This document shows positions 1 to 64,000 of a stretch of 64,000 nucleotides of DNA, one piece after another. The notes below the pieces were generated by a model. It was not told the DNA's origin. It did no database searches and saw only the letters and a list, made by a program, of their open reading frames with translations. The stretch is from assembly GCA_038326365.1 (NCBI GenBank), contig JBBQJY010000002.1, forward strand, positions 17,960-81,959. The letters are read 5' to 3'. Both the position numbers and the translations under genes were made by a program. Numbering within the stretch: position 1 is the first letter of the stretch; each line of letters opens with the position of its first letter. Source of the DNA: Candidatus Curtissbacteria bacterium (GTDB lineage Bacteria; Patescibacteriota; Microgenomatia; Curtissbacterales; GWA2-41-24).

Positions 1-1
1 T

Positions 2-325
2 TCAGTATTTAGAAGTACTATTTATCTGTCGCATCTCCTGTATTAGTCGGGGCCGGACAACCAAAAAATTGTATGCAAAATAAATAACAAAAATAGCAGG
101 AATGATAGAAAGCGCAATTAGCACATTTCGATTTGTTTTATTGCGCAAAAACAGCAGAAGGGCCAAAATTACAATAAAAATAACTGGAAAAACATAAACA
201 AAGCTTAGTAAATTACTAAATTCGTCAAACATAAAAGGGGAATAATTTGCAACTACACTCGTTGCAATAAATGCATAAATAAGCGCAAGCGCAATTAAAT
301 AGAATAAATTCAACATGATGTTCAT
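2..325 (-). CDS. hypothetical integral membrane protein
   Basis: The 107-aa ORF is strongly hydrophobic with several predicted TM helices. No recognisable motif. Confidence 0.3.
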   Translation of the reverse strand: MNIMLNLFYLIALALIYAFIATSVVANYSPFMFDEFSNLLSFVYVFPVIFIVILALLLFLRNKTNRNVLIALSIIPAIFVIYFAYNFLVVRPRLIQEMRQINSTSKY

Positions 326-524
326 TGTGAATCTCGCTCTAAATCCTCTTTCTTGAGAATCATGCTCAGCTTAATAGCCTCATAATTCCAAGACTCCTTG
401 TCCTCTCCAGTTGGATTTCTATCTAGCTGTTCTTGTATTCTTTGCCTATCTTCGCGCAAACCTTTGCCCAAAAGCAAAACGCCATTCGCCCAAGATTCTT
501 GTGGGATGTAGTCTTCTTCGCCCA

Positions 525-1544
525 TTATTCTAACGCCGCCAAACCTGGCAATGTTTTTCCAGCCAAAAATTCCAGCATTGCACCTCCACCTGCCGAAACA
601 AACGAAAATTGGCTCAATAGTCCTTGTACCTCCAACATTTGGGTAGTGTCTCCACCTCCTACAACGCTGTATGCTCCACTTTCCAAGATAGCGCGAGCAA
701 CGACAATTGATCCAGTTGTATTCCCACCTTCAAAGTAGCCCATAGGCCCATTCCAAACTACAGTTTTGGCCGTTAAAATAAACCTTGAAAAAGTATGGGC
801 AGATTCCAGATCTATATCCTTATGATCGCTGGTTAACCTAGCAACAAAAACATTTTCAGCAAATTGCTGGCCGTTTTTCTCAATCTCGACTGGCAGTTCA
901 CCACCGACTAAAACATGATGAGAAATTTTGGCAAGATTACTGATTACAGGCAGTTTTGTTTCTATCTTTGCTCCACCCACAATCGAAACAAAAGGCCGTG
1001 CTGGTTGATTCAAAAGCTTATTCATGACTCTCACTTCTTCTTCTAAGTGCAAACCGGCACCGTGTGGCAAAAGTGATGGCAAAGAAACCATAGACGCATG
1101 TTCTCTGTGCGAATTTCCAAAGGCCTCGTTTACATAAACATCGGCAAATTTTGCCAATCGATTAGCAAAATCAACATCATTTTTTGCCTCCCCTTCCCAA
1201 AACCTAAGATTCTCAAAAAGAACAATTTCTCCTTCAACTAAATCGTCTAAATCCTCGTTGAAAACTATCTCTTTGCCTAAAATTTTGTTGAGTGCGTCGA
1301 CTAAATGTTTGGTAGATTTGGCCGGATCTGGCCCCTCTGGTCGGTCAATATGCCCAGCAATTACGATTTGCTTAGCCCCTTTGCGAAATAAAAAATCGAC
1401 ACTTGCTTTTAAATTTGTAAGACGCGTTGCCGTTTCGCTATCCAACCTGTTGTGGACTTGCTCTAGCCCCTCTAGCGGAACATCCAAATCCGCTCGCACA
1501 AAAACCCGTTTTCCAGAAACATCTAAATCATGGAGTAATTTCAA
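525..1544 (-). CDS. pgk: phosphoglycerate kinase, short form (339 aa)
   Basis: The N-terminus 'DLDVSGKRVFVRADLDVPL' and the C-terminal 'GGGAMLEFLAGKTLPGLAALE' match the conserved PGK N- and C-terminal signatures. Confidence 0.8.
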   Translation of the reverse strand: MKLLHDLDVSGKRVFVRADLDVPLEGLEQVHNRLDSETATRLTNLKASVDFLFRKGAKQIVIAGHIDRPEGPDPAKSTKHLVDALNKILGKEIVFNEDLDDLVEGEIVLFENLRFWEGEAKNDVDFANRLAKFADVYVNEAFGNSHREHASMVSLPSLLPHGAGLHLEEEVRVMNKLLNQPARPFVSIVGGAKIETKLPVISNLAKISHHVLVGGELPVEIEKNGQQFAENVFVARLTSDHKDIDLESAHTFSRFILTAKTVVWNGPMGYFEGGNTTGSIVVARAILESGAYSVVGGGDTTQMLEVQGLLSQFSFVSAGGGAMLEFLAGKTLPGLAALE

Positions 1545-1558
1545 CTTAACTTAATTAT

Positions 1559-2881
1559 CTAAAATTCAGGCAATTTCCACAATGTCCGCGCTTCCCCTAC
1601 CAAATAAAGTGAGCCCGTCACCAAAACAATTTCATCTTTTTGCATGTTTGAAATTGCCCGATAAACCGCCTCCTGAGAATTACCAACGCACGTTGTTTCG
1701 TTGTTCCGTTGTTTCACCGGTGCGTTCACTCGATCGTTGTAATTTTTTATCTCAAGCGCGGTAACAGCCGACCTTTTTCCCATATCTGTTGTTGCACAAT
1801 AACTTGTCGCAATGACTTTGTTAATCGGCAAACTTTTTAAAAGAAGCCCGATCATCTTTTGCCAGTTTTTACCTTTTTTAAAAGCCAACACTAAAGTTAT
1901 TTTTTTATCAAAATAATTTTTATTGATAAATTCAACCAAAGTCTTAATCTTATCCTCGTTGTGCGCTCCGTCCAAAATAACGCCTCTGTCAATTTGTTCA
2001 AAGCGCCCGGAAAAACCGACAGAAAAAGCTTTTTTCACCGCGGCGGAATCCAAAGTAACCCCAAGGCTAAGTACGGTAACCAGAGCCAGATTTTTGTTCT
2101 GAGATGCGAACGCCTCACCCATAGATCTTAGTGATAGATACTCTTTGTTTATGGATCTTTTTATATCAGTTTTAAGAGCACCTTTTTTATTTAGAGTATT
2201 AAAGTTGATCAACATAGCTTTTCTCTCTTTTGCGACCCTTTTTAGTACACCCAAGGCGTTCACAGTCGCTGCTGTCACAACTGGGGTTTTTTCTTTAATT
2301 ATCCCTCCTTTTTCCCATGCAATTTTTTCGATTGTGTCGCCCAAAATTTCCATATGGTCTAAACCAACATTTGTTATTACCGATATTTTTGGTCGCAGAA
2401 CGTTTGTGGCATCAAGCCTTCCTCCAAGTCCAACTTCCACAATGGCCCAATCAACTTTTTCTTCTGCAAAGTACAAAAAGGACAGAGCTACTAATATTTC
2501 AAAATAACTGGGTGTTAAATGAGGCTGTGCGCCTGCAATATCGCCTACAACGGGCTTAATCGAATTAACTAGACGAACTAGTCGTTTAACGGGAATATTC
2601 TTGCCATTAATTTGCATCCGCTCACCGATGTAAATTAGGTGCGGAGAAATATGCAATCCAATTTTAAAACCCCTGCTCGCCAAAAGTCTGGAAATGTAAA
2701 ACGAGGTACTACCTTTGCCAGCCGTTCCGCCGACATGAATACTTTTGAATTTTTTTTCTGGATTACCTAATTTATTTAGAAGATTTTCAATCCTCGCCAG
2801 ACCCAACTCTTCTTTGCCGTAAACTAAAGGAATGAAATCCTCAAGCCAAGCACGGGCAGCGACGTAATCTTTAAAAATCAT
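1559..2881 (-). CDS. folC: folylpolyglutamate synthase / dihydrofolate synthase (Mur ligase family)
   Basis: A P-loop 'GTAGKGSTSFYISRLL' followed by 'VITNVGLDHMEILGDTIEKIAWEKGGIIK' is the typical FolC/Mur-ligase core. Confidence 0.75.
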   Translation of the reverse strand: MIFKDYVAARAWLEDFIPLVYGKEELGLARIENLLNKLGNPEKKFKSIHVGGTAGKGSTSFYISRLLASRGFKIGLHISPHLIYIGERMQINGKNIPVKRLVRLVNSIKPVVGDIAGAQPHLTPSYFEILVALSFLYFAEEKVDWAIVEVGLGGRLDATNVLRPKISVITNVGLDHMEILGDTIEKIAWEKGGIIKEKTPVVTAATVNALGVLKRVAKERKAMLINFNTLNKKGALKTDIKRSINKEYLSLRSMGEAFASQNKNLALVTVLSLGVTLDSAAVKKAFSVGFSGRFEQIDRGVILDGAHNEDKIKTLVEFINKNYFDKKITLVLAFKKGKNWQKMIGLLLKSLPINKVIATSYCATTDMGKRSAVTALEIKNYNDRVNAPVKQRNNETTCVGNSQEAVYRAISNMQKDEIVLVTGSLYLVGEARTLWKLPEF

Positions 2882-2899
2882 TTATCGAGAATTTTACTC

Positions 2900-3463
2900 T
2901 CAAGAAGATTCTGCCTCAACATTAACTCTTTTTGTTTTTAGAAGGTGCACTCGCGCCTGGGAAGCTGCCCAAGCGATTACTTGATAATCACCTGCAAGTC
3001 CAAGTCCTTTCTTCATATTTAAAAACTTTTCGTTATACTCTTCTGCCTTAATATGAAATTCGTTCATAACCTCGGCAACAGAACATCCAAAACATCTTCT
3101 GGAAAGCAATTCTCGTTCCAATGGCTCCAGTTCAGTTTGTCTAGTCGAATATTCTGGCTGCTCAATCCAATTCCCCAAAATAGACAAAGACAAGGCTTTT
3201 GCTAAATTATCGTTACCAGCTCCCCTATAAATCGATTGCACTTTTTCGGCAATATCCCGCTTACGCTTCTTGAAGGTAAGATAACCTATTCTCAATTCGC
3301 TTGCAATATTTTTTTCAGAATCAAATCCATCTCGCAAAGCCCTCAACAAGTTAAGCTCAGCTGCCGTAAAAGGGCAAGGAAATTTCTCCGCAACCAAGTC
3401 AACTCCATTTAATAGTTCCGATTGTGGCGAATACTTTCTTCGGTTTCCTTCTTCCGGGCTCAT
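2900..3463 (-). CDS. LuxR-type HTH domain protein
   Basis: The segment 'LNLLRALRDGFDSEKNIASELRIGYLTFKKRKRDIAEKV' resembles a LuxR/FixJ C-terminal HTH. Confidence 0.35.
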   Translation of the reverse strand: MSPEEGNRRKYSPQSELLNGVDLVAEKFPCPFTAAELNLLRALRDGFDSEKNIASELRIGYLTFKKRKRDIAEKVQSIYRGAGNDNLAKALSLSILGNWIEQPEYSTRQTELEPLERELLSRRCFGCSVAEVMNEFHIKAEEYNEKFLNMKKGLGLAGDYQVIAWAASQARVHLLKTKRVNVEAESS

Positions 3464-3522
3464 ACAGGCAGAGAATTAAACTACTTTTGGACAAAATATA
3501 CAACTTTAATTGAAGATTAATT

Positions 3523-4242
3523 CTACTTTTCTAGCGCGATAAGCTCCAAAAGAGTTCTTCCAATAAGCTCATACTTAGGTCCTACTCCCAATTTTGCTCG
3601 AGCTCGATTCAACATTGTGCTTGCTGTAGCTTTAGAATTATCCATCTCTTTTGAAATTTGCGCCATCGAAAGCCCCATACAAAAATATGTCACAGCACGA
3701 GATTCACCCAAACTTAGCATCGACCTAGGTTCCCCTTGAATTAAACTCGTATCCAGTAAATCGTTTTTAAGCGCAATATTTATCGCCTTTGCCATACCCG
3801 CTCTCACCCCATCAGCGGCCACATACTCTGGCAAGATACTGTCCTTTCGGTCTATTCTCTTACTGCCTATTTTTCTAAGAGATTTCCCAACATTGGACGA
3901 ATCAATTTCAACTGCCCGAGAAATCTCAAATATTCTGAGGCCAGCATCTTTAAGAAATGCAACCATACCCTCTTGCGCAGTCAAAAAATTTTCAGATACA
4001 AATGGTAATCTTTTAGCATTTTGGATAGTTTCGTGCAAAGACTCGTCAGCGCTCATCTTACAAACCAGCTCATTTCTCAAAATGTTCACGTCCCTTGAAA
4101 GAACCAATTGTGTTTGCACCCCGGTCCATCCCGAGATTGCACATTGCAAAAAAACCACGTCCTGCCGATCCAATAAATCCTGCCCTATTTCGGCCTCTTC
4201 AAAAATAAGTGATCTTTCTAGCACAAACAGATATTTTATCAA
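3523..4242 (-). CDS. LuxR / sigma-70 region-4-like HTH regulator
   Basis: The C-terminal 'SRAVTYFCMGLSMAQISKEMDNSKATASTMLNRARAKLGV' is a LuxR-type HTH. Confidence 0.4.
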   Translation of the reverse strand: MIKYLFVLERSLIFEEAEIGQDLLDRQDVVFLQCAISGWTGVQTQLVLSRDVNILRNELVCKMSADESLHETIQNAKRLPFVSENFLTAQEGMVAFLKDAGLRIFEISRAVEIDSSNVGKSLRKIGSKRIDRKDSILPEYVAADGVRAGMAKAINIALKNDLLDTSLIQGEPRSMLSLGESRAVTYFCMGLSMAQISKEMDNSKATASTMLNRARAKLGVGPKYELIGRTLLELIALEK

Positions 4243-4290
4243 TTGTTCAACTAAATTGATATGCTTCCTAGCTTCTGCTAAATTTAAGTA

Positions 4291-6720
4291 GTGGAAAATC
4301 TGCCCATTCCAAAAAACAGTAAACCTGAAGTTTACGAAAATTTTCTAAGCTATCACTTCGGCTACGCTTGGCCAACATTCGTAAAAACTCGCCCAGTACA
4401 TATCGTGTCTGTAATGGCCAATTTCAACATTGGCGGACTTCTTCAGCATCTTTTTTCTCCATACAAAAGGATGGTCTTAAGCGGCAAAACCTCCTTTACC
4501 GATAGACTTTCTTTTAACTTAATTTCAAGTATCGTGGGCGCAATGGTCAGGCTTGGCCTCATTATTGCCGGCTTTCTGGTCACAATATTTTTTATCGTTT
4601 TTGATGCCTTGGCAATAATGCTTTATCTCATTTTTCCAGCTCTTTCCTACATGGATTTTCAAAAAAAGCAACAATCAAAAATTACTTCAAAAGACCTACA
4701 ATCTACAGCTTCTTTGGTCAAAAAACTTTCCTCAACAAGTATTTGCTACCATCTCACTACTTTTTTCGACGAGGAATTTAAGAACCTCTTTACTAAACTT
4801 CCAGACGCAAAAACACTAGGCATTACTGCCGGGCAAAAAAGCTATGAACCATTCCTTGCTCTTGTTGGCACTTGGCCTGATCTAAAAAATTATCTTGCTG
4901 TTAAAAGTATTAAGGAAGCTGACTTCAAAACTCTTGTTACGTATCTGAACGAATATCTAAATAGCGCCCAAACAGTCAGACCAAAACCACTGGGTCAAAT
5001 GCTTATTTACGGCTACACCAATACCCTAGAGCACTTTGGTACCGAACTCACCGCTCAATCTTTTGCACCGACTCACGGAAGAAAAGAACTCTTGACGTCT
5101 ATTCAAAAAACCCTTACTCGAGTCCAAAGCAATAATGTACTTCTGGTTGGAGACCCAGGTGTCGGTAAGCATTCCACGCTAGAATCCTTAGCCTCAGGCA
5201 TCAACCGACTTGAACTACCAACACTTGCCGACAAACGGTTAATTCTCCTGGATGTGGTTGCTCTTTTGGCATCAAGCAAAAACGCAGCAGAGGTTAAGGG
5301 TAGTTTTGAATCCCTACTACAAGAAGCCAAACGTGCAGGCAATATTATTTTGGCAATAGACGAAATCGACAGAATAACAACCAGCGCCGACGGTCGAATA
5401 GACTTAACTGAGGTAGTCACAACAATTCTTACCGACAACTCACTACCTATAATCGGTCTGGCAACTATCGACAATTTCAATGCATATATTCGCCCCAATG
5501 CCAATATGACATCACTTTTTGAAAGGATAGATGTGGATGAACCAACACACGACGAACTTCTGACAATTTTGGTGGGCAAAACACTAGACATTCAGAAACA
5601 AGAAAAAACGGAAGTTAGCTTAGTGGCCATTTTAGAAATAATGGACAAAAGCGATTCGTTAATGGCTGACAAAAAGCAACCAGAAAAATCGATATTAATC
5701 CTCGAAGATGGCATCGCCGAAGCAAAAAACCGAAGAATAAAACAATTAGACCTGGCAACAGTCGACATAGTTCTTTCCGAAAAAACAAAAACACCGGTTG
5801 GCAAAATAACAGAAAGTGAAGCGCAAAAATTGACCAACTTGGAAACTATTTTGCACCAGAGAATAGTCGGCCAAAACGAAGCAGTCGAAGAAATTTCCCG
5901 CGCGATGCGCCGAGCACGGGCCGAGCTCGAAAAAACAGCTCGCCCCATGGGATCATTCTTATTTTTGGGTCCAACAGGTGTTGGAAAAACTGAAACTGCC
6001 AAAGCTCTCGCTGAGGCTTATTTTGGCAATGAAAATAGAATGGTCAGACTCGACATGACCGAATTTCAAGGCAGCGACGCCATGAGCAGATTAATTGGTA
6101 ATCCCGAAACCAAAACCCAAGGCCAATTCGCCACAAAACTGCGCGAACAACCCTTTGGCTTGGTGCTAGTCGATGAGTTTGAAAAAGCAGGCCACGATGT
6201 CCAGAATCTTTTCTTGCAAATTTTAGATGAGGGCAATCTAACTGATGCTTTTGGCAAAAAAGTAAGCTTCAAAAATACTATTGTTATCGCAACCAGTAAT
6301 GCCGCAGCTGAATATATTCGCGAAGAAGTCGACAAAAATCCCACAGGCTCGGACTTACCCAAAAAATTAACAGACTATGTTCTTTCAAAAGGCCTATTTT
6401 CTCCAGAGCTGATTAATCGCTTTGACGCCGTTGTAATCTACAAGCCGCTCAAATCAGAAGAAATTGTCCAAGTAGCCTATCTTATGCTCCAAAGTCTGGC
6501 AAAAAGCCTCCGAGAAAATAAAAATATTAACTTAGAAATAACACCGGACCTTGCAAGTGCCGTTGCCCGAGCAGGATTCGTTGTAGCCTTTGGAGCAAGG
6601 CCAATTAGAAGACTGATCCAGGACAAGTTGGAAGACAATATTGCCAAACTCTTAATTTCCGGCCAAGTAAAAAACGGTGATTCTGTCAGCTCTCAGTCTT
6701 TAATTAGTTTTTTAAAGTGA
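4291..6720 (+). CDS. membrane-anchored Clp/Hsp100-family double AAA+ ATPase (ClpC/ClpB-like, N-domain absent)
   Basis: N-terminal TM helices are followed by a D1 module with 'LLVGDPGVGKHS' and Walker B 'ILAIDEID'. The D2 module has a canonical 'FLGPTGVGKTETAKALAE', Walker B 'LVLVDEFEKAGHD' and sensor 'IVIATSNA'. The true start may lie downstream of 4291. Confidence 0.65.
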   Translation: MENLPIPKNSKPEVYENFLSYHFGYAWPTFVKTRPVHIVSVMANFNIGGLLQHLFSPYKRMVLSGKTSFTDRLSFNLISSIVGAMVRLGLIIAGFLVTIFFIVFDALAIMLYLIFPALSYMDFQKKQQSKITSKDLQSTASLVKKLSSTSICYHLTTFFDEEFKNLFTKLPDAKTLGITAGQKSYEPFLALVGTWPDLKNYLAVKSIKEADFKTLVTYLNEYLNSAQTVRPKPLGQMLIYGYTNTLEHFGTELTAQSFAPTHGRKELLTSIQKTLTRVQSNNVLLVGDPGVGKHSTLESLASGINRLELPTLADKRLILLDVVALLASSKNAAEVKGSFESLLQEAKRAGNIILAIDEIDRITTSADGRIDLTEVVTTILTDNSLPIIGLATIDNFNAYIRPNANMTSLFERIDVDEPTHDELLTILVGKTLDIQKQEKTEVSLVAILEIMDKSDSLMADKKQPEKSILILEDGIAEAKNRRIKQLDLATVDIVLSEKTKTPVGKITESEAQKLTNLETILHQRIVGQNEAVEEISRAMRRARAELEKTARPMGSFLFLGPTGVGKTETAKALAEAYFGNENRMVRLDMTEFQGSDAMSRLIGNPETKTQGQFATKLREQPFGLVLVDEFEKAGHDVQNLFLQILDEGNLTDAFGKKVSFKNTIVIATSNAAAEYIREEVDKNPTGSDLPKKLTDYVLSKGLFSPELINRFDAVVIYKPLKSEEIVQVAYLMLQSLAKSLRENKNINLEITPDLASAVARAGFVVAFGARPIRRLIQDKLEDNIAKLLISGQVKNGDSVSSQSLISFLK

Positions 6721-6804
6721 GACGATAAAAGCATAAAAAAGTAATTGGTAATTTGACTCAATGTTCTTCTACAAATGTATTTATAATTTTCCCGGAGCTT
6801 GTAG

Positions 6805-7254
6805 TTAAAAAACCATAACTTGAGTACCCAAGTCTGCCCAATTAAATAACCACTGACTTGCGCTTACCGGCACATTGACACAGCCATGAGTAACTTTTAT
6901 TCCAAATTTATTATGCCAATATGCTCCGTGAATCGCGTAACCTTGATAAAAATACATTACATTTGGCACATTTTTTATAAAATATGGCTCATAAGGGGGA
7001 TAGTTTCCCTTCATATCTTGCAGTGCATATTTGCGTTGGACAGAAAAAGTACCACGCACAGTCGGTGTGTAGTACATACCAGTAGAAGCCTTGGTAGAAA
7101 AAACAACTTTTCCCCCCTGCCAGGCATATAGCATTTGCTTGCCAATATCCACTGTTATTAGCTTTTTGTCAGTACTTATACTCTGCGCCTGAACACTAAC
7201 TGTTGAAAGTACAAAAATAAGACAGAAAAAAATGGCAGCCAATAACTTTCGCAC
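6805..7254 (-). CDS. L,D-transpeptidase (YkuD fold), secreted
   Basis: The ORF has a signal peptide and a catalytic 'HGAYWHNKFGIKVTHGCVNV' (H…SHGC) motif. Confidence 0.7.
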   Translation of the reverse strand: MRKLLAAIFFCLIFVLSTVSVQAQSISTDKKLITVDIGKQMLYAWQGGKVVFSTKASTGMYYTPTVRGTFSVQRKYALQDMKGNYPPYEPYFIKNVPNVMYFYQGYAIHGAYWHNKFGIKVTHGCVNVPVSASQWLFNWADLGTQVMVF

Positions 7255-7325
7255 ACTAGTTTAACAGTAACATTTCAGAAGATAATAGAAAAGAAACTTT
7301 TTTTTAGGTATAATCTGGAAGCTTC

Positions 7326-7399
7326 GGGCGCGTAGCTCAGCTGGTTAGAGCGTTACACTGATAATGTAAAGGTCCCAGGTTCGAATCCTGGCGCGCCCA
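7326..7399 (+). tRNA. tRNA-Ile (anticodon GAT)
   Basis: A cloverleaf 'GGGCGCGTAGCTCAGCTGGTTAGAGCG…CTGATAA…GGTTCGAATCC…GCGCGCCCA' can be read directly. The anticodon loop 'CTGATAA' gives GAT. Confidence 0.85.
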
Positions 7400-7419
7400 C
7401 TTCAAAAACTTTCATAATG

Positions 7420-7491
7420 AGGCGCAGAGGGGAATCGAACCCCTGCATAGCCGTTTTGCAGACGGCCGCGTTACCTCTTCGCCACTGCGCC
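7420..7491 (-). tRNA. tRNA-Cys (anticodon GCA)
   Basis: The reverse complement reads 'GGCGCAGTGGCGAAGAGGTAACGC…TCTGCAAAA…GGTTCGATTCCCCTCTGCGCC'. The anticodon loop 'CTGCAAA' gives GCA. CCA is not encoded. Confidence 0.8.
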
Positions 7492-7503
7492 AAATATATC
7501 CTC

Positions 7504-7689
7504 TTATGCGACTTTTGCTTGCTGTTTTCTATTTTTAAACCAAGAAATCCCTACCCCACCCCCAGCAGAAGCGAGTCCCAATTCAACTATTAAGCCAATT
7601 CCAAATCCAGCTCCAATAATTGCCCCAATTAATCCACCCCACTTTAATTTTTTATCAAGATTTGATTCTCTCTTTTCTCTCTCTGACAT
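7504..7689 (-). CDS. small hypothetical membrane protein (61 aa)
   Basis: The ORF encodes one Gly-rich TM helix. No motif. Confidence 0.2.
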   Translation of the reverse strand: MSEREKRESNLDKKLKWGGLIGAIIGAGFGIGLIVELGLASAGGGVGISWFKNRKQQAKVA

Positions 7690-7779
7690 GGGCCAATTCT
7701 ATCAAATCATCAACCTCCTATCAAAGGCAAAAAGAAATTTCACCTTTTCAAATGGTATAATTAATTAGAAAACCTGAGA

Positions 7780-8385
7780 ATGAAGATTATCGCCCACGGC
7801 GTAAAAGATCACAAAACTGCCAAAATGGCCCTCAAAAAAGGTGTAGACTTCGTAGAAATCGACGTCAGCAAGCGAATATTTTTCCCAAAATTTACAACTC
7901 AGCACAATGGCCTATTCGGACTCGCCGGCTGGGGACCAATTCTGGAGCGCGTTCTAACCGCTGAGGTCAGAACCAGGGCATTTTTAGACCTTAAACCTGT
8001 GAGTTACCGCGCAAGCTTTGCATACAGGTTTTCAGATCTTCTTCTAAAGCTCAAATTAGACGACGCCAAGCTCTGTGGTCACAATTGGGAAACAATTTCC
8101 GAACTTGCCTACAAAAATAACGCAAAACCTTACTACACCTTAAGAAACATGGAAAGCGTTTACAAATTTAGAAGAGTTGTTGCTCGTCTCAAAAAACCAG
8201 CAGGCTTCTCTGTCCACCACAAACTAATAAATCGCGAATTCATGAAGGAATTCAAAGATAAATCAACAGAAATTTGGACCTACACCATAGACGATGCTGC
8301 CGAAGCACAAAGATTACTGACACTCGGCGTGGATGGAATAATATCGAATAATTGGGAAAATTTGCTTCAGTTTAAGAAAGCTTAA
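7780..8385 (+). CDS. glycerophosphodiester phosphodiesterase-like (GDPD/GP-PDE family)
   Basis: The N-terminal 'IIAHG…VDFVEIDV' and C-terminal 'LGVDGIISNNWENL' resemble the GP-PDE TIM-barrel signatures. Confidence 0.5.
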   Translation: MKIIAHGVKDHKTAKMALKKGVDFVEIDVSKRIFFPKFTTQHNGLFGLAGWGPILERVLTAEVRTRAFLDLKPVSYRASFAYRFSDLLLKLKLDDAKLCGHNWETISELAYKNNAKPYYTLRNMESVYKFRRVVARLKKPAGFSVHHKLINREFMKEFKDKSTEIWTYTIDDAAEAQRLLTLGVDGIISNNWENLLQFKKA

Positions 8386-8565
8386 ATAAAGCTTTAAATC
8401 CTCAAAAGTGGTACCCGTATAAATCTTAGAGAACGTCTTATTAAGGAAGACAACTCCTGAAGATTTTACGATTCAACAATCGCACTTTCGGCACGTGAGA
8501 GCCGAAAAATTCATTGGATTACAAATAACTAAAAATTAGCTAAATGTAACCGTAATTCTCCTTAG

Positions 8566-10015
<1,450 letters not shown>

Positions 10016-10349
10016 AAGTTCAATCTTACTCTTTTACTGCGCTCAATCTTCATAAAGAAAATTAAGCGGAGTTATATTTAAAAACTCTAAGGATCTATAT
10101 TTGACCAAATTCGAAATTGAACATGGTTTGGGTACCACTTTTCAGAATTTAAAAAACTGAAAAGCAGTATAAATTTAACTTTTCAGTTGTTAAGGTACAA
10201 AAAAACCAAAACTTGGATATTTTGGTTGTACAAAAATCTCACAAGTTTTTTAGATGGCTTTTCCAGGCCACCACCCGCAAGATAATCTTGGGGCGAAAAG
10301 TATTCTACAAACATTGACTCTTGTTGTCAATCCATTTACCCTTAACTTA

Positions 10350-10904
10350 ATGCCCAAAGATAAAGATGGTTTCACCCTTGTCGAACTTCTAATTGTAATC
10401 GTACTTCTTGGAATTTTATCCAGCTTTGTAGCAACCGGTGTAATCAGCGCCCAAAGAAAAGGCCGCGACGCACAAAGAAAACATGACCTGACTGTTTTTA
10501 AAAAAGTAATGGAACAAGCAAGAAATGACTGCACCGGGGCTGCATATTATCCTAATGCTTCCTCGGGAGTGGAAACTACTCGCTTTTTTCAATTAGCGGA
10601 TACGTCTGGCTGGCTTGTTACTAATAATTATCTGCAAGGAAAATTGGTTGATCCTATTAACTCTGGTGGATATGGATACAAATACGACCAAAATACCCTA
10701 CCATCCGTCGCAGCCAACGTTTGCACAAACTCGTCAAGTGGAAAACAAGCTTTTGTTGCAAGGGCTCTTCTCGAGAATACTAAGGACCCAGAAGCGAATA
10801 AATCGCGTATTAGCTGTTCGAATATAATTGCCGTTAGCAACTTCACCAACCCCCAACCAGCATCTAATGATGGAAATTATTACGTTTGCTCCGAACCAAA
10901 ATGA
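10350..10904 (+). CDS. type IV pilin / pseudopilin-like protein 1 (class III signal peptide)
   Basis: 'MPKDKDG|FTLVELLIVIVLLGILS' is a prepilin N-methylation motif with Glu+5 and a hydrophobic helix. It is followed by 'QRKGRDAQRKHDL' and conserved Cys pairs. The upstream part of listed ORF 10254 is probably not translated. Confidence 0.7.
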   Translation: MPKDKDGFTLVELLIVIVLLGILSSFVATGVISAQRKGRDAQRKHDLTVFKKVMEQARNDCTGAAYYPNASSGVETTRFFQLADTSGWLVTNNYLQGKLVDPINSGGYGYKYDQNTLPSVAANVCTNSSSGKQAFVARALLENTKDPEANKSRISCSNIIAVSNFTNPQPASNDGNYYVCSEPK

Positions 10905-11443
10905 AAAATAATAAAGGCTTCAGTTTAATAGAACTTCTAGTCGTAGTTGCTTTAATCGGCATACTTTCGGCAGTTGGCATCGGCACATTCCAATCTGCAC
11001 AAAGAAAAGGGCGCGACGCACAAAGAAAAAACGACTTAAGCCAGATTAAAAAAACTCTTATAGCCGCCCGTTCAGATTGCAAAGGAGGCAATTTTCCAAT
11101 CGGAACTTCCACAACCCCAGAAGATACAGCTTATACAGCCCTTACAACTTATCTTGTTTCACAAAATTATCTAAAAGCCGCTTTAATCGACCCAAAAAAT
11201 AATAATCCCTATGTGTATGGTCTAACCGTTCCCTCTTCGACTGCACAGGTTTGTCCCGACACGACAACAACTTATAACGAGGATGGCACCACAGCATTTG
11301 TATTAAGATCTCCTCTTGAACAAGGAACAAATGATCCTCAAGCTGGCGCATCTTTTACACGTTGCTCAAACATTATCGCAACAACAGCCTTAAATGGAAC
11401 GGCTTCCGCAATTGATGGTTATTACTACGTTTGCAGTAATTAA
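10901..11443 (+). CDS. type IV pilin-like protein 2
   Basis: 'MKNNKG|FSLIELLVVVALIGILS…QRKGRDAQRKNDL' and a C-terminal '…DGYYYVCSN' mark it as a paralog. Its start overlaps the pilin-1 stop by 4 nt (ATGA). Confidence 0.7.
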   Translation: MKNNKGFSLIELLVVVALIGILSAVGIGTFQSAQRKGRDAQRKNDLSQIKKTLIAARSDCKGGNFPIGTSTTPEDTAYTALTTYLVSQNYLKAALIDPKNNNPYVYGLTVPSSTAQVCPDTTTTYNEDGTTAFVLRSPLEQGTNDPQAGASFTRCSNIIATTALNGTASAIDGYYYVCSN

Positions 11444-11480
11444 GTTGACAAATAACCCACCCCGTTCGACAATTAAACCA

Positions 11481-12008
11481 ATGCCCTTTCTTTCTAGACG
11501 TAAACTTGGTTTCACCCTTATCGAGCTTCTAGTAACTATTGCCATCATTGGTATCCTTGCTTCCCTCGGCACTTTTGCATACACAGACAGTCAAAAGAAA
11601 GGCCGCGACACCAAAAGAAAATCAGACGTTGAGGCCATTAAACGAAGCCTAGAGTTGATGAAGCAAGACTCAGCTGGTGCCTATTCATACCCCACTTGTA
11701 TTACTTATGGTACTCCAAGCGCTGTAAGCTGTTATCTGGACGACCCCGGATCAGGAAGTAATGCCAACGGGCCAGATATGATTCCATCAAGCGGAACACC
11801 CTACATAAAAGCCTTGCCCAAAGATCCAAAGACTAGTAATTACTACGCATATTTCCCAACGGGGCCTGCTTCTCCCTGCACGTCTGGGGCCTGCACCTCA
11901 TTTTCAATCGTTGCTTGCCTTGAGAATCTAAAAGACCCCCAGAGAGACAGCCCAAATATTGCTCCTTGTGACGGCACAACTAATTGGAGCTACACCATCA
12001 AACCTTAG
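11481..12008 (+). CDS. type IV pilin-like protein 3
   Basis: 'MPFLSRRKLG|FTLIELLVTIAIIGILAS…QKKGRDTKRKSDV' and a 'CLENLKDPQRDS' motif mark it as a paralog. The start is chosen at the Met giving a short leader, and the listed ORF extends further upstream. Confidence 0.6.
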   Translation: MPFLSRRKLGFTLIELLVTIAIIGILASLGTFAYTDSQKKGRDTKRKSDVEAIKRSLELMKQDSAGAYSYPTCITYGTPSAVSCYLDDPGSGSNANGPDMIPSSGTPYIKALPKDPKTSNYYAYFPTGPASPCTSGACTSFSIVACLENLKDPQRDSPNIAPCDGTTNWSYTIKP

Positions 12009-12009
12009 C

Positions 12010-12609
12010 GTGACCTCCTTCAACTCTTCCAAAAAAGGCTTTACCTTAATTGAACTGCTAATGACCATTATGCTAATCGGTATACTATCTGCTCTTGGTT
12101 TTTATGCTTTTACTTCTGCCCAACAAAAAGCCAGGGATGGGAAAAGAAAAACGGATTTAGCCGAAGTTAAAAAAGCCCTGGAACATGCTAAAAACGATTG
12201 TAAAGCAGGATCATATTACCCAGTCGGGTCACCCTCTACTATGGGTTACGAGAAAAATGGTTACACCTGGTTAAAAAACTATCTCACCAACAACAATCTT
12301 CAATATTTAGGAGAAGGTTTAGACGACCCCCAAAGCAATGCAGGTAATTTCTACGCTTATGATGTAGCTGAATTAAATAATAACGTTTGTCCAATATCTA
12401 CGCTAGCATTGACAAACAAAGGCACAAAAACCTGGATTCTAAGAGTAAAACTCGAACTAGGTTCAAGAGATCCAGACAATGCAAGAACATTTAATACTTG
12501 CTCAGATAAAATCACCACTATTAATTTAGCGTGGGGTGGTTCTTATTTTATTGGCAGCAACCCAGTTCCTTCTGCAAGCGACGGTTACTATTACGTCTGC
12601 AACGATTAG
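12010..12609 (+). CDS. type IV pilin-like protein 4 (probable GTG start)
   Basis: '…SSKKG|FTLIELLMTIMLIGILS…QQKARDGKRKTDL' and a C-terminal '…DGYYYVCND' mark it as a paralog. No in-frame ATG gives a plausible leader, whereas a GTG at 12010 sits 1 nt after the pilin-3 stop. Confidence 0.55.
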   Translation: MTSFNSSKKGFTLIELLMTIMLIGILSALGFYAFTSAQQKARDGKRKTDLAEVKKALEHAKNDCKAGSYYPVGSPSTMGYEKNGYTWLKNYLTNNNLQYLGEGLDDPQSNAGNFYAYDVAELNNNVCPISTLALTNKGTKTWILRVKLELGSRDPDNARTFNTCSDKITTINLAWGGSYFIGSNPVPSASDGYYYVCND

Positions 12610-13133
12610 AGTGAGTTGAAAAGAACTATTGCCAAGGAGACCATTACATTAAGAGAGATGTTTACTCCATACACTGGAATTTCCACCATCGTATCGCAAA
12701 TTTTTAAAGTCTCTTTCGAAATTCCCCTAGTTTCGTGGCCAACAACAAAAGCAAGAGGCAACGAATAATTTGCAGCCTTAAACTCCACACTTCCCTTCCC
12801 TTGCTCAACAGCAAACACTTTTAAATTTTTAACTCTACTTTTTAAAACTTTAATCGCTGCCTCAGCCGTCTTTTCATATTGCCAAGGTACCCATTTGTCG
12901 CACCCAACAGACGCTTTTGCAATTTGAGAATTTGGTGGCGTTTCACTTCCTCCACACAAGTAAACACAACTCGCTCCCACAGCGTCAGCTAAGCGAAAAA
13001 TTGCTCCAACATTGTAGGTATCCATTACGTCCTCGCAAATTATGTAAATTTCGCGTCTCTTTATTTTTAAAATATCCTCAGGCGTTGGCGTACTGACTCT
13101 TAGCTCCTTTGCCGCCAGCTTTATTTTATCCAT
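12606..13133 (-). CDS. SpoU/TrmH-family RNA 2'-O-methyltransferase (SPOUT)
   Basis: 'LAFVVGHETRGISKETLKICDTMVEIPVYGVNISLNVMVSLAIVLF' is a SPOUT knot motif. Confidence 0.6.
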   Translation of the reverse strand: MDKIKLAAKELRVSTPTPEDILKIKRREIYIICEDVMDTYNVGAIFRLADAVGASCVYLCGGSETPPNSQIAKASVGCDKWVPWQYEKTAEAAIKVLKSRVKNLKVFAVEQGKGSVEFKAANYSLPLAFVVGHETRGISKETLKICDTMVEIPVYGVNISLNVMVSLAIVLFNSL

Positions 13134-13172
13134 AGAAGGAATTCTACAATTTTTTAGGGTATTATTAAATTA

Positions 13173-13604
13173 ATGCCCACTAAAAAAGGCTTTACGCTTA
13201 TCGAAATCCTCGTAGTAATTGGGGTAATTGGAATAATTGTTGCTGCAGGTTCTGTGGCCTATTCTAATTCACAAGAGAAAAGTAAAGACAAAAGGAGAAA
13301 GTCCGATATAGAAGCCATTCGGCAAGCACTTGTTATTGCCAAACAAGATGATGGCTACTATAAAATCGACCTAACATCTCTGACTCCAAAATATATCAAA
13401 AGCATCCCACAAGACCCGGTCACTAACCAAAATTATATCTTTGTGCCTGGTCCAACTATACCTCTATGCGATAACACCTCAACATATTGCACAAACTTTA
13501 CATTGACAACTTGTCTGGAAAATGCCAACGACCCCCAGCAGGACTCATCAAAAAACAGCTCCTGCTCAACACCTGCAAGCTACACGCTCACTTCACCTCA
13601 ATAA
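13173..13604 (+). CDS. type IV pilin-like protein 5
   Basis: 'MPTKKG|FTLIEILVVIGVIGIIVA' and a 'CLENANDPQQDS' motif mark it as a paralog. Confidence 0.7.
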   Translation: MPTKKGFTLIEILVVIGVIGIIVAAGSVAYSNSQEKSKDKRRKSDIEAIRQALVIAKQDDGYYKIDLTSLTPKYIKSIPQDPVTNQNYIFVPGPTIPLCDNTSTYCTNFTLTTCLENANDPQQDSSKNSSCSTPASYTLTSPQ

Positions 13605-13605
13605 G

Positions 13606-15378
13606 CTATTTGACAGTTACCGATTTTGCTATGTTTCTTGGCCTATCAACATTATGGCCCAGTCCAAGAGCCAAGTAGTACGCCAAAAGCTGCAAGGGAA
13701 CAACATTCATAATAGAGCTAACCTCCTCAAGATCCCCAACTTTCAAAAAATAATCAAATTCACGGCTAACAAGAGATGAAATTCCAACAACGTAGGCACC
13801 CCTGGCCTTAACCTGACTTACCGAATTTAATACATCCGCGCGCACAGAATCAGCAGAAACAGCCACAATAACCACTACACCCTTTTCCATTAAAGTTATG
13901 GCGTAATGTTTCAGATCTCCGGCCGGCATGGCGTGAGCATGTTTGTAACTCGTTTCAATCAGCTTAACCATTCCCTCGCGAATAATTTGAAAATTCTGCG
14001 CCTTTCCAAGCAGGTATATATCGTCCTCTTCCATCAGCAACTTTGCCAAGTCCCGAACAGACTTTATGTTTTTGGCATCATCTAAATATTTTTTAATTGC
14101 TTTAGAAAGATTCTTAATGTTTCCCATTCCCTCGCCGTACTTTCCCCGAATTGTTTTTGCAAGCAAATACCCCCAAGCAATATGAGCAACAAAAACTTTT
14201 GTGGAAACTACACTAACTTCCGGCCCAGCCCCAGTCATAAATTTAAAGTCAGAAAGTTTTGTCATCATCGAACCCGGCATGTTAACGTTCGATGCAATTT
14301 TAACGCCTCGCTTTTTGGCAATCTCAATTACCTCTAAAACATCAGCTGTTTCTCCGCTCTGAGAAGGTGCAATCATCAGATCCCCTTTTTGAAATAAATC
14401 GTAGCATTCGTAAGCGTCCGCACCCACCAAACTAATGGCATTAACTTTGGCAAAATGGCGCAAAAAATAAGCAATTTGTGCAGCCGCGATGCCGGTTGTA
14501 CCTGAACCAATCGTATAGACGTTTTTGGAACGAATAACGAAGCGAGAAAGGTCCATAAGCGCCTTTTTATCCTGGTTTGCAACCTGATCAACTACTTGGG
14601 GTATTTCAAAAATTTCTTTGATCATAAAGTGGTCAAATCCTTCTTTGCCCACCTTATGACTCTTCACATCAACTTTTTCCCAGCTAACTTTCTCCCTTCG
14701 TCCGCTTTTAATGCCAAAAAGTCCAATTGCAGATCCGTCTGATTCAACCATTTGGCCATTTTCAACAACAATCATTTTTGTGGCTAAGTTTGCAAAAGAT
14801 AAAGTGTCCGAAGAAAAAAGCAATTCACCTTCGCTATTTGTACCAATAATAAGAGGCGATCCGTTTCGACAAGCAATTATTTTGCCAAATTCATCAAGTA
14901 CAATAATTGTATTTCGCCCATCAAGTTCTAAAAATGCCGCCCTAACGGCTTCTCGAAAGTCTTTAATTTTTTTTAATTTCTCTTCAATCAAGCGAACAAT
15001 AACTTCAGTGTCCGTTTCTGTTTGAAATTTGAAACCTTTGTTAAAAAGCCTAGATTTTAAAGTTTGAAAATTTTCAACAATTCCGTTTTGTGCAACTACA
15101 AAGTTGTTGTGTGTCGATGTATGCGGATGCGCATTTTTTAGAGTAACTCCCCCATGAGTTGCCCACCGTGTATGACCAATTCCTACAGAAGATTTAGGCA
15201 GCCCAAGTTCAACAACTTCTCCGATTGCTCCAACTTTTTTAACGGATGCAATTTTACCAAGTGTCAAAACAGCAACACCCCAAGAGTCATAACCGCGATA
15301 TTCCAACCTTTTGAGACCTTCCAGGATAACCTTTGCCGCATCATGCCGACGGCCAGCATATCCAAAAATTCCGCACAT
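13606..15378 (-). CDS. glmS: glutamine--fructose-6-phosphate aminotransferase (isomerizing)
   Basis: The N-terminal catalytic Cys in 'MCGIFGYAG' is followed by two SIS domains. The C-terminal 'NVDRPRNIAKSVTVK' matches the GlmS C-tail. Confidence 0.9.
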   Translation of the reverse strand: MCGIFGYAGRRHDAAKVILEGLKRLEYRGYDSWGVAVLTLGKIASVKKVGAIGEVVELGLPKSSVGIGHTRWATHGGVTLKNAHPHTSTHNNFVVAQNGIVENFQTLKSRLFNKGFKFQTETDTEVIVRLIEEKLKKIKDFREAVRAAFLELDGRNTIIVLDEFGKIIACRNGSPLIIGTNSEGELLFSSDTLSFANLATKMIVVENGQMVESDGSAIGLFGIKSGRREKVSWEKVDVKSHKVGKEGFDHFMIKEIFEIPQVVDQVANQDKKALMDLSRFVIRSKNVYTIGSGTTGIAAAQIAYFLRHFAKVNAISLVGADAYECYDLFQKGDLMIAPSQSGETADVLEVIEIAKKRGVKIASNVNMPGSMMTKLSDFKFMTGAGPEVSVVSTKVFVAHIAWGYLLAKTIRGKYGEGMGNIKNLSKAIKKYLDDAKNIKSVRDLAKLLMEEDDIYLLGKAQNFQIIREGMVKLIETSYKHAHAMPAGDLKHYAITLMEKGVVVIVAVSADSVRADVLNSVSQVKARGAYVVGISSLVSREFDYFLKVGDLEEVSSIMNVVPLQLLAYYLALGLGHNVDRPRNIAKSVTVK

Positions 15379-15395
15379 AGAGGGGATTTTATTCT

Positions 15396-16010
15396 TTAAG
15401 AAGCTTTATGTAAAGGATAGTCCCGAGCCTCGATTATCGATATTTCGGGCACCTTTTTATACTTCTTGTTCTTAACTAAATATGGTTTTCCATTTTTTTC
15501 AACGACGTAGTAACAAAAACCCTGCATTCGCCGTACAGCCTCATAATCGGCGTGGCCAGGCAAAGAAACTGGATCAACATCGTCAAAGTTAACTGGCGAA
15601 TCATCAGCTGTCACGAAAAATGTCTTCGAAATATTTGCAACGAGATGTCCCCACTCAGCCGGAATAAATAAAGCATCGCCGGTCCTAACATGAACCGCAT
15701 ATGCCTCATCTATTTCATCATCTTTTGGCTTGCCCCCGTTATCGATTGCTCGCTTCTGAACCAAAACTATTCCTTCTCCAAAAATTACCCAATAAGTTTC
15801 ATCTAATTTACCAACATGGTAATGTCCATAAGTTTTGATGTACTCTCCTCCAACTGTCCCCGGTTCCCAAACTGTAATATTTCGCTGATCACTTCCTCCT
15901 CGAACCATATGGTAGTGAATTGCCAAACCTTGTGCATTTGGGTCCATGAGGACTTCTTGCATTTTTTCCTGAGTTCGAGAAGCATAATGTTTAAGCGTAA
16001 AATCTTTCAT
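15396..16010 (-). CDS. cupin-type glucose-6-phosphate isomerase (archaeal cPGI-like)
   Basis: 'KTYGHYHVGKLDETYWVIFGEG' and 'ALFIPAEWGHLVANI' closely resemble the Pyrococcus cPGI metal-binding motifs ('TKGHFH…EVY' and 'YVPPYWAH', recalled from memory). Confidence 0.55.
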   Translation of the reverse strand: MKDFTLKHYASRTQEKMQEVLMDPNAQGLAIHYHMVRGGSDQRNITVWEPGTVGGEYIKTYGHYHVGKLDETYWVIFGEGIVLVQKRAIDNGGKPKDDEIDEAYAVHVRTGDALFIPAEWGHLVANISKTFFVTADDSPVNFDDVDPVSLPGHADYEAVRRMQGFCYYVVEKNGKPYLVKNKKYKKVPEISIIEARDYPLHKAS

Positions 16011-16450
16011 ACTTTACCTTTATTTCTCAGTTCTCTCTCCCTGGCATCTTCATTTCTGCCGGCGCGGCTATAGTCGTCCTCAAGTCTAAATGTCTTACCA
16101 GTCTCAGGCATTGAGACCTCGATAACGTCACAGTTGGTTATTCCTTTTATCCTATGCTTTTGACCAACCTCAAGATTATATCCAGTGCCGGCTTTCATCT
16201 CAATCTCTTCCATTTCCCCATCTGCTCCCTCCCAACTAAGGAGCGCTCGCCCACTCATCAAGAACCAACTTTCCATCTTTTTATCATGGTATTGAAGAGA
16301 AAACCTGTGCCCCTGATTAAAGTGCAGAATTTTCCCCATATATGGCTTACTATCCTCTACCCAATGGATTTCCCAACCCCATGGCTTCTCCACGCGTCTA
16401 GCGTACGGTTTATTTACAAACTTTGACTTGTGGGGTTTTGGCTTCGACAC
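16007..16450 (-). CDS. cupin-domain mannose-6-phosphate isomerase (type II PMI cupin)
   Basis: 'EKPWGWEIHWVED…GKILHFNQGHRFSLQYHDKKMESWFLMSGRALL…KAGTGYNLEVGQKHRIKG…DVIEVSMPE' matches the ManC C-terminal cupin. The listed ORF (to 16603) overlaps uppS, and a GTG at 16450 gives a non-overlapping start. Confidence 0.5.
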   Translation of the reverse strand: MSKPKPHKSKFVNKPYARRVEKPWGWEIHWVEDSKPYMGKILHFNQGHRFSLQYHDKKMESWFLMSGRALLSWEGADGEMEEIEMKAGTGYNLEVGQKHRIKGITNCDVIEVSMPETGKTFRLEDDYSRAGRNEDARERELRNKGKV

Positions 16451-16454
16451 TATT

Positions 16455-17168
16455 TTATTGTCCGAATCTTCGCTGTCGCGCAGAGTAATTACCAATTGCA
16501 CGCTTAAGCTCAGCCAAGGAAAAATCCGGAAAAAGTAGCTTGGAGAAAAATAACTCTGTATATGTAGTTTGCCAAGGCATAATGCCAGATGTTCGCATTT
16601 CACCAGAGGTTCGAATCAAAAGATCGGGGTCTGGCATACCAACCGTCTGCATGTTTTTATTTATCATCTCTTCAGTAACTTGAGATGCTTTTACTCCCTT
16701 TTTAACAATTCGCTTCACTGCATCTACGATTTCGTCATGTCCACCATAGTCAATGCAGATATTAAGAAGGTAATCACGGTTCTTGGCGGTATCCTTTTCC
16801 ATTTTAATCAGCATTTGCTTGAGAGCAGCCGGTACTCTATCTCTCCTACCAAGCCATTTGAACCTAACTCCCTCACTAACAAGTTCTTTTAAATGTCTCT
16901 TAAAAAACCAAAGGTATATCTTCATAAGGTATTTGACTTCTTTTTCGCTTCTCTTCCAGTTTTCGGTCGAGAAACCCCAGAGCGTCAATATTCGCACCCC
17001 TAAACCCTTCGACTCTCGTACAATAGACAAAGCCGTATCCAGGCCCCTCTTGTGGCCTTCAATAGGCTCAAGGCCGTGCTTCTTGGCCCACCTGCGATTG
17101 CCATCTGGAATAATTACGAGGTGTTTTGGGACTTGTACTTTTGATTCTCTGTTGGACATTTTTTCCAA
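16455..17168 (-). CDS. uppS: undecaprenyl-diphosphate synthase (cis-prenyltransferase)
   Basis: The 'HLVIIPDGNRRWAKK', 'DLLIRTSGEMRTSGIMPWQTTYTELFF' and 'YSARQRRFG' motifs are all present. Confidence 0.85.
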   Translation of the reverse strand: MEKMSNRESKVQVPKHLVIIPDGNRRWAKKHGLEPIEGHKRGLDTALSIVRESKGLGVRILTLWGFSTENWKRSEKEVKYLMKIYLWFFKRHLKELVSEGVRFKWLGRRDRVPAALKQMLIKMEKDTAKNRDYLLNICIDYGGHDEIVDAVKRIVKKGVKASQVTEEMINKNMQTVGMPDPDLLIRTSGEMRTSGIMPWQTTYTELFFSKLLFPDFSLAELKRAIGNYSARQRRFGQ

Positions 17169-17232
17169 AAAAATAGCGGGCTGATTCTATTTGGTAATGA
17201 CAAGAATATCAAAAATGCAGCTTGCTTTCAAC

Positions 17233-18795
17233 TTAACTCGCCCGCCCAACAATAAAATCGGCCATTTCTAAATATATTTGCACAAGTTTTTGCTCTTTTG
17301 TAATCAAAGTTATCCCTTGCTTTGCACTTTTAACCAAATTAATCTTCGTCTCCTCAACTTTAGATAGTGCTCCGCAAGATGACAAAATATTCTTGACTAA
17401 ATTAAGATCTTCAACGTTTGCGTCTGGCTTCCCCCACAATTTTTTGAGCTTCTTTCTGTTAAAATCATTTGCCAAACTAAAACCTTTTGCAATAAGTAGT
17501 GTATTTTTTCCTTCACAAATATCCGAAAGAATCGACTTACCAATTATTTTTTCATCTCCAAAAACCCCCAGCACATCATCATGAAGCTGAAAAGCCCGCC
17601 CGGCATAGTAACCAAATTTGGAAATTGCAGCAAGTTGTGCCCTGGTACCTCCCGCCAGTGTTGACCCAACTGAAAGTGGGCAGATAACGCTGTATTTACC
17701 TGTTTTATTGTCCAAAATCTCCCAGATTATTGCCTCTGTAGGCTCCTTTTGTGAGTAGAAAACATCCAAAGCCTGACCAAACCCCGTGTCCAGAGATGAC
17801 GAAAGAACAAAGTTTAGCACTTTATTTTTAGTCTCCGGATCAAAATTAGACTCACTAATTAATTTGAATGCTTCAAAAGCGGCGATATCCCCAATCAAAA
17901 TTCCAACAGAAACACCAAAATGCTCACCAAACTTTGAATATTTTTTATGGATGCTGGGCTTTCCACGTCTAATATCGGCCCGATCCATGATGTCGTCGTG
18001 GATTAAAAAAAACGAATGCAGTATTTCCAAAGCAAGAGCAATCGGCAAAACTTTTTTTATATCTGCCTTGTTTCCGCGGGCGGATAAAAATCCAAGGTAG
18101 ACCAAAAATGCCCGCAACTTTTTACCGCCGCGGGTAAACTCTTCTAAGTCACGATAAAAATTGAGAATTTCCCTGTGTTTTGAATTATTCTTTTGTTTCT
18201 TTTGGAAAAATTCTTTTCGATATCCTTCGTATTTTATTAAAAATTGAGAAAGTTCTTCCAAAAATAAATTAGTTTTTGGCAATTTATTTACGGCCAACCT
18301 TGCCCAGGGTGTGTATTTTTTTGGATTTTTTCGCAGATCTTGCTTAAATTTACCAAAATCCACCCAGCCGCTTTGGTAAATTTCTTTTGCGTTTTGCCTA
18401 TAAACTCCGTCATAATTGCCCACCAAAATTGCACAATATTCGTTCTCACAATTCTTACCTTCTCTTGCAAAATAGTTAAAAGCGCCAATTTTTTTAACAT
18501 CAACATGACCAATACCCATTTCTTTTGCCAATGCGCGATCACTTGCCTCCTGGTATGATTCTTCTCCTTTTCCATTTTTTAGAGGGTGAGATATTGCAGT
18601 AAAATCCCAAAAACTGTCAAAAAGCCGGTGTTTGCGCTTTTGTAAAAGGACCTGATTTTTGGAATTAAAAAGTAGAGTTACAAAAGCCCTGTGTCGTTTC
18701 CCCCTACCCGTATGGCCCTCCTCAAGAGAGGTGTACCCCAGCTTCTTATCGTTTTTAGATACTAAAATAATTTGGCTCATTATTAAGCAACCCAA
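17233..18795 (-). CDS. fusion protein: N-terminal IPP-isomerase-like Nudix domain plus C-terminal short-chain trans-polyprenyl diphosphate synthase
   Basis: The N-terminal about 180 aa align to type-1 IDI ('GHTG…KRHRAFVTLLFN', 'ENEYCAIL', 'TPWA'), but the catalytic Cys position reads 'TAISHP'. The C-terminal domain carries the FARM motif 'LIHDDIMD' and the SARM motif 'FQLHDDVLGVFGD'. Confidence 0.7.
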   Translation of the reverse strand: MGCLIMSQIILVSKNDKKLGYTSLEEGHTGRGKRHRAFVTLLFNSKNQVLLQKRKHRLFDSFWDFTAISHPLKNGKGEESYQEASDRALAKEMGIGHVDVKKIGAFNYFAREGKNCENEYCAILVGNYDGVYRQNAKEIYQSGWVDFGKFKQDLRKNPKKYTPWARLAVNKLPKTNLFLEELSQFLIKYEGYRKEFFQKKQKNNSKHREILNFYRDLEEFTRGGKKLRAFLVYLGFLSARGNKADIKKVLPIALALEILHSFFLIHDDIMDRADIRRGKPSIHKKYSKFGEHFGVSVGILIGDIAAFEAFKLISESNFDPETKNKVLNFVLSSSLDTGFGQALDVFYSQKEPTEAIIWEILDNKTGKYSVICPLSVGSTLAGGTRAQLAAISKFGYYAGRAFQLHDDVLGVFGDEKIIGKSILSDICEGKNTLLIAKGFSLANDFNRKKLKKLWGKPDANVEDLNLVKNILSSCGALSKVEETKINLVKSAKQGITLITKEQKLVQIYLEMADFIVGRAS

Positions 18796-19871
18796 CGCAA
18801 TCTCAGCTTTTCAATCTGGTCTTGCGGCAGGTTGAATGTTAATTGCCTTTCCGGCACTACTTGCTCAAGGTAACTGACCCTGACACCCTGTGAACGTTGC
18901 TGAACCCAATCCACTACTGGATTCATATACATATCCAAAACAGACGCCCCAGATGTAACCCCAACCTTATTAATTCCAGCTTGAAACCAGTTTGTTTGCA
19001 ATTCTTCTGGATAATCTACGGAGTACGAGGGTATATTTGCCCATTCACCTCTTCGCTTTAACATTTGAGAATTATGACTATCCGAAGAGCCAACAACTAC
19101 CAAAGCGTCAATTCCTCTTTTAATCATGTCATCGAGCGCTTCTTGTCGATTATGGGTTGCGTAACACAAACCTACTTTATCTGGAACAAATATATCGGGA
19201 TACTTAACCATCAAGCTCTTTTCGATGACATCGACCTCCATTGGCATCAAGGTTGTCTGGGAATAAACAACCCAATCATGCCCACTACCTAAGTCAATTC
19301 TTTTCAAATCTTCCTCACTCTCTATCAAAATGAAGTCCTCACCTCTAACTTTTCCCAATTCCTCAAACTGGCCAAGCACGCTAACCGTTTCTGGGTGCCC
19401 ATCAACACCGATATAGCCCACCTTCTTACCCGCCATAGCAGAGTTCCTAGCCATTGTTTGCACAGCGATAACCAGTGGACAACTTGTATCAACAATATCA
19501 TGGCCCATTTCCTCGGCTAATCTTCTGAACTGCGGAGAGACACTATGAGCAGAAATTACGAGCGCAGACTTCCTTGGAACTAAGGTTAAATCGTTTTTTA
19601 CGCTTACATATCCTCTTCTTCGATACTCAGCCATCTTCGGTACATTGTTTATAAGATCCCAACTTCCGTAAACCAGATGTTTAGGATCAATCTTACCTAT
19701 GTGATCCGCCTCGACACGAAAACCGACAGCTTCATCACGAATATCCAGAACCTGGTCCAGAGCTTCCACTGCCATATTCACTCCTCCGCATGGACCTCGA
19801 TTACCAGCAATTAGGATTTCTTCAACAGAAAATTTTGGGGCTTCGGGGACTACGCCCCTGTCTGGGCTCAT
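18783..19871 (-). CDS. ispH: 4-hydroxy-3-methylbut-2-enyl diphosphate reductase
   Basis: 'IAGNRGPCGGVNMAVEAL' resembles the LytB N-terminal Cys motif, and a C-terminal 'HNSQ…' segment resembles the third Cys region. There is an N-terminal extension. Confidence 0.8.
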   Translation of the reverse strand: MSPDRGVVPEAPKFSVEEILIAGNRGPCGGVNMAVEALDQVLDIRDEAVGFRVEADHIGKIDPKHLVYGSWDLINNVPKMAEYRRRGYVSVKNDLTLVPRKSALVISAHSVSPQFRRLAEEMGHDIVDTSCPLVIAVQTMARNSAMAGKKVGYIGVDGHPETVSVLGQFEELGKVRGEDFILIESEEDLKRIDLGSGHDWVVYSQTTLMPMEVDVIEKSLMVKYPDIFVPDKVGLCYATHNRQEALDDMIKRGIDALVVVGSSDSHNSQMLKRRGEWANIPSYSVDYPEELQTNWFQAGINKVGVTSGASVLDMYMNPVVDWVQQRSQGVRVSYLEQVVPERQLTFNLPQDQIEKLRLRWVA

Positions 19872-19944
19872 TGGGAGAAAAGATTATAACTCTAATAGCC
19901 AAAAATTGGAAATCGCCGTCCTAATATGCTAAAAAGACCCTCCA

Positions 19945-20907
19945 GTGAACGAAAGACAACTTATTGCTCACCTAAAAGAAACGCTCCAAAAGCCTCAGAT
20001 TTTAGAAAACTGGCTGGACGATGATTGCGAGATCATAAATAGAGGTGATCATTTCCAATTGATTACAGTAGACACCTCGTCCGAAAAAGCTGACTTTCCA
20101 AGTAATGCGCCCCCATTTGAGATTGGTTACTTCTCAACAGCGCTGTCTTTAAGTGATATAGCCGCCTGCGGTGGGGTGCCAGAAGGAATTATGGTTTCTG
20201 TTTCTGTTTCACCCGATTTTGACCCTAAAATAATTGCAGTCTACGATGGTATTAAAAAAGCTGCAAAAGATGCAGTTGCCCCAATCCTTGGTGGTGATTC
20301 AAATTCAGCAGGCGAATTCAGTTTATCTGTTGTGAGTCTAGGCAGAGTCGAGAAAAATAGCATTCTCAAGAGAGGAACAGCTCGCATTGGAGACAAAATA
20401 GGGGTCACAGGAACATTGGATAAGTTTAATACTGGCTACCATCAATACCATCAACACACACTCATAGATTATCAGCTGATGCTTAGGCAAAGCGCGAAAA
20501 TAGAAATCGGACAAATTCTTTCCAGATTTTCCCATTTTGCTGGAGTAACAAGCTGCATCGATCTTCCTGATGGTCTTGCCAAAGCTCTAACAGATAACAC
20601 CAGGGGTAAGTACGGTTACCGTATAAAGGATGACCAAATACCCTTGGAAAATCCCCATACAAACCCTTACAAAACTCGTTTTGAAGCAGCATCAAGACCA
20701 GCCGGAGATCTAGAACTTCTATTTACTGCAGACAAAGACCAAGTCGAAAAAATAAATCTAGAGTTTAGACGAAGTGGCTTGGCAGTTCACTGGATTGGGC
20801 AAGTGACCAAACAACTTGGAATCACTTTAGAAAAAGATGGTGCACTGCACTCCCCTCAAGTAGAGGGCTTTGTTCACAAGTTCGAAGGATATAAACTATT
20901 CTCGTAA
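19945..20907 (+). CDS. AIR-synthase-related (PurM-like) protein, ThiL-like thiamine-monophosphate kinase family
   Basis: The N-terminal 'QLIAHL…DDDCEII…QLITVDTS' resembles the ThiL/HypE/SelD fold. The specific function is uncertain. Confidence 0.45.
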   Translation: MNERQLIAHLKETLQKPQILENWLDDDCEIINRGDHFQLITVDTSSEKADFPSNAPPFEIGYFSTALSLSDIAACGGVPEGIMVSVSVSPDFDPKIIAVYDGIKKAAKDAVAPILGGDSNSAGEFSLSVVSLGRVEKNSILKRGTARIGDKIGVTGTLDKFNTGYHQYHQHTLIDYQLMLRQSAKIEIGQILSRFSHFAGVTSCIDLPDGLAKALTDNTRGKYGYRIKDDQIPLENPHTNPYKTRFEAASRPAGDLELLFTADKDQVEKINLEFRRSGLAVHWIGQVTKQLGITLEKDGALHSPQVEGFVHKFEGYKLFS

Positions 20908-21446
20908 TGGAAAAAGAAATCATAGAAATAGTAAACAAAAAAGGCCAAGTGGTAACAAAATCAAGAAGATCTACTGCTTACAAAAAGGGCCTACTTCATA
21001 AAGCTGTTAATATTTTGATTTTCAACAAAAAAGGTGAAATTTTTTTGCAAAAAAGATCAAAAATAAAATCATCGTTTCCATTACATTGGGACATTAGCTG
21101 CTCTGAGCATTTAAAACCTAATGAATCATATAAAGAAGCTGCGCTTCGCGGCCTAATTGAAGAACTCTCCATTAAGACCTCGATTAAAATATTAAGAAAA
21201 AAACATCATCAGCAGAGCAAGTTCTACAAAAAAGGACAACAAATCATAGAGAATGAACTTGTTGTCCTTTACCAAGGTACATATGACGGAAAAATAAAAA
21301 TGGACAAAAATGAAGTTTATAGCGGGAAATTTTTGAGCCTTAAAAAAGTTAAGACTCTTCTTTTAACACCTGAAACAAGGTTCACACCCTGGGCAAAAGA
21401 TGAATTAGAATTTCTACTTAAAGAGTTCCCTTTTAAAATCCATTAA
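20907..21446 (+). CDS. idi: isopentenyl-diphosphate delta-isomerase, type 1 (Nudix)
   Basis: 'HKAVNILIFNKKGEIFLQKR…WDISCSEHL…ENELVVLY…TPWA' matches type-1 IDI, and the catalytic Cys and Glu are present. Confidence 0.6.
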   Translation: MEKEIIEIVNKKGQVVTKSRRSTAYKKGLLHKAVNILIFNKKGEIFLQKRSKIKSSFPLHWDISCSEHLKPNESYKEAALRGLIEELSIKTSIKILRKKHHQQSKFYKKGQQIIENELVVLYQGTYDGKIKMDKNEVYSGKFLSLKKVKTLLLTPETRFTPWAKDELEFLLKEFPFKIH

Positions 21447-21472
21447 CTACAAACACTCATCTTTACTTAAAC

Positions 21473-21778
21473 TTACTTTTGCAACAAATAATTACGAAGA
21501 TCAACATTCATATCGCTCACAAAGCCCACACCCTCTGCCATAAGCCTTCTTCTTTGCTCTTGCCAACCATCAAAAGCAAAGTTTGGTGCCACTCTTCCAT
21601 TTCTATCTACCACTCGATGACACGGCACATCCGCCTGATTATTTGAGTGCAGCATCCATCCAACCTCACGCGCTCCTTTGGGTTTTCCCAAAATCAAAGC
21701 AACTTGCCCATAGGTAACAACTTTGCCTTTCGGAACTTTTTTTACAACCTCAAAAACCTTTTCTCTAAAATTTTTCAT
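21473..21778 (-). CDS. MGMT-family protein (methylated-DNA-protein-cysteine methyltransferase DNA-binding/active-site domain only)
   Basis: The ORF contains the 'VPCHRVV' active-site motif. Confidence 0.6.
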   Translation of the reverse strand: MKNFREKVFEVVKKVPKGKVVTYGQVALILGKPKGAREVGWMLHSNNQADVPCHRVVDRNGRVAPNFAFDGWQEQRRRLMAEGVGFVSDMNVDLRNYLLQK

Positions 21779-21788
21779 TCGCCCTTTT

Positions 21789-22340
21789 TCAATTAAATTT
21801 GTTCATCGTCGCTTCAATTCCATCCGCTAAATAAGAATTGACAGCATCGATCGATTTTTCCATTATTTTTGGTAGTTTAAGCACTTCAGAATCACTAAAA
21901 TCCTCAAGCAAAAAACTTGCCGTTTCTTGCCTTGGATTAATAGGTCGACCCACACCGACCCTGAGTCTTCCAAAGTCTATACCTCCCAGACTTTCAACAA
22001 TAGAATCAATTCCGTGGTGTCCTGCAGAAACGCCGTCGAAAGCCAAGCGTACTTTTCCAAAGGGCAAGTCAAGATCATCATAGACAATCAATATATTCTT
22101 AGAATGAATTTTATAAAACTCGGCAACCGCAACTACCGCCAAACCGCTTTCATTCATAAAAGTTGTAGGTTTTATAAAAACAGTTTTAGCATTTTTACAC
22201 CAATAACAAACCCAGTCGGGGCTATAACTCCAAGTAAGCCCCTCCGTTGTCAGATACGAATCAGCAATCATAAAACCCAAATTATGTCGATTTTTTTTGT
22301 ACTTATTTCCTGGATTTCCAAGACCAACAATTAGCTGCAT
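21789..22340 (-). CDS. pth: peptidyl-tRNA hydrolase
   Basis: The N-terminus 'LIVGLGNPGNKYKKNRHNLGF' matches Pth. Confidence 0.85.
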   Translation of the reverse strand: MQLIVGLGNPGNKYKKNRHNLGFMIADSYLTTEGLTWSYSPDWVCYWCKNAKTVFIKPTTFMNESGLAVVAVAEFYKIHSKNILIVYDDLDLPFGKVRLAFDGVSAGHHGIDSIVESLGGIDFGRLRVGVGRPINPRQETASFLLEDFSDSEVLKLPKIMEKSIDAVNSYLADGIEATMNKFN

Positions 22341-22678
22341 CAGCTAACCACTCTTTCTGCAATCTGTCCAAATACTGGAAATTTATAGATCTTTCCATGT
22401 CTTGCTCCTAAAAACCCCAGCAGACAAAAACCCACGATAAGAATCCACAATAAGAATCCCAAAAAGTTAGAAATTACTGAAAAAATTCCCAATGGTGCAA
22501 AAAAAATGCCTAATAAAAAATTCAGAATAATAAGGCTCAAAGTGGAGATTAAAGATTGCATTGCATGAAATCGAATGAATTTATCGTCCTGCTCTACCAT
22601 TAAAATCACAAAACCTGTTACAAAACCCAGTACATATGAAATTGATGCTACTTGTCGACGTGATGAATCAATAATCAT
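22340..22678 (-). CDS. hypothetical membrane protein
   Basis: The ORF has three to four predicted TM helices. Confidence 0.3.
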   Translation of the reverse strand: MIIDSSRRQVASISYVLGFVTGFVILMVEQDDKFIRFHAMQSLISTLSLIILNFLLGIFFAPLGIFSVISNFLGFLLWILIVGFCLLGFLGARHGKIYKFPVFGQIAERVVS

Positions 22679-23326
22679 TTAAATCAAAGTGAGTTGAGAA
22701 CTTTTCTCCTCACCTTCTTTTTCTGACATATCAACTTTATCACTAAGTGCAAGTTTAATTGCATTAAAATCTAGCTTTAAGGCATTCATAACTGCCCCAT
22801 TTCTCAATGCAGCTGCTGGGTGATACATGGGCAATACTATTTGCTTTTTTCCTAAAAAATCTACAACATATTTTTTGCCGTGAACTTGAGAAATTTTTAC
22901 GTCCGGCAAAAATTTACCCATTGAAAAACGACCCAAGGTAACTATAATTTTTGGACCAATTATCTTAATTTCCTCATCAACGTACCCACAAAAGGCAGAA
23001 ATCTCATCTGGTTCCGGATCCCGATTTCCGGGCGGTCTGAACCTAACAACATTGGAAATGTAAACGTCCGCCCGCTTTAAACCAATTTGCTCAATCAAGG
23101 TGTTTAAAAACTTTCCAGCCAGTCCCACAAAAGGTTTCCCTTCACGATCCTCATAAAATCCTGGCGCTTCACCTAAAAAATAAATCTCAGCATCAGGATT
23201 TCCGTCTCCAAAAACAAGCTGCGTTGCACCGCTTCTGAGAGGCAAAGTCACATCCTCATTCATCCTTTTTTTAAGATCATCTAAAGCCTGGATTTTATCC
23301 ATAAAGTCACACTCATTTTTAGCCAA
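22679..23326 (-). CDS. uracil-DNA glycosylase, family 4
   Basis: The 'IYFLGEAPGFYEDREGKPFVGLAG' (GEAPG) motif is present. Confidence 0.8.
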   Translation of the reverse strand: MAKNECDFMDKIQALDDLKKRMNEDVTLPLRSGATQLVFGDGNPDAEIYFLGEAPGFYEDREGKPFVGLAGKFLNTLIEQIGLKRADVYISNVVRFRPPGNRDPEPDEISAFCGYVDEEIKIIGPKIIVTLGRFSMGKFLPDVKISQVHGKKYVVDFLGKKQIVLPMYHPAAALRNGAVMNALKLDFNAIKLALSDKVDMSEKEGEEKSSQLTLI

Positions 23327-23334
23327 AAACGGAC

Positions 23335-24585
23335 CTATGTCAAGGGAACACTCGAAGAAGGATGGATTGCATCAACAGAAGGATTTTCTTTATCTAAAGT
23401 CGCGCCCAAATTCTCCATTTTTTTCAAAAGGAGCAAGAAACAAGCGTTTGTCCAGCCAAAACCGCTTTGAGTTGGATACCTGTCGGGCACTCCAATTTCT
23501 CCAGAAACCACATCATATTTCTCCCAAAGTTGTTCACTTTGTTCAAAAACTTTAATGTTCACTGCCAACCATTTTTTTATAAGCGTTGCAGCCAAATCAT
23601 CGTATCCATATTTTATAAGCCCTTCCACAATTAAATATTGTTGCAGCGGCCAACCGTTAGGGTAATCCCATTGCAAACCTTTTTGAAATTTTTCAGATTG
23701 AACGATACCCCAGTCGCACTCCAAAACTTTCTCAACTACAGAAACCATTTTCTTCACTTGATCATTCCTGGCAAAACCCGCAATCATTGGGAAAAGTCCG
23801 GCCACAGTAATTACTGGTACTTGTTTTAATTTGGCAAAATTAAAGTCAAAAAAGAAACCACTTTTCTCGTTCCACATCAGCTCTTCTATTGTTTTTGCCC
23901 GACTTCTGGCCAGTTTGTTGTACATTTCTTCTTTTTTAAATTCCTCAAGCAACCCAAATGCCTTTGCCAAATCCCGCTCGTATTGATATAAAAGACAGTT
24001 AAGATCAACAGGCAGGATGTTCAAAGCACCCTGCTCAAACCTCACAGTGTTATCCCACCCAGATTCTGCCATTGCCAGCTCATCTGAAATATTAATGTCG
24101 TAGTAACGCGACAGGCCCGCATGCACTTTCCTGTGATGAGGGTGGTCCTCAGAGAGCCAAACATTCTCATATTCTTTTTCGACATACCCAATTGCACGTC
24201 TGAACCATTTAAAGTCTCGCGTTTTATCAAAAACATCCCAAACCATCTGAGACAAAAACGGAGGTTGTGAACGCGAAAGAAAATACATCCGAGAAGCATT
24301 GGGAACAAAGCCAAAACGCTCCACTTCGTAAAGCAGATTCTCAACCATGCCAATTGCTAAATTCTGATGTTTTTTAGATTCAAGAAGTGCCTTAACAACT
24401 GGATAACTATCCCAATAAAACTGTTCTTCAAAAAACTTCTCAGCAGGAATGATAAACGGTTTGGGCAAACCAATCAGTGTTCCACTATCCTTTGGATGAA
24501 ATCTGGTTATTTTTGGCCAATAAGCGTCTATATATTTGAGTACCTTTTGAATTTTTTCAGGGGTTAAGTACTTCTCAGAGGGCAT
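23335..24585 (-). CDS. trehalase-like glycoside hydrolase (GH37-like, short)
   Basis: 'EEQFYWDSY' matches trehalase signature 1, 'QWDYPNGWPLQ' matches signature 2, and the C-terminal 'GFGWTNA' also fits. Confidence 0.5.
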   Translation of the reverse strand: MPSEKYLTPEKIQKVLKYIDAYWPKITRFHPKDSGTLIGLPKPFIIPAEKFFEEQFYWDSYPVVKALLESKKHQNLAIGMVENLLYEVERFGFVPNASRMYFLSRSQPPFLSQMVWDVFDKTRDFKWFRRAIGYVEKEYENVWLSEDHPHHRKVHAGLSRYYDINISDELAMAESGWDNTVRFEQGALNILPVDLNCLLYQYERDLAKAFGLLEEFKKEEMYNKLARSRAKTIEELMWNEKSGFFFDFNFAKLKQVPVITVAGLFPMIAGFARNDQVKKMVSVVEKVLECDWGIVQSEKFQKGLQWDYPNGWPLQQYLIVEGLIKYGYDDLAATLIKKWLAVNIKVFEQSEQLWEKYDVVSGEIGVPDRYPTQSGFGWTNACFLLLLKKMENLGATLDKENPSVDAIHPSSSVPLT

Positions 24586-24815
24586 AACTCCATTTAAGAA
24601 GATATAGCTGAAGCTAGCAAGAGGCTAAATTATTTTGTAATTGTTTGTAGAAATTATCACCGGGGATCTGCCTTTGCCTTGCTACACTTTGTTTAAAGTG
24701 CTCTTATGCAACCGCGGTCAACACCGTACGCACCGCCTCAAGTCTTTTTGGATCAACCTGTGCTTGGGATAAAACGGGAAATTCGCTTATTTCTATTCTT
24801 TCCACAAAAAGAATT

Positions 24816-26555
24816 CTACTTTTTCTTATACTGATTTTCAAATAGCTTTTTCAGCTCATCTACTGTTGTTGCATCCTCTGCTCTCTTGTCCTCTTCTCGA
24901 AATTTGACAAGCCTCGGAAACCTCAATGCAAAACCTGTTTCCGTTTTTTCGTCCCATCCGGCAACGTGTATTGGCGATCTTGTTATTTCATCAGCATAAA
25001 TTTCCAAAACAACCTCAGGCTCTACCCAGTAAGTCGGCTCAACTTTGGACCTAACGCGGGCCGGCTTATGACTGACTCTCAATTTCTTGGCGATCTCATT
25101 TATTTTTCTAAACTCATCGTCAGTTAAACCCGTACCAAGTCTACTTATAGATTCAAAAACATCATCACGTTTGTTATAAATGCCAATCAATAGTCCCCCA
25201 ACCCCAAATTCCGTCCTTTTACCCTTTCCTGCATATACACCTAAAAGTACGCAATCAACAGTGTCTGTTAGATCTCCACTGCTTGCCCGCTTAAATTTAA
25301 TCCAATGAAAACCTCGCCCACCAGCTTTATATGGGGCATCTAATTTTTTAATCATCAAACCCTCCAAACCCTCACTTATGCACTCATTAAAGAATTCCAA
25401 TATTTCTTTGGCAGTAGAAATTATTCGTTGCTCTGCAATGCGAATGGTTATGTTTTCCCTGGAAACTACTTTTTCCAGCAGTTTTCTTCTCTCTGCTTCT
25501 ACTTTCCCAGTAATATCCTCACCATTTAAGTACAAAATATCAAAGGCAAAACTAACCAGTGGAAGCGCTTTAGCTGTTTCTTCTACCTTATATTTTCTTC
25601 TCCTCTTTGTAGTTTCTTGAAACGGCAAAAATTCCGAGGTTAACGGGTTATAAGCAATTGCTTCGCCTTCCATAATTACAGACTTTGCCCGAACTTCCTT
25701 CAAAACTCCAACTGCCAAATCAGGGAAAGAATGCGTCATGTCCTCTAAATTGCGTGAGAAAATCTCAACTTTGTCTCCATTTTTGTGGATTTGAACCCGG
25801 AAGCCATCAAATTTAGGTTCGGCCGCAAATTTGTCTCCCATGCGCTTAACAACTTCATCCGCATTGGGCATTCGCTCCGCAAGAGCAGGTCTAACCGGCT
25901 TACCGATTATGATTTTGACCGACGCCAAACCTTTTTCTCCACCTTTGTAAAAAATCTCGGCTACATATCCAAGATCGCTTGTCTTGTTGTAGGCATCTTC
26001 AATAACGGGACGCAGCTTTTTGTCTCCAGTTTTAGCAATCGAAAGCGCGTCCATAACCGTTGGGTCACCAATTCCCAACCTCAACGTTCCAAGGGGTATA
26101 TTTACAACATGTTTTACAGATTTTGGATCGAGCTTTTTTAGAAGCTCTGCCAGTGTGCCAACTTTTTTGTCAACCGTCCCTTCACCACTAAACTTAGCAA
26201 TTGTTAGAAGATTTTCAAAAACATCGGCAACAGATAAATTACCTGTGTGCTCGTGTTTCTTTGCCAAATCTTGTGCCGCCAAACCCATATTGCCAAGTTT
26301 TCTATAATCCTTAATTACCTCCTCTTTCGATTTGTTAAACGCACGGCCAATTGCAACCGCCACTAAATTCTCACTCATCCCAAATTCAATTGGCTCATAA
26401 AACGGCGCGACACGACCCTGAAGCAAATAACTGATTTTGCCAACTTCTACGCTTTCAGAGTGGCCAAAAAGATCCGCCATAATGTCGATCAGCTCTAAGC
26501 GTTTACTTGTTGCCTCTAATTTTTCCAGATATTCACTAAATTTTGAAAATTTCAT
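24816..26555 (-). CDS. ATP-dependent DNA ligase (archaeal/eukaryal LigB type)
   Basis: Motif I 'AEPKFDGFRVQIH' (KxDG) is preceded by an N-terminal DNA-binding domain and followed by an OB-fold. Confidence 0.85.
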   Translation of the reverse strand: MKFSKFSEYLEKLEATSKRLELIDIMADLFGHSESVEVGKISYLLQGRVAPFYEPIEFGMSENLVAVAIGRAFNKSKEEVIKDYRKLGNMGLAAQDLAKKHEHTGNLSVADVFENLLTIAKFSGEGTVDKKVGTLAELLKKLDPKSVKHVVNIPLGTLRLGIGDPTVMDALSIAKTGDKKLRPVIEDAYNKTSDLGYVAEIFYKGGEKGLASVKIIIGKPVRPALAERMPNADEVVKRMGDKFAAEPKFDGFRVQIHKNGDKVEIFSRNLEDMTHSFPDLAVGVLKEVRAKSVIMEGEAIAYNPLTSEFLPFQETTKRRRKYKVEETAKALPLVSFAFDILYLNGEDITGKVEAERRKLLEKVVSRENITIRIAEQRIISTAKEILEFFNECISEGLEGLMIKKLDAPYKAGGRGFHWIKFKRASSGDLTDTVDCVLLGVYAGKGKRTEFGVGGLLIGIYNKRDDVFESISRLGTGLTDDEFRKINEIAKKLRVSHKPARVRSKVEPTYWVEPEVVLEIYADEITRSPIHVAGWDEKTETGFALRFPRLVKFREEDKRAEDATTVDELKKLFENQYKKK

Positions 26556-27017
26556 CTATCCTATCTTTTCCCGTCTACCAGCTTCCCCTTCAACTAAATA
26601 CTTTTTCTTCCCCTCTGTGGACAAACTGTATTTCGAAAGTACTACTGGGTCTCTTTCCACTTCTTCGGTTACAAGATCAAAAATACCCGTAAGTCTCAAC
26701 TTTTTATCTATTACATCACCGCTTTTTGTACTCATCATGTTAAGTGCAACCAAAGGTAGTTTTCTCGCAGGTAGACCAAAAGCCTCCGCATCTGCAGATT
26801 TTATTTCTCGCCTTGTTATCCTTTCTACAGCAACTTCAATTGGCCTTCGACCATCCAAAACCGCCTGAGGTTTAAATGGATTTCTGATCATGTCAGCTCG
26901 ATCCACAGAACTACCAATTAATCTATGTTCAACAAAGGTCAGTATTGACGAATCTTCTATCTTGTACGGGTCTTCATCACTCATTTTAAAATGTGCACTG
27001 CTCCTTTTCTTGTACAT
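26556..27017 (-). CDS. hypothetical protein (153 aa), co-oriented between the Tpt1-like gene and the ligase
   Basis: No motif is recognisable. It is separated by 12 nt from the upstream gene and abuts the ligase start. Confidence 0.3.
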   Translation of the reverse strand: MYKKRSSAHFKMSDEDPYKIEDSSILTFVEHRLIGSSVDRADMIRNPFKPQAVLDGRRPIEVAVERITRREIKSADAEAFGLPARKLPLVALNMMSTKSGDVIDKKLRLTGIFDLVTEEVERDPVVLSKYSLSTEGKKKYLVEGEAGRREKIG

Positions 27018-27029
27018 TTCTTCATATAA

Positions 27030-28292
27030 CTAAGCCGCTTGCTCCGCTTTTCGTGAACGTGCCGGCGTCCATGTTTGTCCTCTATCCAAACTAAAATCAA
27101 GCCGTTCTGATGGAATAGGGCGGCGGGTTGCAACACTAAGCGAGATACCAGTAAGTTGTTCTTTTTCTCCAAGCCCAAAATCCTTAGCTACTTCTGGCAT
27201 TTCATTTAGACGAAATCGAAACAATACACCCTCCCCCTCATTACCCGGATTGGCCACATTTGCACTATCCCATCCAGTAAAAAAAATAGTGCCGGGCTCT
27301 TTGGATCTTTTTCCGCTTGGTTGTAAACCTTGTTGAGATATGCTGGGAAGCTTAATACGACTAGTCCCATGATACGCATATTCGTAAACTTCCGATTCGT
27401 CGTTAGGAACGATCTCATCTTTTAGACTGTCTACCAATGTTTTAATCTCTAGTTGTTTTTTTTCATACCCTGCGTTTTGTTTTTCTACAACTCGCTCTAT
27501 AATTCCTTTCAAATATTGCCCTCCTGACTCCTGGACCTGTCTTTTTGAAGATAATGTAAAATATCCTTCTTTCCCAGTTTCCACAACAGAAATGCCAGTT
27601 GAAACTTCACCAGCCTTGCGACCAACGATACCTTCTCTATCAAAAGACAATTCAAATTGAACCCTGTCATACTCACTAGTATTTAAGAGGAAATTAAAAT
27701 TAGTATCTCTATCTAATTCTGGTGATTCACTATAAATTCTTTTTAAAGAATCTCTCATGTTATTTAGCGAAATTGAAGCAGTTTCTTTATCAGCTAAAGG
27801 AGGAGTGGATAATCTTATGGTCAAACCAGGAACATGTCGAATACTAGAACTTTTAGTTTTTTCTTCCTGGTAGCAAGCCTTAATGTATAATCCAGTTTTC
27901 TCGTCAAATATACCATCCGTAATATCCCCTCCCTCTTCCCCATAGGAAATATTGTAAGCAGATCGTTCAGAATCAACGGAAATTTTTGTCATAAGATCAC
28001 AAATCGACTCCATTGTTTCCTGCTTTACTGGCTCCACTTCTGCATTTTCTGTTGGGGGTTTTTGATCTGAAATATCAACTGTTTTATCTGCTTCAAGTCC
28101 TTGGCAGTCGTCTTCAAAACTATTCTCAGATACAGACTCACTGGTTACACTAACACGCCTAGTCTTAATTTTTCCAAGTAATTCGTTAAGCCGGGAAACT
28201 TTAGACTGGCCATCTTTTTGTACAAATTTCTCCTCTGGCTTGTTAACATCATTTACATTCGCTTCCTTCTCCCCTAACCCAAGCTCACTCAT
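27030..28292 (-). CDS. acidic protein with a C-terminal Tpt1/KptA-like (RNA 2'-phosphotransferase, ADP-ribosyltransferase-fold) domain
   Basis: The C-terminal 'YAYHGTSRIKLPSISQQGLQPSGKR…GTIFFTGW…GEGVLFRFRL' matches the KptA '[29 protein letters not shown]…GKPVLLVVD' block recalled from E. coli KptA. An upstream 'SSIRHVPGLTIRL' loosely resembles the Tpt1 'LRHKPEAIGIVL' motif. 'GLGEKE' is repeated at both termini. Confidence 0.35.
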   Translation of the reverse strand: MSELGLGEKEANVNDVNKPEEKFVQKDGQSKVSRLNELLGKIKTRRVSVTSESVSENSFEDDCQGLEADKTVDISDQKPPTENAEVEPVKQETMESICDLMTKISVDSERSAYNISYGEEGGDITDGIFDEKTGLYIKACYQEEKTKSSSIRHVPGLTIRLSTPPLADKETASISLNNMRDSLKRIYSESPELDRDTNFNFLLNTSEYDRVQFELSFDREGIVGRKAGEVSTGISVVETGKEGYFTLSSKRQVQESGGQYLKGIIERVVEKQNAGYEKKQLEIKTLVDSLKDEIVPNDESEVYEYAYHGTSRIKLPSISQQGLQPSGKRSKEPGTIFFTGWDSANVANPGNEGEGVLFRFRLNEMPEVAKDFGLGEKEQLTGISLSVATRRPIPSERLDFSLDRGQTWTPARSRKAEQAA

Positions 28293-28313
28293 AAATAATA
28301 TCGTACCTTTCTC

Positions 28314-29366
28314 CTACCGGAGAATGTAAACTGCTCCTTTCGTACTACCCTTCTTCTTCACCAACTTTTTCTTCTGTAAATCCTTCATGTCTCGCAAAAT
28401 AGTGTCATCGCTGAAATCTCGAAGAACATTTCTCCACTGTTTGTTGTTTATAGAACCATTGGCCTCCATAAATTCAACTAGCTTTACTTGTCTACTGGAA
28501 AGTGCAATCTGGCCCGTTCTACCTTTGAGCTTGGAGTCCAAAGAAAGCTTTTGAACTTTCTTTTTAACTGCGTCCAGTTCTTCTGCCAAACCCTCGCAAA
28601 AATATTCTAGCCAGCCTGTTAAGTCCCTCTCTGATAAACTATTTACTTTTTGGTTGGAAACCGACTGAAGGATTTCATAATACCTCTTAGCATTTCTATC
28701 GAAATACTCCTCGATTGAGAAAAACTTTTTAATGTCGTAGCCTTCGCGAAATAAAACAAGAGTAGCAAAAGCCCTGCTTGCACGGCCATTACCATCAACA
28801 AAAGGATGAATGAAAGCCAAAACGTAGTGCGTAATCCCAGCTTTAAGAACAGGATGTACATCCTCAGCATCAACAGAGTTGAGCCAATCCATAAAATCAG
28901 TTACTAATTTTTTTACCTGTGGAGCTTCTGGTGGTTTAAAGCTGACCTCACCAGTTTTAGAATTCTTAACAACAACTTGATTTAGGCGATAAACGCCAGA
29001 TGTTGCAGCTGGCAGTACTTTATCAACTGTTAGCCTGTGAATAGCCAACAAATCCCGCTCACCAACATCTCTTTTGGCTTTTTTATCAATATAGTTCAAA
29101 ACTCTTCGATAGTTCAAAACCTCCTGAATATCTCGATCCCTCGCATCTATAATTTCACCTTCCAGAACCGCAGCAACTTCCCCGGTATCCAACTCGTTGC
29201 CTTCAATATGGGTTCCATGATGAACTGTACGTATAATCGCCTCTTGTCGAAAACGATCCTCATAAGCGGGTACAAGTGGGGCACTTTCAATGACCTCCCG
29301 AGAAGCCTCAATACGGCCAATGTATTTGAGAATTAAATTAGATACTTTATATTTAGGTGCATACAC
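28314..29366 (-). CDS. Fic/Doc-family protein with C-terminal winged-helix
   Basis: The canonical Fic motif 'HPFVDGNGRASRAF' is present. The C-terminal 'GSTKGAVYIL' resembles a wHTH. Confidence 0.8.
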   Translation of the reverse strand: MYAPKYKVSNLILKYIGRIEASREVIESAPLVPAYEDRFRQEAIIRTVHHGTHIEGNELDTGEVAAVLEGEIIDARDRDIQEVLNYRRVLNYIDKKAKRDVGERDLLAIHRLTVDKVLPAATSGVYRLNQVVVKNSKTGEVSFKPPEAPQVKKLVTDFMDWLNSVDAEDVHPVLKAGITHYVLAFIHPFVDGNGRASRAFATLVLFREGYDIKKFFSIEEYFDRNAKRYYEILQSVSNQKVNSLSERDLTGWLEYFCEGLAEELDAVKKKVQKLSLDSKLKGRTGQIALSSRQVKLVEFMEANGSINNKQWRNVLRDFSDDTILRDMKDLQKKKLVKKKGSTKGAVYILR

Positions 29367-29373
29367 TACTTAA

Positions 29374-29775
29374 TTATCGCACATTTCCCGCAGAATTTGA
29401 AGTCACAGAATCAGCTAACAAAGCTTCTATTGCAAGTTTACAATGAACTAACTCTCGTGCTCTTAAAGTGGAACCTGGACCTAAAACAATCATCCTATTG
29501 GCGTCTTCAAGATCAATAGTCAAAATATTTTTCATGACTGGTTCTACTCCACTCAAGGTGAATTGTTGACCAATCTCGCCGATGGCAAATACACCAACAT
29601 AGCTTAAGACTTTGGGCCGAAAAGTAACTTTATCGAGTAAAGTTCTAGGAAGCATCTTGCCCTTTGCTTCAAGAAGATCACATAAAATTTGGCGTGACCC
29701 CTGTGACCTCTGTTGTAAATCACCAGGTGCATCATAATGTGAAGCTAGTTCTTGATTCATTTTAAATCTCAACAA
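29374..29775 (-). CDS. hypothetical protein downstream of recF (possible DUF721/DciA-like by position only)
   Basis: The only evidence is its position immediately 3' of recF. No motif confirmed. Confidence 0.25.
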   Translation of the reverse strand: MLRFKMNQELASHYDAPGDLQQRSQGSRQILCDLLEAKGKMLPRTLLDKVTFRPKVLSYVGVFAIGEIGQQFTLSGVEPVMKNILTIDLEDANRMIVLGPGSTLRARELVHCKLAIEALLADSVTSNSAGNVR

Positions 29776-30808
29776 TTTTGGCCTTTTTAAAAATTTCTTT
29801 GGGAATACTTTCTTTTTCTGCCGCCGTAATTATCGTCTGCTGATTGCCAATAACCGAAAGAACCGTGTCCCTGTGCTCCCAATCAAGCTCACTAAAGATA
29901 TCATCAAGTGCCAAAACTGGTCTTGTGCCTCGTTTGACCTTAAAGTACTCAAGTTCAGCTAATTTAAGTGCCAAAACCGCCATTCTCTGCTCACCCCGTG
30001 AGCCAAAAAACTCCAAGTCGCGTCTCTTGAATTTGAATCTAAAATCATCTCGATGGGGCCCAGACAGGGTAATGCCGGCCGCGATATCACGTTCGCGATT
30101 TTTAATAAGTTTCTCCTCCGTCACCAAACTTTGCTTAAGTTCCCAACCCAAGTCTCCAATTTTTCCCAAAGTCTCTCCTTGTTCCACAAAATTTAAATAT
30201 TCAAAAAATTCACTGCGAGCTTTGGAAATATAATTACCATGTTCCAAAATTCGCTCATCCCAAAATCCAAGCTCAAGTGGCTTAGATTTGCCATCTGCTA
30301 TTCGCATCAAAACTTTATTTCTGCGGCTGACAACCTTGCCATACGCTGAAACCGCTCGCCAATAGCGACTATCAATAGATGAAAGAAACCGATCCAAATG
30401 ATGTCGCCGAAGTGAAGGCGAACCGGAAACCAAATCAAGATCCGTTGGGTCAAAAACAACAACAGAAAAAATCTCTACAAAGTCAACTAGCCTTTTTTTA
30501 ATTGCCCCCTCAAAAAAAGATTTTGCAATTCGCCTGTTATCAATGACTTGAAAATTTACGACAAGTTGATGCCGGTCCCCATCTTCTACCTCACCTTCAA
30601 CCTTACTATCTGCTTGACCAATTTTTACTAGATCCAATTCAGTATCTACTCTGGTGGGTCTTATGCCGGAAATTAGCGCCACCGCTTCCAAAATATTGCT
30701 CTTACCTGCCCCGTTTTTACCCACAATCGCTGTTAGATCTGGAGCAAAAACAACTTTTTTAATCGAAAAGTTTCGCCAATTCGTCAAACCCAAAGAATTA
30801 ATCTGCAT
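29762..30808 (-). CDS. recF: DNA replication and repair protein RecF
   Basis: The N-terminal 'LTNWRNF…AIVGKNGAGKSNILEAV' Walker A matches RecF, and an SMC-like signature is present. Confidence 0.85.
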   Translation of the reverse strand: MQINSLGLTNWRNFSIKKVVFAPDLTAIVGKNGAGKSNILEAVALISGIRPTRVDTELDLVKIGQADSKVEGEVEDGDRHQLVVNFQVIDNRRIAKSFFEGAIKKRLVDFVEIFSVVVFDPTDLDLVSGSPSLRRHHLDRFLSSIDSRYWRAVSAYGKVVSRRNKVLMRIADGKSKPLELGFWDERILEHGNYISKARSEFFEYLNFVEQGETLGKIGDLGWELKQSLVTEEKLIKNRERDIAAGITLSGPHRDDFRFKFKRRDLEFFGSRGEQRMAVLALKLAELEYFKVKRGTRPVLALDDIFSELDWEHRDTVLSVIGNQQTIITAAEKESIPKEIFKKAKIVEI

Positions 30809-32041
30809 CTATTTCCACTTTCGACTAAGGTACCAAAAAAATCCGCTTGAGCTGATAAGTATAGTACCGATACCAAACAACGTACCTAAGTAACCAAATA
30901 CAACTTCAGAAATGGCAGCCACGGGAGAAGCGATTGAGGCAATTAAGGTTGCCAAAATAATATTGGCGCCAAAAACAGTTCCTTGATGGGTGTGCGGAAT
31001 CTTTTTTTGCAGTGCAGTTCGAGATCCTATCATCGTCAGAATAACCCCAAACCCTAACGCAATCAGAAAAGGCGCACTTAAAATTTGCACCACAAATCTC
31101 GATAAAATTTCCAGCTTAATAAGAACTGAATAACAAACTAGCCCCAAACCGAATACCAAATTTCCGACATAAAGAAGCATAAACTCTCGCGTTTTAGGTC
31201 TATGTGTAAAGAAAACACCTCCAAGGACTCCAATTGCAATTAGTGGAAAAATAATAAGAATAGTTCGCTTCAGGGAAAATCCTACGATTTCAACAAAAAA
31301 TCCCGGACCTAGCGTTATTCCGAAAAAAATAGCTCCCTGAATTGCCGAAAATACAAAGAAGAATAACATCGTTCTTTCTGACCTGAAGACATAATCAAAA
31401 CCTTTCCAAATATTTTTAATTCGCAAAGAAATGGATCTTTCTTTTGGTTTTGCAACAGGATTAAGCTTAGGCAAGAAAAATGACAGTACTGCAGCAATAA
31501 CCAACAGCACATCACAGACAATTAATGTCATCTGGCTTCCGGAAAAAAAATAAACAATAGCTGATGCAAAAAGCCCCAGCAATACTCCACTAGCCAAATT
31601 AAATATGAATATTGAATTGGCAACTAAAAGTTCGTCGCTTGAAACCAGCTGAGCCGTTGCCGCTCCCGACGCCGGAATAAAAAATGAATTACCAGCAAAA
31701 TATAAAAAGGCAAGAGAAATTGACGCGTAAACCACGCTCTGGTTTAGGATTATTACCAAAACTACCAGGGCTATAAACAAATTGGCCAAAATTATTATTT
31801 TTCGCCGATCGAATATATCAGCAGCGAGACCCGCAAATGCCATAAAAAGAAAAGATGGAATAGTCAGCGATAAAACCACACCGGAAACCCCCAAGTTACT
31901 TCCCGTTTTCAAAAACACCGAAACGATCAGAGCCAAAACCAGAAAAGCCGATGCTGCCTGGCCAAAGAAAATTATCAACGAGAGAAAGAAGAAGTCACGT
32001 CGTCTCAAGACTTTTAAATAAGTACTAAAGACATTAGACAT
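30809..32041 (-). CDS. MFS-type transporter
   Basis: The 410-aa ORF has about 12 TM helices and is abutted against recF. Confidence 0.55.
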   Translation of the reverse strand: MSNVFSTYLKVLRRRDFFFLSLIIFFGQAASAFLVLALIVSVFLKTGSNLGVSGVVLSLTIPSFLFMAFAGLAADIFDRRKIIILANLFIALVVLVIILNQSVVYASISLAFLYFAGNSFFIPASGAATAQLVSSDELLVANSIFIFNLASGVLLGLFASAIVYFFSGSQMTLIVCDVLLVIAAVLSFFLPKLNPVAKPKERSISLRIKNIWKGFDYVFRSERTMLFFFVFSAIQGAIFFGITLGPGFFVEIVGFSLKRTILIIFPLIAIGVLGGVFFTHRPKTREFMLLYVGNLVFGLGLVCYSVLIKLEILSRFVVQILSAPFLIALGFGVILTMIGSRTALQKKIPHTHQGTVFGANIILATLIASIASPVAAISEVVFGYLGTLFGIGTILISSSGFFWYLSRKWK

Positions 32042-32042
32042 T

Positions 32043-32930
32043 TTAAGGTTTTATAGTGAGTACCTGACAATTGGGGCAAAAGTGAGCACTACGTCCATCC
32101 ATTTTTTGCCTAACAATTTTTGTCCCGCAGCGCTCGCAAGGTTTACCGGTCATATGATAAGCCTTGGCAAAAGTTAGATACAAGCCACGCTCTCCCAGAC
32201 CGTCTACAAAAGAATTGGCACTAGATCCACCTTTTTCAATTGCCAACTTAAAACTTTCAATCAAACCCTTAAAAATTGCACGGAAATCATCGTCTTTCAA
32301 AAACCCCAACGCTCCCTTAGGGTGCACTTTGGCCCTCCACAGTGCTTCGTCGCTATAAATATTGCCTACTCCAGCTACAAAAGCTTGATCCATCAGGAGC
32401 TTTTTAATTGTTGCCTGAGGTCTCCTACTTTTTAAGTCATTTATTCTTTTTAAAAACGCAGCAGCCGTCATCTCCATCGGATCCGGACCCAAAACAGTCC
32501 CAATCGCACTCTTGATTGATTCTTCATCTGCCCTTGTCACTTTCACCCACCCAAATTTCCTCATGTCGTTAAAAAATAGATGCCCTTCGTTCGTAAACGC
32601 AAAGGTTGCTCTCGTTGTGCTATTAGGAACCGGTTTATTTAAAGGTGGAATCGGGTGCCCTCCCCCAACTCTAATTTTTTTATCTTGATATATAAGCTGG
32701 CCTGTTAATTTTAGGTGAATAACAACCGAAAATTTGCCTGAAAGGTCAATAATTATTACCTTGCCCATTCTTCGCACACCCTCAACTTTGGCACCCCTTA
32801 TGTCGTCGATAGAAAATCCGTTCCAATAAAACTTGGGTTCCCAATCATACTCAACTGAGTCCAAAGTCAAACCTTTTATGACTTTATTTAGTGATTCAAC
32901 AACAACTGTGACTTCCGGCAACTCAGGCAT
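32043..32930 (-). CDS. fpg: formamidopyrimidine-DNA glycosylase / Nei family
   Basis: The N-terminal 'MPELPEV' and the C-terminal zinc finger 'CERCGTKI…HFCPNCQ' match Fpg. Confidence 0.8.
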   Translation of the reverse strand: MPELPEVTVVVESLNKVIKGLTLDSVEYDWEPKFYWNGFSIDDIRGAKVEGVRRMGKVIIIDLSGKFSVVIHLKLTGQLIYQDKKIRVGGGHPIPPLNKPVPNSTTRATFAFTNEGHLFFNDMRKFGWVKVTRADEESIKSAIGTVLGPDPMEMTAAAFLKRINDLKSRRPQATIKKLLMDQAFVAGVGNIYSDEALWRAKVHPKGALGFLKDDDFRAIFKGLIESFKLAIEKGGSSANSFVDGLGERGLYLTFAKAYHMTGKPCERCGTKIVRQKMDGRSAHFCPNCQVLTIKP

Positions 32931-32932
32931 GA

Positions 32933-33709
32933 TTAAAGCTTTGCAAGCGTTCCTTTCTTTTTCGACATATTAAGCATATAAGTAAAAAAGGCAATCGCCA
33001 ACGAAAAATAAATCACATTTAAAACAAAAGCGATGGTAAATTCACCAAAATTAAACATATTTGTGCCCAAAGTATACCTCATACCTTCAAATACGTGAGA
33101 CACGGGCAAGAACCAAACAACTTGCTGGAAAAACTTAGGTAAAACCGAAACTGGATAAAAAACCGCGGCAAACGGCTGAATCGCAAACGGCAAAACCCAC
33201 GTTAGCGGCCCCGCCGAATGGCCCCATTTCGTTATAAGTCCAATGCTAAAAATTCCAAGAGCTCCCGCAAATATCATGAGATTAATCCAAAATAGCACAA
33301 GAGCCAAACCCAACGAAAATATATTAAACTGATAAAAAATAATAGCAATTGCAGCCATGGCTCCGAAGGAAATCAAAAGCTTCATTACCGACACCACAAT
33401 CAACCCTCCAATAAACTCAACCGTTGTAAGTGGTGTGGCCAACATATTAACCAAATTTTTCTCCCAAAGCTCATACATAAAGTCAATTCCAATTGATGAC
33501 CCCGCACGCTCAAAAATGACCCATAATATCATGCCACCCAAAAAAAATGAGGCCAAAGCTGAGGATTGAACCTTTACATAATTTGACAGGAATCCCCACA
33601 TAACAAGTCCCACAATTGGAAAAATCAGCAAATCAGCAAATCTCTCCAAATGATGCATTGTTAAGTAAAAATGCCTCAAAATTATCGCGTAAACTCTAGT
33701 TAGCGACAT
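32933..33709 (-). CDS. ABC-2 type transporter permease
   Basis: A six-TM protein lies directly downstream of an ABC ATPase. Confidence 0.55.
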   Translation of the reverse strand: MSLTRVYAIILRHFYLTMHHLERFADLLIFPIVGLVMWGFLSNYVKVQSSALASFFLGGMILWVIFERAGSSIGIDFMYELWEKNLVNMLATPLTTVEFIGGLIVVSVMKLLISFGAMAAIAIIFYQFNIFSLGLALVLFWINLMIFAGALGIFSIGLITKWGHSAGPLTWVLPFAIQPFAAVFYPVSVLPKFFQQVVWFLPVSHVFEGMRYTLGTNMFNFGEFTIAFVLNVIYFSLAIAFFTYMLNMSKKKGTLAKL

Positions 33710-34457
33710 CTTTCCTCCTTGAAAGCTCGATGAATACTTCTCTTAAATTTGGCTCTTTCGTTTCAAGTTCCAACTCTTTTCTGGTCAGCTCCAAAGGGCT
33801 GCCCTGGGCAATTATTTTGCCGTGATTTATAAAAACGACATTATTTGCAACCTGCTCAATTTCCCACATATTATGAGAGGTATAAAGAATTGTCATTTTC
33901 TCCTCTTTTTGAATTTTCTTGATTAAACCAATGCCACGATCCACAATGTCCGGATCCATGGAGGCCATAGGCTCATCAAGAAGAAGCAGTTTTGGCTTAT
34001 TAACTAATGATTTACAAAAATTAGCCCTTGCGCGCTGCCCCAAAGAAAGACTCCTTATACTTCTATTTTTTAAATCCGTCAGATCCAGCTCTTCTAGGAC
34101 TTCCAAAACCCTGAGCTTTGGACTTTTAACTTCGTAAAGGTGTGCGTAAATCAACAAGTTTTCAAATAAGGTTAAATTCCAAGGCAGTACATATTCAGCA
34201 GAACAGTAGTTTACATTTTTCATAATTTCTACTCTATTCTTTTTAATATCCTTACCAAATATTTTAATGTCACCTGAGTCTTTCTCAACAACTCCCAAGA
34301 GACAATTGATAGTTGTCGATTTACCTGCTCCATTTGGACCAAGAAAACCAACGATTTCTCCCTCGTCAGCAGTAAAGGAAATTCCGTCAACCGCAACAAA
34401 TCCATCAAACTTTTTAACCAAATTTTTAACTTCTAAAACTGGATTGTCTTTCGCCAT
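33696..34457 (-). CDS. ABC transporter ATP-binding protein
   Basis: The Walker A 'GPNGAGKSTT', signature 'LSLGQRAR' and Walker B 'LLLLDEP' are all present. Confidence 0.85.
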   Translation of the reverse strand: MAKDNPVLEVKNLVKKFDGFVAVDGISFTADEGEIVGFLGPNGAGKSTTINCLLGVVEKDSGDIKIFGKDIKKNRVEIMKNVNYCSAEYVLPWNLTLFENLLIYAHLYEVKSPKLRVLEVLEELDLTDLKNRSIRSLSLGQRARANFCKSLVNKPKLLLLDEPMASMDPDIVDRGIGLIKKIQKEEKMTILYTSHNMWEIEQVANNVVFINHGKIIAQGSPLELTRKELELETKEPNLREVFIELSRRKDVAN

Positions 34458-34494
34458 AGAAAGATTTTAACGGAAATCAGGCACTAAAAATAGG

Positions 34495-34758
34495 CTAAGG
34501 CTTTTTAGAGGGAAGTTGAGTGTCGTTTTTGAAAAACTGCCGCATTGCTTGTCTTAATCTATTTTGCTCTCGGGTAGTCTCTATCCCAATCACCTTGGGG
34601 TCAGTCTGCATTTGATTTGATTCATCTCCCCAAGAGTAATCCGTCTCGAGCGAACGAGATTCTAAAAGATAATCGCCGTATCCGCCGCTTGGAAGCGAAG
34701 CTAATTCTCCGTGAAGTCTAAATACGTTTGGAATTCTGACTCCACCTCTTTCGGCCAT
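34495..34758 (-). CDS. hypothetical protein (87 aa)
   Basis: ORF only. Confidence 0.2.
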   Translation of the reverse strand: MAERGGVRIPNVFRLHGELASLPSGGYGDYLLESRSLETDYSWGDESNQMQTDPKVIGIETTREQNRLRQAMRQFFKNDTQLPSKKP

Positions 34759-34795
34759 ACCTCACTTTAGCGCTAATTTTTTATAATGATCAAGT

Positions 34796-35911
34796 TTATT
34801 TAATTTTATTCTCTACAAATTTTTTTATCTCTTCCTTAAATCGTTCCTTGCTAAATTTCTGCGCATGATTTTGTATAAACTTGCTGTCCCACTCACCCTT
34901 TTTCTCTTTTGCAAGAAAAACGCTAATTGCCACCGCAAAGGCACCTGGCTTTAAATCCTCAACCAAAAGCCCAGTCTTGCCATCAATCACTGTTTCCAAA
35001 ACACCACCTTCAGCAAGTGCAATTACCGGTTTACCCGCAGCCATCGCCTCAACCGGCACGATTCCAAAGTCTTCCATGCTAGCCGGAAAAATTAGCGCTC
35101 GACACCCTTGATAAAGTTTGACAAGTTCGCGATCGTCCACATCTCCCAAAAACTCAACACTCTCCCCTGCCATTGCACGAAGACGGGCTTCATCGCGTCC
35201 GGTTCCAACAATCTTCAGAGATACTTTCAAATTTGTACAAACCTCAATAGCTAGGTCCACGTTCTTGGCTCCAACTAAACGTGAGACAACAAGAAAATAT
35301 TTTCCGATATTTTCCGATATTGGGTTTTGGGCTTCGAATTTTTCAACATCAACCGGCGGATAGATAACAGTAGACTCTCGCCTGTAAAACTTCTTTATTC
35401 TTGATGCGACCTCTCGGGAATTGGCAACAAACCAATCAACTCCTTGCGCAGCTTCAAAGTCATAAACACGCATAAAATGATTAACAATTGCCGCATAAAC
35501 CCGAACCAACCAATATTTTTGAAAGTTAGAAGCCGTCGGATAACCGTAAAGATATCTCGGCGGCGTATGACAATAACAAATCTCAACAGTACCCTTTCCT
35601 TTTTTAAATCCTTTCGTTACATACCAATTGCTCGAACCAATTACCACATCAAATTCACTAAAGTCGAAACTATTCCAAACCAGTGGTGCAAGAAATCTCA
35701 TTGGGCTGTGCAATTTGCTTGCAAAAAATGGCACCTTTTGTGCCCAAGAAGTTAGTATCTTTTTACCTCTTAGCCTTTTATACGCTGGCGACCCTTCTCT
35801 ATAAAAAGCAGTGTAAATCGGAGCATCTGGCCAAATTTCAGATAGTGCCAACAAAACTCTCTCCGCTCCTCCAAATTCATTTAAATAGTCATGAACAAGT
35901 GCAACTTTCAT
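34796..35911 (-). CDS. glycosyltransferase family 4 (GT-B)
   Basis: The 'EDFGIVPVEAMAAGKPVIALAEGGVLETVIDGKTGLL' (EX7E) motif is present. Confidence 0.75.
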   Translation of the reverse strand: MKVALVHDYLNEFGGAERVLLALSEIWPDAPIYTAFYREGSPAYKRLRGKKILTSWAQKVPFFASKLHSPMRFLAPLVWNSFDFSEFDVVIGSSNWYVTKGFKKGKGTVEICYCHTPPRYLYGYPTASNFQKYWLVRVYAAIVNHFMRVYDFEAAQGVDWFVANSREVASRIKKFYRRESTVIYPPVDVEKFEAQNPISENIGKYFLVVSRLVGAKNVDLAIEVCTNLKVSLKIVGTGRDEARLRAMAGESVEFLGDVDDRELVKLYQGCRALIFPASMEDFGIVPVEAMAAGKPVIALAEGGVLETVIDGKTGLLVEDLKPGAFAVAISVFLAKEKKGEWDSKFIQNHAQKFSKERFKEEIKKFVENKIK

Positions 35912-36576
35912 GTAACTAAACTTCTCATGATCTTTTCGTTAACTTCTCTTAAACTCTTCAAAATTAAATTAGCCCCTTCGGGATATTTCTTTGTAAATCT
36001 AATATCCGGAATAAAAATTACTTTCATTCCCCCTGCTTTTGCTGCCAATACTCCATTTACGGAGTCTTCCAAAACTAGACAATTTTTGGGCTCCACTCCC
36101 AATTTTTTGGCTGCAATTAAAAAAACTTCTGGGTCCGGCTTTCCCCTGCTTTGGACAAGATCTTCTTCGGCAACAACAGCCATAAAGTTCCCCTCAATCC
36201 CAAACCTTTTTAGAGCAGGATCAATAATCTTTTTAGTTCCCCCACTTGCAATCGCACACTTAAGACCAAGCTTTTGTGCCAAATCTAATAGTTCTTCTGC
36301 TCCCTCCATCAGAGCCATACGATCATCAAACAGAACTTTCGCAATTGCCCTTCGCTCAACAAGCAAATCCTCAGGATCTCCACCCAAATTATATTTTTCT
36401 TTTAAAAACTTCATATTATCCTGACCCAAATGGCCCATCATTTTGATTTGGTCCCCAGCCTCCAAAACCTTATTTCTACGCTTAAAAAACTCATCATAAG
36501 CCATGTGGATCAACTCTTCGGTGTTAACAAGAAGTCCATCAAAATCAAAAATTAATGCTTTTATGTTGGATTTCAC
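35908..36576 (-). CDS. HAD-superfamily hydrolase (beta-phosphoglucomutase-like)
   Basis: Motif I 'LIFDFDGLLVNTE' and motif IV 'LEDSVNGVLAAKAGG' are present. Confidence 0.65.
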   Translation of the reverse strand: MKSNIKALIFDFDGLLVNTEELIHMAYDEFFKRRNKVLEAGDQIKMMGHLGQDNMKFLKEKYNLGGDPEDLLVERRAIAKVLFDDRMALMEGAEELLDLAQKLGLKCAIASGGTKKIIDPALKRFGIEGNFMAVVAEEDLVQSRGKPDPEVFLIAAKKLGVEPKNCLVLEDSVNGVLAAKAGGMKVIFIPDIRFTKKYPEGANLILKSLREVNEKIMRSLVT

Positions 36577-37532
36577 TAAATCAATTCTAGCTGATCGGAA
36601 GTATTTTTCTCACTTTTAGTTTGTCTTGGATCAATTAAAAAATTCTCCGAAGAAATTGAATTGTTCTGTTTGCCTGTTAGTTTTGCAACTATGCTTTTAA
36701 ATCCGAGTTCCTCGTATTCACCAATAACTCGCTCGAGGTCCATCTCAAAGCTTAAATCCTCAATCTTACATCCTAAATTAATGGAGGCATCCAACTCGAT
36801 CAACTTTTTAGCCGCAATTGCGTTATCTCGTCCAGCTTCTAATTTTGTTCGAACTTTCTCTGCCGTTTTCGATATATTTTCATAAATTCCCTCAACGCTC
36901 CCGTACTTCTGAATTAAATCGCTGGCAGTTTTTGGACCAATACCGGCAACTCCTGGAATATTATCGCTAGGGTCTCCAGTTAACGATTTCCAATCGATCA
37001 TTTGCTTTGGAGTTACTCCATATTTTTGGGCAACTTCTTCTGGCCCAAACAAAGTCGCGTCTTTAAGGTTCCATCCAGGTGCCTGAACCTTTATCTTTTT
37101 GTCTATTATCTGTAGTAGGTCGCGATCTCCTGAAACGACTACTACTTGCGCTACACTTGGGCCCAGTTGTACAGCAATTGAGGCTAAAAGATCATCAGCC
37201 TCATAACCAGCCTTTTCGAAATACTTGATGCCAAAGGCATCCAAAACTTTTTTTACCTTAGGCAGTTGTGGGTAAAGATCCGCTGGAGGTGCCACTCGAT
37301 GCGCCTTATACGCCTGGAATTCGACATGTCGAAAAGTCGGAGCGCGAGTGTCAAATGCCGCTGCGATATGGGTTGGCTTAAGCTCGTCCATTGCCTTAAA
37401 AAGCATGTTACTAAATCCAAAGACGGCGTTTACATTTATCCCATCTTTGGCAGTCAGAGGTGGCAGTGCATGATAGGCCCGATGAAACAAATTGTTTCCG
37501 TCAATTAACAAGAGAATTTTATGCTCTGGCAT
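36576..37532 (-). CDS. 5'-3' exonuclease (FEN / Pol I N-terminal domain family)
   Basis: 'LLLIDGNNLFHRAYHAL' and 'GDPSDNIPGVAGIGPKTA' match the 5'-3' exonuclease family. Confidence 0.75.
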   Translation of the reverse strand: MPEHKILLLIDGNNLFHRAYHALPPLTAKDGINVNAVFGFSNMLFKAMDELKPTHIAAAFDTRAPTFRHVEFQAYKAHRVAPPADLYPQLPKVKKVLDAFGIKYFEKAGYEADDLLASIAVQLGPSVAQVVVVSGDRDLLQIIDKKIKVQAPGWNLKDATLFGPEEVAQKYGVTPKQMIDWKSLTGDPSDNIPGVAGIGPKTASDLIQKYGSVEGIYENISKTAEKVRTKLEAGRDNAIAAKKLIELDASINLGCKIEDLSFEMDLERVIGEYEELGFKSIVAKLTGKQNNSISSENFLIDPRQTKSEKNTSDQLELI

Positions 37533-37557
37533 TAAGCAATTTTAACACGATGACTAT

Positions 37558-39501
37558 TTAAGCCTGAGCAGGTTTAGAAGCTTTTTTGGGCCGACTAAAT
37601 TTTACTTCGCCATTTGTATGAGGTTTAAGGCCAACAATCTTTTCAAAGTCATCGCTCTCTAGTGTTTCCCTGTCCAGAAGCGCTTCTGCAACTTTGTCTA
37701 AAACTTTCTTATTTTTAACCAGTGTTTCTTTGGCCTTTTTATAACCAGTATCAATCATTTTTTGGACTTCACGGTCGACTTTTGCAGCAGTGTCCTGAGA
37801 CATTTGTGGACTCTCCCCTGTTGGCCAAATTCCAAACTGCGGCCTCGCCTGCATTACAGTTGGGCCAAGATCACTCATTCCAAGCTCCTCTACCATCGCT
37901 CGAGCAATATTTGTGGCAACTTGCAAGTCAGAAGATGCACCGCTGGTTAATTCGTGGAAAACCAACTCTTCAGCTGCGCGACCACCAAGGGCCATCGCGA
38001 TCCTATCAAGAAGCCTTGTTTTTGTTTCCAGATTTCTATCAAACTGCGGATGAACTTCAGTATGCCCTCCGGTATTTGCCCGGGCAACAATTGATATTCT
38101 GTGAACCGGATCAACGTTTTCCAAAAAGTGGGCAACAATGGCGTGACCGCCTTCATGGTAAGCCGTCATTTTGCGCTCTTCCTCGCTTTGCATCCTCTTC
38201 CTTTGAGGTCCCAGTTTCACCTTAGTAGCGGCCTCTTCTAAGTCAACATTTTCAATTTCTTTTCTTGCTTCGCGCGCCGCCAGAATTGCCGCTTCATTGA
38301 GCATGTTGGCAAGATCTGCTCCACTAAACCCCACAGTACGCCTAGCAATTTTATCCATGTCTGCAGTTTTAGCAAACGGCTTACCTCTCATGTGAATCAG
38401 AAGTATTGCCTTTCTGCCTTCGATGTCTGGCAAATCCAGAGCCACACGCCTATCAAACCTTCCCGGCCTGGTCAGTGCCGGGTCCAACATATCGGGTCTG
38501 TTTGTGGCAGCCATCACAATTACATTTTCGTTTGGTGCAAATCCGTCCATTTCCACAAGAATTTGATTTAGGGTCTGTTCTCTCTCGTCGTGTCCTCCAC
38601 TAAAGCCCATACCCCGTATTCGGCCGATTGATTCCACTTCGTCTATAAAGATAATTGACGAACTCTTTTTGGCTTGAGCAAAAAGATCTCGCACACGAGC
38701 AGCTCCCACTCCAACCAGCATTTCCATAAACTCGCTACCAGCAACAGAAAAAAAAGGCACTCCTGCCTCACCGGCAACTGCTTTGGCAAGCAAGGTCTTG
38801 CCGGTTCCAGCCGGACCTACTAAAAGTACACCTTTCGGAGTCCTGGCACCAATGGCCCGATATTTCTCTGGATGCTTTAAAAAGTCGACAACCTCTTGAA
38901 GTTCTTGCTTGGCCTCATCAACACCCGCTACATCTTTAAATGTAGTTTTAGGCATGTCTTTGGTAAACTGCTTAGCCCGCGATTGACCAAATGAAAATAC
39001 ACTCGATGCGCCCTCTCGAGCTTGTCGAAAAATAAAGAAAAAGAAAAGAATAATAATCCCCAAGGGTAAAAATGTTGTCAGAATTGTCAGCCAAGCATCT
39101 GAAACAGATCGATCTTTGACCACTATTTCTACTTTTGTTGGATCAACGCCGGAAGCCTGAAGCGCCGCAAACAGTGATTCTTTATCCTCTTTTCGAGATG
39201 TATAAATCTTGCCGTCTTTAAGATGAATGCTCAGTTTATCTCCATCAATTTCGATATTTTGAACTTGATCCCCTTTAACATCGTTGATAACCGTTGAAAT
39301 TGGCTCAACCGGCAAAAACCGGTCAACCGGGTTAGAAGTTAGCGCAAAAAAGAGAAAGATAATAAGGCCAATTGCCCCATAAATGGCAAATCCACGCCAA
39401 GATGTTTTCTTGCCCATTTTAGGTAGACTTACGCGATGAATTGGACCTTTTTTAGAGTTAGAACCCGTGCTTTTGATATCCTCTTTTTCTTTAGATTTCA
39501 T
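37558..39501 (-). CDS. ftsH: ATP-dependent zinc metalloprotease FtsH
   Basis: An N-terminal TM region is followed by the AAA motif '[25 protein letters not shown]', the SRH region and the zinc motif 'HEGGHAIVA'. Confidence 0.9.
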
Positions 39502-39559
39502 TTGGAATTTGAACAGTTATTCTATCACTTAAGCAGCCGAATTGCCAGGTTAAACGCTA

Positions 39560-40150
39560 TTATTTTCGAGCAACGTTACTTTTATGCTTAAGCCACGAAC
39601 GAAGAGCATATTCTCTTAAATCACCAAAACGCAAAATAAAATCTGGTACCAAATCTCCGCGATCTATTTTTTTCTTAACTTCTCCAATAAAAGCTTCACC
39701 AGTCAGCTCATCTATATAAGTATCTAAAGCTTCTCTTCTCAGACCCATGATACTAGCCCCCTCTATTCTAGCCTTAGCTTTTGCATCATCTTTATCTTTT
39801 GCAAGCACTAATATACGAATTCCCCTTTCTTTTTCAGCTATTGGCGCAACCCACGCACTAAAAGTTTCACCCTCCGGTGGCATGTGGCCTTCTTTAAAGT
39901 CTGGAGTAATACCGGGAGCATATATCGACTGGTACAAAAATCTTGACTGTTTACCCTCTCTATCTAAAACATTTGACACAATGTACGTCCTATCATCAAA
40001 ATCAGGAAACTGCTGAGATTCTTGAATTGCATGAGCAGTTGCTACACCATCTAATAATGGAAGTCGCCTAAATCTCTCTGGGAATATTGGTTTTAATTTT
40101 TCCTCAATATCCCGATAAGTTGCACCTTTTGCGTCTATTGACTCAACCAT
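39560..40150 (-). CDS. hypothetical protein (196 aa)
   Basis: ORF only. Confidence 0.3.
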   Translation of the reverse strand: MVESIDAKGATYRDIEEKLKPIFPERFRRLPLLDGVATAHAIQESQQFPDFDDRTYIVSNVLDREGKQSRFLYQSIYAPGITPDFKEGHMPPEGETFSAWVAPIAEKERGIRILVLAKDKDDAKAKARIEGASIMGLRREALDTYIDELTGEAFIGEVKKKIDRGDLVPDFILRFGDLREYALRSWLKHKSNVARK

Positions 40151-40169
40151 AGTGCGAAATTATATACCT

Positions 40170-41168
40170 TTAGGAGAAATATTCAATCTTCATAGCGCGC
40201 TTGACATCTTTTAGTGTCTTTTGGGCTTCTTCCCTAGCCTTTTTTGTTCCATCAACTAAAATCTTCTCAACTAGTCCGGGTTGTTTTTCAAATTCTGCTC
40301 TTCGTTTTCTAATGGGCGCGAGAAACTCTTCCAAAACATCAACCAGATACTGCTTAATTTCTACATCACGAACTGTACCCTTTCTATATTTATCTTTAAA
40401 TTCTTCAATTTTCGCTTTGTCACTTCCAAACGCATCCAGATAAACAAAAACAGGGTTACCCTCCACATTGCCCGGCTCGTCTCCATGAATTCGATTAGGA
40501 TCTGTATACATCCCCATTACTTTTTTCTTTAAATCGTCAGTGCTTTCTGAAAGAAAGATTGTATTGCCCAAACTTTTGCTCATTTTTGAACTTCCATCAG
40601 TTCCAGGTAGCTTTCCCACCCTTCCAATCAGCGCTTCTGGCTCGGGGAACAAGCCCTGTTTAATCATGTTAAATGTTCGGGCAATCTCCCTCGTCTGTTC
40701 TAAATGTGCTTCTTGATCCTTTCCAACCGGAACCAAATCTGCTTTAACGCACAAAATATCAGCGGCTTGATAAATGGGGTAATTAATAAATCCCAGACTG
40801 TATTGATCGCCCAGGCCCTTCATCTTGATCTCGTCTTTAATGGTTGGATTTCTTAAAGCTCTATTAAACCCGACGTACATGCTGAAAAGAGCAGCAAGTT
40901 CATAAATTTCCGGTACCTGCGACTCAGCAAAAAAAACTACGTTTTCTGGCTCTAATCCTGCCGAAATGTTATCAAGTAAAACCTGTTTTGTATTTTCAGC
41001 TATATCCTGGTAGTTGAGATTAAGAGTCGTCAAAGCATGAGTATCTGCCAAAATCACATATGTTTCGTACTCATGCTGAAGGTGAATACGGTTCTCCAGC
41101 GTCCCAACGTAATGCCCCAAATGCAGCTTACCTGTAGGAGTATCTCCAGTTAGTATTCTCTTTTTCAT
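40170..41168 (-). CDS. trpS: tryptophan--tRNA ligase
   Basis: The class-I 'TGDTPTGKLHLGHY' (HIGH) and 'KMSKS' motifs are present. The 332-aa size fits TrpRS rather than TyrRS. Confidence 0.75.
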   Translation of the reverse strand: MKKRILTGDTPTGKLHLGHYVGTLENRIHLQHEYETYVILADTHALTTLNLNYQDIAENTKQVLLDNISAGLEPENVVFFAESQVPEIYELAALFSMYVGFNRALRNPTIKDEIKMKGLGDQYSLGFINYPIYQAADILCVKADLVPVGKDQEAHLEQTREIARTFNMIKQGLFPEPEALIGRVGKLPGTDGSSKMSKSLGNTIFLSESTDDLKKKVMGMYTDPNRIHGDEPGNVEGNPVFVYLDAFGSDKAKIEEFKDKYRKGTVRDVEIKQYLVDVLEEFLAPIRKRRAEFEKQPGLVEKILVDGTKKAREEAQKTLKDVKRAMKIEYFS

Positions 41169-41186
41169 CTCCTAGTTGATTATAAC

Positions 41187-41462
41187 TTAATACAAATGAC
41201 CTCTCATCCTTTCTGTCACATAGTCATCTTTTATTGTCTTACAATCCTCGCATTTTTCTACATGAGAATTTAAATCATCCAAAAACTCATGAATACCCTT
41301 ACCTCGAACTCTAAAATCAATTACGCACATTCTTTCCACGAGCAAATCCTCAATAAGAATCTTGTCTGGATGTTCGCTCCCTTCCGGAATTACACGTAAG
41401 GCAGGACCCAAATCGGACAAATATTCAACTAAATGATCGCCTTCTTTACTCATAATTAACAC
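41187..41462 (-). CDS. hypothetical protein (91 aa, Cys-containing)
   Basis: ORF only. Confidence 0.25.
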   Translation of the reverse strand: MLIMSKEGDHLVEYLSDLGPALRVIPEGSEHPDKILIEDLLVERMCVIDFRVRGKGIHEFLDDLNSHVEKCEDCKTIKDDYVTERMRGHLY

Positions 41463-41486
41463 CTCCTTTCATACTTTTCTCCACTA

Positions 41487-41508
41487 AAAAACTCACCGAT
41501 TGGTGAGT
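41487..41508 (-). terminator. hairpin plus U-tract (rho-independent terminator-like) read on the minus strand
   Basis: 'CTCACC-gatt-GGTGAG' forms an inverted repeat, and an A6 run precedes it on the plus strand (U6 after the hairpin on minus). Confidence 0.3.
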
Positions 41509-41602
41509 TAAGGACTTTGGACGCGCTTAAACTACCAACCGAAGTTAGTCAGTTCTGCGCCACCAAGAGTTACTTCTTGCGTCCACAGATAAATTGTACT
41601 TG

Positions 41603-41633
41603 TTGACTTACTAGTTGTCAAAATGTCTATATT
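41603..41633 (+). promoter_or_regulatory. candidate sigma70-like promoter for the 41670 gene
   Basis: A -35-like 'TTGACT' is followed 17-19 nt later by 'TCTATATT', placed 35 nt upstream of the ATG. By eye only. Confidence 0.2.
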
Positions 41634-41669
41634 TGATTTCAAAAAATCAAAGATATAAAATTTGCCCCC

Positions 41670-42338
41670 ATGTCAGAAAAAAAGCCGGGAGCCGAAATAG
41701 CATTTCTTCATATCAGCCCTATTTATGCACCCTTAGCCCAAAAATGGCCAATAGATTTAGAAAAGTGGATCGCAGAACCAGAATGGAATGGACCGCATGT
41801 GATTGTATATATCACACCCGGATCTAACTCAATAAAAACTGAAAATGGTCCTATAACAGCCAAATTTCCCGAGTTTCAACCAGGGCTTATAAGACTTGGC
41901 GAAAATCACAAAGCAATCGCCCTTGCCAGAATTATCCACAGAAAAACAAAAGCAACAAACTCCAATACTTCTCAAGAACGAAAGTTAGTCCAAGACCGAA
42001 TCGACGGAAAATTAAAGCCAGAATCAAGTCTCGAAAAACAATTTGCCGTGTGTCACTTGGTGTTTACAGACTTGATCTCCCTAGATGGAGACGATTTGAG
42101 ACTGTGGCCTTTAAGCTCGCGAAAAAAGAAGCTCGAAAATTTTCTGTCCACACTCCGCGAAGGTCAATCAGAAATTTATCAGTCACCCTACTCAGCAGAT
42201 CTAGGCGCAATGATGCAAAAGGCAAAAAATCAAGGTTTTGCTGAAGTCGTCTTTAAGAGAATTGACAGTGAATATAGGTTGAAATCTGGGACAGACCATA
42301 ATTGGAAAAAATTCAAAACTGAACGAAATCCCAAATAG
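41670..42338 (+). CDS. ATP-dependent ligase-like nucleotidyltransferase-domain protein with degenerate motif I
   Basis: 'VFTDLISLDGDDLRLWPLSSRKKKL' matches ligase motif IIIa/IV and 'AEVVFKRIDSEYRLKSGTDHNWKKFK' matches motif V. The motif I position reads 'EPEWNGPHV' in place of 'EPKxDGxR'. Confidence 0.45.
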   Translation: MSEKKPGAEIAFLHISPIYAPLAQKWPIDLEKWIAEPEWNGPHVIVYITPGSNSIKTENGPITAKFPEFQPGLIRLGENHKAIALARIIHRKTKATNSNTSQERKLVQDRIDGKLKPESSLEKQFAVCHLVFTDLISLDGDDLRLWPLSSRKKKLENFLSTLREGQSEIYQSPYSADLGAMMQKAKNQGFAEVVFKRIDSEYRLKSGTDHNWKKFKTERNPK

Positions 42339-42774
42339 TATATTTCCCCACAGACAAGATAAACTTTTTTTGCGCCATCTCAAGTCCATGTTTTAAATCT
42401 CCAGAGCCCATATGCACATTTTGAAGATTCATAACATTATTATCTATATAAAGAGGCAGACCAACTAAAATTGGACAAACAGCACCAACAGCAACACCTA
42501 CAACTCGCAATACCTCCTCAGGCTTTGCCAATTCACTCTTGCCTCCAAACTTTGTTCTGATTTTTTTAAAATCCACGCGATCGCTGCCTCTGAGTGCCAA
42601 AGCTATAAAAGACCCGTCGGCAACTCGCACAATCAATGTCTTAACCACCTGATCCAGACTTATTCCAGCATTTACCACGTCGGCAACAGTAAAAGCCTTT
42701 TGGTCTAAGTTAACTACCCTAAAGGGCAGTTTTAGGTCCCGCAGGTGTCTCTCTATTTGTTTTAGGTTTGCCAC
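42313..42774 (-). CDS. YbaK/ProX-type aminoacyl-tRNA deacylase domain protein
   Basis: 'VKTLIVR…GSFIALALRGSDRVDFKKI' matches the YbaK fold. Confidence 0.65.
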   Translation of the reverse strand: MANLKQIERHLRDLKLPFRVVNLDQKAFTVADVVNAGISLDQVVKTLIVRVADGSFIALALRGSDRVDFKKIRTKFGGKSELAKPEEVLRVVGVAVGAVCPILVGLPLYIDNNVMNLQNVHMGSGDLKHGLEMAQKKFILSVGKYTIWDFVQF

Positions 42775-42997
42775 TTAATCCTTCCCTTTCTATTATGTCA
42801 CCCAAAATCCTAGATTGAATTGCTCTTCTTCTCTTTATCGCCTCTTCACTCTCACCCGTAACAATCTTTCCAGCTTCCTCCTTGGCACCGGCAATAATGA
42901 CCATCGCCCGAGACAATTCAGGGTCATCCGCGATCAATCTAAGTTTATCTCTCTCTATAATGCTTATTTCACCCGCCTTTCTAATTTTTCTCCACAA
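42719..42997 (-). CDS. hypothetical protein (92 aa)
   Basis: ORF only. It overlaps the ybaK start. Confidence 0.2.
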   Translation of the reverse strand: MWRKIRKAGEISIIERDKLRLIADDPELSRAMVIIAGAKEEAGKIVTGESEEAIKRRRAIQSRILGDIIEREGLSGKPKTNRETPAGPKTAL

Positions 42998-43303
42998 AAA
43001 AACCCGCCTATCTGGCGAGTCTTGTCTTGGTATTGGGTTGAAAAACCTACCTACAAAACTCGCCTTAGCGAGTAAAGTAGAAGAAAAAGGTTTTCAAACT
43101 AACCAACATGTACAAATGAGCAGACGCTTCCTAAACAAATAATAAGAGCTTTTCAGCTAATATAATAATAGCAACTTAGCAGATCAGTCTGCCCTCTGCT
43201 AAGCCTTTCACCTCAAAAGAGCATTACTCTTTTACCCCTAAATTATATCAATCCAAGACCGTAAGTGTCAACTTTTATGGCAGCAAGCCTACTCAAGTGC
43301 CAG

Positions 43304-43377
43304 TAGCAGGGGTGGGGATCGAACCCACGACCTTGGCGTTATGAGTGCCACGCTCTGACCGACTGAGCTACCCTGCC
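43304..43377 (-). tRNA. tRNA with anticodon CAT (elongator Met or Ile2-type)
   Basis: The reverse complement reads 'GGCAGGGTAGCTCAGTCGGTCAGAGCG…CTCATAA…GGTTCGATCCCCACCCCTGCTA'. CCA is not encoded. Confidence 0.8.
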
Positions 43378-43436
43378 AATTGTGTGAATTGTATCAAACA
43401 AAAAAAGACCCTACAACTTATTTGCTTCTTGCTAGG

Positions 43437-44330
43437 TCAATACTCTTCATTGTCACCTGCCGCAATAACTTTCCAAGTTTTCTCTCCTGCACCTAAACCC
43501 TCATCCATAACCGTTTGGATAGTTGATGTATAAATTAGCATGCCGCCAATATATGCATCCGATATTCTTCTTTTAATATATTTGTCGATTTGGTTAGCCT
43601 TTTGGCAGGTAGGGAAGATTAAAAGCAGTGTTGGAAACTTGTAGGCAAGCCCCTTGATTTGTTTCCCATCACTTTCCTCGTAGGCTTCAATGTATTTATC
43701 TATTTTGTAACGTATTGCATACCTGGGGACGTGCGGATCAAAAAGGATAATATACCAGGAAGATTCTTCAATTTTGTCTTGGGTGACGAGTGACTTTTCA
43801 AAATGGGCATCGGGAATTAAGTCCTGGATATCCCTGAATTCAACTTCCCCTGTTTGGTGAATTTTCTCATAAGTCCAGATTTCGGATTTTGTTTCAAAGA
43901 AATATTCCCTGTCTTTGTTCTTGTCAGCTTTTTCAATTCCCTTAAACTGGAGGTAGATGTCAAAGATAGTTGTCGAGTGGTCTATGAAGTTTTGCGATGC
44001 GAGTCTGTCCTGATAGTACTTTTTAAGGTACTTTAAATCAACAAAATCTTCAAAACCCAAACTCTCCATTCCTCCCCATCTAGCACGGATGATTCCATTG
44101 TTTCCTAGGTAATAAATGGCTGGCTTGGTATTTTCCAGCAGCTTAGTTGAATAGATTCTACCAAGATATCCTTTCTCAACCAGCTCCTTTAGCCATTTGT
44201 TAAGCCTCGATGGGTCTTTATGCTCAATAAGTGTCTGCAGCTGTCTTCTTGTTATGAATCTAAACCTAAATACCAAATCAACTATTTCTTCAAGCTTCAC
44301 TGATATCTCAGGTTGTTCTCTAAAGTTCAT
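43437..44330 (-). CDS. hypothetical protein with N-terminal winged-HTH (replication-relaxation-like)
   Basis: The N-terminal 'FITRRQLQTLIEHKD…NKWLKELVEKGYLGR' looks like a wHTH. It is flanked by two tRNAs. Confidence 0.3.
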   Translation of the reverse strand: MNFREQPEISVKLEEIVDLVFRFRFITRRQLQTLIEHKDPSRLNKWLKELVEKGYLGRIYSTKLLENTKPAIYYLGNNGIIRARWGGMESLGFEDFVDLKYLKKYYQDRLASQNFIDHSTTIFDIYLQFKGIEKADKNKDREYFFETKSEIWTYEKIHQTGEVEFRDIQDLIPDAHFEKSLVTQDKIEESSWYIILFDPHVPRYAIRYKIDKYIEAYEESDGKQIKGLAYKFPTLLLIFPTCQKANQIDKYIKRRISDAYIGGMLIYTSTIQTVMDEGLGAGEKTWKVIAAGDNEEY

Positions 44331-44580
44331 ATCATATTTAGATTACTTGTAAGCAGTTAGTTCTTAAGCAGAGGAACAGTTAAAGTAGCAAAAGCAGCAG
44401 ATCAAAGACAGTGTTTTCCTAAAGAGTAGACAGTATTAGCTCAGGTAGAGCAGGTGAATGAAATTGTACAAAGCCGCACGTTATATTACAACTCTTCCTT
44501 TTACTTGTAAAAGGGTAAAGAACAGAACTTTAGATTATCATTTTAAAGCTAAAAATAGTGGCACACAACGCACACTTAAA

Positions 44581-44598
44581 GTCCTAGCCAGCTAGGAC
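44581..44598. repeat. perfect palindrome / hairpin
   Basis: 'GTCCTAGC-CA-GCTAGGAC' is a perfect 8-bp stem in the 430-nt non-coding region 3' of the minus-strand tRNA. Confidence 0.3.
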
Positions 44599-44773
44599 TA
44601 AGCTCGTGCGTGAGCAAAGCCTATTTATTTAAGGTATTTTTGATAGTAATTGTTTTTTTTAGAAGATATAAGATTCGGAAAGATACTCTTTTTCCTTGGA
44701 TGTATCCGAACACCACAATTAGCCAGTACTTTCAAGCTATTTTGGATATTCGACACGAAAGCGTCTCACTCTG

Positions 44774-44844
44774 TAGCGGGGGCGGGAGTCGAACCCACTT
44801 CTGGAGATTATGAGCCTCCCGAGATGCCGTTTCTCTACCCCGCG
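44774..44844 (-). tRNA. tRNA with anticodon CAT and an initiator-like acceptor stem
   Basis: The reverse complement reads 'CGCGGGGTAGAGAAACGGCATCTCGGGAGGCTCATAATCTCC…GTGGGTTCGACTCCCGCCCCCGCTA'. The 5' 'CGCGGGG' and 3' 'CCCCGC', the mismatched C1·U72 and the A11:U24 pair are as in bacterial tRNA-fMet. The anticodon stem lacks the canonical three G-C pairs. Confidence 0.55.
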
Positions 44845-44897
44845 TCGTTTGTGTAACTGAGAATTCTAGCTTCAATTTGCCCTTTTGTCAATGAATC

Positions 44898-45245
44898 TTA
44901 TACTTTATTCAGAAGCAGATTGCGCCACTTTTTCCAATTTGGAATAACCTTTTTGCTTACCGTGTCCACCTCAACCGTCTGTTTATTCGGCAGTACGAAC
45001 ACCTGCTCCCCTTCTTTGGCTAAACCCAATTTGTCTCGAATCTCACCTTCGGCAAATTTCTCGCTTTTTTTATACTCATATTCGCGCCTCAGTGCATCAT
45101 TTTCTTGTTTTAATTGCTCAAGCCGCTTTTCCTGGTCTTGGACTTCGTTTGAAGTTGTTCGCAACGACATAATCTTCCCAAAGCTATTTGAAGCTAAAAT
45201 TAAAGAAATTACAACAGCACAAATGAGAAGTAAGTTTCGCTTCAT
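44898..45245 (-). CDS. FtsB/DivIC-like septum-formation initiator (TM plus coiled coil)
   Basis: A single N-terminal TM helix is followed by 'RLEQLKQENDALRREYEYKKS…FAEGEIRDKLGLAKEGEQVF', which matches the FtsB family pattern. Confidence 0.45.
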   Translation of the reverse strand: MKRNLLLICAVVISLILASNSFGKIMSLRTTSNEVQDQEKRLEQLKQENDALRREYEYKKSEKFAEGEIRDKLGLAKEGEQVFVLPNKQTVEVDTVSKKVIPNWKKWRNLLLNKV

Positions 45246-45436
45246 CAGTTAACATGATATCAAAGTTTCAATGTTCAGCCAGCCTCCAAAAGTAAGGCTT
45301 AGCGAATATAGTAAAGACTATTGACAAAGCCCATAGCACAAAGTATACTCATTGTGCCTGCACGAACCGCCTGTTACATTCAATTCAAAGAGTGTGGCCT
45401 GCTTATTCACTCTAGCCCAAAAATCTGCTGCCATAT

Positions 45437-46312
45437 ATGAAAAAATTAGACGACGCACACAAAGAATTTGTCGACCATTTAAAAGGCAAAAAAAGAGCCT
45501 CGGCTACTGTGCTTGCTTACGGCAAGGACATAGAACAACTCGTTAAATTTTTAAACAAGCTTCAAAAGTTGCATGTTCACGAGGTAAAACCGGAAGACAT
45601 CAGGAGCTTTTTAGAAAAACTTCAAACTACGGGTTACACACAAAAATCACTGTCTCGCAAGCTAAATTCAACGAAAACTTTCTTCCGTTTTCTAAAAATC
45701 AAAGAATACATTACAGACGACCCAGCTTCCTTGGTCGAACACCCTCGATTTGAAACCAAACCACCCCGAATATTAACTCCAATTGAATATCGTGCTCTGC
45801 GCGACGCAGCCCGAGACGACGTCAGAATTGCCGCAATTATCGAAATTCTTCTACAAACCGGCGTTCGAATTGGTGAATTGGCGAACCTTAGAATCGATGA
45901 TGTTTTCTTCAGCGAGGAAACCAAAGAAGGCCATCTTTACGTTCGGCCTCAAGAAAATCGCCCGGAGAGAACAGTTCCCTTAAACAAAGCAGCCGAATCT
46001 GCCCTCAGAAAATACTTAGAAGTCAGACCTAAAACTACAAATCGAGCTCTGTTTGTGACCAAAACAGGCAAACCGCTCCTTGTCAGAAACATCAGAACGG
46101 CAATCGACCGATATTACAAAAAGGCAGGTATAACAGGCGCTAAAGTTAACGACCTAAGACACACTTGGGTTGCTCACCATCTCTCAAGCGGAGCATCACT
46201 TGTTCTTATTTCCAAAATTGCCGGCCACAAAAGACTTTCTACAACAGAAAGATATCTTTCGCTCATCCAGCCTCCAAAAGGCGAGGAAAAACTTAGACTC
46301 GAACAGCTCTAA
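45437..46312 (+). CDS. tyrosine site-specific recombinase (XerC/XerD/phage-integrase family)
   Basis: The catalytic box 'LRHTWVAHHL' and 'AGHKRLSTTERYLSL' (R…HxxR…Y) are preceded by an N-terminal SAM-like domain. Confidence 0.8.
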   Translation: MKKLDDAHKEFVDHLKGKKRASATVLAYGKDIEQLVKFLNKLQKLHVHEVKPEDIRSFLEKLQTTGYTQKSLSRKLNSTKTFFRFLKIKEYITDDPASLVEHPRFETKPPRILTPIEYRALRDAARDDVRIAAIIEILLQTGVRIGELANLRIDDVFFSEETKEGHLYVRPQENRPERTVPLNKAAESALRKYLEVRPKTTNRALFVTKTGKPLLVRNIRTAIDRYYKKAGITGAKVNDLRHTWVAHHLSSGASLVLISKIAGHKRLSTTERYLSLIQPPKGEEKLRLEQL

Positions 46313-46362
46313 GTACCTCTTGACACCAAAGAGCTGTTATCCGATACTAAATCGACTCTGCC

Positions 46363-47217
46363 ATGGGTATATTAAGTTTTTCAGATCGTCAACCAAAAAA
46401 GGGCTCAACACCCACAAAGATTTCTCCCACTGTACTCTCTCTTCTTAATCTAACTCAACAAGACATTGATGCTCATAACAAAAATATTCTGCAAAAAGAA
46501 GCAATAGCAGAAGGGCGTCAATACTATAAGGAAGTAAAAGACGAGACAAACATTATGTCCGCTCCCCCGGTCAAACTTGGCGAAATTGCTCTAAATCCCA
46601 GTACTGCCGACAAAAGCGATCTGGTCGATTCTCTAAAAAAACAGGTTGCTGGAATGCAAACTGCGCTTCACTCAGACGACGTCGCCAAACTTAACCTTTT
46701 AATAGAAGGGTTCGCCGAAGGTTACACTGAATCCGCTCTCGAAAATGGTGATTGGCAAACAGCCATCAAAGCAACAGACGCCGGCACTCAAGGCGGCATT
46801 TTAGAAAAACAAGATTTACTAAAAAAATTAAACGAGCTCTTTGCAAGTGATAAAGAAACTCGCATTCAAATCGTAGAATTGACCCAAGAGCGCCTAAATG
46901 CAAACCCAGAAAGCGAGATAAAGACAGCAGTCACCCAGCCAACCACCCAGATGACCCCAACAATCAATGGTCAAACTTCTACCCCGCCGGATTCTGCCCC
47001 AACTCAAAAACCTAGTATGGAACCTACACTTCATCCACTTTCCGCTCAACCACAATTTGCACAAATTGGATCGGATCTCACCCAACCACAGGACACTCTT
47101 CAAACACCAAAAATAACTCTCGCGCAAACTAAAGCGCCAGAACCCCAAACAGGTCCTGACGGAATAATTTTAAGGCCAGTTCCCAAAGCTCCTTCGAACA
47201 TGGACCTTGCCGCTTAA
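46363..47217 (+). CDS. hypothetical protein with a Pro/Thr/Gln-rich C-terminal tail
   Basis: The ORF is low-complexity with no recognisable motif. Confidence 0.3.
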   Translation: MGILSFSDRQPKKGSTPTKISPTVLSLLNLTQQDIDAHNKNILQKEAIAEGRQYYKEVKDETNIMSAPPVKLGEIALNPSTADKSDLVDSLKKQVAGMQTALHSDDVAKLNLLIEGFAEGYTESALENGDWQTAIKATDAGTQGGILEKQDLLKKLNELFASDKETRIQIVELTQERLNANPESEIKTAVTQPTTQMTPTINGQTSTPPDSAPTQKPSMEPTLHPLSAQPQFAQIGSDLTQPQDTLQTPKITLAQTKAPEPQTGPDGIILRPVPKAPSNMDLAA

Positions 47218-47465
47218 TTCTTTTTTTTGAAGATACTAGAAAAAATATCCACCAACAAAATAACAACAATTGGAATAATCAGCAGTCTCCAGAACCAAGA
47301 CACAAAAAACACTGACCCTATTCCCACAATAGCCACAATTAAAAAAATCAGTTTATATAATAAGTTCATTGTTGATTAATCAGCTTTTCATCTGTTAGTA
47401 TATCTCCCATAGATTCTCTCGAGCAACCGAGGGGTCTTTTTTTTAAGGCCCAAAAAACAGCTAAA

Positions 47466-48284
47466 ATGACGGTAGACAGACCAGCAACCTTATATAAAAT
47501 AAATTTATCACCAAACATGGAAACTAAAGGAACACCACATTTTATAACCAAGCTTATTCGCGCTGACGACCCTGCTCGTTGTGTCGACGGCAGATCAAGT
47601 AAAGACTCAATTGAAGGGCCGCAAATGCTTGGAGGATCGATTCATCCAATTTTGCTCTCTTCAATCTACAATAATGAAATACTCGATATCGATTCGGTTA
47701 GAGATAAAATTACAATTATGCAAAAATCGGGTATCAAAACCGGCGCGCATAGAGATACAAATGCAAACAAATCGGTAAGTGGTTGTGGTTTAGCGGACAA
47801 TATAAAAGTTATTTTACAAACTGCAATTGAAAACAAAGAACAAATAGGCCGAGCAGTTAATGCTTTATACAACGAAAACAAAGGCCATTTTCCCAAATTC
47901 GACAAACCCTTTGGTATCCTACTAGAGGATACTTATAAAAAAATTGCGGCCTACGAAACAAGTAAGATTAAACTATTTGGAAATGCACTTGTTACAGCCA
48001 TTGAAAAAAATGGTTCTCAAGTAGAAACTGTCGAAGGTAATCACGCAGAACAGGTTGCTTTTGTAAACCTTGCCCAAGGCACAACTTTAGCAACGAAAGC
48101 TTTAAACGCATATAACGAACAGGCGTTTAACCTGGATATAAAAACCGTTGCAGAGACGGCAAAATTGCTTGGCTTACCAGAAGATTTTGTTTACCCAACA
48201 TCACTCGTAATGTACTTGGCAACCGAAATTGTATTGGTTGAAAACGCAAACAAGCCTGCAGTGCCCGTTCACGTACACTTCTAG
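47466..48284 (+). CDS. hypothetical protein (272 aa)
   Basis: ORF only. The start overlaps a 61-aa antisense ORF, which I consider spurious. Confidence 0.3.
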   Translation: MTVDRPATLYKINLSPNMETKGTPHFITKLIRADDPARCVDGRSSKDSIEGPQMLGGSIHPILLSSIYNNEILDIDSVRDKITIMQKSGIKTGAHRDTNANKSVSGCGLADNIKVILQTAIENKEQIGRAVNALYNENKGHFPKFDKPFGILLEDTYKKIAAYETSKIKLFGNALVTAIEKNGSQVETVEGNHAEQVAFVNLAQGTTLATKALNAYNEQAFNLDIKTVAETAKLLGLPEDFVYPTSLVMYLATEIVLVENANKPAVPVHVHF

Positions 48285-48357
48285 TGCGTTATTGCTAATT
48301 AGGCATCCTTTTGGTATATTTTGCCCCAAGAAATAGAACAAGAGTATAATCAGCGCA

Positions 48358-49581
48358 GTGGCCTCTTCTAAAGGGGGGCTTTTTTTAAGGGCAGATATGA
48401 ATTACTTTAAAAATTATAAATTGTTTTGTCCAGGGCCTGTTAACACCCACTTTTCAGTAAAGAAAGCCGCGGCTTCTTATGAAATCGGCCATCGCGAACC
48501 AGAGTTTTCAACTATTTTAACCTCCCTCAATAAGAAAATCTTAGATCTGTTTGTAGCAAATAACTCCGAACGATACCATCCTGTTTTTATAACCGGCTCC
48601 GGAACTGCCGCAAACGAAGCAGTTTTTGCGAGCATTGGTAAAAAAATTAAAGTATTAATCATTGCAAATGGAGAATTTGGTGAGCGACTTTTTGAAATTT
48701 CACAGCTGCATAACAATGCTGAGATTTTATCGTTTGAATGGGGTGAATCAATAAATTTGGTTCAGGTTGAAAAAAAGATTAAACAATTAAAACCGGATTT
48801 TGTGGCGGTTGTTCATCATGAAACTTCAACCGGTATGCTGAACCCTATCGAAAAAATTGGCCAAATTTGCAATCAGAATGGGATTAAGCTTTTTATTGAT
48901 GCAGTTTCAAGTCTTGGAGCCGAAAAAATTGATCTTGACAAAGTGGGCTTTGCTTTTCTTACCAGCTCATCCGGCAAAGCTATCGCCTCACTTCCTGGAA
49001 TCGGAATAATAATCGGCAAGAATGAAGAATTTCAGACCCTGAAAAATGTGAAAGGAAATGTTGCTTATCTAAATCTTTATAAACTGTACGTTTGGTCAAT
49101 AACTTTGGCCCAAACTCCCTGTACTCCAGCTGTACAATTATTTTGTGCACTCGAACAGGCAGTCAGCAATATTTTAAATGAAGATCCCGAATCCAGACGA
49201 GACTATATTCGTGCTCTGGCTGAGAAATTAAGAGATGGTCTCAAAGGCCTTGGTTTTGAATTCTTAATTGACGAATCGGAAATGTGCTCGATGCTAACTA
49301 CCGTGAAAGTACCGGAATTTATTAGAATAGAAAGTCTAAAAGACAATCTCAGGCAGCAAAATATTATAGTTTATAACGGCAAAGGTCCCTTGAAAGACAA
49401 ATTTTTTCAAATAGCAAATATTGGCAATATAAAACCCAAGGACGTTGATTATCTTCTAAAAACACTTGAGTCAATTATGGCTCCGTTTAGACTAACTAAG
49501 TTCAAAGATGTTAATGTCATTTCTAGAATGATTGATGAAAAAAGGCTTCGCGACGCAGCTATAACCAAAAGCGCAAACTAG
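48358..49581 (+). CDS. class-V aminotransferase (AGXT / PhnW-like)
   Basis: The N-terminal 'YKLFCPGPVNT' and 'VVHHETSTGMLNPI' are typical of class-V (PhnW/SPT) enzymes. Confidence 0.65.
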   Translation: MASSKGGLFLRADMNYFKNYKLFCPGPVNTHFSVKKAAASYEIGHREPEFSTILTSLNKKILDLFVANNSERYHPVFITGSGTAANEAVFASIGKKIKVLIIANGEFGERLFEISQLHNNAEILSFEWGESINLVQVEKKIKQLKPDFVAVVHHETSTGMLNPIEKIGQICNQNGIKLFIDAVSSLGAEKIDLDKVGFAFLTSSSGKAIASLPGIGIIIGKNEEFQTLKNVKGNVAYLNLYKLYVWSITLAQTPCTPAVQLFCALEQAVSNILNEDPESRRDYIRALAEKLRDGLKGLGFEFLIDESEMCSMLTTVKVPEFIRIESLKDNLRQQNIIVYNGKGPLKDKFFQIANIGNIKPKDVDYLLKTLESIMAPFRLTKFKDVNVISRMIDEKRLRDAAITKSAN

Positions 49582-49594
49582 CAATACTCCGTTC

Positions 49595-50389
49595 ATGAAG
49601 AATCCTATATTACAGACTAAAATTATCGAACAGCCCTACTTTAGCAATTGGGCTGACCAGGTTTTTCCTAGAGTAGCGAACAAAATTTTGCCGGTGATAA
49701 TTTCTTTTGATTTCATTACTCCGAATGTTGTGACAATCGTCAGCTTTCTTATCTATTTCTTAGGTTGTTTTTGTCTTTTTATTAACTTTCCAAATCATTT
49801 GATTTTTGCTTCAGTTCTTTTACCCATCTCCTATATAGGGGATTGCTTGGACGGACAATTAGCACGTTCTAAGAAAGTTTTTTCCGATCTTGGCAACTTT
49901 CTTGATAAAGTTTTGGACGTTTTAAAAATATTTATAATTTGCGGATCGCTATCTCTAGCTGTTTATTGGCAAAAACAAAACGTTTTATATATTTATCTAG
50001 GTTTTATTGCCTGCTTCTTCTTTTGTTGGCGATACTATATAAAACTTGAAACTATATTATCAGCAATTGGCCGCGACCCGCGATATTTGCAGAAATCAAG
50101 GGAAAAAAAGGAGGAGCTCAATAGTAGATTATCTATAAACTACGCAAAACTAAAGTCAACTTTCTTGGGAAGGTTAAAATTATTTTGGTTTTGGAACAGA
50201 ACAATATTTTTTGTAGATGAAGCAGAATTTGTTGTTTTTACATCTGTTTGTGCGCTAGTTAATAGGCTAGATATTGCTTTGTTAATTTTGGCGATTAGCC
50301 AGTTGGCAATTGGTACATTTCGATTTTTTGAACGAGCAAAACAAACAAACTCCAGGTCAGCTCGACTTCTTCTACCCATGCGAAAATAA
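49595..50389 (+). CDS. CDP-alcohol phosphatidyltransferase-family membrane protein
   Basis: The signature 'DCLDGQLARSKKVFSDLGNFLDKVLD' (D-x2-DG-x2-AR…G-x3-D-x3-D) is present, and the protein is multi-TM. Confidence 0.7.
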   Translation: MKNPILQTKIIEQPYFSNWADQVFPRVANKILPVIISFDFITPNVVTIVSFLIYFLGCFCLFINFPNHLIFASVLLPISYIGDCLDGQLARSKKVFSDLGNFLDKVLDVLKIFIICGSLSLAVYWQKQNVLYIYLGFIACFFFCWRYYIKLETILSAIGRDPRYLQKSREKKEELNSRLSINYAKLKSTFLGRLKLFWFWNRTIFFVDEAEFVVFTSVCALVNRLDIALLILAISQLAIGTFRFFERAKQTNSRSARLLLPMRK

Positions 50390-50437
50390 ATCTTTCGCCA
50401 ATATTGCAACTTTTTTCTAATTCATTATAATTTCTCT

Positions 50438-51160
50438 ATGAAAGCGGTAATACTTGCAGCGGGAATAGGATCCAGAATAAGACCACTGACAAATGATAAA
50501 CCCAAAAGTCTCTTGTCAATAAATGGCAAAACAATTCTTCAAAGAATGCTTGAAAATATAAAGGCTGCTGGACTAACCCAAATTATCATTATTACAGGAT
50601 ATTTAGAAAACCAAATCAAAAATTTTGTTCTAAAAGAATTTCCCGATCTCGACGTTAACTTCTGTACAAATAATATCTACCACAAAACAAATACAGCCTA
50701 TTCACTGCTTTTGGCGAAAGATTTTGTAGCCAACGATGATTTTATTAAATTTGATGCAGATGTAGTTTTTGAACTTGAAATATTAAAAAGATTGGTTAAA
50801 TGTCCCAATTCAGCCTTGGCAATAGACAGAAATATAAATTTGGACGCTGAGGAAATAAAAGTGCGAGTTGAAAAAGGAAAAATAGTTGAAGTTGGAAAGA
50901 AAATCAAACCATCTTTGGCTCTTGGTGAATCAATTGGAATAGAAAAAGTGACAAACGCAGCGGCCCAGATATTTTTGGGGCAATTGGAGCTCTTGATGCA
51001 GAAGCCGGAAAACTTTAACGAGTATTATGATGATTCTTATCCCAAAATTGTGGAAGCAGGTCTTCCATTTGAAGCGGTCGATATAACCGGGCTAAAGTGG
51101 GTCGAAATTGATACATTGCAAGACTATGAACTAGCTCAAAAAACCTTTTCAAAAAATTAA
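50438..51160 (+). CDS. LicC-like cytidylyltransferase (CTP:phospho-X nucleotidyltransferase)
   Basis: 'MKAVILAAGIGSRIRPLTNDKPKSLL' and 'IIIITGYLENQIK…AYSLLLAKDF' closely parallel LicC as recalled. Confidence 0.65.
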   Translation: MKAVILAAGIGSRIRPLTNDKPKSLLSINGKTILQRMLENIKAAGLTQIIIITGYLENQIKNFVLKEFPDLDVNFCTNNIYHKTNTAYSLLLAKDFVANDDFIKFDADVVFELEILKRLVKCPNSALAIDRNINLDAEEIKVRVEKGKIVEVGKKIKPSLALGESIGIEKVTNAAAQIFLGQLELLMQKPENFNEYYDDSYPKIVEAGLPFEAVDITGLKWVEIDTLQDYELAQKTFSKN

Positions 51161-51170
51161 GCATAAGATT

Positions 51171-51800
51171 CTAAAAACTCCCCTGCAAGTTCACACTGCG
51201 CTTACGATAAATATAAAAATATGGTGCTATGCCCAAAAGATTCAAAGCAGCCGCCAGCAAAAATAACAGATCAAAACCATACCTGGTCGCAATAAAGCCC
51301 CCAAAGATTCCAGCAATTGCCATACCCGTAAAGGGCAGGGCGTCATACAAACTCCATTCAGTAGAGGCCTTGGTTTTATCAATGTGATTGGAAAAAAGGG
51401 CCAATTTACATGGTGAGGAAATTCCCAAACCGATTCCAATTAAAACGTAAGCCCCAAAAATCATCAAAAAATTAGAAGAAAAAATAAAACCAATGTAAGC
51501 AAAGGTCACTATTGTCATCCCCAAAATTATCATTGTCAGTTTCGAGACTTCGCTAATGCCATTTAAAAACTTCCCGCTCAAAAGTTCGGCTATTACTCTT
51601 GCTATTAAATACGTACTGTATGCACCTGCAACCGTTTCTACGTTTCCCCCTTTTATACGACTTATGACAAAAAGGGCAATTATTGGAAAAACAAAATTCC
51701 AGCTAGACCACAACAACGTCTCCGAAATGAGAAATGCCTTGACAATAAAATTGGATTGGAAGTGCGATGGCCGCCTGGAAAGAAAAGGTTCTCTTATCAC
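51171..51800 (-). CDS. hypothetical six-TM membrane protein
   Basis: Hydrophobicity only. Confidence 0.3.
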   Translation of the reverse strand: MIREPFLSRRPSHFQSNFIVKAFLISETLLWSSWNFVFPIIALFVISRIKGGNVETVAGAYSTYLIARVIAELLSGKFLNGISEVSKLTMIILGMTIVTFAYIGFIFSSNFLMIFGAYVLIGIGLGISSPCKLALFSNHIDKTKASTEWSLYDALPFTGMAIAGIFGGFIATRYGFDLLFLLAAALNLLGIAPYFYIYRKRSVNLQGSF

Positions 51801-51858
51801 AACTTCAGTCTATCAAAAGCCTCAACTTCTTGCCTAATTTTCAATTCTTTGTTAATAT

Positions 51859-52889
<1,031 letters not shown>

Positions 52890-52974
52890 TTAGGTAACTA
52901 GGTTACTTGGCTACTACAATCTAGGTAACCTCAAATTCCCTAGCGACCTAGAAGCCCAGTCACCTGGAGACCTA

Positions 52975-53481
52975 ATGGAAATATTAAAAAATTTCGGGGT
53001 AGAACCTACCCTACTGTTTGGTCAGATTGTAAACTTTCTGGTAATCCTTTTTTTGTTAAGGAAATTTTTCTTTGGCAAAATTATGGGAATGCTCGAAGAT
53101 AGAAAAAAGAAAATTGAAGAAAGCCTACAAAATGCCGACCTTATCGAGAAAAGACTTGCAGAAACCGAACAAAAGAGCGCACAAATTTTAGAAAACGCCC
53201 AGAAACAAGCGCAAATTTTACTCAACCAAGCAAAATCTGAAGCGCAAAACATTGCAAACCAGGCAAACCTAGACTCAAGACAAGCTATGGAAGAAACCCT
53301 AAAAGCAGCTCAAAGCCAAATCGAGGCGCAAAAAGAGCAGATGCAAAAAGAAATTCAAGCAGAAACCTTATCTTTAGTGTCTGTCATCGTTCAAAAAGTG
53401 CTGGGCAGAACCCTTAAGGGTTCTGAAAAACAAATTCTCACTCAACAGGCAATTGGCGAAATTACCAGAAAAGTATCATGA
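52975..53481 (+). CDS. atpF: F0F1 ATP synthase subunit b
   Basis: An N-terminal TM helix is followed by a long charged coiled coil, and the gene sits in operon position. Confidence 0.65.
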   Translation: MEILKNFGVEPTLLFGQIVNFLVILFLLRKFFFGKIMGMLEDRKKKIEESLQNADLIEKRLAETEQKSAQILENAQKQAQILLNQAKSEAQNIANQANLDSRQAMEETLKAAQSQIEAQKEQMQKEIQAETLSLVSVIVQKVLGRTLKGSEKQILTQQAIGEITRKVS

Positions 53482-53855
53482 ACAAAAAAAATATAAATAA
53501 CATAGCAAAAACCTTATTTAAAAAAAGTATCACAGATGGTTTAGTGGACGAAAATAAAGTAAGAGTTATCTTAAAAGAATTGACTTCTATTCGCCCGGTT
53601 GGCCTGACCACAATTTTAAAAACATACAAACGACTTTTGTTAGAAAAACTTTCGTTTGAGGAAGTGATTTTGGAGACGAATGATAGAATAACTCTTCAAA
53701 AGAACTATGTGGATGAAATTAAGAAAAAAACGGGAGCAGTAAGAATTAACAATCAGACAAACCAGCAAATTGTTTTCGGAGCGAAAATCACCCATGGAGA
53801 CTGGATTTACGACGACACACTCGAAAGTAAATTAGACCAAATAGTCAAAGCTTAA
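53478..53855 (+). CDS. atpH: F0F1 ATP synthase subunit delta, short (125 aa)
   Basis: The call rests on operon position between b and alpha. The protein is shorter than the canonical delta. Confidence 0.4.
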
Positions 53856-53856
53856 A

Positions 53857-55422
53857 ATGACGACAATAATCGAAGAAATCGAAAAACAAATAGAAAAAGC
53901 AAAAATCGGCACGACCGCCAAGAATATCGGCACGATTTTAGAGCTCGGAGATGGAGTTGCCAGGGTTTCAGGCCTTTCGGGCGCCTCCGCTTCAGAGTTA
54001 ATCGCTTTCGAAAACAACATTTTTGGGCTTGCGCTTAATTTAGAAGAAGATTCGGTTGGAGTAGTTATCTTTGGAGATTGGACACAGCTCAAAGAAGGAG
54101 ACAAGTGCCAAACAACAGGCAAGATCTTCGAGGTGCCTGTCGGAGAAGAGTTAATTGGTCGAGTGGTTGACGCATTGGGAAATCCCCTAGACAACAAAGG
54201 TGCTGTAAAAACCAAAAAGACGTATCCAGCTGAAAAAATTGCGCCGGGAGTTATTTTTAGAAAGTCCGTTAACACCCCATTACAGACTGGCCTAAAAGCC
54301 ATCGATTCCATGATCCCCATTGGCCGTGGCCAACGAGAGCTTATTATTGGCGATCGCGGACTGGGCAAAACCGCAATTACTTTAGACACAATTATTAATC
54401 AGCGCGGTAAAGGTGTTATTTGTATCTACGTGGCAATTGGCCAGAAAACAAGCAAGATCGCACAAGTCATTTCCACTCTCGAAAAACACAAAGCCATGGA
54501 ACACACCATAATTGTCGTCGCCTCGGCTTCGGATTCTGCCACCATGCAATATGTTTCCCCTTATACGGGTTGTGCAATCGGTGAATACTTTATGGACCAA
54601 GGCAAAGATGCTCTTGTTGTTTTTGACGACCTTTCCAAGCATGCATGGGCTTACCGCCAACTCTCTCTCCTTCTGAAACGTCCCTCGGGCCGTGAAGCCT
54701 ACCCTGGAGATCTTTTTTATCTGCACTCAAGGCTACTCGAACGAGCTGCCAGAATGGACGAAAAATATGGTGGTGGATCCTTAACTGCGTTACCTATTAT
54801 CGAAACTCAAGCCGGAGACGTTTCGGCATACGTACCGACTAACGTCATTTCAATAACTGATGGCCAAATTTACCTTGAAGCCGACTTATTCAATTCTGGA
54901 GTTCGACCAGCCGTTAACCCAGGTATCTCAGTTTCGCGTGTCGGCGGGGCCGCCCAAACAAAAATGATGAAGCAAGTCGCAGGCACACTTAGGCTCGATC
55001 TTTCACAGTATAGATCTTTGGCAGCTTTTGCTCAGTTTGGAAGCGACCTTGACGAAACCACTAGACAAAGACTTGAGCGTGGTAAAAGGATCGTCGAAGT
55101 TTTGAAACAACCTCAGCTTGCACCTATGGATGTTGCTTCGCAAGTTGTAGTTCTTTGGGCAGTAACGAGTGGTCACTTCGACTCCATTCCACTGGACAAA
55201 ATAGAAGAACGAGAAGCTCGAATCCTCTCACTTTTGGAAGCGAACAAAAAACTTAAAGACTATTTAACCGACAAAAAAGTAATCGACGATTTTGCCAAAA
55301 AAGAGCTTGAGAAAATGATCTCAGGTAAGGTTACTAATGACTCCGATGAGAGTAAATCAAAAGAAGAGCCCAAAACAAAATCGGCAAAGAAACCATTAAT
55401 CAAAAAAAAGAAGAAATTTTAA
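53857..55422 (+). CDS. atpA: F0F1 ATP synthase subunit alpha
   Basis: '[19 protein letters not shown]' is present. There is a Lys-rich C-terminal extension '…[14 protein letters not shown]'. Confidence 0.9.
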
Positions 55423-55428
55423 CAAAAA

Positions 55429-58065
<2,637 letters not shown>

Positions 58066-58611
58066 TTGAATAAACCCATCCGAATGGCCTATCGCTCCAT
58101 AACTTTATCTGGTCCAGTTGCCTCAGGTACCACCACAGCTGCCAAAAACCTTGCCCAAAAGCTAGGGCTTGAACTTCACATAGCCGGTGATTTTTTTCGC
58201 GACTATATGATAAAACACAATATTCCCCTGCCCAACAAAGAAGAAATTCCAGATGATATTGACAGAAAAGTCGACAAAGAATTAACCGATACTTTAGCCT
58301 CTGAAAAAAGCGTCGTTGTCGATGGACTCTATTACGGATATTTCGCCAAGAATATGCCTTTCGTTTTAAAGGTCCTGTTAACAGCAGACGAGAACGAAAG
58401 GATCGCCAGAGCCTTAAGGCGAATTTCCACCCACAAAGAAACCGCCAACGACGTCAAAAAACGTGACCAAGCGCACGATATTAAGTTTAGAAAACTTTAT
58501 GCAGACGAAAACTTTATGGACCCTAAATTTTTTGACTTAATAATCGATACAACTAATACAACAGAAGACGAAGTTGCCGCAAAAATAATTGAGAAATTTA
58601 ATTCAAACTAA
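58066..58611 (+). CDS. cytidylate-kinase-like P-loop NMP kinase
   Basis: 'ITLSGPVASGTTTAAKNLAQKLGL…AGDFFR' follows the CMP kinase N-terminal pattern. It is short (181 aa). Confidence 0.45.
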   Translation: MNKPIRMAYRSITLSGPVASGTTTAAKNLAQKLGLELHIAGDFFRDYMIKHNIPLPNKEEIPDDIDRKVDKELTDTLASEKSVVVDGLYYGYFAKNMPFVLKVLLTADENERIARALRRISTHKETANDVKKRDQAHDIKFRKLYADENFMDPKFFDLIIDTTNTTEDEVAAKIIEKFNSN

Positions 58612-59391
58612 AATCCGTGATGCTAGACCAAACTTCATATTCAGCGCTTTGATAAAGTGGTGCTGCGACAAATATCCAAATTTAACTCTCTCTTTTGCTT
58701 TAAATATTTGAACAGTTTGGCCTGGCATTACTTTAGTGTGTTCCTGCCCGTCGATAATTACTGAGACTTCGTCACCTCTAACTACCTCAATTCCAATTTC
58801 ATCATTTGCCGAAATGACAGCAGATGGAATCGGCAAACCAATGGGACTCACAGGCGTAATCGAAAAAGAATCCAGTTCTGGATCCACGATAGGACCCCCA
58901 GAGGACAAAGAATAAGCAGTCGAGCCAGTTTGTGTTGCCACAATTACACCGTCACCAAGAATTTTTAAAAACTCTTCACCATTTACATGTACTTTTAACT
59001 CAACCACACGATATAAGCCTTTGATTACAGCTTCATTTACACCTCGAAACAGCTTTCCCTCTACTTTGGCATTCAGGAACATACGCTCGGACACAAAAAT
59101 CTTTCCTTCGATTATTGCGTCAACTGCTATTTGCCAATCAACTGCCTCAACAGAAGTTAAAAACCCTAAATTGCCGGTATTGATTCCAACAAAAGTCGCG
59201 CTAAGGTCTGCAAACTCGCAAGCCTTGTGGATAAGCGTTCCATCTCCTCCAAAAGAAAGGACAAAATCAGCGCCCCCCAAATTCTCACCCATCAGTATCT
59301 CAACGTTTTTGTTCTCGAGATACTTTCGGACAACCTGGACCAAATCCTCAGCTTTTTTCATCCCTTCTTTATATACAATTCCAACCTTCAT
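58603..59391 (-). CDS. nadK: NAD(+) kinase
   Basis: 'VLSFGGDGTLIHKA' (GGDGT) and 'NDEIGIEV…G' are present. Confidence 0.8.
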   Translation of the reverse strand: MKVGIVYKEGMKKAEDLVQVVRKYLENKNVEILMGENLGGADFVLSFGGDGTLIHKACEFADLSATFVGINTGNLGFLTSVEAVDWQIAVDAIIEGKIFVSERMFLNAKVEGKLFRGVNEAVIKGLYRVVELKVHVNGEEFLKILGDGVIVATQTGSTAYSLSSGGPIVDPELDSFSITPVSPIGLPIPSAVISANDEIGIEVVRGDEVSVIIDGQEHTKVMPGQTVQIFKAKERVKFGYLSQHHFIKALNMKFGLASRILV

Positions 59392-60236
59392 TGGGTTTCC
59401 TCACCCTCCCCGCTCGAAACTCTCATAACAACTGCGGTAATATCATCTAATTTTGACCTATACAGGCCCCTCATCGATTTGGTTTTTGCTCTATCCACTA
59501 GATTTTGTGCAATATCTCCTCGAGCTTGAAGAATTTCATGAATTTCGTCACTAGTTAAATTATCATTGACACCGTCTGTAGTGAATAAAAAAATATCTTC
59601 ATTTCGCAAATCACAAACGTATGGATTAATTCCGGGAGCTTCTCTCGAACCTATAGACGAAGTAATAATATTTCTATCTTTAAACTTCAACAACTCTTCC
59701 ATTGTAAGCTCGTCAGCGCTTTCTACCGAATCAAACTTTGCGGTTAAACTACGGTCGAATATATTGTCGTCCTCAGTTATTCTTTTAAACTTGCCACCCC
59801 TCAAAAGATAAGCTCTCGAGTCTCCAACATTTGCAATAAATATGTTTTTTTTACCATCTTTTTCAAAAGTTCTGCCAATTACCACAGTAGTCCTTCCCTC
59901 ATCAAGAGACTCAAGTATTTTAGTATTTGCCCGTTGAACAGCTTGATACACTTTCTCCTCGACAGCGCTGTAACCCAAAACGTCTTTTCCGATTAGAGAA
60001 GTTGTCAAAGAATCAAGCGCAACCCGACTTGCTTCCGCACCTCCCTTTAAACCCCCTACACCGTCTAGTACCGCCACCCAACCATCCCCGAATCCAAAAG
60101 CATCCTCGTTTTTATCAGGATGATCAATACTCGCCTCAGTAGCGCTCGAAAATTTTAAATGGATTTCAGGCTTAGGTGCTGCTTCTTTAGAAGTTGAGCT
60201 AAGCTTTTCATCAGCTTCTTGTTTTTTCCAAAACAT
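59388..60236 (-). CDS. PP2C-family Ser/Thr protein phosphatase
   Basis: 'DAFGFGDGWVAVLDGVGGLKGGAEAS' and 'LFTTDGVNDNL' match the PP2C family. Confidence 0.75.
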   Translation of the reverse strand: MFWKKQEADEKLSSTSKEAAPKPEIHLKFSSATEASIDHPDKNEDAFGFGDGWVAVLDGVGGLKGGAEASRVALDSLTTSLIGKDVLGYSAVEEKVYQAVQRANTKILESLDEGRTTVVIGRTFEKDGKKNIFIANVGDSRAYLLRGGKFKRITEDDNIFDRSLTAKFDSVESADELTMEELLKFKDRNIITSSIGSREAPGINPYVCDLRNEDIFLFTTDGVNDNLTSDEIHEILQARGDIAQNLVDRAKTKSMRGLYRSKLDDITAVVMRVSSGEGEETQ

Positions 60237-60335
60237 AATCAGTCCTTATCTGAATTTTAACATTATGCTAAAATTAGGCACAGATTGGGTCGGTAGCTCA
60301 ACCCTTAGAGCGCCACTCTTGAATTGCCGAATGTT

Positions 60336-60411
60336 GGGCGCATAGCTCAGCGGTTAGAGCATCACTCTTATAAGGTGAGGGTCCTTGGTTCAAATCCAAG
60401 TGCGCCCACCA
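60336..60411 (+). tRNA. tRNA-Ile with anticodon TAT (UAU), CCA encoded
   Basis: 'GGGCGCATAGCTCAGCGGTTAGAGCA-TCACT-CTTATAA-GGTGA-GGGTC-CTTGGTTCAAATCCAAG-TGCGCCC-A-CCA' folds with the anticodon stem paired and the loop 'CTTATAA' giving TAT. Confidence 0.8.
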
Positions 60412-60697
60412 TTCGGCTATATATCAGGAGCTTCATTGCAGCTGGCTAATAAGAGGCGGATGTCCCTTGTTCGCTTTTTCCCGGAGAAACAAATTTATCC
60501 AACATGGCCCACAAAGTATTTCCTACAAAACTTTATTGGGCACGAAGAAAACCCTCTGATATGATTAACCCATGCCAGAATTTGATGATGTACAAAGTGA
60601 TCACACAAATCCACTCAAGGGGTCAAAAGAAGATCCCAGCGTAAATCCCTATGCAAAAGCTCGTAAATCAAACAACTAAGTTCACAGCTCTTAATAA

Positions 60698-61036
60698 TTA
60701 AAACCTTGGGTAACAGTCCGTATTTGCTATTGCCTGGATATCTCCTTCGGACTTCCAACAATACCCATTTAAATACAAGCTAGAATTTTCCCCAGTAGTT
60801 GATACATTGTAAGTATATTCCGCCCAATTAATATTTTTTACCTCTCCCCTTTTCATAACCTGGTCTAAACTTGTAGGGAAACGTCCGTCTTCAATCTGGT
60901 AAATTGTCAAAAAGTGGCCTACTTGAACAAGATTATATCTTGTGAGCACATCTTTGGCTTGGCTCTCGACATAAGCACCACCGCCTAAGGTTCCAGCAAT
61001 TACTATGGCAGCAATAATTGGAGTTAGAAAACCCAT
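60698..61036 (-). CDS. small secreted/anchored protein with pseudopilin (GspG)-like core
   Basis: An N-terminal hydrophobic segment is followed by 'LTIYQIEDGRFPTSLDQVMKRGEV', which resembles GspG '…YKLDNSRYPTTEQGL…'. There is no canonical GFTLxE leader. Confidence 0.3.
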   Translation of the reverse strand: MGFLTPIIAAIVIAGTLGGGAYVESQAKDVLTRYNLVQVGHFLTIYQIEDGRFPTSLDQVMKRGEVKNINWAEYTYNVSTTGENSSLYLNGYCWKSEGDIQAIANTDCYPRF

Positions 61037-61064
61037 TTAATCTCTAAAAGTGGCAGTTGGGAAA

Positions 61065-63431
61065 CTAGAGGCGAGCTCTGTGGACAATCTCCGCGTCGAC
61101 AACATTAACATCTCGGCCATACCTAAGTCTAGATAGCTGTTTAATCATCTCTGCAATTCTTGGGTCTTTATCGACTTTGGCCAAATCTCGAGTAGTGTCC
61201 AGGGAAAACGGCGGTACAGGCTCATTATGAACAATTGTTTTGGCGTAAGCATGAAATCGCTCAACATTTATTAAATCTGTCTCATTAAAAATCGGTGTAA
61301 ATTCATGCTGTAAATAATTGGCATCTGTCACTCCAATTCTAAAGCTAACTATAGTTCCCACGTTACCGAAAATAGCATTTTTAACCTCTTCTTCGATCTG
61401 TCCTATAAACTGATTGGCAACAATTAAGTTTAAATGAAATTTTCGAGCCTCTGCCAAAATATCCGCAAAAGTTTCTGTCGCAAAGTTTTGAAATTCGTCA
61501 ACATAGAGGAAAAAATCGGGCCTCTGTTCCTCTGGCACGTCTTGCCTACTCATCGCTGCAACCAAAATTTTTGGCACTAAAATCAATCCTAAAAAATTTG
61601 AATTCTCTTCGGAAATCTTACCCTTGCTGAGATTAACCAGTAAGATTTTTCGCTGATCCATAATGTCGCGAATGTTAAAAGCACTGCCCGATTGGCCAAT
61701 TATGTTTCGCATCATTTTATCTGTTATGAAACGCCCAAATTTTGAAACGATATAATCCAATACTTCACTTTTGTGAAAGTCACTTGTCTGAGCTATCTGG
61801 TCTGTCCAATATCTGCGAACTACAGGGTCTTGTACTTTTGGCAGCATTTCCTGAACAAAGTTGGCATCTGTCAAAACTCTGACCACTTCCATAAAAGTGC
61901 TACCAGGTTCACTCATAACAGTAAGCATGGCGTTTCTGATTGCATGTTCAAACCGCGGGCCGATAATACCCGTTTTATGGGGGTCGTAAAGTTTATACAT
62001 AAGGCCAACTATATAAGTTGCTACGAAATGCTTCTCTTGCTCTGTGTTGGCCTCAAGCATATTCATACCAATCGGCCGCTCAACATCCGCTGGGTTAAAA
62101 TAAATTACATCTTCTGCCCGCTCAGGCGGAATCATGCCCAAGAGATCCTCTGCAGCATCGCCGTGAGGGTCAATAAATGCCACTCCATGACCAGCCTTAA
62201 TGTCTTGCATAATAAGATGTTTTAGAAGTTCCGTTTTCCCAGTACCAGTTTTACCGATTATGTACATATGTCTGCGTCTGTCGTCTGACCCTACAAAAAC
62301 TTCCTTTGTTGTACCCCTATAAACACTCTTTCCAAGATGTAACCCTTCAGAAAGAATTTGTGCCGGTGCCGGTGCGCGTTTAGCATTGACCCAATAAATT
62401 CCCGGAGTTTCTATAGTTTTATTCGGAAAGTGAAATATTGTCGCTAGCTCTTCAGTGTTCAAAACACCATATTTACCAAAAAGCGGCATATATCTGTAAA
62501 TAAAATCAACCAAAAATTGTTTTTTGAAGCGAATTCCCGCTCCGCTAAAACCGTTATATTCCCCATTAAACTGAGAAAACGTGCTCTTAATGTTGTCCAA
62601 ATGAAGCTTAGCCTCCGCGTCTGTTTTTGCGCTAACTACGATTCTTATAACCACTTCAAAACCAACTCTCGAGGTTTTATTTTCAATAGCCTCCATCTTT
62701 TTTGGGTCCGGCGGATGTTTATGCTCATTTTTTGGATCCATCTCCGCCTGTTTAGTCTTAGAAACATACTTTTTGCCGGAACTTCTCCAAGCGCTTTCGG
62801 CAGGCGAAACAAGTATCTGAATCACCGCTCCCTCACTAGGTGACATTTTGGCAAGCGCCGATGTGACCTGAGAAAGAGGGTCGACTGCTAAATCCTTGTA
62901 AGTTTTAAGAGGAAAATAACTCGAGGATTTTAATTTTAGAGCAGCAAAAGCGAGCTTGCCGTCTTCGGAAAAAATATTATATTCTTCAACTTCTTTTACC
63001 TCGGCACCTGCGTAAGCTCCATGAATTTGTTTTTCAACCAAATCCTGCAAACCTTTAGGACAGGAAATATAAAACTTAATTTCCTCCGGCGTTGCCACAA
63101 TTTCTAAAGAAAAATGGGGTTGTGTATTTAAAAATCCAAACGTTCCATTGCTTTTGTGAATTGAATAAAGCGAAGAAAACATCTGCTCAGCCGCGTCGAT
63201 TTTAACTTCGTTATCGCGAGGCACTGCAATCGAAAGAAGAACAAAATCCAAAGATTTTGCTTCCCTATCTTTATTCTTCATCCATATAACCCAAAGCCAA
63301 CCAACTAAAAATGCCAAACCCCCAAGAATTAATAAAAATATTAGAATTATTCCTAATGAACCAAAGATAAGTTGAAATCCAGCTAGGGGGTCAACAGTGC
63401 CCACACCCTTCCCTACTTCCTCTACTGGCAT
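61065..63431 (-). CDS. membrane-anchored VirD4/TraD/TraG-family type IV coupling-protein-like ATPase
   Basis: An N-terminal TM pair is followed by 'HMYIIGKTGTGKTELLKHLI…GHGVAFIDPHGDAAEDLL', which resembles TrwB 'ATGTGKS…IVDPNGD' as recalled. Walker B 'FLYVDEFQNF' and 'LNLIVANQFIGQI' are present. Confidence 0.55.
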   Translation of the reverse strand: MPVEEVGKGVGTVDPLAGFQLIFGSLGIILIFLLILGGLAFLVGWLWVIWMKNKDREAKSLDFVLLSIAVPRDNEVKIDAAEQMFSSLYSIHKSNGTFGFLNTQPHFSLEIVATPEEIKFYISCPKGLQDLVEKQIHGAYAGAEVKEVEEYNIFSEDGKLAFAALKLKSSSYFPLKTYKDLAVDPLSQVTSALAKMSPSEGAVIQILVSPAESAWRSSGKKYVSKTKQAEMDPKNEHKHPPDPKKMEAIENKTSRVGFEVVIRIVVSAKTDAEAKLHLDNIKSTFSQFNGEYNGFSGAGIRFKKQFLVDFIYRYMPLFGKYGVLNTEELATIFHFPNKTIETPGIYWVNAKRAPAPAQILSEGLHLGKSVYRGTTKEVFVGSDDRRRHMYIIGKTGTGKTELLKHLIMQDIKAGHGVAFIDPHGDAAEDLLGMIPPERAEDVIYFNPADVERPIGMNMLEANTEQEKHFVATYIVGLMYKLYDPHKTGIIGPRFEHAIRNAMLTVMSEPGSTFMEVVRVLTDANFVQEMLPKVQDPVVRRYWTDQIAQTSDFHKSEVLDYIVSKFGRFITDKMMRNIIGQSGSAFNIRDIMDQRKILLVNLSKGKISEENSNFLGLILVPKILVAAMSRQDVPEEQRPDFFLYVDEFQNFATETFADILAEARKFHLNLIVANQFIGQIEEEVKNAIFGNVGTIVSFRIGVTDANYLQHEFTPIFNETDLINVERFHAYAKTIVHNEPVPPFSLDTTRDLAKVDKDPRIAEMIKQLSRLRYGRDVNVVDAEIVHRARL

Positions 63432-63970
63432 TATTCTTCTCCTTCCGTATTGCTCTCTTTATTCCTAAAAACTACTTTTTTGGCATGCTTATGAGCGGCC
63501 TTAATAACTCGCCCGATGAGGGCAACTAAACCGGCAACAGACAAAACGCCAGTTACATCCTGGTCACGATCCGTACGTCCTTCTATTTTTACTATTTCTT
63601 GGGACTTGTAATCTTCCTCATTCATCGGCAAAACTAAGTCGCTACCGCGCTGAACAATTTCGCTAGCTTCTTTTTCCCGCGATTTCACTCCACTGTCGGC
63701 AACATCGGCCGGAAGATTAATATCCCCCTTAGAAAGTCTCGCTTCACTAATCGACTCCTGTACCTTTTTCTCTGCATCTAAATCGGCCTCATGACTTCTT
63801 TCAACAACTTCTTTTAAAAGTTTCTCCTCAGAAACAGACCCTTCCAACTCCTTGCCGCCACGAATCGAAATCTGCTCTTTTTTGTCAGAAATTGGAACAC
63901 TATTTACTTGATCCGAAGAATCATCCGATTGTTGGGACTTTATTTGAGCAGCCATCTTGAGTTGCCCCAA
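63431..63970 (-). CDS. acidic hypothetical protein with a C-terminal TM anchor
   Basis: The protein is Glu/Asp/Ser-rich with a single C-terminal TM helix 'VLSVAGLVALIGRVI'. It abuts the T4CP-like gene. Confidence 0.3.
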   Translation of the reverse strand: MGQLKMAAQIKSQQSDDSSDQVNSVPISDKKEQISIRGGKELEGSVSEEKLLKEVVERSHEADLDAEKKVQESISEARLSKGDINLPADVADSGVKSREKEASEIVQRGSDLVLPMNEEDYKSQEIVKIEGRTDRDQDVTGVLSVAGLVALIGRVIKAAHKHAKKVVFRNKESNTEGEE

Positions 63971-64000
63971 TTATAGCTGAAAGAGAAGTCGGATAAAAGG

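Follow-up and report, generated by a model that had tools for sequence, protein, structure and literature searches.

The window, by which we mean the whole 64-kb stretch of DNA analysed in this study, carries a gene for a stand-alone ligase nucleotidyltransferase (NTase) domain that displays the pattern by which pseudoenzymes are recognised, i.e., the catalytic residues have been lost while the fold has been conserved across orthologs, as judged from sequence comparison and synteny. We lean, with modest confidence, towards regarding this gene as a pseudo-ligase, an NTase scaffold that would neither bind nor transfer AMP and that selection may have kept for a non-catalytic role. What is apparently new here, going by the sequences compared, is a degenerate and syntenically conserved clade inside a Patescibacteria family of NTase-only proteins; the superfamily itself is known.

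Homology of the 222-aa protein to ATP-dependent ligases

The CDS (P0001; positions 41670..42338, + strand) starts with ATG, ends with TAG and encodes 222 aa, precisely as the first-pass annotation of this DNA had it, and all peptide strings quoted there were found in the translation. The remaining five frames across the same interval hold short ORFs only. The similarity to ligases, which that annotation had proposed, was corroborated by profile, structure-prediction and fold searches. The protein scored 32.1 bits against the Pfam model PF01068 (DNA_ligase_A_M), above the gathering cut-off of 26.2, and matched a dozen NCBIfam ligase models. The best of these, TIGR02779 (NHEJ ligase domain; E = 1.7e-15), aligned residues 29-219 of the protein with model positions 12-187 of 302, that is, with the NTase half only, and the score of 57 bits lies under the equivalog cut-off of 227.75. 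An AlphaFold2 model generated from the family alignment had a pLDDT of 88.2 and a pTM of 0.86, and in Foldseek the PDB entries that the model matched best were NTase domains, namely those found in archaeal ligases, in human Lig1 and in M. tuberculosis LigD, with E-values between 1e-11 and 1e-9. Neither an OB nor a DNA-binding domain is present, in agreement with the annotation; the protein stops 6 residues past motif V.

Active-site motifs

The motifs were compared with those of the 25 nearest relatives, which were aligned first, and later with those of 157 homologs. In the phmmer alignment, the query segment kWiaEpEWNGphviv fell on qWafEgKWDGyRllv of Mtb LigD, so that the sequence at motif I (41775..41798, + strand) is E36-P-E38-W-N40-G41-P-H43 rather than E-x-K-x-[N/D]-G-x-R. 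The nucleophilic Lys is replaced by Glu38 (codon GAA, 41781-41783), the motif I Asp by Asn40 and the Arg by His43. The K-to-E and D-to-N substitutions pointed out in the annotation were thus recovered in the alignment on Mtb LigD and 25 family members, and neither the alignment nor an upstream start brings a different Lys into motif I, as an in-frame stop occurs 9 codons 5' of the ATG. The D-to-N change, which had been listed as a second sign of inactivation, is present but not peculiar to the window protein, Asn being the majority state (13 of the 25 family members). Among the sequences aligned, Asn in motif I is family-typical and hence no evidence of inactivation.

The motif III position (41916..41936, + strand) reads I83-A-L-A-R87-I-I in place of (I/V)-L-D-G-E-I-(I/V); both the Asp and the Glu have been lost, LDGE being replaced by A84-L-A-R87 (residues 84-87). 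A query-specific 5-residue insertion follows, and the pLDDT is low at 94-96. In motif IIIa (42063..42089, + strand; F132-T133-D-L-I-S-L-D-G140), Thr133 takes the place of the family-invariant Phe that stacks on the adenine, while the scaffold residues D134, D139 and G140 are retained. Motif IV (42237..42260, + strand; F190-A-E-V-V-F-K196-R, residues 190-197) has A191-E192 for Glu-Gly and retains Lys196, and motif V (42303..42317, + strand; W212-K-K214-F-K216, residues 212-216) is retained. Motifs IIIa, IV and V are therefore recognisable, as had been claimed, but their labels need to be shifted: the string beginning FTDLISLDG, which had been read as IIIa/IV, is IIIa alone, and the string running from AEVVFKR to NWKKFK comprises IV and V.

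Altogether, of the 14 columns assigned to catalysis or to the nucleotide pocket, the window protein has substitutions at 10 and matches at four, so that the putative inactivation does not depend on the single-base K-to-E change alone. These losses, common to the positional orthologs described below, in which the scaffold appears constrained, support the proposal that the protein may be catalytically dead or repurposed. We infer that the window protein would not be adenylylated.

The NTase-only family of approximately 220 aa

When 1.84 billion representatives were scanned exhaustively with HMMER, 200 homologs were obtained, the closest of which was 36% identical to the window protein, and no relative above this identity was found among ~15 billion public proteins. 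A word-indexed search of 5.8 billion clusters returned no match besides the protein itself, and word-indexed searches for closer orthologs returned the protein itself, known family members and LigD fragments only. The best non-self homologs (E = 2e-17 to 1e-10) cover residues ~13-217, and the nearest ~25 are 215-227 aa long and align end to end. The window protein, encoded on an 83-kb NCBI contig, is a singleton cluster, and so is every other member of the family.

The proteins of this family share an N-terminal extension, carry all five NTase motifs in typical members, end directly after motif V and lack an OB domain. One member, P0007, corresponds to MBI3289855.1, which is annotated in NCBI as a 'hypothetical protein' of Candidatus Microgenomates. 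The window protein belongs to the family by its full-length alignment, its end past motif V and its scaffold columns, and departs from it in motifs I, III, IIIa and IV, which are intact in typical members; against its four matches in 14 columns, the 30 canonical members match on average at 93%.

According to the main review of ligases, the smallest scaffold consists of NT+OB, and motif VI, residing in the OB/C-terminal domain, is required in step 1; the review names no NT-only class. A construct of KREL1 comprising the NTase domain only did not auto-adenylylate. We found no description of an NT-only ligase family or of ligase pseudoenzymes within the literature searched, which agrees with the remark in the first-pass annotation that pseudo-ligases are not a described family. 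Judging from the sequences retrieved, the stand-alone ligase-like proteins of ~220 aa apparently constitute an undescribed family of Patescibacteria (Microgenomates).

Positional orthologs and their shared degeneration

The gene order in the window is FtsH, p196, TrpRS and p91 (all on the - strand), the ligase-like gene (+), YbaK (-) and, further on, XerC. The ybaK/tRNA_edit gene (42313-42774, - strand) is convergent with the ligase-like CDS and overlaps its 3' end by 26 nt. The same gene order was found in locus L002, where the flanking genes are 72% (FtsH), 57% (TrpRS) and 52% (YbaK) identical to those of the window and the ligase-like gene (P0016) is 28% identical; the ligase-like gene is evolving much faster than its neighbours. 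Loci L089 and L090, with P0050, have the same order followed by DivIC, XerC and ATP synthase, and in L091 the gene for P0046 is convergent with, and overlaps, ybaK as in the window. P0047 (L092) probably occupies the locus of the window gene as well. Thus, at least three, and probably four, other degenerate members reside at an FtsH-TrpRS-x-<gene>-YbaK locus in distantly related genomes. The fully canonical P0003 (L086, with two small ORFs, DivIC, XerC and ATP synthase) is probably also located at this locus.

Whether orthologs keep the motif I Lys had been proposed as a check. The Lys is kept in only one of the five positional orthologs, as opposed to all 25 of the nearest family members; the residue at this position is E in the window protein, K in P0016, R in P0046, E in P0047 and D in P0050. 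Position 43 is likewise variable across the five orthologs (H, H, P, G and R), His being common to the window protein and P0016. Among the five degenerate members, the catalytic or pocket residues K38, R43 and E87 are each kept in one and D85 in two, and F133, E191 and G192 in none, Thr133 being present in three; the motif V lysines are retained in just one or two. The scaffold residues P27, G41, F66, D134, D139, G140, L143, R151, L155 and Y202 are, on the other hand, kept in all five, and W33, E36, H80, G98, R110, K152, S200 and W212 in four. The loss of F133, E191 and G192 in all five members, together with the Thr133 found in three, suggests that the five lineages diverged only after the adenine pocket had been taken apart. 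Nevertheless, a crude NJ tree did not group P0016 with the other degenerate members, a placement in which long-branch effects are likely, and a single ancestral inactivation is therefore unproven.

In a survey of 80 loci that were located in reference genomes through their TrpRS, no additional ligase-like gene turned up, and in none of 25 related Patescibacteria reference genomes does a ligase-like ORF lie 5 kb or less from trpS. In L022 and L023, ybaK directly adjoins trpS, and in L015 and L016 a different gene occupies the spot. Because the gene is missing from the locus in these closest reference genomes, it appears to be dispensable in some lineages.

Probable selection on the scaffold

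We divided the alignment into 75 variable columns, 53 family-conserved non-catalytic (scaffold) columns and 14 catalytic columns. The last class was partly picked post hoc (L84 and F217 were added), and the textbook residues alone give the same pattern. At the variable columns, identity was 0.10 between degenerate members, 0.10 between canonical members and 0.10 between degenerate and canonical members, indicating that those sites are saturated. At the scaffold columns, identity was 0.56 between degenerate members versus 0.63 between canonical members, and at the catalytic columns it was 0.16 versus 0.89. The window protein itself agrees with the canonical consensus at 81% of the scaffold columns (the mean of canonical members being 77%) and at 29% of the catalytic columns (Fisher's test, P = 3.7e-4). 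ORFs of 214-240 aa have been maintained in the five lineages. Contig pairs bearing identical proteins were 100% identical in DNA and hence uninformative for dN/dS; it is from the column-wise conservation only that the window gene can be taken to be under continued purifying selection.

Expression signals

A promoter-like site matching the consensus, TTGATT-17-TAAAAT (41633..41661, + strand), ends 8 nt 5' of the ATG, and no Shine-Dalgarno sequence precedes the ligase-like gene. A comparable -10 element (GATATAAAAT, TATAAT or TAAAAT) was found ~7-12 nt before the start codons of the orthologs in L002, L089, L085, L092 and L088, and the -10 element is likewise close to the start codon in p196, trpS and similar neighbours. 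The ligase-like gene is monocistronic and lies on the strand opposite to all its neighbours. These consensus-level matches are consistent with a leaderless or near-leaderless mRNA transcribed from a promoter of its own, which would have been maintained among the orthologs. The upstream intergenic region gave no Rfam match that would point to a regulatory RNA.

The complete ligase of the window and the neighbouring genes

The window also holds a 579-aa ATP-dependent DNA ligase with three domains (DBD, NTase and OB; 24816-26555, - strand), in which Lys248 of motif I is intact. This is the complete LigB-type ligase that the annotation had recognised at the same position, and its motifs I (AEPKFDGFR), IV and V are all intact. 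The 222-aa protein had been taken for a paralog of this ligase, but the two are not close: the 579-aa ligase scored 96 bits against the family HMM as opposed to 208 bits for the window protein, whose family is a different one, LigD/LigC-like and NTase-only. This distant relation leads us to reject a recent duplication of the 579-aa ligase as the source of the gene.

A companion OB-fold gene had also been suggested as something to look for. In a search with an OB-domain HMM built from 42 OB/motif VI C-termini, the 579-aa ligase was the sole ligase of the window bearing OB/motif VI, and no companion was detected beyond it in the window, nor any in 12 family loci. No Ku or PrimPol was found by Pfam in ten window genes (nine neighbours and the 579-aa ligase) or in the 12 family loci, and no gene, be it for Ku, a polymerase or any other protein, is conserved beside the family members across these loci. 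The family neighbourhoods are diverse, with dnaE/NUDIX beside P0065, for example, and a defence-like cluster around P0007. A small divergent upstream ORF does co-occur with the ligase-like gene; these ORFs (p91, p100, p118 and p98) gave no Pfam or OB signal, and their mutual similarity is weak. We also considered, and rejected, a phage or defence origin, as the degenerate proteins had no PHROG or PADLOC matches, and the phage matches in tblastn and BFVD were ordinary two-domain ligases.

Comparison with known systems

LigD/LigC (TIGR02779; PDB 1vs0 and 6nhz) gave the best profile match to the window protein, the N-terminal part, motif I included, aligning residue for residue and the NTase fold being the same (Foldseek E ~1e-9). 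Unlike LigD/LigC, the window protein has no OB domain, motif VI or Lys nucleophile, degeneration has affected its motifs III, IIIa and IV, and no Ku or polymerase/primase partner was found among the neighbours scanned. With the Microgenomates proteins of ~220 aa (e.g., P0005, P0003 and P0007), the window protein shares length, N-terminal extension, end past motif V, Asn in motif I, occurrence as a solitary gene and a leaderless-type promoter architecture; however, typical members keep the K, R, DGE, F, EG and K.K residues, most of which have been lost from the window protein and its positional orthologs. The likeness to Lig1/archaeal-type ('LigB') ligases resides in the NTase superfamily fold, archaeal ligases being the top Foldseek matches, whereas the LigB of the window possesses DBD, NTase and OB domains with intact motifs and is a distant relation.

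The kinetoplastid RNA-editing ligases KREL1/2, together with KREPA, resemble the present case in that a ligase catalytic domain has no OB domain in cis, and an OB domain has been proposed to act in trans; they set a precedent for an NTase module that functions with no OB domain fused to it. The KRELs are, in contrast to the window protein, active enzymes of the Rnl2 type that keep the Lys (K87) and have a C-terminal equivalent of motif VI. To pseudoenzymes in general the window protein is similar in the selective loss of catalytic residues and the preservation of fold residues across orthologs, albeit no pseudoenzyme has been described for the DNA-ligase NTase domain in the literature searched.

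Possible origin and alternative explanations

The history of the gene may be pictured as follows. The gene would have originated in the Patescibacteria (Microgenomates) family of ~220-aa NTase-only ligase-like proteins, the typical members of which have five motifs. In the lineage marked by the order FtsH, ORF, TrpRS, small ORF, <gene> and YbaK, the motif IIIa Phe and the motif IV Glu-Gly would have been lost, consistent with their absence from all five members, and at a later step the Lys and Arg of motif I, along with the Asp and Glu of motif III, would have drifted in most members of the lineage. As for the present role, we can only speculate that the basic residues which motifs IV and V still carry (K196, R197, K213, K214 and K216, the lysines being phosphate-contacting; the window protein has a pI of 9.4), together with a conserved surface, bind a phosphate-bearing ligand or a partner protein, the ligand being, for example, a nucleic-acid end. 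The protein might then serve as a binder, a competitor or a regulator and perform no chemistry. The pI of the degenerate orthologs ranges from 5.9 to 10.0 and is thus not conserved, which weakens the case for a common nucleic-acid-binding role and leaves a protein-partner or regulatory role, no less speculative, equally open. It is somewhat doubtful, yet attractive to propose, that the syntenic clade has abandoned adenylylation entirely and represents the first DNA-ligase pseudoenzyme, a non-catalytic binder or regulator of, e.g., nucleic-acid ends or the single full-length ATP-dependent ligase of the cell.

The gene might instead be a decaying relic, the function of which has been lost and which is drifting to deletion, in which case the intact ORF would be transient and the product inert. 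We consider this unlikely, albeit the patchy presence around trpS in related Patescibacteria reference genomes, the 28% identity to the positional ortholog in L002 (P0016) against 52-72% for the flanking genes, the singleton clusters of all members and the lack of a Shine-Dalgarno sequence would all fit. Neutral drift would randomise both classes of columns and bring in stops or frameshifts; the scaffold columns, conserved as in intact members with the free columns having reached saturation at 10% identity, therefore count against decay. So do the intact ORFs of the five lineages with their confident predicted fold, as well as the conserved promoter architecture, the absence of a Shine-Dalgarno sequence being shared with housekeeping neighbours such as trpS. 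The genomes are, moreover, compact, with gene overlaps of 4-26 nt at the locus. Less probable than decay is an enzyme with a non-canonical chemistry, which would work on pre-adenylylated ends (as a step-3-only sealer or a de-adenylase) or employ another nucleophile (His43) or another nucleotide. In the Chlorella virus ligase, Lys-to-Ala mutants retain the ability to seal pre-adenylylated nicks, which speaks for such an activity, as do the retention of Lys196 (motif IV), Lys214 and Lys216 (both motif V) in the window protein and the replacement of the motif I Arg by His in two orthologs. Nevertheless, the AMP pocket appears to be dismantled (F133 and Glu-Gly lost in five of five, the motif III Glu in four of five), no replacement residue is conserved at positions 38 and 43 across the orthologs, the motif V lysines recur in so few of them, and neither OB domain nor motif VI is present.

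Two further explanations would restore a conventional ligase, and both have far less in their favour than the pseudo-ligase. In a split ligase, the OB/motif VI module would be supplied in trans from another gene, as proposed for kinetoplastid KREL/KREPA. The entire family is devoid of OB domains, an in-trans OB model does exist for KREL1/KREPA2, and our view is limited to 64 kb of the genome; such a module, however, might rescue the canonical members but not the window protein, which has neither nucleophile nor pocket, and with no separate OB gene detected by HMM in the window or the 12 family loci, and no conserved neighbour gene, we regard the split as very improbable. Alternatively, the K-to-E change (AAA to GAA, one base) could have arisen from faulty sequencing or assembly of an otherwise active gene, as one transition, at 41781, is all that a return to Lys would take. 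This is scarcely credible: nine further catalytic or pocket positions are substituted, an identical protein occurs in the independent Logan assembly of run SRR19962015, and positional orthologs have D, R or E at the Lys site. The loss across several motifs effectively refutes the artefact.

Implications

Few enzymes have been studied as thoroughly as DNA ligases, and their classification presumes an NT+OB core and an invariant motif I lysine. The window protein lacks defining features of a ligase, namely the Lys, motif III and the OB domain. If the pseudo-ligase interpretation is correct, an NTase-only family with a clade devoid of the active site would constitute a non-enzymatic branch of the ligase superfamily, and the clade would show, as an experiment of nature, what a ligase NTase scaffold is able to do when deprived of AMP chemistry. 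The case is also a caution that automated assignments of PF01068 proteins as 'ATP-dependent DNA ligase' can overstate the DNA-repair capacity of reduced CPR genomes. Pseudoenzymes are common across enzyme families, and the source organisms of the present one are uncultured. The window contains a bacterial 16S rRNA gene at 8566-10015, and its TrpRS, FtsH and XerC are nearest to those of Patescibacteria MAGs labelled Curtissbacteria, Levyibacteriota or Woesebacteria.

Nucleophile loss and the nucleotide-binding pocket

In the ligase-like protein of the window, the motif I Lys is replaced by Glu38 (41781-41783) and the motif III Glu by Arg87 (41928-41930), so that the two charges are reciprocally swapped. 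Judging from the sequence, these residues could form a putative salt bridge, Glu38-Arg87, filling the former AMP pocket. Motif I without Lys also turns up sporadically among longer LigD-like homologs (P0121, P0133, P0052 and P0141). It reads EPEYDGVR in P0121 (567 aa), in which the remaining motifs are all intact, and ERDWEGRR in P0133 (693 aa). Loss of the nucleophile may be recurrent among bacterial ATP-dependent ligase homologs.

Genomic context of the family

In the syntenic loci, the ligase-like gene always occurs next to a small divergent ORF, a possible functional partner, which is found at 41187-41462 on the minus strand of the window (p91), at 4869-5171 in L002 and at 5446-5802 in L089. 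The products are 91-118 aa long across loci and have no Pfam match, and the copies in the window and L089 are only weakly similar to each other. Both the small ORF and the ligase-like gene are absent from the two reference genomes in which ybaK directly abuts trpS (L022 and L023). Outside the trpS locus, the neighbourhoods of family members differ widely. For instance, the Lys-less P0065 (L093, 6001-6672) is divergent from dnaE, encoding the pol III alpha subunit, with a NUDIX gene downstream, and the canonical P0007 (L083, 6001-6654) adjoins a defence-like cluster of HNH, PDDEXK, SduA_C and ResIII genes.

Putative regulatory signals

The minus strand of 41463-41669, immediately 5' of p91 and trpS, carries a strong promoter-like site (TTGACA-17-TACAAT, 41621->41593, 11/12 matches) and, ~80 nt past it, a hairpin that has a T-run and resembles a terminator (41509->41480). 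The region looks like a putative attenuator or regulatory leader of trpS, and had no Rfam match, T-box included. We also inspected start signals in 39560-41670 of the window and in the family loci L002, L085, L088, L089 and L092. TATAAT -10-like elements end ~7-12 nt 5' of the start codons of the ligase-like gene, trpS and p196, the ORF between the FtsH and TrpRS genes, and genes with such elements lack a Shine-Dalgarno sequence. As a strong AGGAGG precedes other genes in the same regions (e.g., p91), the sequences suggest that this lineage mixes leaderless and Shine-Dalgarno-led genes.

Other features of the window

Two tRNA-Met(CAT) genes (43303-43377 and 44773-44844) flank a Replic_Relax-family gene (43437-44330), all on the minus strand. 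Because the Replic_Relax-family gene is missing from the otherwise syntenic L089, it may be a small insertion or mobile-element remnant. The XerC-like integrase gene that follows (45437-46312) is probably housekeeping, as it is 81-83% identical in relatives with synteny kept. Further tRNA genes lie at 7326-7399 (+), 7420-7491 (-) and 60336-60408 (+). The bacterial 16S rRNA gene (8566-10015, minus strand) is only 1450 nt long, yet matches the Rfam model in full (positions 1-1533).
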